A DNA stretch of 64,000 nt. Origin: Mobula hypostoma. Taxonomy: Eukaryota. The notes below the pieces were generated by a model that ran no database searches, was not told the DNA's origin, and saw only the letters and a program-made list of their open reading frames with translations. Shown piece after piece: positions 1 through 64,000 of the stretch (its first letter is position 1; each line of letters starts with the position of its first letter). The stretch spans positions 66,776,001-66,840,000 of the forward strand of contig NC_086108.1 of the NCBI RefSeq assembly GCF_963921235.1. Reading direction: 5' to 3'. The position numbers and the translations under genes are program-made.

Positions 1-572
1 GTATTGGTTAACCACTGTTGTTTTATCTTTGGATAGTTGACCTAGAGATGGGAAATGGATTTCCTCATGCATATCCATGTGGTAAGCTCACTACAACACA
101 ATTATATGCAAGTCATTCTGAGCTGGACCAACTTGGCTCTGAATTAACACAAATAGAGGTCGACATTTAACCAGAAACAACTTAGGAATGGTCTTGTTCA
201 TTTGTTGCTTTCTCCTGCTGGCTGTAATTCAAATAAATGGTGAGATTTCACTTGAAGGCCTGAAATCTGTCATCTGAACAGTATGGACAAGAGTAATCTA
301 GGTATCCATGTCTAAGCTCTTTCCGCTAGTCACTGGACTGGAACAGTAGTGGGAAGTGTTTGCTCCCTTCAGATAGACTAGGATGCTGACACTCACTAAT
401 ACTCCCTAACAACCACCCTTTCCAGATCACTTGACTCAGGAAGATTTCATAATGAATATATACTCTGTAGCTCAGAAAATGCATCTCTTCAGAGCAATGC
501 ACGAGTCCTGTTGTCAATTCAACATATACTGTTGTGTTGCAGTACTTGTTTTCACTTATGGTACAGGCCTAA

Positions 573-1328
573 AGGCTGATTTATACTTGTGTGTCAAATG
601 TACGCCGTGGGTATGGCATAGCAGTGTACTCTATGCTGTACTCTATGCTGAACCCTACGCCGCAGCCTAACGCGCACCTCTCCCAAAATGTAACTATGCG
701 TCGCGGTGATGCAGACCGAAACAACTGCGATTGGTCCGCTTGGTAGCATCGCATTTCCTCCTACGCTGCAATAGCTTCCCACTGGCCGACTGAAGGGCAG
801 GGAAGGAACTCTGGCTGCAATGCTTTCCATAAAGCATTACAGTCCTCTGAAATTATGGAGGACCCTGTTGCTTGACGCCAGTTTGTAGCTAGCTGCTACA
901 GCCTGTTGACTTCCACCTGAAGCTAAAACTCGAATGGTGATTGCCGGTCTCTGAGTATACTGTGTGTACACTGATGCGAAATAAATGGTTGGAGACGATG
1001 AACCAAATCGTCAAATCTACCTGCCGACATCCGAAAATATTTGAAATGCATTTCGTCATCTCTGTCTCTCAGTGGCCGGACAAGCACAGAAAATTCACCC
1101 TCCTTCAGTTTCAGTCGCCATTGTTTGAAATTTGAGTTTCTTCATGTTGAGTTTCAACACGAGGAAACTCAACACAGTGACATAGGAACATCACCACCAA
1201 CTAGCATTCTGGCGGTGAATTGCAGAGCGACGCAGATACACCAACGCACAAGTATAAATGCTCACAACGGCGTAGCCCACTTGCGTAGGCTGCGGCATAA
1301 GCTAGCACGCACAAGTATAAATCAGCCT
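573..1328. mobile_element. Non-autonomous PIF/Harbinger-like DNA transposon (MITE)
   Basis: 19-bp terminal inverted repeats (TIRs) AGGCTGATTTATACTTGTG ... CACAAGTATAAATCAGCCT. Flanks are TAA/TGA (imperfect 3-bp TSD). There is an internal subterminal copy of ACGCACAAGTATAAAT, and the element is CpG-rich relative to its flanks. Confidence 0.85.
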
Positions 1329-3779
1329 TGAGTCAGTTGACATTAAAAGCAGAGGAACTCTGCAGCAAACATATTCTATTAATACAACACTGTTTGAGGT
1401 TCTGGGCTTTATAAGAGTACACTGAGTAACTGATCTTCAAGTATGGTTTAAATTATTTTGATCAAAACAATATCCTGCATTTTTAGCCACAAATTTCCGA
1501 TGTCATTTATATATTTGTGTCACAGTTCAGTAATTGTTGGTTTTATTTCAGTAACCACAGCTAGTTCTAAATCCACCGTAAATTGGAAACATAAAGTAAA
1601 CCCTGAAGGAACTTGATACACTTATTTCTAAGATAATCAAAATATATCTTCATACAATACTCTTAATGAATTGGCTGTATCATGAGCTAAAACATAAAGA
1701 ACTGTCACAAGTTCCAGTACTTGCACTACAAGTTGCACATCTGTAATTCCAAGAAATTGTCTCACTTGTTATCATGCATGGAGCCCAAATGTGACAAGAT
1801 TACATCAACACAAGAACCCATCATAAACAAACTTTAGAGCTAAAATTAAGAAATCTTGTGTAAATCTCTCTTATAAATAAAAAAATGGAGCACACAGAAA
1901 CAAACAGCACAGAGTCAATATATGGAATGTAGAGGAACCAAATTCTGCTAACTTCTTAGAAATTTGGGTATGAAGAATTAAATTTGTTTGACATGACAGA
2001 TCAGATGAGAGCGGCATTAAGTCAACTAAACAGGGCGACACAATCCAGTTTTAACCACTTTGCTCATTTACAGCACTGTGCTTCAAAAGTAATTCACTCC
2101 ACATGAAACAATTAGAAACCTTTTGCAAAAAGGCGCCATGTAAATATAAGTATTGCTTACATTTAGTTATATAACAATGAGCATGTGTAACATTACTCAA
2201 GTAGATCGGTAGATGGAGAGGGGTTGCAATTCTTTGTGCTCTGTACAGAACCTGCAGTCCATTTTAAGTTGTTTCCAATACTTGGTTCCATTAAAGTCAA
2301 GGTCTAGGCCAGTAATTCAAGATAGAGTGTGCAGAGAATAATTGGATCTGAATATAGAGGTGTAATTCAGATCCGTTTTAAGTGATGGGACAAATCTAGA
2401 GTCAACAGTTCTGATTGGAAGTACCTGCATTTAACTGTTTAAGCTTCAGTAAATATCGAATACTTGTGCATATGTTGCTTAAATGAGAAGTCCAAGGCTT
2501 ACCAAATGATAGATGGGGACACACTCATTGCTGTGATCTATAGCTGCGCTCTTAATGTAAGGCCCTAGTGTCATGCTGAATGAGGTCAGGGTCATCTGGG
2601 ATCTTGTTTTACAGCAGGGCAACTTGCAGTATGTTTCTGGGAATAAACACTGATTTATTGGTGTGCAAGCTTGATGCAATGGCGATGACTAGTCTTGCTG
2701 ATTTCCCACAGTTAGACTGGGGAATCATCACTCCGACATCTGTCACACCAGAGTGGGTGCGCAATCTGTGACACCACTGATTCTAAGAATGTAAATCGGG
2801 AGGCAAAAGGAAAAGAGAGCAACCTTTAAAAAAAATACATTTTTCCTATCAACCCTGACCCTGCCTATGTAGGATGAAAATCAACCCATTTCTTTATTTT
2901 AGGTCAATTGGATATTCAGTGGCTCAGTGGAACTAAATATGATGGAGCACCTGGTGAGGAACTCCAATAGTTTCTGCTTTTATATATCTCAGATTTCCAG
3001 CATCTGTATTTTTGATTTTCATTAAATGTTATGGAGGGTGGCCTGATCTGAGCAAAATCCAGCATTGAAATTTGCATCAAGACTGTAGTTGAGGAAGTCA
3101 AAGTGTTTTCCCAAACATATATGCAGCGTGTTGTTCTGCTATGTAACAGGACTCCCATCCTCAGCAGATGGACCGTGGCCTCACTTAGCAATGACACCTG
3201 GTCCTCATAGTTGGAGGCAGAGCATCCCATTCATGAATGAAACACTAAATTGATTTTTTTTCCTCCCCAGCTCGTCCTCCTTTTTAGACAGGCCCTTGGG
3301 ATCATGCAGGATCCACTTCCTCTTCTGTTCTGAGGAGTGCAAGATGTTTGTGCTTATATGCTTTTAAAATGCGGTTCCCATTGTTCACCAGTTATTATAT
3401 TGGACTTTGCAGAACTATGACAAGTCCAAGACAACTGAGGATTAGATATAGGTTCAGCATGTACACATAATGGGCATACTCTCTTAAATACTAAATGATG
3501 CACTCTACTCATGCACAGCAATGACAATTAAATGGCTGAGTATGGTTGAGGGGTCTAAGGTACTGTATATTTTGCTGAACACATATAAAGATACACAATT
3601 GTCCTTTTCCTTACTTTCTCTTCACCGGGATCACTGTTCTCCTTCCTCAGTATCCTGAACTTTGCCCTCTTTCACAGTCAATCTCCTCTCCTTCCCAAAA
3701 TCCTCCTTCTCTTTTAGCTTCTTCCTCCTTTCTTTCCCTCTGAGCTATGTCCTGGGAATTTATTAGTTGAGAATTCCAG

Positions 3780-4140
3780 ATTCCACTTATGTACATGCAC
3801 AGTTAGAAGCCAAGCTCCAAATGGTTGACTGCTTCCCTGAAGCAGACACAAGAATTTGCCTTACGCTAAATATCAAGCAGACAAGGCCCTCCACCAGCCT
3901 ACCACACAGCCCGATCAAACCCCTGCAGATTGGGATCTACAATGAAAGTCTGGGAAACATGCACCACTGTCCACAGTGGTAAAAATCTTTTAGTGAAGGC
4001 AGACATTGATTACAAAGTTTATCTCTGACTCCAATGTATCAACACAGCTATAAACTGAATGACGGAAGGAATGTTTAAAGCCTACACCGTGAAACCTGGA
4101 ACCAAAATTATATTTTACAAAGCTGAAATAAGATTTTTGA
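3780..4140 (+). mobile_element. Decayed RTE-clade LINE reverse-transcriptase fragment
   Basis: DCFPEADTRICLTLNIKQT resembles the RTE RT 'F..A....GLTLNI.KT' motif. Related to the fragment at 15030-15410. Confidence 0.55.
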
Positions 4141-4184
4141 TGATCTGCTAATGTTACTTTATGTACTGTATGTGACATATGTCC

Positions 4185-4440
4185 TACGAGAGGATCACAA
4201 CCTTGTTGTGGTTTGGAGGCTTGCGTGCCTCAATGATCAGGAGAGCTATGTTGGTGGGAGTCAGAGCTTTATGCTTTGGCTCTTTGTGAAGTCACCCATG
4301 CCAAACAGTAAAAGACAGACTACGAGTGGTTCACCAGTCCTCCGGGTTCGTGGGTTCAGCTCAAAGTTAGCAACCCTGACTGATAAAACAAATTTTTTTA
4401 TGGAAAGAGCAATGAAGAATCCATCTGCATCTGTGTCTGA
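4185..4440 (+). mobile_element. RTE-like 5'-UTR fragment / RTE-derived non-autonomous element
   Basis: CCTTGTTGTGGTTTGGAGGCTTGCGTGCCTCAATGA...GCAACCCTGACTG resembles recalled fish RTE/Expander 5' ends. Confidence 0.55.
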
Positions 4441-4459
4441 TGCTATTCCTCAGTCTCAA

Positions 4460-4590
4460 CAAACAAGAGAAAATCTGCAGATGCTGGAAATCCGAGCAAC
4501 ACACACACACAAAATGCTGGAGGAACTCAGCAGGCCAGGCAGTATCTACGGAAAAAAGTACAGTTGACATTTCGAGCCGAAACCCTTCTA
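4460..4590 (-). mobile_element. Penelope-like terminal fragment, truncated inside the hammerhead core
   Basis: Same tail as the 34988 and 40562 copies. Minus strand reads GAAGGGTTTCGGCTCGAAATGTCAACTGT, lacking the upstream CUGA. Confidence 0.7.
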
Positions 4591-4859
4591 CTCGAAACGA
4601 TTCTACTCAACATCATGGCAAAAGATTCCCATGGAAATTGAAAAAAATATTTTGATTACATACTCAAAGTTTCTGCAGAAAATTGTAATACCACTGACTT
4701 CTGGTAATCTCTGTTGCATGACCAACAAAATGGAGGAGACCCCGAGCTTCTGTGAGGGAAGTCAAGAGAAAACAGAATGAATGCCTCAAACATCCTGTCC
4801 CATTGCCCCCATGAGGCACCAGCTGCATCTCTCGCCTACAGATTGTGGAGTTTACTTAA

Positions 4860-5305
4860 AACCATGAGACATAGGAGAAGAATTAGGCCATTCAGCCCAT
4901 AGAATCTGCTCCACCATCCCATCATGGCTGATTTACTATCCCTCTCAACACCATTCTTCTGCCTTCTCCCCATAACCTTTGGTGTTCTGGCTAATCAAGA
5001 CCCTATCAACCTCCACTTTAAACTTACCCAAGGTCATGGACTCCACAGCTGTCTGTGGCAATGATTCAGCACCCTTTGGCTAAAGAAATACCCCCCCCCC
5101 CCAAATCTCTGTTCTATATGGAAATTCTTCTATTTTGAGGCTGTGTCCTCTGGTTTTAGGAAACATCCTCTCCACATCCACTCTATATGCATCTTTCAAT
5201 ATTCGATACGTTTCAATGAAATCCCACTTCATTCTTCTAAACTCCATTGAGTACAGGCCTAGAGCCATCAGATGCACCTCATACATTGACCCTTTCATTC
5301 TTAAG
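4860..5305 (-). mobile_element. CR1 LINE 3' fragment
   Basis: ORF2 C-terminal motifs (GLYSMEFRRM..DFIETYRIL, TRGHSLK) followed by a typical 3' UTR. Confidence 0.85.
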
Positions 5306-6569
5306 TGAATCCCAAGTGAGATTCTTCAACCACCTCATAACTTCCAGTACCACAAGTCATCCTGAAGTCTAAGGAGTTGTCTGAGAAAAAGTAGATTACA
5401 GAAAGCTGAATAATACCATAAAAGATGTTTTCATTTGAATATGGATTTTTTCCAACAATGCATCACTTCTATAAAATAGTTCAGACTGCTTAGACAAGTG
5501 TTTTAGTCATATGAGCAGATTCGTATGACAAGGCTTATTTATTTTAACATTTTTTGATGTCCTTGAGGATTCTTGCTCTCTGTGTGTCCAAACAGATGGC
5601 TTTTGGCATAAATACAGATCCAACATGTCACCAATTGCATGACTCGGGTTACAGCCACAGGGCTGTTTATCTCTTCAATTAAGATCTAACCATGGACAAA
5701 AGGATAATAAGCCCCACAACAACACTCCCAGAACATTCAGGAGATATTCAGTACATTCCTTCTGGCATACATAAACAAAGCTGTTGCACAAAGGGATCAT
5801 GAATCAAATCCACACCTTTCACGGCTTGTAAGATGCTTAAACGGTTTTTAATAAGAAACTACATGTAGAGAGCGGAAAGGAAAATTACTATACACCCGCT
5901 GTTGCAGAAGTTATTCGTTTAGTGGCAGATTTTACTGTAATTATCTTTCAATATACTTCATCAAAACCTGCAATTACAGGTTTAACCATTGCCACCCTAT
6001 AAAAAACCTGGTGAATGAACAGTGATTATCCTTTATTTGGAGCACATTTCTGAAACCAAACTGCTGGAACAAAATTATTGCCTTGTTTTCTGTATGAATT
6101 ACCTTGAGACTGATAATGTAATGAAAATATATTACTTGCAACTGACTGGATTTGTAATTCAGAGAAGGTGTAATTGGTTAAGTATATGATCAGCAGTTTC
6201 AAAAATGTGCTGATAGTATCATGAAGTGGAAAGCAACGCAATTGAATTCAATAAATTGATTTTTAAATACATTTTACAGAAAATGCAAATCAGTTTGGCT
6301 CTTAGATTCGCCAAGCAGCAAAGTTCCATATTTTTTTCTGCATAAAATTGAAACAAAATAGGCAGACTTATGTCCTCTAACTGTGAATGCATAAAACTTC
6401 ACTTCAGCCAGAATTCTTTTGTGCATGACCTGGTTTTCATCAAACATTCACTCTTATTGATGACTGTAATTGCCTTGTAGTTGCACGGTGTGATTTCTAC
6501 TTGTCTCTTAGATTTCTACATGCCTAAATGTTGTCTACTTCTTACTTACAGCACAGACTGCAAGGAGAT

Positions 6570-6830
6570 CTGAATGGAACCAGATGCTGTGCGATTAACA
6601 TTGAGCATCCCTGCATCTGACCTTATGGTGGAAGCAAGGTCATTGATGAAGCAGCTGAAGGTGGCTGAACTGAGGATACTATTTGAATGAGCGCCTGCAG
6701 TGATGCCCTGGGGTAGAGATAGCTGACCTCCAAGAACCACAACCACAACCATAACCATAACCATCTTGCTCTGTGTGAGGTGTGACTCCAACCATGAGAG
6801 CATTATCCCCTTGATTCCAATGGACTGCAC
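6570..6830 (-). mobile_element. CR1/L2-like RT fragment
   Basis: GIKGIMLSWLESHLT...FSCFINDL RT motifs, with a short hexamer expansion (ACCACA/ACCATA). Confidence 0.7.
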
Positions 6831-6899
6831 TTTAAAATAGCTGTCAGGATGAAAGGGAAAAGTAGCTTTGTCCAAGAAGATTTAAAATCAAGACCTTGA

Positions 6900-8540
6900 T
6901 CAGAACCAGAATCAGGTTTAACATCATTGGCATTTATGATCAAATGTGCTGTTTATATGCTATTTTTGTGGCAGCAATACATTGCAATACATAATAAAAA
7001 GAAGTATGTTACAACAAGAAATAAAATATTATATACAGTCGGCCATCCTTATCCGTGAGGGATTGGTTCTGGGAGCCCTTGCGGATACCAAAAAACGTGG
7101 ATGCTCAAGACCCTTATTCAACCTGTCTAAATGTGGTGAATCTTAGGACCCAGCGGAACCCCGAACCTTATTTAACCGGTCTCAGTGCGGTGGACATTAG
7201 GACCCGACAGCAGAGCTCTGAATCTGCAGTGTTTCTGTTCACAAAAATAATCACGATCGCGATTTAAAATAAAGTAGAAATAATAAAACGATCGGAAAGA
7301 GGTGAAACGCCTTCGGTCATTGGAGAAGCGTTAGGCTACAGTCGGTCAACGATTGGAACAATTTTAAAGGATAAAGTGAAAAAAGCCCTGCCCCGATTAA
7401 AGCTACAATTATTAGTAAGCAACACAGTGGTTTAATTATTGGGTTTTGGGGTTTTGGGTTTTTGATCTACCACATCAACCCGGCACGGATGGAGAGCACT
7501 CGAGAGTGGTCTGTCACTGAATCGAACCTGGGAATTTCCGTCCCGAGCCCGGCGCTGAAACATACGTTTCTTAAGTGTTTTATATGCCTAGAAAGGTAAA
7601 ATATATACTATATACTAAGACAAACACTTGACTAACTGACGCTAAATAATACCGGATGTACCTGCTCCGACTTACTTAGGAAGAGAATGTCCGTTTTTTT
7701 TCGATCCCAATCCATGATAACCTATGCACATCCTCCCGTATACTTAAGATCATCTCTAGATTACTTATAATACCTAATACAATGTAACTGCTATGTAAAA
7801 TAGTTGTTATACTGCAATATTTAGGGAATAATGACAAGAAAAAAAGTCTGTACTTGTTCGAACAACAAGTGCTGGAAGAGCACTTCCGGGTTTTCTTGAT
7901 TCGCGGTTGGTTGAATTCGCGCATGCAGAACTCGCGGATAAGGAGGGCCGACTGTATGTATATAATTAAATCAAATTACTTTTGCAAGCACAGAACAAAA
8001 AAAGTGAGATAGTGTAGATAGACTCATTGTCCATTCAGAGATCTGATGGCAGTGGGGAAGAAACTTCCTGAAACGTTGAGTGTGTGCTTCAGGCTCCTGT
8101 ATCTCCTCCTTGATGATATCAATGAGAAGGGGGCATGTCCTGAGTGATAGCAGTCCTTAATTATGGATACCGCCTTTTGAATATGCCCTCAGTGCTGGGG
8201 AGGCTAGTACCTATGATGGAGCTAGTTCAGTTTGCAACTTTCTGCAGCTTTTTAAAACCCCGTGCATAGGCCCCTTCAATCCAGACAGGATTCAATCTGT
8301 AAGAATACTCTCCACAGTAAATCAGTAGGTATTTGCGAGTGTCTTTGGTGACATACCAAATCTCCTCAAACCCCTGATGAAACCTAGCTGCCGTTGGGCT
8401 TTCTTGGAAATTTCATCAATATGTTGGGCCCAGAACAGATCCTCAGAGTTGTTGATATCCAGGAACTTGAAACTGCTCACCCATTCCACTACTGATCCGT
8501 CGATGAGGACTGGTATGTGCTCCCTCAACTTCCCACAGTC
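6900..8540 (-). mobile_element. Rex1/Babar-like LINE 3' portion, interrupted by a Tigger MITE
   Basis: LIDGSVVEWVSSFKFLDI...ISKKAQRQLGFIRGLRRFGMSPKTL; tail of AGAACC/AGAATC repeats at about 6900. Confidence 0.75.
7036..7954 (+). mobile_element. Tigger/pogo-family internally deleted DNA transposon
   Basis: TIRs CAGTCGGCC(A/C)TCCTTATCCG with TA on both sides. Retains a CENP-B-type HTH remnant KVEIIKRSERGETPSVIGEALGYSRSTIGTILKDK at about 7270-7376. Confidence 0.9.
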
Positions 8541-8676
8541 CAAGGACGTACTGGGTAGGTTAACTGGTCATTGTAAATTGTTTGTGATTAGGTTAGGGTT
8601 AATCGGGTTTGTCAGCGGTTGCTGGGGCAGTGTGATTCGGAAGAGCCTACGCCATGGTGTATCGCTAAATAAATAA
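8530..8676 (+). mobile_element. V-SINE-like 3' fragment
   Basis: TCCCACAGTCCAAGGACGTAC...GGTTAACTGGTCATTGTAAATTG, ending in TAAATAAATAAA; similar to 24721-24972. Confidence 0.65.
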
Positions 8677-8862
8677 ATTCAGGGATCACCTTTATTCACC
8701 GTATTATATATATTTTTTTTACATGTACTAGGAATTTGCTGTCGTGTTTTGGTCTATTTATTTCATTATACATATCAATTATATCAGTAGAATTCACTGT
8801 AAAGTTATCTGTGGAGTTTATTTTCCACCAACAAAATTTAAAACAACATAAATCAAATGGAT

Positions 8863-9001
8863 CATAAACACAAGAGATTCTGTATATGCTGGAAAACTAG
8901 AGTAACACACACAAAATGAGAGAGGAACTCAGCAGGTCAGACAGCATCTATGGAATGGAATAAAGAGTCAAGGTTTCTGGCTGAGGCCCTTCATCTAGAC
9001 T
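8863..9001 (-). mobile_element. Penelope-like terminal fragment with degenerate hammerhead core
   Basis: Minus strand reads GTC-TAGATGA-AGGGCCTCAGCCA-GAAACCTT-GAC, followed by the family tail. Confidence 0.7.
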
Positions 9002-10894
9002 CAGCAATCAAGGGGAAATGCAATAATATGTATAATAAATGTATAATGATAAGTGGCTGGCTGCCTTAAGTCATGGCACTGCGCTACCAGAGCCTCTGAT
9101 ATTGTTTCCCTGTTGCTATCATTGAACAGAACAGAGTTTGCCCATTGGTTAGCTCACTTCATCTTCTTAATCATTCTGATACACAGAGAAAAAGATCAGA
9201 CTGACAGCATTTTCTGAAGACAAATCCGAATTCAAATTGTGGTCAGTACTCAGAAAGCTCGATGTCACTATCACGTGACTTCAAGCAACTCTGGATAAAC
9301 CCACACAAGCAGATTGCAGGTGTAAATCAGCAAATGTGCCTTTTGCTTGGAGTGGGTTTAAAAAAAAGTTTAGGTAACTTTCTTCGTCCTACTTAAGGTG
9401 AACAGTGAAATGTTCTATAAGATGAACCTTCAATGTAGAGGAAGTCTGGGTAAAAAGATGCTTTCATTAAATTATTGCTCTCAAAAAAGCCTCCTTCATC
9501 AATGTCTTCAAACTGTCAGATAATTCTAAGTCATGTCCATTTACATCTTCTGTAGAAGAGAAAGTGACCTAGACAGTTCCACAAGATTAACTCAATTATT
9601 ACAACCAGCTATTAAGTATTAACTCTCGGGAGTTGACTTAAACCTGCTTACAGAGTCCACTTAGAGGGAGGAGGGGGAGGGGAAAGAGAACATGAATCTT
9701 TATTTTTCCTTTGGGTTTATATTTAGCATATTCACAAGAAAAGTATTTTGAATTGAATGTACAATTGCAAAATTAGTCTGCTGCAAAGTTCTGAAGATAT
9801 GCTTCAAGAAAAACAGTATATACAGTATTTAGTTTAAGAGTCAACTTTTTCAAAGAGGCTTCTTTTAACTACAAAGCATGAAAGCCCTTTTGTGTTCAAG
9901 TCACTGCTGTATCAGATGAGGAAGGTGCATGGAGAGAAACTCTTGTCTGTTCTAATGATATTTCAGCTTCTCACACTGCGATTGCTACTTAAAGCAACAA
10001 ACACACGATCACAGGAACAAAGAATTGACTGATCAGTTTTAAAAAATTAGTAAACCTGGTAAAGTCAATTTTTCACACAGAGCAGGGGGCGGGGAGGGAA
10101 TGGGGGCAGTATATCCTCAAATTATTCAGCACATAGCCTCCTGACTGGTGTGATCTTTCACCCTTTGACCCTGAAGCTAAACGAGCTGGGGATCTGTGTG
10201 ACAAACCTGACTAAAATGCAATGAAGTAAAGCAACACTGAATGCCCTGAAGATTCAGTTCCAATCTTGAATCACATTTGATGTTTTCTGGCGAAGAGCAG
10301 AGAACATCTTTTCACCCACTTACAATCCTTGCAAATTACGTAACTGATACCAGAAACTTGTGGTGAAGTTGACTCTGATCACTGACTAGAAGCACAGTGC
10401 ACTGATTCATTTCAACATTCACCTATGAATTAATCTCTGGTAAATAATATACCCATGTAACAGAGTCAATACAACATGCTCCAGCTGTCTCCAAAATTCA
10501 TTTCACTGACCTCAGGTTTTTTCTTTGGCATTGGTCTAGTTGGTTTCGCTCAGTTTCTTTGTGCAATTTTCCCTGAGATCATCACAATTATGAATGAACA
10601 TTTCACTCAGTGCTAACTCAGAGTCTGGGACGGTCTGCACTAGTTTATAACAATAATTGTTTCAGAAGCAGATGCTATCCATAGAACTGGCTACAACTCC
10701 AAGGAAAATTACTTCATAATGTGAATGTCTCCTTTCAATATTCCAGATGCAAGGTCACTGCCGCCTCAGTGGTTGAGCTCTCAAGACATTGTTCACTCAG
10801 TCACTGAAGCACTGAAGAGGATGAGCGTAAACTTGTGGTGCTGTTGGGTTCCCTGACTGCAAAACCCTAAACATATAGATATCTATCAGCATAT

Positions 10895-13085
10895 AAGACA
10901 TACAAGATGTGAACAGAATCAGGCCATTCGGTGCATCAAGTCTCCTCTTCCATTTCATCATGGTTGATCCATTTTCCCTCTCAACTCCATTCTCCTCCCT
11001 ACCCCCTGTAACCTTTTACAGGTTATCAAGAACCTGTCAAGCTCCCACTTAAATACACCCAATGACCTGGCCTCCACAGCCAACTGTGGCAATTAATTCC
11101 ATAGATTCACCACCCTCTGGCTAAAGAAATTCCTCCTCATCTCTGTTCTGAATGGACATTCCCTTATTTTGAGGCTGTGCCCTCTGGTCAGACTCCCCCA
11201 TTACAGGAAACATCCTCTCTATATAGGCCTTCCAACATTTGGTAGGTTTCTCCTTCAATCTTCTAAATTCCAGCAAGTACAGGCCCAGAACCAAACACTC
11301 TTCATACGATAACTTCCTCATTCCTGGAATCATTCTTGTGAATCTTTCCTCTGAGTCCACTCCAATGTCAGTACATTCTTTCTTAGAGATGGGGCCCAGA
11401 ACTGCTCACAATATGCCAAATGAGGCCACATCAGTGCTTTATAAAGCTCACCATTACATCCTTGCTTTTATGTTCTAGTCTCCTTGAAAAGAAAGCTAAC
11501 ATTGCATCAGCCTTCCTCACCAACTCAAACCACAAGTTAACCTTTGCGGAATCCTACACAATTACTCCCAAGCCTCTTTGAGCTTGGACTTTTAAATTTC
11601 TCCCTGTTTAGAAAATAGACTACCGAAGTGCATGTCCATACACTTCCCAATACTGTATTCCACCTGTCACTTCTTTTCCCATTCTCCCAATTTGACTTAG
11701 CCCTTCTTCAGTCTCCCTGCTTCCTCAACACTACCTACCCCTCCACCTATCTTTATATCATCCGCAAACTGGGCCAAAAAGCCATTAATTCCGTCATCCA
11801 GATCACAGACATACACCATAAAAAGAAGTGGTCCTAACATTGACCCACCACCGCCTCCTGCCGATCACCACTAGTCACCAGCAGCCAACCAGAAAAGACT
11901 CCTTTTATTCCCACTCTTTGCCTCCTCCCAATCAGCCAATGCTCTATCCAGGCTTGTATCTTTCCTGTAATACCATGGGCTCTTATCTTGTTAAACAACC
12001 TCATGTATGGAACCGTGCCAAGGCCTTCTGAAAATCCAAGAACAACATCCACTGATTCTCCTTTATCTATCCTACTTGTCATTTCCTCAAAGAATTCAAA
12101 CAGATTTGTCAGGCAAGACTTTCCCTTAAGGAAACCATGCTGACTTTGACCTATTTTATTTTGTGCTTTCAAGTACCTTAACAATCGACACCAACATTTT
12201 CCTAACCACAGGGGTCAGACTAACTGGTTTATAATTTCCTTTCTTCTGTACCTCTCCCTCCTTGAAGAGTGGAGTAACACTTTGCAATTCTCCAGTCCTC
12301 CAGGTCCAAGCCAGAATGTTGTGATTCTTGAAATATCATTACTAAGGTCTCCACAATCTCTTGAGCTACCCCTTTCAGAACTCTGGGGCGTAGTCCATCT
12401 GATCCGGGTGACTTATCTACCTTCAGACTTTTCAGCTTCCCAAGCACCTTCTCTCTCATCATAGCAATTCTGCCACCTGACACTCTCGAACTTCCGGCAT
12501 AATGCTAGTGCCTTCCACAGTGAAGACACATGCAAAACATTTATTCAGTTCATCCGCAATTCATCATACACAATACCCAATCAAGTATAGCTGATCCCCT
12601 TGTGGGCTCAACCACAAACTGCTCTAAAAAGCCAGCTTGTAGATATTATGCAAATTCTCTCTCTTATAATCCAGCACCAACCTGATTTTCCCAATCTACC
12701 TGCATATTGAAATCCCCCATCACCATCTTAACACTGCTCTTTTGACATGCATTTTCCCTCTCCGATTGTAATTTGTAGCCCACATCTGTTGGACGCCTGT
12801 ATATGACTCCCATTAGTGTCTTTTTAACTTTGCAGTTTCTCAATTCTACCCACAAGAGTCTTCTGATCTTCTGATCATATATTACTTCTGTCTAAGGATT
12901 TGATTTCATTTTTTACCAACATTGCAATTTTGCCATATCATCTGCCTATCCTTCCTCACAGTCTCCCTACACACTGCATCGACTTGTATACCAAGTACTC
13001 CGTCCTCAGCCCTATAACTGGTTCCCATCCCCCAGCCAAATTAGCTTTATCCCTCCCCAACAACTCCAGCAAACTTACTGAGAAG
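10895..13085 (-). mobile_element. Internally deleted CR1 LINE
   Basis: Collinear ORF2 pieces: endonuclease (WVELRNCK..TLMGVIYR, VMGDFN), KSPGSDG, QHGFLKGKSCLTNL, C-terminus, then 3' UTR. Many frameshifts. Confidence 0.9.
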
Positions 13086-13089
13086 ACCT

Positions 13090-14435
13090 TAAGATATAGG
13101 AACAGAATTAGGCCATTCTACCCATTGAGTATGCTCCACCAGTCCATCATGGCTGATTCATTATCCAACTTGACTCTATTCTCCTGCCTTCTCCCTTTAA
13201 CCTTTGACACCTTGACTAATCAAAAACCTATCAACCTCCCCTTTAAAGGTTCCCAATGACTTGGCCTTCACAGCTGTCTGTGGTAACGTATTCCACAGAT
13301 TCACTGCCCTCTGGCTAAAGAAGTTTCTCCTCATCTTTGTTCTAAATGGAAGTCTGAGGCTGTACCCTCTGGTCCTACGTTCACCCACTACAGAAGATAT
13401 CCTCTTCACATCCACTCCATCTAGGCCTTTTGATATGCAATAGTTTTCAATGAGATACCTCTCATTCTTATAAACCCACTGCATATAGGCCCAGAGCCAT
13501 CAAATGCTCTTCATACATTAGTTCTTTCATTCTGGAATCATTCTTTGTGAACCTCCTCTGGAGCCTCTCTAATGCCAGCTCCGACTTGATTTCATTTTTT
13601 TTTAAATCAACAGAGCCATGCCACCCTTTCTGCCTACCTGCCCATCCCTTTGATAAAATGTGTATCCTTGGACATTAAGTTCCCAACTCTGATCTTCTTT
13701 CAGACACAGCTCAGTGATGTCAACAGTGTCATATGTACCTATCTCTAAATGCGCTCCAAGATCACCTGCCTTATTCTGTATACTACATGCATTCAAACAT
13801 AACAGCTTCAGCCCTGTATTCATCACCCTTTTCAATTGTGTCCCCATGTTACACTGCAACTCATCCCACTGACTGCAATTTTTCCCTATCATCTGCTGTC
13901 CTCCTGACAGTCTCACTGCATCTCATTGTATACTAACTGTTCCATCCTCAGCCCTATCACTCTGGCTCCCATCCCGCTGCTAAATAAGTTTAAACCTTCC
14001 CCAACAGCCCTCACAAACCTGCCCAAATTGATACTGGTTCCCCTTAGTTTTAGATGTAATCTGTCCTATTTGTACAGAAGAGATTCCAATGATCCAGAAA
14101 TCTGAAGTCCTGCCCCTGCACCAGTTCCTCAGCCACACAGTCATCTGCTAGGTCATCCCATTCTTACCCTTGCTGGTGTGTGGCATGATCAGAAATCCAG
14201 AGATTATTACCTTGGATGTCCTGTTTTTCAGCTTTCTACCTAACTCCCTAAATACTCTCTTCAGGATCCCTTCCCTTTTCCTTCCTATGTCATTGGTGCC
14301 AATATATACCAAGACTTCACCCTGCTCACCCATCCCCTTTAGAATGCAGTGGACTCGATCAGAGATATCGTTGACCTTGGCACCTGGAAGGGAACTACCA
14401 ATCCAGGTGTCTCTTTCATGTCCATTGGCTGTTCT
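13090..14435 (-). mobile_element. Second deleted CR1 LINE with ORF1 esterase remnant
   Basis: ORF1 SGNH-esterase-like EVLVYIGTNDIGRKR, endonuclease start LCLNACSIQNK, and an ORF2 C-terminus with 3' UTR at 13090-13580. Confidence 0.85.
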
Positions 14436-15029
14436 GTGAGTGAAAACATCTTGCTAAATCCACTCGCTGGAATTTTTAAAATTGTTTTTGGCACCATTTT
14501 TTGTAAACTCCAGAGTCTGTTGTGCGTAAAAATCCCAGGAGATCAGCAGACCACATACAACACATGCAAAACACATACTAACAGTCACAGACAGCACATA
14601 TAACAGATATAAATTTGACAGCCGATAAACATGCATTTAACAAAAAAAACATAAAATATAAAAATATCTATTATTTCGCCCAAGTCCCTGAATCTCACTA
14701 CATGTAAATCGATAGTGTATGGCTGTTGTCCTGGAGCCATGTTTCTGCAAGAACAAGCCGTAGCAGTTCCACACCTCATGCGTGTAGCCACAGACATACA
14801 CAATCCAGCTCATCATCCCAGAAGTGAACAATGGAGGGCAGCAATGATGGGAGGGCCAGTACCCAAAGCAGAATGGAATCCAGTGGCATAGAACCAGCCC
14901 CAGTGAATCATTCACCGTTGGCTGCAATAGGCAACCCAAGGCAAGAGGACCTTGTCCATGTAACACGTGAGGCCACACAACTCCCCCGCTATTGGTCTCA
15001 CTAGTGAACTAGTGAATCGGACTCACGGT

Positions 15030-15410
15030 ATTCTACATTAGCAATAGGGTCTTGAGATCACAACAAAAACATCCAAAACAATCACTCCACTTCCACAGAC
15101 AGAAGTGACTTACCAACCTGCCCTTGCTACACCACAATGCCCTCCAGCAATCAGGGTTGGTAGTAAGGCAACAGAAAACATGTACCACTTCCCATACCTT
15201 GGGAGCCATCACACAATTTAGGCAGATGCCAATGACGAAATTCACCTTCAGTGTGTCCACACAGCTTTTTGTCAACTGATAAAAGATGATTAATACTATG
15301 ACATGAAAAGGAAATTTGTGGTCTATTGAGAAATGTTCCCTTTGTTTCCAAAGGCCATTTGCAACATTTACAGTCATCTCAAAATCTTGTAAAGACACCA
15401 CCAATGTTAA
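15030..15410 (+). mobile_element. Decayed RTE-clade RT fragment
   Basis: HFPYLGSH....ADANDEIH motif. It probably resumes at about 15680-15790, after an inserted element. Confidence 0.6.
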
Positions 15411-15665
15411 CTCCACCATGGACTGTCCCAAGCCCGGCTACAACAGGAGGATGATTGAACATGGGCTAGCAACCCCATCCTATAAAAAATCTAGTGCTTC
15501 AGAAACGCCAGCAGAAGATCAAAAGACCTCATCTTTTGGAGAGGAATGATCTAAGATGATGGGCTACATCCGGAGACAACTTGTAAGAACGACCCAGGAT
15601 TGAGAACTCTAGCGAGCTGCTTTCTGTGGTCTATGTCCCAGTAGGGGTGATGGGCTGAAGTACTA
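15411..15665 (+). mobile_element. RTE-related short non-autonomous retroposon
   Basis: GGGCTAGCAACCCCATCC...AAAA segment followed by an RTE-like 3' end (CTATGTCCCAGTAGGGGTGATGGGCTGAAGTA). Confidence 0.55.
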
Positions 15666-17289
15666 CCAATATTGTCTACAGAAAATCCCTCAACTTAACC
15701 AATAGGATAAACATATGGACATCAATGTCCTCACCCAGGCCAATATCCCCAGTATTGAGACCATCATTATATTCTGATGACTTTGTCGGGCAAGTCATAT
15801 CACTCGCATAGCTAACATCAGATTCCACGCAGAGGTGTGTGTGTGTGTGTGTGGTGGCGCGCGCAACTGAGTAACTGCATGGTTGCATGGCATGCCGTCT
15901 GTCCATAATACGTTTTCCAGTACTAATTGCTAAGTTTACAAATACAGTAACACAGTTATGGGCAAAGAAAAGCAATCAAAATACCTAATTGGAATATAAA
16001 CAAAGATAAGCATATGCATTTTTAGCACTTAACCAAGATGTTACCCTCTGTGACAATGCCATGGTAGGATGGTAACTGTGGAGACAATATTTTACTAAGT
16101 AGACATTCCAGGTTCTATGTTAGGATACAGGTCACTGTGTACACAAATGCATAGGGAGGCCCATTGATTTAACGTATTTTAGCTCAGACAAAATAACAAA
16201 ACCTATTGATTTAGAATTGCAAATAAAATAGACACAAATTGTTTTCATTCTGAGCTTTGAACTTAGTTATTAGAAGGCTCCTGACTCAGAACCCAGGCAA
16301 TATCACAGCAAAACGAATCTACCAGGCCATTTGGAGTATAGCAAGCTACAGGCACTAATAGTTCACTGGTGCTTGAGAGCTTTGTGGGCAATATCCTCCA
16401 TTTCAAAGAGCGAAAGTGTAAAATAGTCAAATTTGCTTTTGTTGGGTGTGGAATGATTCCTGATATCTTCAGCAATCTCATTTCTGTGAAATGATGTTTA
16501 CATTTCCTTGGAATTCCATATAACATACTGGTTAGAGCGCTAAAGGGCTGATTTTCAGCAAAGTCAGCTTCCTGGCAAATAAAGCAAAACACGAGAGTGC
16601 AACCCAGATAAATTGTCAATGCGGTTACAGTGTCGGAGACAATCAGGCTTCAACAATAATCAGCTGGTGACATACAAGCTTTCTCTTGTGGATTATCTTT
16701 GTATGTGTAATAGATAAACATTTGTGATTCAAGGACCGGTGCTTTGACTAAAGGAATTAGTTGCCATGAGTTGAATTACTAAAATATTAGTTACTTATTT
16801 TATCATTTATTGTTCTTGTAAATATATTTTTATCTTTTTAACTTCCCTAAACATATGGTAATCCTTCAAGACTAACACTTGGTGGCTTGTAAATATATTA
16901 TATCCTTTTGTAAATCTTCATAGGAAAGACTGCCACTCAACTTTAGGAAACATTGTGGTCAAGTCTGATCTTGTCATCTGAAGCACTCGCAGATGAATGG
17001 CAAAGGTCACAATGCTGTGATTCATCTCCCGATCAAGATAGCGCCAGTGAACAACGATTCCTTGGGTGACATCTACCAGATAGTCAATCATTTCAGCTTT
17101 TGTATGTCTTCTACTTATTCTGTTTTCTTAATTTTATTTTTCAAATGGTTGGAGCCTGTGACTTATAGTCTGTGGTAATCCAATCGAATGAGCAAGTACT
17201 CTGCTGTCCTGAAGAAAACTCCAGGAGAGAAATGCAAGCACGAGCTACCACAAGGAGAAGCTCACAGATAAGACAGCAGACAATGATCA

Positions 17290-17792
17290 ATCATTTCTGA
17301 CTGATTAAAGTCTCGAGGAAGGTTGAAATATCAAGGCAAATGCGGCGGAGGGTGAGCGGTTCTTGAAGAGGATGCTGATTCGAGTCTTCGCCGTTGGAGG
17401 GGCTGCTGTTTCAAGTCACCACCCTGGATCCTGATATTCTTGGAGATGTTAATGAAATTCTGAGATCTGTGGATTGGACTGTAGCTCAAACTAACTGCAG
17501 TTCATATTGGCCTCTTTCAGTTCTATGTTTTGTTGTGTTCTCACCCATTCTTTCTTATTGCATATTGGGGGGCTGGGGGTTTGGGTGATCTGTTAGTTTT
17601 CAAATGAGGGAGGGGTTGGGAGTGTTTGGAGTTGGCGAGTTTTTGTTTCTTTTTCTTTTTGTGTTGGGGGGATGTCTTTCTTTCAACTACTTACATGGTT
17701 TTCTGTAGTCTACGGATCTCTGGAGAAGACAAGTTTCAGAGTTGTATTTTGCATACATACTTTGATAATAAAATGATCTTTTGAACCTTTGA
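17290..17792 (+). mobile_element. Unclassified non-LTR retroelement 3' region
   Basis: GT-rich body ending AATAAAATGATCTTTTGAACCTTTGA; similar in style to the 53015-53810 tail. Confidence 0.5.
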
Positions 17793-17866
17793 TTAATATT
17801 AAACGTTTAGAAATCAGAAATTTTACTCAACAAGAAATTAACAAAGTCAGTTAAGTGAGGTAAATA

Positions 17867-18562
17867 CAGTAGATTCCAGTTAAGTGGGACTGGAATATAT
17901 TTTGGCCCAATTAAACGGCTGCCATAATTAGCCGAAGTTTAATGGAAATAGTTAAAAAGGTATAAAAAAGACAAACTGCTATTTAACTGAGAACAACTTA
18001 GGCATTTCAATGAAATACAGAACAAATTAGAACACTACCAATACTACAATACTTTAAAACTGTGCATTGGTTTGTAATGGTTATCGACAGAGTAACTCAT
18101 CCAGTGTATGCTGCCATGATCGTTTGATTGACAGTAAGTGAACAAGATCAGCACAGACAACGAGAGTAATTTTTTTGGCTAGTGTAATCTTCTGATGGCA
18201 TTTTGGCGAGGGTCTGAAATTTTTTGAACTCAAAATAAAAAAAAAACAAAATGATCAAAAATCATTACTTTTTAAATCAGTGTCCGTCAGCCCAAATGGA
18301 TAACATAACACAGAACACATAACTGACGCTATTTAAAAACTATATGCTCTATGCTTGGTGTAGTGTCTAACAGCACATAAGTGCACGCAACTGATGCTAG
18401 TTAGAAACTTCTCAGCAACAATCTCTTGTCCTAAATAAGCTACGTACTGTCCCAAATGAAGGAAATCCCAGCTACTATTTCAATTAATTATTGTTCTTTA
18501 AGAGTTATCTCAATAAACAGCTGACCTGATTAACCGACAGCCCAATTAACTGGAATCCACTG
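17867..18562. mobile_element. Tigger/pogo-like MITE
   Basis: TIRs CAGT(A/G)GATTCCAGTTAA with TA on both sides. Right half is similar to 26750-26992. Confidence 0.85.
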
Positions 18563-20814
18563 TATTTGAAAATAAAGGTTTTGGTCTGATAGATATTCGC
18601 TTCCTGGGCCAGGAGCCTCTTGCTTTAGCCAAGCTTAGCTTTCTAAACACAGCAGCTGCCACTTGTGAAGGTATGAATTAAAATTCCAATTCATATTTAT
18701 TGCTTAGCTTCTGGTCATAAACAGGAGCTAGTCTTCAGTTCTTAAAATGCAAATGGCAAGCAACAATCAGTTTTAAGAATTAAAACACAGCTTTGCAAAC
18801 AAACTCTGTCTATAGAAAACAGGATGTTGGGTCACTGCACAAGTTTTATTGTTGAAGGGATGCAGTATAAGACAAAGGTTTATTTAATTTGGCTTGTTTC
18901 AAAACAGACGACACTGGCTGAGTTGTTTAGTTCGTGGAAGCTTGCAGAACATATGGAGATAATCACTTAGCATAAAAAATAACTGATCTATTAATGTTGA
19001 AAGGTTTATGTGCTCAGAGAAGATAGCTTTAGAGCATTAATTATGGGTAGCTGTAACTGTGTCTCCAAAAAGTTTTTAGACCATGAAAAGGGTATCTGAG
19101 GAAATATCATATTTGTGTGAAGTCACCCAAGTGGCAAAGGAACTATATAAATTTAGAGCACAGTTCAAGCTTATTATAAATGGGATAAGGAACATCATAA
19201 AACATGGAAGAAACATGGGGTGAATAGAGTCCATCCCCCTGCCTTTGGTTTCTGCGATGGACAACTGGTTCATTTGCAACTTGGAGATAGGTCTTCTTAG
19301 CTTATAGGAATTATACCTGTGTTTTGAAAATCCTTGTGTTTTACAAATTATTTTTATATTTTTAAAATGTTTTATAAGTTAGAAATCCTCTTTGAGTTGT
19401 AAATATGTTTTAAAAATGAATGCTGTTCAGATTTAAAGAACATTTAAGGTACATTTTAGCTGGAAGAATCCTTTCCTTGGTAGGGAAAAGGACCCACCAC
19501 TCAAATCGTGGGTATTGTCATTTAAGCTTGCCATGGAGAATAGAGAAACTAGTCTTTGAAAATTGGGCAGTTGCAATATAACCACCCTTTAGTGAAGGTA
19601 ATTGTAGCTACTTATATTGGATAGGGCTTAAGGTCTTAGCCTGAGTTTAGAAATTTTTGGTCAGCAAATCCACTATCATCACAATGGTTGGAAACCTTTT
19701 CAAATCTTTAGTATATTAGTTGTGTCTACATTCCTATGGATTCTGTTAATATTAAAACCAGGTAGAATTTGGATCCAACTGACAATTCTCTCTGAATACA
19801 GCTTTGCCCCATTTACCACAGCTAGAGAGGCATGTGGAGCTGCTTATATAACTGGGGTTTGACATGAGTTTACTGCCTTGAGCAAGAACCATGATATCAC
19901 TAATATAAATTCAGCCCTTATTTTGTTAGGAACCACTATCATAGTTGAACTTTTGGTTTGTAAGTAGTTGTCAATCAGATAAATCTTTTCTGGGAGAATA
20001 TTATTGACTTTTTCTTTAAGTTAACAAAAACATTTCCTTCTAGGGTAATTGAATGACTAAAGTTAACTCACCATCTCCGCCAAGAGCCTTCTTTGTAAAT
20101 TCAACCACAAAAGGATTACATCCAAATTTTTCATTTCACTTCAATAGTTTCTTAATGTCTATATGTTATAAGAATTTAGCAACATGATGGAAAGCAAATA
20201 TTTTTCTCGGAGCAGAAACAAAACCCCAGTTATTAACCAAGTGCTGTGTTCATACAGTGTTTAACCCTTAATGGAAAAATGTGGATTAACAGCAAAGCAA
20301 AAATTGTATCTTTTTTTTTGTTTGTATGTCTGATACTGTGATGACCTCAATACATCATAGATCAAAAATACTGTATTTAACACATGATAGAAAACATGGG
20401 AAAAGGGACGGTGAGGAAAGCAAAGGAACTTTATATTGATGGCAAGCTATTAGCAACAGGGGCACGTAAGGCTATGATACTATTAAAAAAAATAGACCTT
20501 AATATAATTTAGATTAGGGACCAACTTTTCCTCAGTATCTAAAGGATCAATGGAGGTAAATCAGAGGTCTAGCTGTTTTCCACATTGGGAAAACCATATT
20601 CAGCACATGGTGCATATAAAACCATGCAGACTTTATGGAGAGCTACTACAAAAATTCTACTTGGCGCCCAAGTCTGGTGGTCATGAAGCAGAGGGACTCA
20701 TTAATGCAGAGGGGATGGTTAAGAGTGTTGAAGATTGGGATGATCATCAGTATCTTAAGGTTACTTTGGGATATCAAAAGCGTGGAATTTATGATTAGCT
20801 AATCTCATGGTATA

Positions 20815-21140
20815 TGTAGGTAGATACTTTATTGATCCCAAAGGAAATTACTTTATCATAGCAGCATTACAAGTGCACAGATATACAAATATTAGAAGAG
20901 AAGTAAGAAAGGACAAAAAATAAGTTACCACAAACAGTCTAACAGGAGGGGGTCATCACATCCCTGGCTATGGGTTGACTCATTATAGAGCCAAATGGTT
21001 GAGGGTAAGAATGACCTCGTATAACACGCTTTGGAGCAGTGCATTTGTCTTAGTCTATTACTAAAAGTTCTCCACTATTCAGCCAAGTTGGCATGCAGAG
21101 GGTGAGAAACATTATCCAGAATTGCCAGGATTTTCCATAG
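20815..21140 (-). mobile_element. Rex1/L2-like LINE 3' end
   Basis: KILAILDNVSHPLHA motif and a 3' end ...TTTGGGATCAATAAAGTATCTA. Confidence 0.65.
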
Positions 21141-22324
21141 GGAATTGAATTGAAGATAGGGTGATGTGAGATTGATGTTGGGATTGGGAAGGAGGGTAGT
21201 GTGTTTCAGCAAGTACCAAGATTTGAACTGAAAGAAGGCATTATGCTTACAACTGGACTGGGCATCAGGGGCTGGGGTACACTCCAACAGAACCCCTCAA
21301 GTTTGTTTGTGCCTTATGGAAAACTCATTCATGACTGGGAATGTGTGAACAGTATGAATGAATGCTGTACAGGTGCCAGGGATGTACCCACAGACATTTG
21401 GTGACCACTCTGCATGACCAGACACCTCCTGACTTTGGTACCGTGGTAACAGAACGAATTGTGAACTATAGGATGCACATGGCACCCTCATGCATAACTT
21501 GACTAGCTTTCCAACGAAGAACATAGTAAGCAATGGAATGTCAAAGTCAGATCATCTTTCCAGTTTTAATCTAGAATCAGTAATCCATATGACCAAATAA
21601 CTAAAGGATGAACACTGCTCATCTGCTGCATTTTAACCTGGATATTGCCTTTCCTTTGATTCAACAGAAACATTTTGCTCAGAACAAATGAAGCTTTGTA
21701 GCTTATCCTTTTAATTAATTACAGGTTTATGAGTTCTCCTCTTTTGAGTGTATAGAACCCAAGGACCTCAAAGTTTTTTCATGCAGCACAATATTTATGC
21801 ATGCCATGCTATAGAATCATTTTAAAAAATCAATTGCTTCTGCTTTTGCTCCTGCAGCAACATTTCACTCAGTAACAGCAATCGTGAGCTTACTGTATTA
21901 ACATATTCTCTTGGATGCTTCTTCGGCAAGCCCTGAAAGGGATCAGCTTGATAAGGTTCTAGGCTGTAGAAGCCAATGTTTGCAACAGCCTACCTATCCC
22001 TCACTGCAGTTCTCAATCAGGTCTCCCACAGCAGTATCCAGGTGCAGTTGCAATATTGAACTTTCTAACATCAACATCATTTTGTCACAGACCACAACCT
22101 TAACACCTCCTCGCCACAATGTAGCTTTTGCTTTGATCCTCTTGCTGATCTTCTAAATTCCAAACGTTCATACCTGGCAAACCCCCATTCCCAAACTGAT
22201 GCTCTAACATTTTCCTTCGCAACTGCCTGAGCCTCCCTCCATGGCAAAACTCAGGATGTACAGTTGCCTGACATCTTCTACCCAATCCATCATTGTACAG
22301 CCTTTGTGTGAGCTGAACATGCAA

Positions 22325-22625
22325 AGATCAAAGTAATTTTATTATCAAGGTACATATATGTCACCAGATACAACACTGAAACTCATTCTCCTGCGGGCAT
22401 ACTGTATAAGTTCATAATGGAATTACAACTATAATAGAATCAGTAAAAGACCACACCAACTCGGGTATTGAACAGTGTGCAAAAGACAACAGGCAGCAAG
22501 TATAAAATAAAAAAGAAAGAATAATAAATAAATAAATAAATAAATACTGAAAACATGAGATGAAGAGTCCTTGAAAGTGAGTCCATAGGTTGTGGGAACA
22601 TTTCCAATGATGGGGCAAGAGAAGT
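22325..22625 (-). mobile_element. Rex1-like LINE 3' UTR fragment
   Basis: Same 3' end as 61740-62020 (TTTATTATCAA..TACATATATGTCACCA.ATAC). Confidence 0.6.
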
Positions 22626-22714
22626 TGACAGAAGTTATTCCTTTTGGACTTCCCATTTTCTACTTGGTGAAATACACATACCATCCAAGGATGTCAGCAA
22701 CAATTTGTTTTAAA

Positions 22715-23940
22715 TGACTAACCTGCCCGGTGGTACTAATGAACTAAACAACCACTGATCGGTGGCACTGACGCCAATCATCATGAAGTGAATTGAATGG
22801 CAGGTAACGGCAGATTTTGTTTCGGCATTCAACACTATTGTTCCACAGACCTTGGTGAACACACTCCTATTCCTCAGTCTAACTACACCTCTGTGTAACT
22901 GGGTGTTGGACTTCCAAACCAACAGACCTCAGAGAGTCAGGATGCACAACCCCTCCTCCGTCCCCATCATCCTCAACACAGATGCCCCCCAGGGCTGTGT
23001 GCTGAGCCCATTGACTGCATAGCCAAGCACTCAAGTAATCACATTGTGAAGTTTGCCAATGACACGACGGTGGTGGGGCTCACCACCAGCAATGATGAGA
23101 TGCTCTACAGAGAGGAGGTGGAAGAGCTTGACGCCTGGTTCAGGCAAGTAACCTCTTCCTCAAAGTCAACAAGACAAAGGAGATCGCTATCTACTGCAGG
23201 AGAACTTGCACACTCACACTCCTCTTTACGTTGGCAGACAGCAGTGGAAACTGTCAGCAGTTTCAAACTCCTCGCATTGCACATCACACACAACTTCTGA
23301 TGCCCCCAGAACACATTCTACAGAATCAGGAAAGCTCACCAATACCTCTACTTTCTGAGGAGGCTGAAGACAGCCGGACAATTCACATCTATACTCACAT
23401 CATTCTACAGATGCGCAATAGAGAGCATCCTAACAACCTACGTCACTGTATGATATAGAAACTGCACCACAGCGAACAGCAAGGTTCACAGTGGGTAGCT
23501 GAAAAAGCCCAACACATCACCAGCACCAGCCTACACACCATCAAGGTGCCATTAAAGGGCCAGTAACATCATGATGAATCCAACCCACCCTACTCATGGA
23601 CTGTTTGCTTCACTGCCATCAGGGAGGAGGCTACATAACAACAACGCCAGCACCACCGGACTCAGAAACAGTTACGTGCCTGAAGCAGGAAGGTTGATCG
23701 ACACCTTCAACCCACTAATCCATCCCTCCAGGCAATACTACTTTATCATTTCATGTCAGTTACTCTTGTGCCCGGACATCCAATCTATGTATACAACCTT
23801 TCTTATGTATTTATATTTATTGTGTTTGTTAAAAAAAATATTACAGTGTTTTAATTTGCGCTGCATTGGGGCAAAGTAACGATTATTTTGTTCTCCTTTA
23901 CACTTGTGTACTGGAAATTACAGTAAACAATCTTGTATCT
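22715..23940 (+). mobile_element. Rex1/Babar-like LINE RT and 3' end
   Basis: APQGCVLSP, KFANDTTVVGL, VETVSSFKLL, NPTHPTHGLFASLPSGRR motifs. Confidence 0.85.
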
Positions 23941-24720
23941 TAAAGCTATTGTCAGCAGCCATCTTCATGACCATTCAGAAATAATGCTTGAAAGCTCAGC
24001 ACAACTGACAAAAATGTATCTCATGCTACATATGTTATTATGGTGTTTTCAGTTTTGTTTCCTAATATGGTATATACGGAAGTCACTTGTTCTGCTGACA
24101 GATAGAAGTATTTATGTCCAAGATGTGTGTCCTCATTCTTTTTATGTTGTATTTATACAATCAAATTAGCTTTGGAAACAAATGCATTTTCTATTGTAAT
24201 AAACACAAACAAATTTGGTAATGAGAGCATTTAGATATTGAAAGATTTGTCTTTGAAGTGGTGAAGAAAATAAACAAGCTTTCATCAAACAAGAAATCCT
24301 AAAATTAAAACTAATTTCCGATACTGAAAACATAGAGCTTTTAGTCCATCTGGAGGGACACAGGAACCTAACCACAACAATCTGTGACATTAATCTGCAT
24401 CATTACTAAGTGAAAAAAAGATAGCTAAGCAATAAGTTAGCCAAAAGATGGCATTAGAAATTGAACCGGTGACAGTAGTTTTGATAGCATCAGAGATTAT
24501 CATATTTAAGGATTTTAACTCGATAAATGCGATGCTCAGTGACACAAACAAAATACACTAGTAACACAGAGAAACAGCATATCAGATTCCTTAAGAGGAA
24601 CATTGATGATGGTAGAGTGGTGGATGTTGTATGCAAAGTGAATGTTGTATACCAAGGTCGTTCATGGTAGGCTGAGCCAAAAGATTAAGGTACATGGGAT
24701 GTGCAGACTTGGTAGATTCT

Positions 24721-24972
24721 CGGCAGCATGGTGACGTAGCAGTTAATATAACACAATTACAGCACCAATGACCCAGGTTCAATTCCTCCACTGCCTGAAG
24801 GAGTTTGTACATTTTCCCCATGACTGTGTTGGTTTCCTCTGGGTGCTCTGGTTTCCTCCCGCATTTCAAAGACGTACAGGTTAGTAGGTTAATTGGTCAC
24901 ATGACTTGCTATTGGGCTGCACTGGCACATTGGGCTTGAGGGCCTGTTACTATATCTCTAAATTTTAAAAAA
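24721..24972 (+). mobile_element. tRNA-derived V-SINE
   Basis: B box GGTTCAATTCC followed by a V-domain-like TGGTTTCCTCTGGGTGCTCTGGTTTCCTCCC and an A-rich tail. Confidence 0.8.
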
Positions 24973-25012
24973 AACTGTATAAATAAACTAAATAACTTAA
25001 CAATTATTTAGT

Positions 25013-25567
25013 TGTAACGCGCTGTAATGTTTCACTGCTAAGGTAATGGTTTCTCTGTAGCAGTAATGTTTGGGTTATGATGGAGATAGCAGGGGCTTTG
25101 GAATATGTGCCATCCAATGAGAGGCATGTTGTTCTTCCTTGTGGGTCTGGAAGCAGGGATTTCTTGGTCTTTTGTTGGTGGGAAATGAAGAGAGCAGACG
25201 TGAATGGAAAGAGTTGTAGACCGGCGGACAGAGTAGACGCGGAGTGAGGGTCCGACAGCAACGCTCGGAGGAGGTCAATGGGGAACGAATGGATGAATCC
25301 GTGAGCTCCAACATGCACACAAGACTGTTTCATTAAAGTGGACCCTTTTTCTTTTTATTTTCTTTACTAACCCTATAGTCAGAATAAGATTTATAAAGTT
25401 CGGTCGTTTAATTGCATATGGTGTACTGTCTGATAGTTTGCGGTTCGGAATTGTAACTGGGAAACACATTACTCAGCAGCCACAAAAAAATGAGATTTCT
25501 CAGTTTGGCTGGGTCAGAGGCTGTCTTCCCCTAGACAAATGCATGCTGGCTGAGCCTGAGGATTACA
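25013..25567. mobile_element. Solo LTR (Gypsy- or ERV-like), 555 bp
   Basis: Termini TGTAA...TTACA, with a perfect 4-bp TSD TAGT at 25009-25012 and 25568-25571. Confidence 0.85.
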
Positions 25568-25599
25568 TAGTAACTAAATCAATTGTCTTCATCATGGAA

Positions 25600-26200
25600 G
25601 AAAGAGGATAGTTTTGAGTGTTTTTCTGACTAGACGCTTGTGAACAATGGTCCTCCACAAGGATCAGCACAGGGACCTCTTTTGTTAGGGACACACATAA
25701 ATGACTTGGAAAAGGAGTCAAGGGGCTGGTTAAGTATGTGTGCAGATGACACAAACATTGGCAGAGTTGTAGATAGTAACAATAGTTGCCAAATAATTCA
25801 TCAGGATATGGAACAGATGCAAATATAGACTGAGAAATGGAGGTGTTGCACTTTGAGAGGTGAAATGCAAGTGGAATGTATACACTAAGTAGAATAACCC
25901 TTAAAAGCATTAGTATTTCCATTAGGAGTCTAGGATCCAAGGATTCATTACCTCAGAATAAAGGAAATGTCTTCTTAAAACTGAGATTTAGGAATTTCTT
26001 CAGCTAGAGGGTGGTGAACCTGTGGAATTCATTGTCACAGAAACTTGTGGAGGCTAAAACATTGATATATTGAAAGAACTTGATTGGTAAGGGAGTTAAA
26101 GGTTGTGATGAGAAGACAGGAGAATTGTGTTAAAGAAATCAGCCATGATTGTCTGCCAGAGCAGATTTGATAGGTTGAAAGGGAACGAGTAGACTGCACC
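25600..26200 (+). mobile_element. Decayed CR1 RT and 3' fragments
   Basis: GPPQGSAQGPLL...INDL...CADDTNIG motifs. Confidence 0.75.
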
Positions 26201-26524
26201 CATTCTTCTGCTTATCCAGAGCACCTTTGTGCTCCAGTTGCACAAATTCATGATTCTCACCAGCATTCTGAATGCTTCTTTTCCACTTTCAGCAACTGTG
26301 ACCCAGAGATTCCAGAGCATCAATGGGAAGGTACACTTTTTCCAACAAGGTTTTTAGACACATCCTTGAACCTTTGTTGACTTAATCACATTACAAATTC
26401 TGTTTTACTTGCACCATTGTCATTTAATCTATCCTCCCTTCTATGATATATGTTAATCATTACCCCACCCCCTTCACCATGTAGCCAGCACCCTGCTTGG
26501 CCTAATATAGATAATGGACTGGCT

Positions 26525-26992
26525 TTATACAATGTTATTGACAATTGTATCCTCCAAGTCTTCATTTTCATTGTAACATTCAAAATGATTGTTGATACCT
26601 TCAAATTCTTTGTAGTTCCTAACTTGTTGAAGCAGTGAAATCATTTCATTTTCATTTCCAGTCACTTCTGGCATCTCCAACCTTGAATGCTTGAAACCGC
26701 AGTGAACAAAATAGTTCTGAATTGTCCTACTGCTTATTTCTTGCCAAATATCAGTGATAAAAAATGATTGCTTGTTAAGCACAAGCACCCGCAACTGTGC
26801 TATTTAAAAACTGTTCCCCCTAAGCACGGTGTAGTGTTTAACAGCTACGCAAGCGCACACGACTGGCGCTAGTGTCTCAAATAAATAAAGTGGATCCCAG
26901 TGATTTTCTCAATTAGTTTTTGCTCTTTAAGAGTTGTCCCAAATAAGCACCTTCCTCAATTAACTGATGGCCCAATTAACCAGATTCGACTG
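26525..26992 (-). mobile_element. Truncated Tigger-like transposon with transposase C-terminal remnant
   Basis: WQEISSRTIQNYFVHCGF resembles the TIGD/pogo 'W..I...TI.NCF..CGF' motif. One TIR plus TA at 26992; related to 17867-18562. Confidence 0.7.
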
Positions 26993-27799
26993 TACTCATT
27001 TTATATGAATATTGAAGCTCATTGTGAATGTTTACTGTGCAAGTGAAAGATATCATCGTATATATTTGGATTTTCAAAAGTTACTGGTGGTTAAAGGCGA
27101 AAACCATGATCTAAAATGAGCCATACTTTTATTATATCCTCAACTGCAACAACTCATGCATCTGGAGGCCAGTTACTTCCATGGTATGAATCACTTCAAC
27201 AAATACACAATGAACGAAAGGAAAATGATGGTTTTAGATTTTAAAAAGTCTGCAATTCATCCTTAAGAATCCAGAAAACCAAACAACATTGCAATGGACC
27301 TGGCTGATGCTCAGCTGGTATGATTTGAACTATATTATGAGCATACAGAATTGTTGAGTTTGTTCAGCACAATGAATGAACCTGCAGTCATTACACAGCT
27401 GATGATGAACCAATAGAGTTACACTGCATGGAAACAGGTCCCTCAGCCCAGCTCAATCATTTTGCATACCTCAGCTAAACCCAAGAGCCTACATTTGCCC
27501 CTTATCCATTTATACTTATTTAAGGTCCATGTACCTCCTTTAAATTTGTAACTACACCAGTCTCCTGCACTTCCAAATTTAGGGATTGTATACAATACTT
27601 TGAAAATTGTGTATTTTATTTGCATATTATCCATACAATTCACACAAGTAGAATATTACTCATCTTAAAATATCGATAACTTAAAAAAAAATGAATGGAG
27701 AAATACCTCTTCTAAAGAGATAATCACTTCAAAATAGGACATTATTTCTTGAAATATGCAGCTATTCATAAAACTGAGTGGAAAGGACAGCAGAGGTTT

Positions 27800-28850
27800 T
27801 GATCCCTGTATTTAGAACATAAATTCAAGGGGAATAGAATATAAACGCTAGGAGATAATGCTGAGCCTTTATAAGACATTAGTCAGGCCACACTTAGAGT
27901 ATTGTCAACAGTTTTGGGTATATAGCTAGGAAGTAGGAACATGGAGAGGAGAAGATGGCGGTGTGACACAGCACGCGCAGCCACTGCGGTGATGAATATC
28001 TGTTATTTGTCAAGTAGGATGCTGTGCACAATTCTGATTTGATGGAGGCAGACGTGAGAGCACGGAGGAACATCTGGTGAAACTTCGGAAATGCCTGTTT
28101 CGCTGCCGCTGCTACTGTGTGATCCAAAATCTCCGGAGGGGAAGGCCCCAAATCCTTGGCTTTGCTTGTTGCTCGGCGGCCAGGCCAGGGTTGAAGTGCT
28201 CAGCAGAGATGGTGCTCAGTGCTCGGTGTTGGAGGGCTGGTCAGAGGCTCGACGTTTTCGGACGGACTCAGAGGTGGCTGTGGTCAGGTGCTTCCAGGGT
28301 GCTGTATCGGCAAGTTTGCGGTGCTGGAAGCTCATGGCAGGGAGAGTTTCTCCCTTCTACCGTCTGTGTGAGATATTGGGGCTATCGGGACTTGGAGACT
28401 TTTTTTTTTACCGTGCTCATGGTCTGCTCTTATCAAATTATGGTATTGCTTTGCACTGTTGTAAGTATATGTTATAATAATGTGTTTTTTGTCAGTTTTA
28501 GTCTTGGTCTGTCTTGTGTTTTTGTGATATCATATTGGAGGAACATTGTATCATTTTTTAATGCATGCATTTCTAAATGACAATAAACGAAGACTGAGTG
28601 TCCTCATAATCCAATCTAATCTAATATCTCAGAAAGGATGTGTTGTCATTGGAGAGAGTCCAGAGGAGGTTCATGAGGATGATTCCAGAAATCAAAGGGT
28701 TAACATATGGGGAGTGTTTGGCAGCTTTGGGCCTGTACTCACTGGAATTTGGAAGAATGTGAGGGGGAGGGGTGGATATCTCATTGAAATCTACCGAATG
28801 TTAAAAGTATTAGATACGGTAGATGTGGAAAGGGTGGTGGGGGCATCTTA
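27800..28850 (+). mobile_element. CR1 fragment split by a younger insertion
   Basis: LSLYKTLVRPHLEYCQQFW before 27922, resuming with YLRKD-like sequence after 28625. Confidence 0.75.
27925..28625 (+). mobile_element. Non-coding ~0.7-kb retroposon with (TCTAA)n tail
   Basis: GC/CpG-rich 5' end GGAGAAGATGGCG, AATAAA, tail ATCCAATCTAATCTAAT. Collinear with 60725-61370. Confidence 0.75.
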
Positions 28851-28859
28851 ATCTTCTGA

Positions 28860-29745
28860 ATAAGCCTCCCATTAGGGAGCTTGTCAGATGCCTTAGTAAA
28901 ATCCATGCAGACAGCATCCACAAGCTCTACCTTCCTCAATCATTCTTGCCACCACATCAAAAACCAAATCAAGTTAGTAAGATATGACTTGCCCTGTACA
29001 AAGCCATGCTGGAACTCCCTAATTAGGCCATGGTTTTCCAAATGTTCTTAAATCCTATCCTGAAGAATTCTCTCCAGTAACTTCCTTACCACTGGTGTGA
29101 GACTTATGTCTCTATCGTTTTCAGACCTATCCCAGGTTCCTTTCCGAATAGTGGAACACTAGCTATTCACCAGTCCTCCTGAACCTGGAGGCGACATGAA
29201 GATATTGGCCAGCAAACTCATCTCTTGCCTTTTTCATTAACCTAGGGTGTGGCATAGTGGCATCAGCGCTGGACTTCAGAGCGAGAGGTCCCGAGTTCGA
29301 ATCCAGCCGGCTCCCTTGCACACTCCCCATCCGTGCCTGGGTTGAGTGTCGAGCTAACAACTCAACCTCGTAAAAATAAACCTGGAGAGGGATGGGCTCC
29401 TCCAGGTTTCAGATGCCCAAGACACGACATACGATGAGCATACCAAAAAGCTTGTCATGACAAAGCCCCAACGACTCCACCAGGAGTTAAAGGCGCACAC
29501 ACATATATTCCATCAAGTCCTGGGGACTTATCCACCTTAATACTCTTCAAGAGACCCAACACTTCCTCCTGCTTTACCCCAAAATGTCTTATTTCAGCAC
29601 TATCCTCCACGCCCTTCTCCTTGGTAAATATTGATGTAAAATACTCATTTAGAACCTTACTCACATCCTCCACATCCAAGCAAACGTTCCCCCCTTTATC
29701 CTTGAACAGTGCTACCCTCTCCCTAGTTATCAAGTTTATACTGAG
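28860..29745 (-). mobile_element. CR1 ORF2 fragment with a nested SINE
   Basis: VLNEYFTSIFTKE and KVDKSPGLDGIY motifs. Confidence 0.8.
29245..29503 (+). mobile_element. tRNA-derived SINE
   Basis: A box TGGCATAGTGG, B box GAGTTCGAATCC, (CA)n tail. Confidence 0.8.
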
Positions 29746-30084
29746 ATACCATGACCAGCTTTGGTGTTCCTGGTCATGAAGGGGAGGGGAAAAGTCATTC
29801 ACATTCCTTTCTTTCAAAAAGAGCAAGCACGCATAATGTCAGTTAAAGACAGCACTCAGTTGACTTAGGATACCGTTTTGTGACCTGCTAGCTCTATTGC
29901 ATGAAAATTTGTAAGCATTTGTGGAATTGTATCTGAAAAAACTTGGAAAACATAGGAGGGGAGCTCTTCAGTGTTGGTAGAAACATTGAAATTCTCATCT
30001 GATGCTAGCAACATTTCCAAAACCTATTTAGATTTCCTTGGCATTTCAAGCCTTTCTAAAAATTCTTCTCTTTCTCATCATGAG

Positions 30085-31380
30085 ATTTTAGAAACATAGA
30101 AAACATGAACAGGAACAGGACAGTTTGCAGAATGTCTCTATCTTCACAAACCTCTGGGGCAGAGAGCTCCAAATAGAACAACATTCTGAGAGAAGAAATT
30201 CCTTACCATCAGTCTGAAAATGATCAATACCTCATTTTGAAGTTATGCCCCTGATTCTAGATCCCCTCATTCAAGTCCTTTTCATAAAATTAAAAGATAA
30301 TCAAACATGATTTTCTAAATGTCTTGCTAGTATCTTCTCAATAACAGACTCCAGAATAGATGCTAGGATAACTGTTTTACTTTTTCCTGTTTTCTGTCTC
30401 CTCCTTATCATGAATTGTGGTGATATGTTTACAGCTTCCAATCCTCTGGGAGTTACTCAGAATTCAACAAAATTTAGTACATTACAACCAATGCATCCAC
30501 CTTCTGTGCAGTCACTTTCTATAAAGCCTTTGGATACATAATATCAAGCCAAGGGATCTGTCCTTCTGCCCTGCCCCATTAATTTATTTAGTACTATTTT
30601 TCTAATGACAGGGATTTTTTAGGTTTTTCATTCCTTTTCAGCCTGTGAAGATCTATTATTATTTGGATATATTTAGTATCCTCTACTGTGAAAAATGTTC
30701 TAAACTAAATATATAGAGTATCATCTCATGTTCTAAGGGACCAATGTTTACTTTATCTACTCTCTTTCTTCTCATTTAGCTATAGAAGTTCTTAGCATCT
30801 GTTTTATATTTTTGGTTGTTTACTCTCAAACTCTGTCTTCTCTTTCTTAGTAATTCTATCAGACATCCTTTGCTAGTTTCCAGAAGTCTTCCAATCCTAC
30901 CCCTGATCTTTACCTTCAAATTAATACAATTAATCTTCTCCTTCAAATTAATACAATTCTAAGATGTTTAATTAATCATGTATCCTTCTTGTATGCACCC
31001 TCTATTCTCACTAGAACATATCTTGGCCAAGATTTATGAAATACTTCTTTAATTATCTGCCAATGCTGATTTATTGACTGTTAACTTATTTGTCCACTCA
31101 CGTTTAGCAACTTGTCTTCATACTATTACCACTGGCTTTATTTAGGTTTAGGACACTAATTTCATTCCAACATTTCACACACCCTCAAATTCTGTTTGAA
31201 CATCTGCCACACCATGATCATTTTTGCTAGGGGATCCTTCACTGTGCAATCATTAATTAATCCTGACACATACTTGTCTAAAATAGCCTGTTTGCTGGTT
31301 GGTTCTTCAATATACAAACAATGTAGTACTTTAGGGAGCCATCACAAACAAGCTCTGTGAAGTCATTTATGGGCTATCCT
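30085..31380 (-). mobile_element. Highly decayed CR1 LINE
   Basis: AGAAACATAGAAAACAT tail and residual similarity to the CR1 at 10895-13085. Confidence 0.55.
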
Positions 31381-34300
31381 CGTTGTTTTAATTAAATTCA
31401 TCTAAAGAATAATTAAATTAAATTAACATCATTTGTGCTTATTGCCATGCCTTTCTCTTAACCCCCATTATCTTTTGTACCAGTTGTGCATACACATCAG
31501 GAAACAGAAGCATTTCCACTGTCAGCTCATAATATTAAACGTGATGCTTTCTCGTCTGCATTTTGCTGCCAGATTGCTGCTGCTCCTTTTAGTGGAGCCA
31601 TTAGCTCATTCGTTACAAATTCCTGATGAACGCCAAAGATGATCTCTCATGGCAGATTGACAACTGAGAACCAATTTTGTGGTGGGAAGCCAAAGAGACA
31701 TAAGGGCTGTATAGGAGTGACTTTGAAATGGCGCCAAACAGATCAGAAATCTTACTGAAAAGACATCTATAAAAGCACTTTATTTTGGGCCCCATAGTAT
31801 TGCTGATGCTGAATGTCTGAGGAAGTTTCGCATGAAAACCACTACTGTCTATCTAGCATAGACAAGTTTCACATCATTCAATTTGTCAATGCTCAGTCCA
31901 AATAAAAGATCTCATCAAATGACAAACGATGCGCTACAAAATTGAGATGTTCTTTTAGCTGACAAGTTCAATATTGAAGATGGACACAGACAAATCTTCC
32001 CAGTACTCCTTAAGAGTATCTACAGATTTCTTGTTGTTGCAGCAAGCACACCTTGTGATACAAACAAGTTTAAAAGTTACTTTTTCACAAATACAAACCA
32101 CATTTCTTTACTAATCAGTGCCTTCTCTGTTCCCTTCTATTTTACTTCCCTTTGGTCTCCCTGATCACATATTTCCTCAACTTTATGCAGTATGCTGTCA
32201 CAAACTCCTAGAGCTAAAATGTCCAACTGCATACCCTGAAACATTAATGCTTAGAAGAGGGGCTGGGAACTGATCCTTGCTTTCAGATTTGAAACTTCAT
32301 TAAACATTTTTAAATCACAAGACATGTGGACAATGTATCAATTATTAAAAAAACAGATTTTTAGTTTGTGGCTTACATTTTGTAAAAATTATGAGACAAA
32401 CCACAAAACCGAGAACATTCCATTCAAATTCAGTTTGTAACTCTAGTTGAAACTGTCCAAATTATGACACTTAAAATGTTTCTTCTACTAGCATCCTATC
32501 GTTTATGTTGCAATTTAATTCTTGCTGTCGAGTTGAAGGCACAGTTCACCATTTACCTACGATTGTCAGTAACATCCTGATTCACTGATACTGATTTTGC
32601 ATACTAGGAAGAGCAAAATAGTTTTATACCTCACTACTATCCTTCAGTATCACCATTAAGTAGTATGTTTCCCATTTTCTCCAGTATGGTGCACTCCAAA
32701 TAGAAAGAACCAGGTGTCTCACACAAATGTCTCCAATCTTCTAGAATTACGACCTTTAAAAAAATGTGCACTAAACTTGCCTTTTCAAAAAGATATTTGA
32801 GATCTGAGGGAATGTCAAATGAACTTTCAACACCATCATAAAATTCCCTGTCCCTCTTAAATCTCTGCAACTACAATTCAAAGCCTCTCTTTTTATTAAG
32901 TAACACGTGCCTTTTAGGTATTAATCTTCTCCATCTCTTTCAATGTTATCATTTATCAAACCCCTACTGCGAGCTGGCACTAAGCCGCAATGAAATAGTA
33001 ATTGATGTGTTTACAGGAGTCAACACATTTAGTTTAATATATCCTTTTGAGTTAAGTTAGAGTATCAAAGTCCGTCTCTATTTCTCAGAAGCATAATGTT
33101 GGGAAACATACGTTCTCTGTTACAGGACTGCATGAAAATATAATTCAAATATTTATTTGAAAAGATGTCTAATGGTCATAATTTCCTGGCTGCTCGTAGT
33201 TTGTGATATTAAAAAAAATGAAAATGCTAACATTGGCCCCAGTGCTAGTCAGTAAAATTTGAAAGCCCTGAAAATCCCTAATAAATATTTGTGTTTGTGC
33301 ACATCCAGAGTCCCTCAGCCATAATTGTTTTTTTGGCACTATTTTTAACTTATGGATTGTTGATTGTGATGCAGCATTTCAATGAAACATGGATAAACAT
33401 ATTTATCATTCAGGTTTAATATCAGTGTGGTGCCAGCAAATGGATTAGAATATATGCAAGTCAATGTCAGTACTATAAAATTACAACACCACATGTTCAA
33501 GTCTGATGCAGGCACTTTTGCCCATTACATCAAGGAGTGTTGGGGCATGTTTTTTCAACCATACCTGCGCAGTGGGAAGTTAAATGTCCACCTTCAGAGG
33601 TATCAGTTACTATTGTCCTATCGATAGCTGAGCATTCAAAACTTGCTCTGCATCAGTCCCATTAACTTTACATCATGGGCTTTACACCAGCCAGAGTGTG
33701 AACATGCAATAGTTAAAGCACCTATTCACAATTTGCTTCAATTCATCTCCTGCTATTGGCACAAAGGAGTTCCTTCAATAACTTCATCCAGATATTATTG
33801 TGGAACTTAAAGCAGAAGCAGAGCTCCCATAGCATAATTATTATTTGTTAGGATATAGGGAATGCTTTATTTTGCTTTTTGTCCCCGCTTAGGATTTTAA
33901 ATTAACTAAAAACTGTTATGCTGAGATATGTGCATACCACGCTTACAAATATCTACCAGATTAATTTAATGTGTTGCCAGAAATTACTTTTTCCAATCTA
34001 CCTCAAGCTTTCCTTTGAAAGCCACTGAATTAATATTAATGAGAAGACAAGTTTCTTTTCCTTTCAATGCTGCCTGACAGGAAATTCCCTGTGTGATTTG
34101 CAAAGGCGGAACATTTCATCACATATATGCGTTTGCTTTTTGAAATTAGCAGCCAACTTTTCCACTAGAAAAAATACCGCAAAATGTAGAAAGAATTCAC
34201 AGGACGACTGGGAAGATAAAATTTTGCAGTTTATTTTGAGGTCTTTTGAAAAACTGTTTCTTTCCTCTTAGTATCTCAGTATTGCATAAAAGTTCCCTAG

Positions 34301-34987
34301 ATAATGCACATTGTTTAGGGGAAGACATAAAGCACAATAAAGCAGTCAACCTAGGTAGTAGCAGGTCCAGCAAATATTGGCTCCTGATGTGAATGTGAAT
34401 ATCCTTGTAGTTTCTCTCTCAAAAACACCTATTCTTGGGCGTTTCTGTGAGGATTGCTGTTTCTCTGATGAAACAGAGCGCTAGCAATGACAAAATTGTG
34501 TTCCAACACTTTGTTAGGATGAATATACTGTGGTTGCTTGGTTTCCCCATTCCCTTCTTCAAAATTGCACCTTTCCAAAGATTTCTCTTCCTACTGACTT
34601 TTGGTACTCTGGGGAGGATGAATGACTTGCTGTTGGAGAGGTGTTCATATTGTTCAGAGAAAGCCAACAGACTGAGATCACTGAGAAAAATGGTGAAGAG
34701 TGGTGTCAGAATAGCAGCTTGGAATATCATCAGCTGTTACCAATAGCAACAATGGTGTTCAATACAGCAGCGAACTTTAAATCATCATTGCTGCTCAGGG
34801 AATTAATGATTACACCATTCACAAAATAGTAAGTCTGCCAAGTGCAGATCCTCCAAGGAAAGATGCATGGCAAATATACTGAGTAAATTGTGCTGAGGTA
34901 GAGAGGTATTGTTTCACTGCAAACACAATAATAACATTGAGCATGTTCTGGGACTCACCCTGACGAAAACCAACATGTTTTCATGAA

Positions 34988-35086
34988 ACAACATACATCA
35001 AAGTTGCTGGTGAACGCAGCAGGCCAGGCAGCATCTATAGGAAGAGGCGCAGTCGACGTTTCAGGCCGAGACCCTTCGTCAGGAGG
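34988..35086 (-). mobile_element. 99-bp Penelope-derived insertion carrying a hammerhead core
   Basis: 11-bp TSD GTTTTCATGAA (34977-34987 and 35087-35097). Nearly identical to 40562-40661. Confidence 0.88.
35051..35084 (-). ncRNA. Minimal type I hammerhead ribozyme motif
   Basis: TC-CTGACGA-AGGGTCTCGGCCT-GAAAC-GTC^GACT: intact core, short stem II, palindromic ACGU helix III. Predicted cut between 35055 and 35054. Helix I is only 2 bp. Confidence 0.75.
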
Positions 35087-35697
35087 GTTTTCATGAATAT
35101 GTTACACTTCAAACAGACAATCTACTTGCTAGTGAGTGGGAGTAGCCCATTTGATCAAAATCAAATATTAAATAATTGCAATTTCATTTCACCTCTTTCC
35201 CTACGTTTTCATTTCATTTTATTTCAATAGATTGACTTCAAGAAGTAATTCAATTTGGTTGACATTAGAAATAACAGAGTAATATCTTTTTTAGAGAAGT
35301 TTTTTGTATGAGTTCTTCAACTGAAAAACTTCTCTTTATTGATTAAATAATCAATACCTATCAGAAGAATTATATTATAATAATGCCTAATAATAATACC
35401 TGAAAGTAGTTGATTTGAAAACCTTTTCTCAAATTAAACTCTTGGAGACAAGGATTATGGATTCATTAAAATGGATCTGATTGAAAGGGTGACCATCAAC
35501 CGCTGTTTACTCACCTGTAGAACACAGCCATATGGGAGGGCTTGTTTAAAGAATAGAGCATTGGACATCAACATCACCAATACATGACCCTATGACTGCA
35601 CATCTTTAAGAACTGGGAATGGACAGAATGACAAAGTGTTTTCAACTATTTGCTGAGTGAGTCAAGACCCCTGAGGGATAGGGATCATTCTACATAC

Positions 35698-35872
35698 CTG
35701 CTCCAAATGCAAAGAAAAAACTTTTATCTGGGTTTGCCTCCAGAAGCTCTGTCACCCTCTTGCCCATTCTTTCATTTCTTTTGTAGATTAACTCTTGGCG
35801 AAAATAGTTGTCTATCTCCTGAGCTGTCACCTGCTCGTGCGGCGGAAGGGTGGTGTTGATAAAGTTAGGCAG
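35698..35872 (-). CDS. TRABD2B: Internal coding exon (175 bp, phase 0 to phase 1) of a Tiki-family TraB-domain metalloprotease, TIKI2-like
   Basis: Translates to [58 protein letters not shown](G). This matches the recalled TraB/Tiki motifs (RNERM, FFAFGAGH), and the N-terminal part is closer to TRABD2B than TRABD2A. Canonical acceptor (ttctattcacag|CTG) and donor (GCAG|gtatgt). Confidence 0.92.
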
Positions 35873-36616
35873 CTGTGAATAGAACAAGCCAAGTGATTAT
35901 TATTGTGAGAATGGCTGCTAGATACATATGACAGAAAATACAGAATCAAATGCTTTACTGATGAGATAAGATGGATTTGCTTAAATTGAGTTGAGGTGAA
36001 AGAATCTTTTAGCTGCTAAACCATTCTGGTAATTTTGACTTGTTTACTTTAAAGTGCTGTTGGAGTTAAAAAAAAATCTGATTTTCTATAAAATTATTTG
36101 GAGCTCCCCAGTCCCTATATACTTATAAAGCAAGAAGACATCTTGCTTATGCAAAGTTGGAGGATCTCAGCTGAATAATCATTAGTGACATTATATTTGG
36201 GGGTGTGCATCAGAGAAGGTTGGGATGGCCCTTGGTGGTGATGTACCTGTAACCCACAAGACTCTTGGCCTAGATTAATCCACCATTTAGGCAAAATATC
36301 AGGCTGGATTAGCATTTAGCTGGATAGACTGCTAAAATGCTCAGGAATGGAAAGAACAAAGAGGAAGTTGAATAATATGGTGCATGTGGTACAGTAGTAG
36401 AAGGAAGTGAATGTGTCGCAACCCTCGAGCAATTCTCATTGTGGTGGTCTCTGACACAGGTAAGTTTAAAGTAGGCCCAAATGATCTGGGATAGTCATTG
36501 GTGAGGATTCACTGCCAGGAAATTGTCTTATGGCATTTTTATTATGGTTTTGCCCTTTGAAGAGACACTAAACCCCGATCTACGCATCTATTATGGACTG
36601 CTGTCTGCTATACTCA

Positions 36617-37178
36617 CAGACATCCCACCCTGCAAAAGCTCATTTCATGGAGGTAGAACCACCAATTGGCGGCAGACTTCCGGATTTTCCGGGAGAGGTG
36701 GGATGTCTGCAATAGAGTAGCTCCTTAGCAGCTAGCCAGCTAGTTTAAATAACGTTAGCTATGCTAATGAACGAATGACACCTGTTAAACTCACCTCAAC
36801 ATGTCTTTTACAGTCTTAACCCACCATAGGCAATAGAAAAGTCACTGTTGCAAACAGTGCAGCGAGCAACACTGTCATTATTTCTGATCCCTATTAGGCA
36901 GGGGTACATTTTAGTGTAGTCTGGGATGACGTACATTTTATATTTCCTTTTTTTGGAACACTCTGCCATGTTGCACGTTCTCTCTCTCTTGTGGCCACTC
37001 TCGCTCTCGTGGTCTCTCTCGCGCTCGCTCTCTCTCACGCTCTCTCTTTCTCTCTCTCCCTCTCTCTTGCTCTCAAAAAAATTGATTTCCAGGACATTGT
37101 ATATAATTTGCGGGCATCAAAGAGCCACTATTAATATGCGGGAGACTCCTGGAACTTCCGGGAGAGGTGGGATGTCTG
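36617..37178 (-). mobile_element. hAT-like non-autonomous transposon with 6-bp TSD
   Basis: 13-bp TIRs CAGACATCCCACC / GGTGGGATGTCTG, with TSD TACTCA on both sides. Zinc-finger-like transposase N-terminus ARCTVCNSDFSIAYGG on the minus strand; internal (CT)n. Confidence 0.85.
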
Positions 37179-37460
37179 TACTCAGGTTGGCAGTGGCGGT
37201 CACAGCAGAGCCAGGAGAAAAGTGTCAGCACTGTCAGAGGGATCTCTTCAGGTTGCATTGAAGAGAAAGTGTGGGGACTATGTGGGAGAAGTGACTTAGA
37301 AGGTAGGAAATATAGAGAAGGTGGAGTCATGGGAGGAGGATCGAAGGATTTTAGTGGCATATGAACGAACCCACTAGACTGTGGTGCAGCATGTTTAGGC
37401 AGGTGGGGTGGGATCCATTCAGGCTGGAGCTGAGCCAGGGGTTGTGATCAATGGACAGAT

Positions 37461-37614
37461 GCTGCATGTTATGAATAAGCGGCAAGCACCAATCGGTTCA
37501 GTTTCTTGCCATTTTTCTGCTGAATGGCTTTAGCAATTCAATCCATTCATTAATCTTGTTCAGGTCTCACTGATGTGTCTGGTTTTAACTTCATGGGCCA
37601 GGAATTTTGAAACC
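37461..37614 (+). repeat. 154-bp direct repeat, copy 1
   Basis: Matches 38533-38686 with a single mismatch by eye. Confidence 0.9.
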
Positions 37615-37704
37615 TGTACATTTGCTTTTCTCAGAAAAATAGCGATACAGGACAGTAGCAGGAGGAGTAGGCCTGCACCATTACCTTTACTGCCCTTTGT
37701 ATCT

Positions 37705-38335
37705 AGAAATAGAACATAGAAATCTGCATCGCATTACAGGCTTTTTGGCCCACAATGTTGTGCCGACCATGTAACCTACTCTAGAAACTGCCTAGAATTA
37801 CTTCACTGCATAGCCCTCTATTTTCCTAAGCTCCATGTACCCTATTAGAAACATAGAAAACCTACAGCACAATACAGGCCCTTTGGCCCACAAAGCAGTG
37901 CCAAACATGTCCCTATCTTAGAATTTATCTAGGGTTATCCATTGCTCTCTATTTTTCGAAGCTCCATGTACCAATCCAGTCTCTTAAAAGACGTTATTGT
38001 ATCCGCCTCCACCACCATTGCCGGCAGCCCATTCCACACACTCACCACTCTCTGCATGAAAAACTTACCCCTGACATCTTCTCTGTACCTACTTCCAAGC
38101 ACCTTAAAACCGTGCCCTCTCGTGTTAGCCAATTCAGCCCTGGGAAAAAGCCTCTGACTATCCACACAATCAGTACCTCTCATTATCTTGTACACCTCTA
38201 CCAGGTCACCTCTCATCCTCTGTTGCTCCAAGGAGAAAAGGCTGAGTTTACTCAACCTATTCTCATAAGGAATGCTCTCCAATCCAGGCAACATCCTTAT
38301 AAATCTCCTCTGCACCCTTCTATGGTGTCCACATC
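37705..38335 (-). mobile_element. Two adjacent CR1 3' ends
   Basis: A 126-aa ORF2 C-terminus (QRRFIRMLPGLES...TRGHGFKV) plus two AGAAACATAGAA-type tails at about 37705 and 37847. Confidence 0.9.
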
Positions 38336-38532
38336 CATTTACTATTTACCGTATTTACTTCTTACTCCTTCAATTACTTGGCCTCCAAAGTCTTCTGTGG
38401 TAGATTTCTACAGGTTCATGATACTGGGTGAATAAACATTCCTAAACATCTTATACTATTTGCTAAAATTATTTCCTTTGGTTTTAAACATTGAAGCCAG
38501 GGGCATGACCACTCTGCATCCAGCCTCCAGAA

Positions 38533-38686
38533 GCTGCATGTTATGAATAAGTGGCAAGCACCAATCGGTTCAGTTTCTTGCCATTTTTCTGCTGAATGGC
38601 TTTAGCAATTCAATCCATTCATTAATCTTGTTCAGGTCTCACTGATGTGTCTGGTTTTAACTTCATGGGCCAGGAATTTTGAAACC
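38533..38686 (+). repeat. 154-bp direct repeat, copy 2
   Basis: Matches 37461-37614. Confidence 0.9.
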
Positions 38687-38759
38687 AGTACTTTTAATTG
38701 TGCCATTTGGGACAAAAGTTTTTGACTCCTTCGTTTGTGACATCGTCCCTATCAATATA

Positions 38760-39274
38760 CACTCAGTGTCCACTTTATTAGGTATAGAAGGTACATGGTC
38801 TTGATCTTGTTCATGGTCTCCTTCTGCTGTAGCCCATTCACTTCAAAATTTGACATTCAAAGATGCTCTTCTGCATACAACTGTTGTAACACATGGTTAT
38901 TTGAGTTACTTGTCAGCTTGGACTAGTCTGGCCATTCTCCTATGTCCTCTCTCATTAACAAGGCCTTTTTGCTCACAAACTGCTGCTCACTGGATATTTT
39001 GATGCTTTTTTGTACTATTCTCTGTAAACACCAGGAGATCTTCAGTTTCTATGACACTCATACTACCCCACCTGGCACCAACAATCATTCCAATGGTTAA
39101 AGTCATTTAGATCAGATTTCTTCCTCATTCTGATGTTTGGTCTGATCAATAACTGAATCTCTTGACCATATCTGCATGCTTTTATACATTGAATTGCTGT
39201 CACATGATTGACTAATTAGATATCTGTATTAACATACAGGTGTACAGGTGTACCTACTATAGGGCCACCAAGTG
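38760..39274. mobile_element. Tc1/mariner-like MITE
   Basis: Imperfect TIRs CACTCAGTGTCCACTTTATTAGGTA / TACCTACTATAGGGCCACCAAGTG, flanked by TA. Confidence 0.75.
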
Positions 39275-39899
39275 TATTCTTCTATTTTTTTCTACCTTAC
39301 GTGTTGTCAAATCATTTGTTAAATTGACTAGTGTTCAAATGACCACATTCCATCTACTGTTTGGGTAAAGAAGTTCCTACTGAAGCAAACTTATTGATAA
39401 ATCATCCTATCTTTGTGCCTGTTAGACCTTGTGTCCTTTGCTAGTGGTAATAGTTTCTTCATCATTACTCTAACAAGACCTTCCATCATCCTAACATTTT
39501 CTCTTTTTGAGAAAACACATCCCATCTGTTAAGTGCTTTATGGATAGGCAGCTAACCCTGAAACACTCAGGAAATGAGATTCTGGTCAATTTCTTGTTAG
39601 GAGCAGCCAAGCAGTCTGAATGAATATATACGTGTATATTAAAATTTTTAGTAATTTCTCATTCGGTTATTCTTGGTTTGAAGTACTTCAGTTCTGTCAA
39701 ATGGTCCTTTAAAACATAACACTGATACTTAGTGATACACTTGGATGCATTCATCCAATCTTGCTACAAGTGCAGCGACACTGTATGGTTGAAAGTCACC
39801 AAGTAAGCAACACCAAAATCTGGTGGAAATTTGGAAATTTTATCATAAGGCCATAGTGCCCTGAACATTGTGACCCTGAGCTCTTACCTTCCTAAACAC

Positions 39900-40540
39900 C
39901 AAAACTGTTTACAAGAAGGGGATGAGCAGACTCTATTTTCTAAGGAAGCTGAGATCCTTCAGTGTGTGCAACAGGATGTTGGAGATCTTTAACCAGTCTG
40001 TTGTAACGAGTCCAGGCTTCTTTGCGGCTTTATGTTGGGGGAGCAGCATCAGTACTGGTGATGCATAAAGACTAAATAAACTCATCAAAAAGGCTGGATC
40101 TGTCCTTGGCTACAACATGGACGACTCTTTTGAATTAGTGGTGGACAGGAGGTCACTAAGCAAACTGTTATCCATTATGGGCAATCTGGAACATCCTCTC
40201 AATGACCTACTGAATAAGCAGAGAAGTACCTTTTCAAACAGACTCATTCAGCTCTGCTGTCACAAGGATCATTACAGAAAATCTATCCTACCAAATGCAA
40301 TAAGTATATACAACAGTTCATCTCTGTGCGACAGGTGAAAACATATCATAGTACAATAGTCTCTGCTGTATTATTTAGTACATTATTATTGCACATTGGT
40401 ACACTATTGTAATATTATTACTATTTTAGACTCTTATCATTTTGTATTTATTATTAGTTAGCACACTGCTAGATGTGTTTTTAAATGTTGCTGCTGTAAC
40501 GAAAGAATTTCTCACTTGGGATCAATAGTATTATCATTAT
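39900..40540 (+). mobile_element. Rex1/L2-like LINE 3' end
   Basis: KKGMSRLYFLRKLRSF and LLSIMGNLEHPL motifs; 3' end GGGATCAATAGTATTATCATTATT. Confidence 0.8.
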
Positions 40541-40561
40541 TAAACAAATATAGTATACATT

Positions 40562-40661
40562 CAACACACATCAAAGTTGCTGGTGAACGCAGCAGGCCAG
40601 GCAGCATCTCTAGGAAGAGGTACAGTCGACGTTTCAGGCTGGGACCCTTCGTCAGGACGTC
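40562..40661 (-). mobile_element. 100-bp Penelope-derived insertion carrying a hammerhead core
   Basis: 10-bp TSD AGTATACATT (40552-40561 and 40662-40671). Confidence 0.88.
40624..40658 (-). ncRNA. Minimal type I hammerhead ribozyme motif
   Basis: GTC-CTGACGA-AGGGTCCCAGCCT-GAAAC-GTC^GAC: helix I GUC/GAC (3 bp). Predicted cut between 40628 and 40627. Confidence 0.78.
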
Positions 40662-40919
40662 AGTATACATTTTTTAAAGAGGTTATAGTCCTTTCCTGAA
40701 ATAATAAAACTACCCTAATAAGTACATTTGCTAAATGCAGTTGAGTTATATGTCAAAAAAAATTATACTCCTGTGAGCTTTTAGGCTCAATATTATCAGA
40801 GGCAAATGTAAATACTTTTCAAGAGAGGACTACAAAATCTATAGCTTTTGAGAAAGGTAATAAAAGTGATGACTTTAAAAGAGGGACCAAAATCCCAATC
40901 AAAGAGGATTGTCTTAAAT

Positions 40920-41870
40920 AAAAACTGGAACTACTCTGCCACTTGGAATACATCTGTCGGAAGAAAAACAGAGGTAATGTTTCAGGATGAAGTTCCTTCT
41001 TCAAAACTGGGAAAGGAATAAAAGGCAACACACATAAAAGTTGCCGGTGAGCATCTGCAGATATCCTCGTGTTTGTGAAGAAATAAAAGGACCTTGTTAA
41101 ACAATGGGGAGGGAGGGGGAAGGTGATGTCTCTGATACAGTGAAACCAAGGTGACCATGGGGATAAGATGTAAACAAGATTATTTGCTCAATGATTGAAT
41201 GGCAACAGTTAGAGAATGGGAACATGGGGTAAAGAACATAGGCTATGAAATACAGAGGGTCAGTAGGTCACAATGGAAAACTCAGAAAAGTAAAAAGGGT
41301 GAGAAAATAACAAACAAGCTGAGCCAGTATTATAGAAGGGTAGCTTATACAGACAGAAAACAAGTTACCAGCAGTTGTAGACCTAAATATCAAGTACACA
41401 AGACTGCAACATGCCCAGACAGAAAATGATATGCTGTTCCTCAATCTTGTAATGGGTTTCACTGTGATAGCAACATGAAGCCACAGACTGATAGATCAGA
41501 GTGGGAATGAGAAAGGGAATAAAAGTGGCGAGCAATGGGCACATGCCCAGCTGGACCTATTGGGCTTGCCTGCAAACTGCGCATTTCACATCTGCTACAT
41601 TCTTTTGTCTGCTTTGTGCTTCACGTTAACTAATTTCATTCAGACGTTAACCAGATGACTCTGTTTATAGCTTATCCCCATGGTCACTCTGGTTTTACTC
41701 TGAGGCAACACACTTCTTGCTCCATTGACCTGCTCCTCAGTTTCACCGAGAGTCTTTGACCTGAAATATATTTCCCTTCCCACAGATGCAACCTGACCAG
41801 CTGAGCATTTCCAGCACTTTCTGTTCTTATTTGAAACCTCCAGCATTTGTAGTTCCTTTTTGTTTTCAGT
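40920..41870 (-). mobile_element. Old Penelope-like element: GIY-YIG C-terminal remnant plus inverted terminal copies
   Basis: Minus strand 41425-41540 gives PIARHFYSLSHSHSDLSVCG/..ETHYKIEEQHIIF (one frameshift). Degenerate hammerhead at about 40975-41008, and an opposite-orientation terminal copy at about 41740-41860. Confidence 0.7.
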
Positions 41871-42315
41871 ATAAAGATAGTTACACTTGCAGAGAAGGAA
41901 CCAGAAAGGTAGCAAAGGCCAGGCACAGATTGATAGACAGGGAAATGAAAGAATTCCAGGAACTGTTGGTGAGAACCTTATCGGTAAAAGTGCTTGCAGG
42001 GACCAAAAAGTAAGGCTGTAAAACTGCATAAGAAGGTCTGCTTAGCTTGTTAGCTCCATGACTCTAAGTCATCACAATGTGACTAAGAAAGGATTAGTTT
42101 TCAGCGGTGTACAGGGTGATAGGGGAGGTAGGGAACAGAGCAGAATAAAAGAGCACCAGTTTGGTAATTTAGCACCAGTGAGGAAGGAAGCAGAGTTGAA
42201 CATCTGACAATACACTGGGGCTCTGCACTTCTTAACTCTGCAGGCTTTGGTAGCAAGGAAGAGTTGTTGGATGGAGCGATGTTCTAAACATGTACCAACT
42301 GAATCCTAAAAAGGA

Positions 42316-42530
42316 ACGTCAACTCAGAACATGAGAGGCCTGTGTCCGGCATTTTCATGCCTTACAAGGCGCAGATTGGAAGTCTGTGTGGGGCGCCACT
42401 CCTTGCACAGACACGAGAGCAATGTGTGATTAAGTGCCTTGCTCAAGGACACAAACACGCTGCCACATCTGAGGCTCGAACTAGCGACCTTCAGATCACT
42501 AGACGAATGCCTTAACCACTTGGCCACATG
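42316..42530 (-). mobile_element. Complete tRNA-derived SINE (CORE-like centre)
   Basis: A box TGGCCAAGTGG, B box AGTTCGAGCC, GTGTCCTTGAGCAAGGCACTTAA, and an 11-bp TSD CCTAAAAAGGA. Confidence 0.9.
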
Positions 42531-42619
42531 CCTAAAAAGGATGGAGTTGAATCAGAGGAAAGGACAGTTGATGGCAAATAGGCAGACAGCTAATGTTGCA
42601 ACACTGTAAGAAGTAAAGC

Positions 42620-44400
42620 TGGCCTCCTCAGCTGTGGCAGGGCGTGTGCAATATAACCTTCTATATGACAAGATCAGGTAGCATAAGCAGCAATGATCCA
42701 TTACTCCAGGATGAGCTCAATACATTCTATGCATGTTTTGTTAGGGAGAACTATGACACACCCACACAATTCCCCACATCTCCAGATGTAATTTCAGTCT
42801 CTGAGGCTGATGTCTGGGCATCTTTTAAGAGGGTGAATCCACAAAAGGATTCTGGTCAGACAGCATACCTGAATGAGTACTAAGGATCTGCATAGGCACA
42901 CTGGATGAATGATGTATGGTCAGATTCAACTTCTCATTTCTGTGGTCTGAGTTTCCTATCTAGTTCAAAAAGGCATCTATTATACCAGTGCCCAAGAAGA
43001 GTGTGGTGGGCGGGCTCAATGACTACCATTTGGTATTCTGATGGTTGTATCAACAATAATGAAGTGCTTTGAGCGGTTGGTCCTGATATGAAGCATCTCC
43101 AGCCTCAGAGGTGACCTGGATCTGTTCCAATTTGCCTGGCTGTTCCCTCTGCTCTGAGTTATCTGAACAACAGGTATTCATATGTCAGGTTGATATTCAA
43201 AGACAGCTCAATGTTCAACACAATTATCCCATCAAATTTATTTTGAAGCTTCAAGACCCGGGCCTCTGTATCTCCCACTGCAAATGGATACTCAATTTCC
43301 TTCGGTAGACTTCAGTCAGCGAGGGTCGGTAACATCTCTTCCTCACTGCTCATCAACACAAGTGCTGCGTGTTTAGCTCCCTGCTCTACTCCCTGTACAC
43401 GAATGGTAGTGTGGCTAAGCACAGCTCCAGTGCTATCTTCAAATCTGCAGAAAACAGCTTGTTGTTGGACAAATCACAGGTGACGATGACAGCTTAATGG
43501 AGTGAGATTGGTCACTGGGTGGAGTGGGGCAGGAAAAGCAACCTCTTCCTCAGCATCAGCTAAACTAAAGAGCTAATCATTGACTTCAGGAAGGAAGAGG
43601 AGGATGAAGACGCAGTAGCCAACATGGGAGGCAGAGGTGACAGAATCAGCAGCTTTAAATTCTTGAACATTAACCAATCAGATGACCTGTCCTGAGTTCA
43701 GCACATAGATGCAATCAGAAGGGAAGTGTACTAGCCTCTTTCTTAGGAGGTTAAGTAGGTACGGCTTTCATCTAACACCCTAACAAACTTCCACAGATAC
43801 AGTGTTGAAAGTATCTTGACTGGTTGTATCATGGTCTGGTATAGCAATTCAAATGTATAAAAGCTTCAGAGTGTAGGAGACTCCACCTAATAAACCACAG
43901 GTACGTTCCTCCTCACCATCTATGGTATCTATAGGAGATGCTGCCTCAAAAACACAATATTTATCGAGAAGGATCCCCACCATCCAGGCCATTGCCATCT
44001 TTTCATAGCCATCATCAGGCAGGAGGTATAGAAGTCCGAAGTCCCACACCAGCAGGTTCAAGAACGGCTACTTCCCTTCAACTATTAGGTTCTTGAACCA
44101 ACCAACAAAACTTTAAAAAAGAATTTCAGAATGTATATTGTATACATTTCTCTGACATTAAGTGTATCTTTGAAACCGTAATCACTACAGTTTAGCAACA
44201 CTATTTCCATTTTGACCACTTTGCACTAAAATGGACTTGGCATTTTTTTTTGTTCCAATTGTGCCTTCTTGTAAAAACTGCTTATAATTTATGCTCAGTT
44301 TATGTTTTTTTTTGAGAATGTTGATTATATGATGCTATGCTGCTGCAAGTTTTTCATTGCACCTGTGCACAAATGAGCTAGTGCATATGACAGTAAACTC
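42620..44400 (+). mobile_element. Decayed Rex1/Babar-like LINE
   Basis: LQDELNTFYACF, SEADV..SFKRVNP and KTKELIIDFRK motifs, plus a 3' UTR. Confidence 0.8.
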
Positions 44401-45539
44401 GAGCCCAAGTTTAACTTTGTTCTCTTAAATGGATTTTGGATACTTCATGTACTATTTTGAGGAAAAGGAAACAAGTTTTTCCCTGTTTTCCTGAACATTA
44501 CGGAGACTTCAAATCATATCACTAAGATTATCAAATTGTTTATGTGGGGGTTGTGAAATGCATATCGTCTAAACATTTTCTACAGGGGAGGAAGTAACCA
44601 TGTTTCAAAAGAGTCTTTAAATTGCTTTTAGATGTCCTTACAATGCGAATCAGCTTTATAAATGCAAGTCTTTCCTTCTCAAACACTTACATTGAAAGAG
44701 GAGACACGGAAATAAATCAGGGTGTCTTAAATATAAAAGTGAAATGTGATTAATGCAGCCATAACACACATTATTGTTGGGATGAATGTACTGATTGAAG
44801 ACAATTCATTAGGGGTACTATAAATACTATGAAGCAACCACAGGTAGCTGTACCACTACATGTGTGTTCTCTGTTTCCAAGTAAAAATGAAAGAGTATAG
44901 AAACATTCACAGAGAAACTCAAAGGGACATGTAAATACCAGCGAGTTCGGGTGAGAACTTGCTGACAGATTCCAGCTGTCAGTATTCCTCGCTGCTGGAG
45001 TCAGCATGGAGTCCAGTGGCAGGAGTATAAATGTGTTGAAATCCCCCAGTGTTTACATTGGAGAATCTGCTCACAGATCCTGTGCCAGGACAGAGCTGGC
45101 ACAGCATCCACAAGGCACTCCTTTCAATGGAGCACTTGCAGCTGTGAGGAGAGAGAAGGGCAGAATGAGACAAGCAACATTTTGCTTAAAATTATTCATG
45201 TTTATTGGAGAGGTTTTAATTAGTCAAAAGCATTAACTAATTTTATACATCAAAAATGTTTTAAGATGCTTGAACTGTTTATTTTTTTGAAGCAAATTGT
45301 GTACGTTTCTAAATAGCCATCTGCTTAAGGTCTTTCTAGTAGTTCTTCTGCACGTGGATTCTTGATGCTTCTTGCCCAGATTTACAGTATAATACAAGGC
45401 TCTCAAACCAAACAACTGGCTCTAGGAAACCCAGGGCCTTGCTGGCCCAAACTAGGCAGATGTGGGACAATTTTTGAGTTGGAGAGGAGAGATGGTTGGT
45501 CCTACTCAGCAAAACCAGGCCTATTTGACAGAGAGGGCA

Positions 45540-46145
45540 GTTTTGGGGACATGGGTGTGGGGGGTGCTTAAGGGTCCAGTTGGGGTTTAGGGACAGGAAT
45601 GAGATAAAGTTAGAGGTCAGGGGCAGTAAATGATGAATCTGGGCAGGAGTGGCCGGCCCATATCCAAGAAGAGGCCCGAAAATCAAACCCGGCAAAGTCC
45701 AAAAGGCAAAGCAGAAAGTTGAAGCCTAAAGGTCAAAGACCCAGGGTTAAGGCCAGAATGAGTCATGAGGGCTTGGGTCACCGGTATCGAGGTCAAATCC
45801 ATGAACGGCGTCCTGTGTTGAATTCCAAAGCTGGAGGAGAATTCTGTGAGTCTGAGAATCCAGGGACAAGGAATGGAGACCTGGAGGTTGCCTGTCATGG
45901 GATGTGTGGGCGGGAAGGATGGCAAAGGGGCTTGCTTTGCTGTTGTTTTGTTTAGTTTCGTTGTTGCTATTGATGATGCTTGTGTTGTCCTGTGGAACAT
46001 TGTGGACATACTATGTTGGCGCCAGAATGTGAGGCGACACTTGCAGTCTACCTCCAGCACATCCTTAGGTTTGCTGGTTTTTCATGAAAATGATGAATTT
46101 CACTGCATGTTTTGATGTACATATGATAAATAAACCTTAATCTGA
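45540..46145 (+). mobile_element. Unclassified non-autonomous retroposon
   Basis: GC-rich body with a LINE-like 3' end TTTCACTGCATGTTTTGATGTACATATGATAAATAAA. Confidence 0.45.
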
Positions 46146-46294
46146 AGTTAACTCAATATTCAGTCACCGTACAAAGGTGTATTGGTGCTGCTTTCTTATT
46201 GCTCTGTTTGCTACGCAGAACATAAAGCTAATTGATCCTTTGCCCTTGTTCCAATGATAAAAAGCACTGCTAATATTACATAAAACAGACTTTG

Positions 46295-47370
46295 TAACCA
46301 AAACCCTCAAGGCATCAGGACTTGTTGGTATACCTAACCAGGAACTGAAAACCTTTGCTGACCAACTGGCTGGAGTTTTGAAGGATATCTTCAGCCTTGC
46401 ACTGCTGTGGTCAGTGGTTCCCACTTGCTTCGAAAGGGCAGCCATTGTATTGGTGCCCAAGAAGTGTAGGGTGAGCTGCCTCAATGAAAATTGACCAGTA
46501 ATACTCACATGTACAGTAATGTAGTGCTTCTTGAGGTTGGTTATGGCTAGAATTAATGCCTGCCTGAACACGGACCTAGACCTGCTGCAATTTCCCTACT
46601 GCCACAACAGGTAAACAGCAAATGCATTCTCACTGGCTCTTCGCTCTGCTTTGAAGCTCCTAGACAACAGTAAAACATACACCAGGCTGCTGTTTTATCA
46701 ATTACAGCTCAGTGTTCAGCACCATCATCCCCTCGGAATTAATCAACACACTACAAAACCTAGACCTCTCTACTACCCTCTGTAACTGGATCCTCAATTT
46801 CCTTATCGCGAGACCACAATCGTTATGGATCAGTAACAACGTATCCCTATCAGAGACAATCAAAGTTGGCGCACCTCAAGGATACGTGCTCGGTCCACTG
46901 CTCTACTTCTCTATACTCATAAATGTGTGACGAACCACAGTTCAGTCACCATCTATAAACATCTTAATGACATCACTGTTGTGGGTAGAATCTCAGATGC
47001 TGACGAGATAGATCAGCTAGTTGAGTCGTGTCACAACAACAACATTGCACTCAGTGACAGCAAGACCAAGGAACTGATTGTGGACTTCAGAAGGGAGAAG
47101 TTGGAAGAACGCACATCAGTCCTCATTGAGGGGTCAGTGGTGGAAAGAAAGAACAGCATTACATTCCCAGGTATCAACACCTCAGATAATCGGCCCCGGG
47201 TCTCAGAACAATGATGCAAGCATGAAGGTGGCATTATGCTGTTAGGAGTTTGAGGAGATTTGGATACATCATGAAATACGCTTGCAAATTTCTACAAATG
47301 TTTTGTGAAAGCATCACTGTCTCTTATGGATGTTCCAACGCACAGCGTCGTGAGAGGCTGCAGAGAGTCC
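46295..47370 (+). mobile_element. Rex1/Babar-like RT fragment
   Basis: FSTIIPSELI...LCNWILNFL, GAPQGYVLGPLLY and KTKELIVDFRR motifs. Confidence 0.85.
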
Positions 47371-48439
47371 CTCAATCTATTCTCATCTATTTTCCAGAAA
47401 ATGCTTAAAAGAACTTAAAAGCCAGACATTGCTTTCTTCATATTTTATAGTTATTATCATCCATCAGACTATGAGGTCAGCCACAAAGGAATTATAGAAT
47501 ATTACTCTTCACATCAGCTGCATTTCAACGTGTTTTCACAATAAAATCATTAACTAATTTCATTTTTCATTCTTAATCCACATTCCACTCTCTTCATCAA
47601 ATTGGATTTGCAAATCCTCTTATTATAATTCTGCATGTAACAAAAAGATTTACATTAATTTACAGGGGTATTTATTTCTAAATGCACTGTTCCAATTCAT
47701 TCACAATTTCATTAGCACTTGAAACTGTTATTATGGCAAGCATTCCATCAATATTTGCTTCTCTTCATTTTAGGGTGTTTTGATAGTTTTATCTTTGTTC
47801 TATCTTAGTCACTCTGCTACGTGTTCCTCATCAATCGGTGAGGCTGAATGATTTGGTCTTCACTTTCCGAACTGTCATACAACGAACCATCAGAACTAGT
47901 TCATGGAAGATGCTATGTGGTTTGAATTTAAGACCAGGCTTTCACTTGTGTCAGAAATAAATCTATCCTCTTCATCTTATTTTCTGTGTAATACTCATTT
48001 TTGCTTTGAGGTTTTGCGATTTTCAGCTGGTTGCTGGGGACCATCCAAAAGTTGGATAGAAATTCAACCAATGTCTCCTTTGCTAATCAAGAAAACTGCA
48101 TTACATTTCCCATATCTCAGGGACTTAGGAAGCAACACAAAGTCACAAACCCATCTTCCACAATTTCAAAATGACTCCCTCAGTTTAGTTAAAAGACGTA
48201 AGATGTGTTATTTTCCACTCCATTTTTTCCTGAACATGACATAAAGTGAAAATTTAAAAGGAGGTAGACTCATGATTTTTGGGTGAGTTTCACTTCACAT
48301 AAGCCTTAAAGTGGCACATCTGTAATTTGTTAGTTAGCAGCTGATTAGCTAATTACCAAATTGAGAGCAGGCAAATAAATATTAGTGTCAAGCTGAAGTA
48401 GTTACTTTGGAGTTGACTTGACATTATTCTGAGAGGGAG

Positions 48440-49855
48440 TAAGGCGGAATTGTTGATTGAGTCTGCTATTGGGGGTTGCTCTCAGGTATAAATGTCAGGA
48501 AGTGACAAAGAAGACAGAGGTAGTGAACAAGTGATGGTATTGAGTGCTAGCAGTTGTATGAACTACTAGCACTAGAAGGTGAATGGCAGGTTTCTGTGAA
48601 TTGAGGATCGTAGTGGCTTCTCGTCCAATGATAAAGGCAGTAGACTGGATTTAAAATAAAGGAAGAGTTTAAGGTATTTCTGAGTTTTTGAATGTGCGCC
48701 TATTTCTGATTTCAATCTGATTAGAGCAAAGGATTTGAAAAAAAGTGTTGTATATTGTGGGCACAAAACCTTTAAGAGACAGGGCACTCTTAGTATTTTG
48801 TAAAGATAGTAAGTAATACGAAAAATCTTTAGGGTTAAAAGCTGTGGGAGGAAGGAAAGCAATGTAAAGGAATTGGATTGAATGATAGTGGCTTTCAGGA
48901 GTAATCACAGGAGTGCCTCTGGATATATTCATGAAATAAATTTAAAATAATTTAGTCACTTACAGATCTTAAGTATTTAAGAGTTTTGTGGTGGAGCAAG
49001 AACAGATAGCTTAATGGTGTTGATTGAATTTGATTGAGAAATGTTGCCAGATAGGATTAATTTAGATTATGAGTTACATAATTCGAGCCTGTGTGCTGCC
49101 CCCTCGGAGAAGTTTTCAGTGCCAGAAATTTGATCACGTACCAGCTGTGTGTAGGGGTAAAGAGCATATTGTAGAAGTGCTGGAGAACATGATTATGATA
49201 ATTGTGAAGAAGGTATTAGGCTTCTGCAGGGTATCCTGTGTAGAAGAAAGCTGTGGAGGTGCAGTGTGTGCAGGTGGAAATGGGCATATCATATGCAGAA
49301 GCTCTTCAGAAAGTACAGAAGACTGTGTAAATAGGACCTATTAATATCCAAAGCACAGATAAACAGCGCCAAGTGCATGATTTTTTTAACAAAGGATTCT
49401 TTAATTGTTAATAAACTAAATTGTTACTTTCATGGCAAATGTGGTAAATTGTACACCACAAACTGAAAGTAGGACAGAAACAATTAAAATTATATTAAAG
49501 GTTGCAGAAAAAATCTAGTGATGAAAGATTTAATTCTAGAAATTATTAATGATGCTGTACAAGGAGGAGTAAATAAGTCAGACTTCAAAGAGGGATGTCA
49601 ATGTTTGTTCCTCTTTTTTTTCTCCCTTTTTAAATCTTATAATGGAATGCCAGAAGTTTGCTAGCCAATGTTTCGGGGGATTTTAATGTTCATAGTACTA
49701 TGTGGGGGTGTAGTGACACAAAGGTGAAAGGGACAGTGGTGGAAGCCTTTCTGTAAGAGAAGTATTTGGTGTGCTTGGGTGATGCTCAGTAGATGGCAGT
49801 AATGCACTTTGCATTGGTCTGCCAACCGCCATTAAATATCTCTAGAAAACGAAGT
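48440..49855 (+). mobile_element. Internally deleted Nimb/I-clade-like LINE
   Basis: ORF1 zinc-knuckle remnant PPRRSFQCQKFDHVPAVC, ORF2 start WNARSLLAN and GDFNVHSTMWG, and 3' end GTAGATGGCAGTAATGCAC. Confidence 0.65.
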
Positions 49856-51780
49856 GGTAGCTATTTTAGAGCTATCAGTGTAAATGTAGGCCAGTGTGAG
49901 AATACTTCGGGTAAAATGGTGCTGATAAGTGGTGACACTTTGTGTGCAGCTCCAATGTGAATCATCAAATATTCCCATTTAGGACTATTGCAGTTGAAAT
50001 CCAGTCACAGCAATGGGTACTTCAGTAAGCAGCATCATTTTAAGATGTTTTAAAAAAATCTATTGATACTCAAGTTGACCGAACCTCAGATGGCAGACTT
50101 GGGTCACAAGTACAGATCCCCTTTAAGATATGGAATGGTGGATGGCACACTAGTCTACAAATACAATCAAAACACCAAAGCCCATGCCCAACTATTCTGC
50201 TAATTAATGTACAGTCTTCAGAAAATAAAATTGAAGACCTCAAAGCAAGAGCAATGTACCAGAGGGACATCTGGAACTGCTGTGTACTTTTCTTCATGGA
50301 AACATGGCCATCCCCTGCAAGTTCAGTCACAGCGATGCAGCCCTATGGCTTTACCATTCTCCGCAAAGACAGGTCAGCTCTGTCTTTCAAAGGTAGAGGA
50401 AATGGAGTATGCTTTATGATTAACTCATCATGGTGTACCGACATTGTGGCTCTGTCTCAGTCCTGCTAACCTAACCTGGAATAGCTAGTGGCCAAATGTT
50501 ACCCTTTTGATCTGCCGAAGGAGTTTTCTGCCATTATCCTGGTAGCAGTGTACATTCCACCCTTGGACAATGCCAGGCAGGCACCAGAGGTGCTGAGTAT
50601 CATAATCAGCGGGCACAAAACAGCCCATCCTCATGCCTTCACAATCATTGCAGGGTATTTCAACCAGGCCAACTTGAGAAGAAGTTTCTGAACAACGACC
50701 ACAGACATATCACCTGTGGAACCAGTGGAGCCAACACACTTGACCAGTATTATACCCCATCAAGAATGCTTACCGTGCCATCCCACACCCGCTCTTTATA
50801 TAGTCGAATTATCTAGCTGTACTTTTACTCGCAGCATGTAGGCAGAGACTAAAGACTACAGCATCAGTGGTGAGGACCAAGAAAGTATGGCCAATGGAGG
50901 CATAAGAGCACTTGTAGGTCCTGTTTAATCAGTGGACTAGAAAATAATCAGGGATTCATCTTCAAATCTCAATGAACAGGCAACAGTTGTCACAGACTTC
51001 ATCAAGACCTGTGTGAAATGAGGTGCGTGCCTTCGAGAACATACCAGATATACCCAAACCAAAAGCCATGGATGAACCAGGAGAATCATAGTCTGCTGAG
51101 GATTAATTCTGTGGCAATCAAGATTGGTGATCCAGAACTATACAAGAAGTCCAGGTATGACCTTTGGAAGGCTATTTAAAGAGTGAGAAAACAACTCCAA
51201 TTGAGGTCAGAGACTAAATCAGATGCACATCAGCTCTGGCAGGGTTTTCAGGTCATCATTTCCTACAAAGTGAAACCTAACGATTGTGATGCTTTACTCC
51301 CAGATGAGCTCACCTTTTATGCATGATTTGAAAGGGAGAATAAAACTGCATCTATGCCAATCCCTGCCTGCACCTGTTGCCCCTGTGATCTTTGTCTCAG
51401 AGGCTGACGTCAGAACATCTTTCAAGAGAATTAGAATTTGTATTTCTTGCATCCATCTCACAACATGAGGGAGTAAAAAAAAACTTTGTTGCGTCTCCAT
51501 TGCTATGTACAAGCAATAAGGAAAGGAAATGTGGGATGTCAGGACTGATGATGTACCTGGTAGGGCTCTGAAAACGTGTGCCGACCAACTTTTGGAGTGT
51601 TCAAGGACATCTTCAATCTCTCACTGCATTAGTCAGACATTCCTACATGCTTCAAAAGGGTGACAATCATTTCAGTGCCCAAGAAGATCAGGGTGATCTG
51701 CCTCAAAGATTATTGCCCAATTGTATTCACATCTACAGTGACGAAGTCATTGAGAGGTTGGTCATGGTTATAATCAACTA

Positions 51781-52082
51781 CATAAACTTTATACTTTATA
51801 GTCACCAAACCATTGATACTAGAACGTACAATCATCACAGCGATACTTGATTCTGCACCTTCTGCTCCCTGGATTACAAATATTAAATATTAAAAACATT
51901 AAAAATAGTAAAAATTAGTAAATATTAAAAATTTAAATTATAAATCATAAATAGAAAATAGAAAAATGGCAAGTAAGGTAGTGCAAAAAAAACTGAGAAG
52001 CAGGTCCGGATATTTGGAGGGTACGGCCCAGATTTGGGTCAGGATCCGTTCAGCACTCTTATCACAGTTGGAAAGAAGCTGA
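51781..52082 (-). mobile_element. LINE 3'-end fragment inserted into the Rex1-like element
   Basis: Interrupts the host RT; opposite-strand SFFPTVIRVLN motif and a TATAAAGTATAAAG tail. Confidence 0.65.
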
Positions 52083-53014
52083 AAGAAACAAAGACCTGGA
52101 TCCACTGCAAGTTGCCTATTGCTACAATAGGTCTACAGCGGGTGCAATCTCTGGCACTCCACTCAGCCTTGGCTCACCAAGACCTCTATTAGGCTACTAT
52201 GTATTCACTACAGCTCAGTATTCTACACAAACATACCCTCATTTCTAATCAACAAGCTCCAAATCCTGGGCTTCCATATCTCCTTCTGCGACTGGATCCT
52301 TGACTACCTCACTGGGAGACCATGATCTGTACGGATCGGGAACAGCCTCTCCTCCTTGCTGTCAATCGACACTGGAAGATCTCAAGGATGGGTGCTTAGC
52401 CAACACTCTACTCTCTACATCTGCAGCTGTGTAGCTAGGCACAGCTCAAATACCATCTATAGATTTGGCAGTGACACAACTATTGTTGGCAAAATTTCAG
52501 GTAGTGAAGAGGAGACGTAGAGAAGCAAGATAGATCAGCTAGTTGAGTGATGTTGAACAATAACCTTGCACTCAATGACAGTAAAACCAATGAATTGATT
52601 GAGAACGAGGAAGGAGAAGTCGAGAAGAACACGTACCAGTCTTCCTTGACGGATCAGCAGAGGAATGCATAAACAGACTCAAGTTCCAGAACATCAACAT
52701 CTTTGAAGATCTAACATAGGCCTAACATATTGATGCAATTACAAAGAAGGCATGACAATGACTGTATTTCATTAGGAGTTTGAAGAGATTTGGTATGTCA
52801 CCAAAGACACTCGCAAATTTCTACAGATGGAGAGCATTTAACTGGTTGCATCACAGTCTGGTATGGGGTGCCACTGTACAGGTTCAGGGAAAGCTGCAGA
52901 AAATTGTAAACTCAGCCAGCTGCATGAGCATTAGCCTGCCCAGCATCTTTGAAAGATGATGCCTCGAAAATGCAGCATCCATCATTAAGGAGCCCCATCA
53001 CCCAGAACATAACC

Positions 53015-53810
53015 TCTTCTAAAATGGCACCTAACAGCGACTCCATTGCATGCATCTTCGGAAACAGTTCTATTTCCATCTTTAATATCTCTATTTTTCC
53101 CTTTCAGAGTTCTTTTGAAGACCCTGACCTGGGGGTTATACGCTGACTTCGGTTCTTTGTGGGAATGCGACCTGCACTCCGGGTTTCATGACTGGCTATT
53201 ATTCGATATGCCAAGGATGCGGCCCAAGAGATTAGCTCGCCTTTGGAGTTCTGAGATCTCGTGGCTCTGGAGATAGAGGACTGAAGGTCGGTGTCTCTGC
53301 AGGAATATTGTGTGTCATGGGAGATGGAAGATCGAAAGCAGCGAGCTGGCTATGTGCCCAGAGACCCGAGTCCTTTGGGCACAGAGCTCAGAAAAAGCAA
53401 TGCAATGGAGTTTTAACATCAGAAATCAGTGAGTTGTTTGTTATGTCTCCCCTCTTGCTGTGAAACAGAAACGCCCCTTTCTCCCTTATTAGGGAGACAG
53501 CGAGCCTGTGGTACGTTGAACATTGGGTGAACGAGTAGTCTTCGGGGGACTGCAAGTCTGCGTCTTTGCTGCACGCTTGAGTGCTTGGTGGGGGATGCTG
53601 ATACTTTGCTGGTGGGAGAGGGAATCATTGCTTTGCTGCTGCTTGCACGTGGGAGCGGGGAGCTGGGTGGGGCTTTGGGGTTCTAACATTTGACTGTCAT
53701 TCATTCTTTGGGGCGCTCCTCTGTTTTCGTGGATGGTTGCAAGAAAAAGTGTTTCAGGATGTATATTGTACACATTTCTGACATTAAATGTACCTCTGAA
53801 ACCTTTGAAA
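53015..53810 (+). mobile_element. ~0.8-kb non-coding retroposon nested in the Rex1-like element
   Basis: Starts CTTCTAAAATGGC and ends ATTAAATGTACCTCTGAAACCTTTGAAA. The same 3' end occurs at about 44120-44177. Confidence 0.65.
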
Positions 53811-54069
53811 AGAATGAGGTATAGGAGTCTGAAGACACACACTCTAAGTTTCAGAAACAGCTTCTTCCGCTCCGTAATCAGATTTCTGAATTGACGATTA
53901 ATCGATGAACACTACTTCACCATTTTCCTTCCTCTCTTTTTGCACTATTTATTTAATTATATATATAATTTTATTGTAATTCATAGTTTTTTATTATTAT
54001 GTATTGCAAGGTGCTGCTGCCTTGAAACAACAAATTTCCTGACACAAGTCAATGATATTAAACCTGTTT

Positions 54070-54605
54070 CCGAGTTGCAGGCTGGGGCTTTGGTGTGAAG
54101 GAGTTGAGTAAGTACCTCAGGTGTTTTGAGTGTGAATAGATTTCCATCAAAAAAGGCTTCAATGAGAAGGCACAGGTAAGGTTTTATTTTTACTGTTGAT
54201 CCCTAGTATTTGTTTCAGTGCAGGTAGGATGGTATTTGGGCAGTTGCATGCTCCTCCTACAAGATGTGAGAAATCAGGGAACTTCCTACATATGTAGCCC
54301 AATGACTACATATGTAGGAAGTGTATGCAAGTGCAACTTCTGAGAAACTGGGTCAAGGATCTGGATCTGAAAGTACTCAGGATTATCTGGGAAGCTTGAG
54401 CATTTCAGAGATGAGGCTCTGAAGCAGGCTTCAGATAGAGGGATGATCTGTTAATGAGCAGAGAGATTTTGAAGTTTAATTTCATAGCTCTCTGAAAGTG
54501 GCTACACAGACTGATATGGTGATAAAGATGACATATATCATGCTTGTTTTTATTAGTTGAGGAACTGAGGTCAAGAGTCATGAAGTTATGTTACAGCTTT
54601 ATAAA
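54070..54605 (+). mobile_element. Decayed CR1 5'/ORF1 and RT fragments
   Basis: ORF1 zinc-finger-like CSSYKM.E...NDYICRKC, followed by an ORF2 piece (EVKSHEVMLQLYK). Confidence 0.55.
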
Positions 54606-54944
54606 AGGGCATGCATTTGATGCGAAAGGGGATAAATACATTTTCAGCTACCTCATGTCCAGGTGAAAGATAACACTCATTGTTAATATTTCAGTTTTCT
54701 TTTACTGAAGTGCATGTCTTTGCAATGCACTCAAGTTATCACACTGTTTTTGGACTTGCTATTGATCAACATGGGAGTGGACAGACAAAGCAATTATTGT
54801 GTGCTTTGCAGAACTAAAAGGAAGCAATTACATGTATTTCTTATTATGCCTATTAACGTTCACCAGGAAGGAATTGTAGGTGCTATCCTTGATAAGTTTG
54901 CTGCTAAATCATGATTGTAAAATCAACACTTAACTACTATAATA

Positions 54945-55545
54945 AGACCATACAGCCACAAGATATAGGAGCAGAATTAGGCCATTTGGCCCATCGAGTC
55001 TGCCACACCATTTTATCATGGCTGATTCATTTTCTCTCTCAACCCAAATCTCCTACCTTCTCCCCATATTCCTTCATGTCCTGACTGATGAAGAATCTAC
55101 CTTAAATATACACAATAACTTGGCCTCCACAACCACCTGTGGCAATGAATTTCACAGGTTCACCACTCTCTGGCCAAAGAAATTCCTCATCTCCACTCTA
55201 AATGGAAGTCGCTCTATTCTGAGGCTTTGTCCTCTGGTCTTAAACTTCCCCCACCATCCTCTCCACATCCACCCGAGTGAGACTTTTCAATATTCAATAA
55301 GTTTCAACAGGATTCCACCCCCCCCACCCAATTCTTCTGAATTCCAGTGAGTAAAGGCCTAGAGCCATCAAATGTTCATCATATGATAAGCCTTTCAATC
55401 CCAGAATCATTTTTGTGAACCGTTTTTGAGCCCTGTCCAATTCCACACTTCCTTTCTTAGATAGAAGGTCCAAAACTTCTCACCATACTCCAAGTGAGGC
55501 CTCACCAGTGCCTTATAAATCCTCAACATTACATCCTGGCTATCT
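54945..55545 (-). mobile_element. CR1 3' fragment
   Basis: VMLRIYKALVRPHLEY motif plus 3' UTR. Confidence 0.85.
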
Positions 55546-55789
55546 TGTGGCTTGGTCCTCAAGATGTAGCATGTCAATAAAGACCAACAGTGGTAAGTCA
55601 CATTGAAGTGGTCATAATAAAGAGACACAGGGTTGAGAAAAAAAGATTAAACTGGGTGTATACTCTTGAAGGTGATGCAAGAGAAAAGGACAATTTAATT
55701 TTTGATTAATTTAGAGTTTTTGTGAAATTCCCAAAGTTCAGAACTTTAAAAACGTAAGGTATTTTCTTTAATTCATTTTTAAAAATTCT

Positions 55790-56450
55790 AGACAATGGTC
55801 CAGAAATCAATGCAGAGATTATGTCACCAATATGCACAAAGACCAATCATGGACCTTCAGCGCAATGCAGTGAGGCCTGTGTTGGGTATCTCAGCAGAGG
55901 TAAGAGAGAACAACATGTGCTGCATCTGGAAGTGCTTAGAAAGGAGCTGGCAATCAGTGTTTCAGGAGATCTGGCTGATCATACACAAGTTTATAAATTC
56001 CCTTATCCTCTACTATGGAGTCAAGAAAGTTTGCCCAATATAGGAACCCTGTACCCATCCAGAGCCAAAAATAAACCCCCACTGAATGACAGCTCCAAAG
56101 TCATCTTTGGCTACGTTCAGCTAATGAAGTTCAACACTTTATATCCCTTCACTGGATGAATACTAGCAGACACCTAGAGAACTATAGATGGCCAAGGCAA
56201 AGGAACCATCAAACAACAATACAAGACACCCTCTATAAGGTCCTACTCATTCTGAAAAATCTTTTGTCATGCAGAATCTTCCTGACAACAAACATCTGCA
56301 GCCCTATCACTGCAACCACCCTGAAAAGTTGTGGCAGATTTGACGTACAGCCATTTTCAGTGAGATCAGCGTGAGAATTATAGTGACTGAGCAGTGTTGA
56401 AGAGAAGTGGACTAGTTGCAAAGCCCTGAATTGCTTCAGTATCCAAGTGC
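55790..56450 (+). mobile_element. Decayed RTE-like LINE 3' part
   Basis: Residual similarity to an RTE ORF C-terminus (RQRNH..TIQDTL region). Confidence 0.4.
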
Positions 56451-58394
56451 CAACACGATGAATTGGGGCATTGCTACAATAGCTGAGACTGGTGACTCAA
56501 TGAGAGGCTGGCCATACAATACCTTTTGATCTGTCTTTTGTTTGAGAGCAGTTTGGAATCTTGCCAAGATCAACATGCTAGCTTTATAGTGTACTCATCA
56601 ATGGGAAGATCTATGTCTTTGGTAGTTAGACAATAATAAAATAAAATCTAGCCAAGGAACTTCTGGAGGATGGGCAGGAATCCTTTTTCACTTGCATTTA
56701 CCCTTGTGGAAACACTCCACATGGCTTAGAAAAATATCCAATCAATGCAGTGGCAATGATCCCCAGAGTGCACTGAGCACCAGTTATTCCCTTGCAGAGC
56801 CAGTTGACTTCCTTCCTCCCGATTCAGAGTTGACCAGAGTGCTAATTTGATGCCCACAACTAGTTTGAGCTGCAAAGTGGCTCAGATTTCAGTGAGTCAT
56901 CTCGATTCTCCACTAACTGATCACCCACTGGACAGCTGCAGCAGGTCAGTGCATTAGTGGTCAAGCAAGGTGCAATTCCTGACTTCTGGCCCCTTGGTTT
57001 CTGAGAGGAGAATTAGTAGTGCTTGGGATTTGTCTCACAGGCAGGAGGAACCAAATCTGCGTCAGGCCTCACTTGAAAGCTTCAGTCCATACTGGCTAAC
57101 ATTTTTACTTTTAGTTTCCATGGTAAGGTCAGATATCTAACTACAATTCAAATACAGAAACTTAGTTTTTCAAATAAATTTCATATGGCTAATGTCCCAA
57201 TTTAAATAGCGTTGATACTTACTATTGTTCTCTTCCTAGATATAGTGGATTAAGTTATGGGTCTGGTTTAAAAAAAGTTACCAAGGCCTCTATTGACAAT
57301 TTTTGCACTTGTATGTGAAACATCCTGCAATAATTCAGCATACATTAATATAGAGTTTCAGAAAATCTACTCTGGCAATGAGAGGGCTTGCTTCCTGGAA
57401 CTTTCACTGTTCTGAAGCATTTAAATGTTGATTTTTTTTGTTTGCCCTTTCAGCCCTAACTAAAAGTTCCTGACTTTCCAGCTGCAAGCTTCAAAGGCCC
57501 TCCCAAGCTGTGTCTGAACTCACTCTCAGAGGGCAGTTGAGTGTATGGATGGCAATAGAGTCTGTGATTCATACTCAATAATTCTCGCTGGAAGTCATGC
57601 AGTGTTCCACCACAGCAGCCAAGTGAATCAGCTTGGAATAAGTTCAGCTTTATTCAACCTCATGAAGTCACTATTCTATGTAACATCAAAAGAAACTATA
57701 AAAAAATGTACTTTTCAGTTTTCTCTTAAAATATTTGACAGGCCCTTTCTTCCAAGAAACACTGTTGTAATAGTATCAGTGACCTCTTCTTAATAAACTA
57801 CAAACACTAATCCAGCCCATAGATCAGCAATCACTATGGTAATATCCAAGCTTACAAACCAAACAACCAAGTTATTTAAGATGTTTCATTCACAGAAAAT
57901 GACAAATTGTTGGCAATAAATTTGTAAAAAAAAACAGAATCAGGTTTATTATCACTAATAATATATCATGAAATTTGTTATTTTGCAGCAACAGTACAGT
58001 GCAATACATTAAAAGGAACTAAAAGTTACAAAAAGTATATAAAAAAATAACTAGTGCAAAAAGAGAACAAATAGTGAGGTAGTATTCATGGACTAAGAAA
58101 TCTCATTAGCACTTTTAAAAGTTTTTTACCCTAATTGAAAATGGTAAGGGGTTAAAGTAGCATCTTTGAAACTTTGGACAATTAAATGGGATATAAATGT
58201 TGAAGTAGTTAATAATTATGGGAACATTAATTAAGAAAAATCATCATTTAATACTTAATTAATTGAAGGACTGAAAATACTCACCTGCTAACCTCTAGCA
58301 TATTCCAAGGGATATCATGGCAACTGGTTCTCTGATTTTCCAAGCTGGAATAACCCAAATTCAATATCAGAACTATCTATTCTATTAGTCTATT

Positions 58395-59690
58395 CATAGA
58401 AACATAGAAAACCTACGACACAATACAGGCCCTTCGGCCCACAAAGTTGTGCCGAACATGTCCCTACATTAGAAATTACTAGGCTTACACATATCCCTCT
58501 ATTTTTCTAAGCTCCATGTACCTATCCAAAAGTCTCTTAAAAGACCCTATTGTATCCGCCTCCACCACCGTTGCCGGCAACCCATTCCACGCACTTATCA
58601 CTCTCTGAGTAAAAACTTACCCCTGACATCTCCTCTGTACCTACCTCCCAACACCTTAAACCTGTGCCCTCTTGTGGCAGCCATTTCAGCCCTGGGAAAA
58701 AGCCTCTGACTATCCACACAATCAATGCCTCTTACCATCTTATACGCCTCTATCAGGTCACCTCTCATCCTCCATCACTCCAAGGAGAAAAGGCCAAGTT
58801 CACTCAACCTGTTTTCATAAGGCATGCTCCCCAATCCAGGCAACATTCTTGTAAATCTCCTCCATCACTCCAAGGAGAAAAGGCCAAGTTCACTCAACCT
58901 GTTTTCATAAGGCATGCTCCCCAATCCAGGCAACATTCTTGTAAATCTCCTCTGAACACTTTCTATAGTTTCCACATCCTTCCTGTAGTGAGGTGAACAG
59001 AACTGAGCACAGTACTCCAAGTGGGATCTGACCAGGGTCCTATATGGCTGCAACATTACCTCTCAGCTCCTAAATTCAATTTAACGATTGATGAATTCCT
59101 TCTTAATCACAGAGTCAACCTGTGTAGTTGCTTAGAGTGTCCTACGGATTCAGACCCTGAGATCCCTCTGATCCTCCACACTGCCAAGAGTCTTACCATT
59201 AATACTATATTCTGTCAATATATTTGACCTACCAAAATGAACCGCTTCACACTTATCTGGGTTGAACTCCATCTGCCACTTCTCAGCCCAGTTTTGCATC
59301 CTATCAATGTCCCACTGTAACCTCTGACAGCCCTCCACACTATCCATAACACCCCCAACCTTTGTGTCATCAGCAAACTTAGTAACCCATCCCTCCACTT
59401 CCTCATCTAGGTCATTTATAAAAATCACGAAGCGTAAGGGTCCCAGAACAGATCCCTGAAGCACACCACTGGTCACCGACCTCCATGCAGAATTTGACCT
59501 GTCTACAACCATTCTCTGCCTTCTGTGGGCAAGCCATTTCTGGATCCACAAAGCAATGTTCCCTTGGATCCCATGCCTCCTTACTTTCTCAATAAGCCTT
59601 GCATGGGGAACCTTATCAAATGCCTTGCTGAAATCCATATACACTACATCTACTGCTCTCCTTTCATCAATCTGTTTAGTCACATCCTCA
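58395..59690 (-). mobile_element. Young 5'-truncated CR1 LINE
   Basis: 177-aa open RT segment (YMDFSKAFDKVPH, QGSVLGP, FADDTK) followed by the C-terminus and 3' tail. Confidence 0.95.
58771..58950 (+). repeat. Perfect 2 x 90-bp tandem duplication
   Basis: 58771-58860 is identical to 58861-58950. Confidence 0.95.
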
Positions 59691-59904
59691 TAATGGAGAA
59701 TTACTCAGTAAAGCAGAATCTCTGTAGTATTCCTACTGTGCAATAATCTCCATTATCTTTCTGCTGAACTATATTTAGGATCTGTAAAGAGAATATTTAT
59801 CCAGAACAGCTCCTGATTTCAACAAATGTACTCAGCAAGGTTACAGTAAGTTTTTCAAACACACAGCATCAGTGGAATTTGATGTTTCACATTAGGGACT
59901 CGTC

Positions 59905-61612
59905 CTTGGAACATTGAACAGCATTGGAACTGGCCCTTCAGTCTGTGCCAGCCATGATACCAATATAAACTGCACATCTACCTGCAGGTGGTCTATATAC
60001 TTATATATATTCCTCAACTATACATATGTCTGTCTAAATGCCTCTTGAACATTATGCACCTGAAGATGAAAGATAAGCTTTATTTGTTACATGTACATTG
60101 AAACATAGAGTGAAATGCATTGCTTACGACAACACACTCAGAGGATTCTGCTTGGGGCAGCCCACAAATATCACCATGCTTCCAGGATGAACAACTACCA
60201 CTATCTGTTTAAAAACAAAACTTCCCACATCAGTCTCCTTTAATCTTTCCCCCTCTCATGTAATATCAATGACCTCTACTATTTAACCTTTCTACCCTGG
60301 GGGAAAAAGACTGATTATCAAAAATATTTATGAATCTCATACTTCTGCTTATATGCTTTTATCAGGTCATCTCTCAGCCACTGACACTCCAGTGAAAACA
60401 ACCCAAGTTTGTCCAACCTTTCCAGAGTCTCCATACCTTTCCTTTAATGGGACAACTAGAATTACAGACAATGCTCATTATGTGGCCTAACCAAACTTTT
60501 GTAACACTGCAATCTTGCTTCCTTACATTTATACTCAACCTGCTGACCAATAAAGGCGAGTATACTGTGTGCTTTCTTTACAACTCTATCTACGTGTGTT
60601 GGTACTTTCAGGGAGTAATTGACTTGCACCCCAAGATTCTTTTGTACATCAATGCTCCTAAGGGTTCTGCCATTGACTGTATACTTTCCACTTACATTTC
60701 ACCTCCCAAAGTGCAATACTTGTCAGGTGGGAGGAGGAGATGTCAGCGCGACGCGCGTGCACAACTCTCCAGTGGAAATGATATTGTTTCTGTTAAATAG
60801 GGATCGTGGACAATTCTGATTTCATGGAGACAGACGTGAAAGCACAAAGGAACATCTGGAGAAATTTCTGGAACGCAGGTTCGCTGCCGCTGTTACTGGG
60901 CGATTGAGAATCTTCCGGAGGAAAGGCCCCAATATTCCCAGCTTTGCCTGCTGCTGGCCACCGAGGCTGAGGTCAAATCGTTCCAATAGAGATGGTGCTC
61001 AGAACTTGGTGTCGGCGGGCTGATCGGAGGCTTGGCGTTTTCGGACGACTCAGAGTCGAACTGTGGTCCGGCATGGTAGGCAGAGTTTTCTTCCTTCTCC
61101 CGTCTGCGTGAGATGTGGGACATTCAAAAGACTTTGAACTTTTTTATTGTGCCATGGCCTGTTCTTCATCAAATTATGGTATTGTTGCACTGTCGTAACT
61201 ATATGTTATAATTATGTGGTTTTTGTTAGTTTTTCAGTCTTGGTCTGTCCTATGTTTTTCTGATATCACACTGCAGGAATATTGTATCATTTCTTAATGC
61301 ATGCATTACTAAATGACAATAAAAGAGAACTGTGTGTCCCCATAATCTAATCTAATAATCTAATCTAACTAAACTCCACATGCCATATCTATCTCTGCCC
61401 ATGCTTCCAGATGAATCCCTTGACAACTTTTCTTATTATCCACAACTCTACCAATTTTTGTGTCATCTACAAACTTACTTATCAGCTGAACTATATTTTC
61501 ATCCAGACAATTTCTATGTATCACAAACAACAGGGCTGCAAACAGTGATCCTTGTGGAACGCCAGTGGTCACAGACCACCAGTCTGAGATGCACCTCTCC
61601 ACCATTACCCTC
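59905..61612 (-). mobile_element. Older CR1 fragment with nested insertions
   Basis: TGVPQGSLF and KFVDDTKIG at 61370-61610; C-terminal and 3' UTR pieces at 59905-60720. Confidence 0.75.
60725..61370 (+). mobile_element. Second copy of the (TCTAA)n-tailed non-coding retroposon
   Basis: Collinear with 27925-28625; tail ATCTAATCTAATAATCTAATCTAA. Confidence 0.75.
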
Positions 61613-61695
61613 TGCAACACATACAAAACGCCATAGGAACTTAACAGACCAGGCAGCATTGGCCCAAAACATCAACTGTTTACTCTTTTCCATCA
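61613..61695. mobile_element. Penelope-like fragment with an internal inversion
   Basis: CAACACATACAAAACG...AGGCAGCAT joined to the opposite-orientation GGCCCAAAACATCAACTGTTTACTC. Confidence 0.55.
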
Positions 61696-61739
61696 GCCTA
61701 CTATGTGCACCAATAATGTGAGGCTCACTATTCTATATT

Positions 61740-62490
61740 TTCAAAGTTTGTACATTTATTATCAAATTGTATATATATGTCACCATATACTACCCTGAGA
61801 TTCATTTCTTCTCGACCTGCACAGTAAATACACAGAAACACAATAGAATCAATGAAGAAATTACACACAAAGACAGACAAGCAACCAACGTGCAAAAGAT
61901 GTCAAATGTGCAAACACAAAAAATTACTATAAACAACAATAAATTAATAAATAACAATAAATTAAATTAATAACATTGAGAACATCAATTTAGAATCCTT
62001 GAAAGTAAGTCCATAGGTTCAGGAGCCTGATGATTGAGGGATAATAACTGTTCCTGAACCTGCTGCTGTTGGACCCAAGGCCCCTGTACCTCCTTCCTGA
62101 TGGCAGCAGTGAGAAGACAGCATGGCCTGGATGGTGGGGTAAGTTTTCCCTGTGATGGACTGGGCTGTTTCTATTACTTTTTGTAGGCTTTTCCGTTCAA
62201 GGGCTTTGGTGTCTCCATACCGGACCATGATGCAACTAGACAGAATACTCTACATTGTGCATCTGTAGAAGTTCGTCAAAGTTTTAGGAGACAACTTCTA
62301 AGAAAGTAGAGGCATTGCTGTGTTTTCTTTGTATTGGCACTTATGTGTTAATCCCAGGCTAGATCCTCTGAAATAATAATACTGAGGAATTTAAATTACT
62401 GACCCTATCCTCCTCTGATCCCCTGATGACTCGCTCATGGACCTCTGGTTTCCTCCTCCTGTAGTCAATAATCAATTCTTTGCTTTTCCT
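61740..62490 (-). mobile_element. Rex1/Babar-like LINE 3' portion
   Basis: KSKELIIDYRR and ERKSLQKVIETAQSITG motifs. Confidence 0.8.
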
Positions 62491-63771
62491 GATGTGTCTG
62501 TACTCCTTCTTATACAGAGGAACAACACTGCTATCGTCCAGTCCTCCAGACCTCACCTGTTGCTGAAGAGGGAACAAAGGTTTCTGTCAAGGCCACAGGA
62601 ATCTCATCTCTTGGCCTCTCTCATTAACCTTGGATGGATCCCATCATATCCTGGGGACTTATCTGTATTAGTGCTCTTCAAGAGGACCAACAAGGTTGAG
62701 TTTTCAAAGCAGAACCACAGAGGAGAAATGATAAAAACCCATATGGAGATAGGTGATACAAAGCGTGAGTGCAGACTGTTACTCAGAAAGATTAGAGGAA
62801 AATTCAGGAGAAGATTTCACCCAAAACTTACTTGGTACTAGATGGATGATGAAGTCAGAAACCCTTATCACATTTAAGCAGTACCTGGATAAGCACCTGA
62901 AGAGCACCAGTACTGTATAGATCTACAGTACCTGTAACAGTATGAACTGCACTTTTTCCCTTACCTGCTGAGACAAGATTCAAGGAACTATAGGGAAGGA
63001 GGAAATACAAAGGCTTCCATTTTCAGATTGGCTGTTCATGAATACAGTTCTCTGCATTAAATTAAGTTAGTGTTGAAACAATGCCCCCCCCCCCCCCGCT
63101 TCTTTAAATCCTAGCAGAAAGAGATGCAAGGTAAAGAGAGAACTACATATTTAGGAAAAGTGTTTACCCAAGATTATAAATAGGAGACCAGCTCTCCTGA
63201 AAGGCACTTTCTAAGTATAGCCACCTTCCGAGAATGTATTCTTTCCTTCTTGAGCTGGGCTTTTCTCAGACTAAGCCCATGTCTAAACTGGAGAGAAACA
63301 GCCTTTCTGAGAACACATAGGACATAACAACCCATCAAACTGTTACTGGAATTGTTGGCGCCAGTGCAAACTTCCCTAAATTTTCTTACTGTAGCTGTGC
63401 CTCTCAGCAAGAGGTTGAACTAAGGCTTTCAACTCTAATAAACCAGACTCAAAATAAAGCAGTGTGACAGCATTCGACATCTTCACCATTTCAAACTGAC
63501 CAAATGCATTTTCTCCAGAAGCTGTCATGCACAGTTCTGCATCACTACTCTTCATGTTAAAAACAAGTCCCAATTTTAAAGAATCTTGACCGGAGCATGC
63601 AGGATTTTAAAAAACTTTATGTTGTTATTTCCTGTTAACATTAAATGATCAAAACTATGAGTAACTATAATGCAGCAATAAAATAATATTATCTAAAAGA
63701 CAAATAACTCTATAAACTGCTATGAAAATATGAGGTGGGGTGGTGACACAGCATACAGTGCAGAAAGAGGC

Positions 63772-63885
63772 CAACACATTATAAAATGCTGGAGGAACTC
63801 AGCAGGACAGTCAGCAATTCGGGAAATTAATAAACTGCTGATGTTTTGGGCTGAGACCATTTATCTGGACGAGAAAGGAAGTGGG
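63772..63885 (-). mobile_element. Penelope-like terminal fragment with degenerate hammerhead
   Basis: Minus strand reads GTC-CAGATAA-ATGGTCTCAGCCC-AAAACATC, plus the family tail. Confidence 0.6.
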
Positions 63886-64000
63886 AATATACCAGAATGC
63901 CCCTTGCTGTCATACAGCCACCTTTCCCCTCTCTTTCCCCTCCCCTCAAGTATTTTTGGAACTCCACTTTTGGTGAATATGTCTGTATTCACCAACCTGT

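Follow-up and report, generated by a model that had tools for sequence, protein, structure and literature searches.

A 64,000-nucleotide stretch of the Mobula hypostoma genome, hereafter the window, holds two inserts of about 100 bp that each carry a hammerhead motif. Do they belong to a discrete, very small family of mobile elements, or are they a stereotyped product of a Penelope-like element (PLE)? An earlier note on this DNA had left the choice between the two open. The inserts, copies A and B, and their target-site duplications (TSDs) are arranged as follows.

34988–35086, minus strand: copy A, an insert of 99 bp, 96 nt of which derive from the family; its 5′ end lies at hammerhead helix I and its 3′ end at internal start site 1
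34977–34987: left TSD of copy A, 11 bp, GTTTTCATGAA
35087–35097: right TSD of copy A, GTTTTCATGAA, an exact repeat of the left one
40562–40661, minus strand: copy B, an insert of 100 bp with 97 family-derived nt, 3′ end at start site 1
40552–40561: left TSD of copy B, 10 bp, AGTATACATT, single-copy in the empty allele of X9 and X11
40662–40671: right TSD of copy B, AGTATACATT, an exact repeat of the left one

Copies A and B are real and were inserted separately, and each represents the hammerhead-motif end of a repeat family that is very abundant. The two are mismatched at 6 of 96 alignable positions (93.75% identity), and the nucleotides with no family match sit at the junctions: two at the 5′ and one at the 3′ end of copy A, and three (40659–61) at the 5′ end of copy B. 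Among 20,000 random intervals of ~100 bp, an exact 10-bp repeat within 3 nt of both ends was seen 7 times. For copy B, position 40551 is joined to 40662 in contigs of two related organisms, X9 and X11 (one contig each, with shorter sides of 54 and 70 letters). These contigs skip 110 letters, that is 100 + 10, and ten letters can be placed on either side; they thus represent an empty site with one TSD copy. Copy A was judged to be an insertion by its TSD, the empty-site evidence covering copy B and a further insert, G, described below. The earlier note had claimed two near-identical inserts, each with its own perfect TSD and independently inserted, and had proposed to look for empty orthologous sites in relatives; the claims are borne out, and copy B provides such a site. 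It was also right about Pol III boxes and poly-A tails. Regular expressions for the Pol III motifs found neither an A box nor a B box in A or B, no tRNA was found in them, and their longest A run is 3. A SINE (Pol III) origin, with its boxes, tRNA head and A-rich or repeat tail, was therefore rejected.

The two copies flank, one on each side, an exon of a host gene, and likely sit in its introns, in the sense of that gene.

35698–35875, minus strand: host exon with a TraB/PrgY/gumN domain (PF01963, 30.1 bits, cut-off 26.8), splice acceptor and donor present

A PDB search with this exon returned no matches.

The hammerheads were called by motif inspection.

35055–35082, minus strand: minimal hammerhead core of copy A, with CUGANGA, an unpaired A, a 4-bp helix II closed by G·U, and GAAA-CG-UC
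40628–40655, minus strand: minimal hammerhead core of copy B, same core motif, helix I of 3 bp

The core CTGANGA..GAAACGTC occurs twice in the window, both times on the minus strand, and was absent from 100 shuffles. Both copies have the CUGANGA ... GAAA ... NUH layout of metazoan PLE minimal hammerheads, an unpaired A after A9, a 4-bp helix II and the self-pairing ACGU (palindromic 15.2–16.2), and this core and helix anatomy supports the link to Penelope-type minimal hammerheads that had been drawn earlier. The description of the motif as intact holds for the core, but not for the helices. Helix I, which has 4–5 bp in PLE minimal hammerheads, is down to 2 bp in copy A and 3 bp in copy B because the inserts end within it, and the 10.1–11.1 pair closing helix II is G·U in both, instead of the conserved G–C; two older copies, C and E, carry C at position 11.1. 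With helix I cut to 2–3 bp, both copies are likely inactive as ribozymes. The window gave no Rfam match at the gathering score (around the copies, five sub-threshold matches were unrelated), and the copies, folded singly, are of ordinary stability (z 0.94 and 0.58). A and B both span the hammerhead cut site, with sequence present to either side of it, and ends defined by cleavage are therefore ruled out. The reported ~65-nt tail corresponds to the part of each copy that lies 3′ of this site, with 66 nt derived from the family, but it is not the Penelope 'tail', a further ~38 nt that both copies lack.

Other members of the family in the window show where the copied sequence can begin and end.

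41026–41077: insert G, 52 bp, a 25-nt start-site-1 arm head-to-head with a 27-nt distal-tail (start site 2) arm
4461–4590, minus strand: older copy C, which carries the ~38-nt tail and has its 5′ end in helix II
8863–9005, minus strand: older copy D, tailed, with its 5′ end at helix I and a TSD of 11 bp that is degenerate (9/11 matching)
63773–63905, minus strand: older copy E, with site 1 as its 3′ end, extending ~35 nt 5′ of the hammerhead
61614–61693: older copy F, a site-1 arm fused to part of the hammerhead half in inverted orientation
40951–41862: old head-to-head inverted pair of a longer repeat, arms ~40951–41250 and ~41580–41862

In a profile search of the window, 11 rows with E < 0.1 had their 3′ ends at site 1 (five), at the end of the ~38-nt tail (four) or internally (two); this count leaves out five rows with E > 1, and a reversed-window control gave three rows with E of 6–9. 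Thus, there are two discrete 3′ ends, 30–40 nt of tail apart, as in PLEs of the EN+ type. Related copies overrun the limits of A and B, either by ~38 nt in the 3′ direction or by 35 to at least 175 nt in the 5′ direction, the latter figure coming from the old inverted pair, which serves as the target of insert G. Insert G itself has a 13-bp TSD with one mismatch (41013–25/41078–90), its site is empty in X9 and X11 (65 letters skipped), and its 25-nt arm belongs to the same subfamily as A and B, with the diagnostic bases of that young subfamily. Within 52 bp it shows the published PLE form of an inverted partner with a tail at one end only; its TSD, empty site and one-sided tail are those of an EN+ PLE insertion, and the inverted arrangement recurs in the old inverted pair. 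Since insert G joins the 3′ end of A and B to an inverted piece of the tail, its template RNA was longer than the 100-bp unit.

The anatomy of the hammerhead and of the insertions therefore supports assigning the family to the Penelope type. This identity rests on anatomy, as neither a reverse transcriptase (RT) nor a GIY-YIG domain was found joined to the repeat in the window or in one protein search. Comparison of 246 stop-free frames with Pfam gave no GIY-YIG and three RVT_1 matches, all elsewhere in the window. The protein search with the repeat recovered only an exonised copy, an NCBI-named Mobula hypostoma protein that contains the piece from about helix I to site 1, tail absent. Pattern scans of viral contigs (0 and 0) and of prokaryote genomes (0) were empty; those of metagenomes gave 0 and then 6 loci, which are without BLAST similarity to the copies and were set aside as chance matches.

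How typical are the two ends that A and B share? The 3′ end is sharp: in run X1, loose ends at 40562/40563 are seen in 727 and 171 contigs, whose consensus terminates in tail letters. At the 5′ side, loose ends at 40658 number 697 contigs in X1, 460 in X5, 297 in X9 and 314 in X11, counts that pool stopping copies with all continuing copies, unique junctions being over-weighted in contigs. Internal 5′ positions are absent among the six loose-end rows listed per run, the smallest of which in X1 has 69; a further 1,135 rows lie beyond this listing. The agreement of the loose ends at 40658, a measure read here in an assumed sense, is 0.37–0.41 (0.37 in X1), as opposed to 0.52–0.77 where copies continue in homologous sequence. 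In simulations, a value of 0.37 fits at most ~20% continuing copies, or stops within ~3 nt, and stops dispersed over 20 nt or more would yield at least 0.5. Taken together, the contigs indicate a 5′ pile-up at hammerhead helix I. In the window, the 5′ ends of A, B and D lie within ~5 nt of one another; D is the only test of the helix-I end independent of A and B (1/5 of the remaining copies or arms, those with an inverted junction being set aside). The pile-up is similar in X11, which is nearly devoid of the young subfamily, and this points to a mechanism rather than to a single master copy. The sharp ~100-bp mode that had been predicted thus appears likely, but it does not by itself demonstrate a discrete family, because X11 has the similar pile-up. 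Finally, a few contigs join 40658 to 41025 (3 in X1, 2 in X5) or return over a short distance from 40658 to 40623; the former could be head-to-tail units, possibly co-transcribed.

We consider it probable that A and B are copies of a hammerhead end module, dead on arrival, that a PLE GIY-YIG nickase and RT wrote from a longer, uncleaved RNA. Both strands of AT-rich DNA would be nicked 10–13 bp apart, the TSD being observed and the enzyme deduced. The RT would then begin internally on the RNA, using the first of a pair of start sites ~38 nt apart, and this would fix the 3′ end; the two discrete 3′ ends are observed, and internal priming is suggested by insert G and by a lizard element (below). 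It would read through the uncut hammerhead, both flanks of the cut site being present, and would stop by preference in helix I, at its 5′ strand, where the contigs indicate the pile-up. The product would be without the RNA 3′ of the start site, a predicted requirement of the RT, and without most of helix I, and thus would neither re-transpose nor self-cleave.

As for the cause of the 5′ stop, our preference, evenly balanced at best, is run-off at the 5′ end of an RNA primed on a 5′-proximal copy of the start site in the element transcript. A structure-guided stop or a template jump at helix I is a lesser, though serious, candidate, and cDNA folding gave no preference for a helix-I snap-back; a splice-site effect is unlikely. 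A fixed short first exon is unsupported, the extra 5′ bases being unlike between A and B. The shared start point may mark the beginning of the RNA of the Penelope gene, and we put forward, tentatively, that the ~100-bp inserts, instead of being 3′ ends cut short by truncation, are complete products of run-off that cover the initial ~100 nt of a Penelope transcript beginning on helix I. If this run-off reading were true, the genome would archive a 'strong-stop'-like product in very large numbers, insert G would record the use of both start sites on opposite target strands in one event, and full-length transposition would depend on reading through a tandem, so that the known requirement for partial tandems would be accounted for.

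Of the two options in the earlier note, the stereotyped product is favoured over the discrete 100-bp family, because related copies overrun both ends and the template of insert G exceeds the shared 3′ end. A template bounded by the two ends of the unit, as a self-propagating 100-bp element would have, is at odds with insert G and with the loose ends that continue into the tail. A discrete non-autonomous family could instead have a short master RNA, from helix I to past the tail, copied in trans by a Penelope RT into ~100-bp (site 1) and ~140-bp (site 2) inserts. Non-autonomous PLE derivatives are reported in the literature, the subfamily bases and both ends are common to A and B, the exonised piece has about the same limits, and the subfamily is lineage-restricted, with a depth at 40554–82 of 5.3 million in X1 vs 1,101 in X11. 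We nevertheless regard such a master as improbable, given the pile-up in X11, the helix-I end in the old copy D and the existence of longer copies; the 100-bp unit cannot be the master if the template of G is typical.

Even less probable is that A and B are monomers of a ~100-nt animal retrozyme, derived from hammerhead-cleaved, circularised RNA of tandem arrays. Dispersed monomers are reported for retrozymes, with family consensus lengths of 51–972 bp, and the joints and short returns at 40658 might be seen in this light; yet the cut site is neither the start nor the end of either copy, neither is tandem (the window holds single units and no tandem array of complete-hammerhead units), helix I is incomplete, and a circle would not be expected to give a fixed 3′ end whose tail is optional. 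The least probable account is ordinary random 5′ truncation of Penelope copies, with a coincidental match between the 5′ ends of A and B. Such truncation is typical of PLE insertions, C, E, F, G and the old inverted pair do end elsewhere, and summed contig depth, which we do not take as copy number, declines toward the 5′ end; against it stand the low agreement of the 697 loose ends in X1, below what a spread of 20 nt or more would give, and the proximity of the A, B and D ends.

It is thus likely that the inserts are dead ends produced by a jumping gene of the Penelope type, not a new self-spreading mini-element. Minimal hammerheads that occur singly and stem from Penelope ends were already known in 2014, and as an element the unit contributes little beyond them. 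The value of the inserts is rather that of a test bed, since the genome holds a very large set of them with both ends mappable to the base, and the Penelope transposition cycle has been only partly worked out in vitro. A helix-I 5′ peak, whether or not accompanied by an additional cap-derived G, would reveal the start of the template RNA or a stop of the RT, and G-like inserts bear on the opposite-strand use of two start sites; both bear on the role of the hammerhead for Penelope elements. Our literature search, whose coverage excluded most subscription journals, Repbase and Dfam, found no description of the unit or of the helix-I 5′ peak.

Among known systems, the closest motif is the minimal hammerhead of metazoan PLE pseudo-LTRs (Cervera and De la Pena 2014, PMC4209133). 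According to the available text, most minimal hammerheads are single dispersed motifs 'probably related to truncated PLEs', and they share with A and B the core, the unpaired base between A9 and G10.1 and the palindromic, loop-less helix III. They are unlike A and B in the 2–3-bp helix I and the 10.1–11.1 G·U pair of the latter. The same text places the end of the D. virilis intron at the 5′ end of helix I, but does not describe insert ends as clustered there, unlike the pile-up indicated here.

For the proposed mechanism, the nearest parallel is PAc, the Poseidon element of the lizard Anolis carolinensis (Frangieh et al. 2024, PMC11167929). As far as the accessible part of that study describes it, both strands of AT-rich targets are nicked and extended, the template is uncleaved, and two internal RT starts are separated by an optional 30–40-nt tail; A and B likewise belong to a family with a hammerhead followed by two internal 3′ ends 30–40 nt apart. 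PAc is the single Penelope element to have been examined in vitro; its first start is at +111–118 and RNA is needed to +172, ~55 nt beyond, a stretch whose equivalent is lacking in A and B. PAc, which belongs to another clade, has AC-rich start regions on the RNA, whereas those of the A/B family are UG-rich; the same part describes no fixed 5′ stop in genomic copies, and no ORF is linked to the A/B repeat.

Animal non-LTR retrozymes (Cervera and De la Pena 2020, PMC7229834; Li et al. 2026, 10.64898/2026.07.22.740005) are, in the sections available, non-coding, with a type I hammerhead, dispersed monomers and an origin from PLE pseudo-LTRs (pLTRs), all as here. By definition they are tandem repeats, two units or more, in which the hammerheads are complete, whereas A and B, seen here as DNA, each consist of one unit whose helix I is incomplete; the latter paper samples one chondrichthyan.

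The form of the inserts is that of PLE insertions. TSDs of 8–10 bp are reported for rotifer PLEs. The form with an inverted partner and a tail at one end only has been described (Craig et al. 2021, PMC8557442), and the inserts, at 52–100 bp, are shorter than the pLTRs of 181–218 bp given in the accessible portions of that paper and of Arkhipova et al. 2013 (PMC3846280), with which they share TSDs of ~8–13 bp, head-to-head arms, a tail at one end and solo pLTR pieces.

At the level of the insertion, the two ~100-bp copies under study behave like Penelope-like insertions. The sequences compared were:

34988-35086, minus strand: copy A, 99 bp, with a hammerhead core
40562-40661, minus strand: copy B, 100 bp, with a hammerhead core
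4461-4590, 8863-9005 and 63773-63905: older copies C, D and E
41026-41077 (41013-41090 with TSDs): insert G, 52 bp, 13-bp TSD with one mismatch

The earlier note had claimed two independent inserts, each with a perfect TSD and neither with Pol III boxes or an A-tail, and this was borne out: A and B differ at 6 of 96 positions, their TSDs are exact over 11 bp (A) and 10 bp (B), and neither Pol III boxes nor an A-tail were found in them. Flanking repeats of this kind occurred by chance in 7 of 20,000 random intervals. A search of both copies for a tRNA was likewise negative, and with these three features lacking in A and B a SINE was rejected. A palindrome lies inside both TSDs (8 bp within 34977-34987, 6 bp within 40552-40561) and none in that of insert G; it might fit a nickase that acts as a dimer, or have arisen by chance.

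Contigs of four of the 24 listed sequencing runs were placed on 40380-41220, a stretch that contains copy B and not copy A. A single contig in each of X9 and X11 runs from 40551 directly to 40662, leaving out 110 letters, with a 10-letter stretch that fits either side; this joint is the empty site of copy B with a single TSD. The right junction of copy B is bridged by contigs in X1, which may come from the same source as the window and is not independent, and in X5. Copy B was therefore inserted after the split from the organisms labelled C and E and before that from organism B.

The 3' ends also point to a Penelope-like element. With a profile built on five copies of the window, 11 rows reached E<0.1, and 5 weaker rows were dropped. 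Among the 11 rows, 5 end at site 1, the 3' end common to A and B, 4 end ~38 nt beyond, at site 2, and 2 are internal. In X1, loose ends fall at 40562 in 727 contigs and at 40563 in 171; their consensus is mixed (agreement, the table value for loose-end contigs, 0.44) and its last letters are those of the tail. Such optional-tail 3' ends are the Penelope tail signature. The RT of PAc, a Penelope-type (Poseidon) element of Anolis carolinensis, has two internal start sites with the tail between them, and requires RNA to +172 despite a first start at +111-118 (PMC11167929). No GIY-YIG match was obtained in 246 frames (130 of at least 77 aa window-wide, 116 of 40-76 aa in 33-45 kb), and no RT or GIY-YIG gene tied to the repeat was found in the window frames. 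The copies lack the tandem arrangement required of a retrozyme by the published criteria (Li et al. 2026, 10.64898/2026.07.22.740005; Cervera 2020, PMC7229834).

At the 5' side, helix I is the endpoint of A, B and the older D, and helix II that of C. Homology continues ~35 nt further in E and at least 175 nt further in an old inverted pair, so the ~100-bp unit represents the terminal part of a longer repeat. At 40658, loose ends are seen in 697, 460, 297 and 314 contigs of X1, X5, X9 and X11, with agreement of 0.37, 0.37, 0.37 and 0.41, against 0.52-0.77 where every copy continues into homologous sequence; unique junctions are over-represented among contigs, and agreement would also fall if there were several upstream variants. 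In a simulation that assumes a meaning for agreement, 0.37 corresponds to at most ~20% continuing copies, or to stops within ~3 nt, and stops spread across 20 nt gave 0.51. Among the rows listed (six per run, with 1,135 further rows), none was an internal 5' position. These data indicate a 5' hot spot at helix I, whose size is not given by contig counts. Depth at 40554-82 is 1,101 in X11, where the young subfamily of A and B is nearly absent, versus 5.3 million in X1; since X11 has a similar pattern at 40658, stopping there is a property of the whole family.

Why copies stop there admits three readings. The chances are about even that the RNA begins at helix I and the RT runs off. The 5' junctions of A and B each carry 2-3 bases unlike the family, and extra junction bases are expected on run-off by non-LTR RTs. 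The long copies have an initiator-like pyrimidine run plus CAG at the stop point, a kind of motif common by chance. In addition, PAc in vitro products are reported to be shorter when the template is 5'-truncated (PMC11167929), and PLE promoters to sit in the pLTR (PMC8557442). It is possible, if rather doubtful, that helix I itself halts or redirects the RT, as contig returns from 40658 to 40623 (the two helix I strands; orientation unspecified) would allow, with depths of 129 and 65 versus 11.8 in the flank. An improbable third reading takes the helix-I letters as a 3' splice site: a D. virilis intron ends at helix I, according to PMC4209133, but the extra bases are unlike between A and B and fit a fixed first exon poorly. 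On the boldest reading, which is possible but less likely than not, the inserts would be RT run-off copies of an RNA starting at helix I.

The 40658 to 40623 returns carry 2-3 letters between; if direct in orientation, they would be a tandem of the ~38-nt hammerhead core, the dimer needed by the minimal motif. Joints from 40658, 40648 and 40635 to 41023-41026 (hammerhead end to site-1 start) occur in 5 contigs of X1 and 4 of X5, and possibly represent head-to-tail partial tandems.

Both X9 and X11 contain the empty site of insert G, with 65 letters skipped. The insert is a head-to-head fusion of a 25-nt arm from site 1, bearing young-subfamily bases, and a 27-nt arm from the far tail end; since the tail arm is present, the template of G extended beyond site 1. 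Possibly, two nicked strands were primed at two RT start sites in one event. G is a miniature of the PLE form described as an inverted partner with the tail at one end (PMC8557442, PMC3846280); our literature search found nothing coupling twin priming to the Penelope tail, inverted structure and GIY-YIG. Copy F (61614-61693), another older copy, fuses an inverted hammerhead-half piece to a site-1 arm and resembles an L1 5' inversion. The old inverted pair of the longer repeat (40951-41862, head-to-head) has arms of about 280 nt, with no Pfam coding remnant between them.

A and B lie on either side of a host exon (35698-35875, minus strand) with a TraB/PrgY/gumN domain (PF01963), of a gene that is presumably TRABD2/Tiki-type. 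The sense of this exon is shared by copies A-E, and also by the site-1 arms in F and G. The predicted protein P0005 (NCBI: STARD3 N-terminal-like isoform X3, Mobula hypostoma) ends C-terminally in a translated, exonised young-subfamily copy, which lacks the tail and spans roughly helix I to site 1; thus the family occurs in rays. The window also contains a 168-bp direct repeat (37456-37623 and 38528-38695, 97.6% identity), which encloses about 900 bp with some LINE-like repeat sequence and may be a very long duplication of the target, and a perfect 90-bp tandem duplication (58768-58952, 2.1 copies) adjoining a LINE RT remnant.

Two hammerhead cores, both on the minus strand, are present in the window, against none in 100 shuffles. 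The earlier note had called the core intact, which holds; helix I is truncated. Compared with the minimal hammerhead described by Cervera and De la Pena in 2014 (PMC4209133), the core, the unpaired base and the palindromic helix III are alike, whereas helix I is interrupted by the insert ends, leaving 2 pairs in A and 3 in B, and helix II is closed by G.U in both. Judging from their sequence, both copies are probably inactive. Since both span the cut site, the template RNA was uncut, which agrees with PAc, whose main substrate is unprocessed RNA (PMC11167929).
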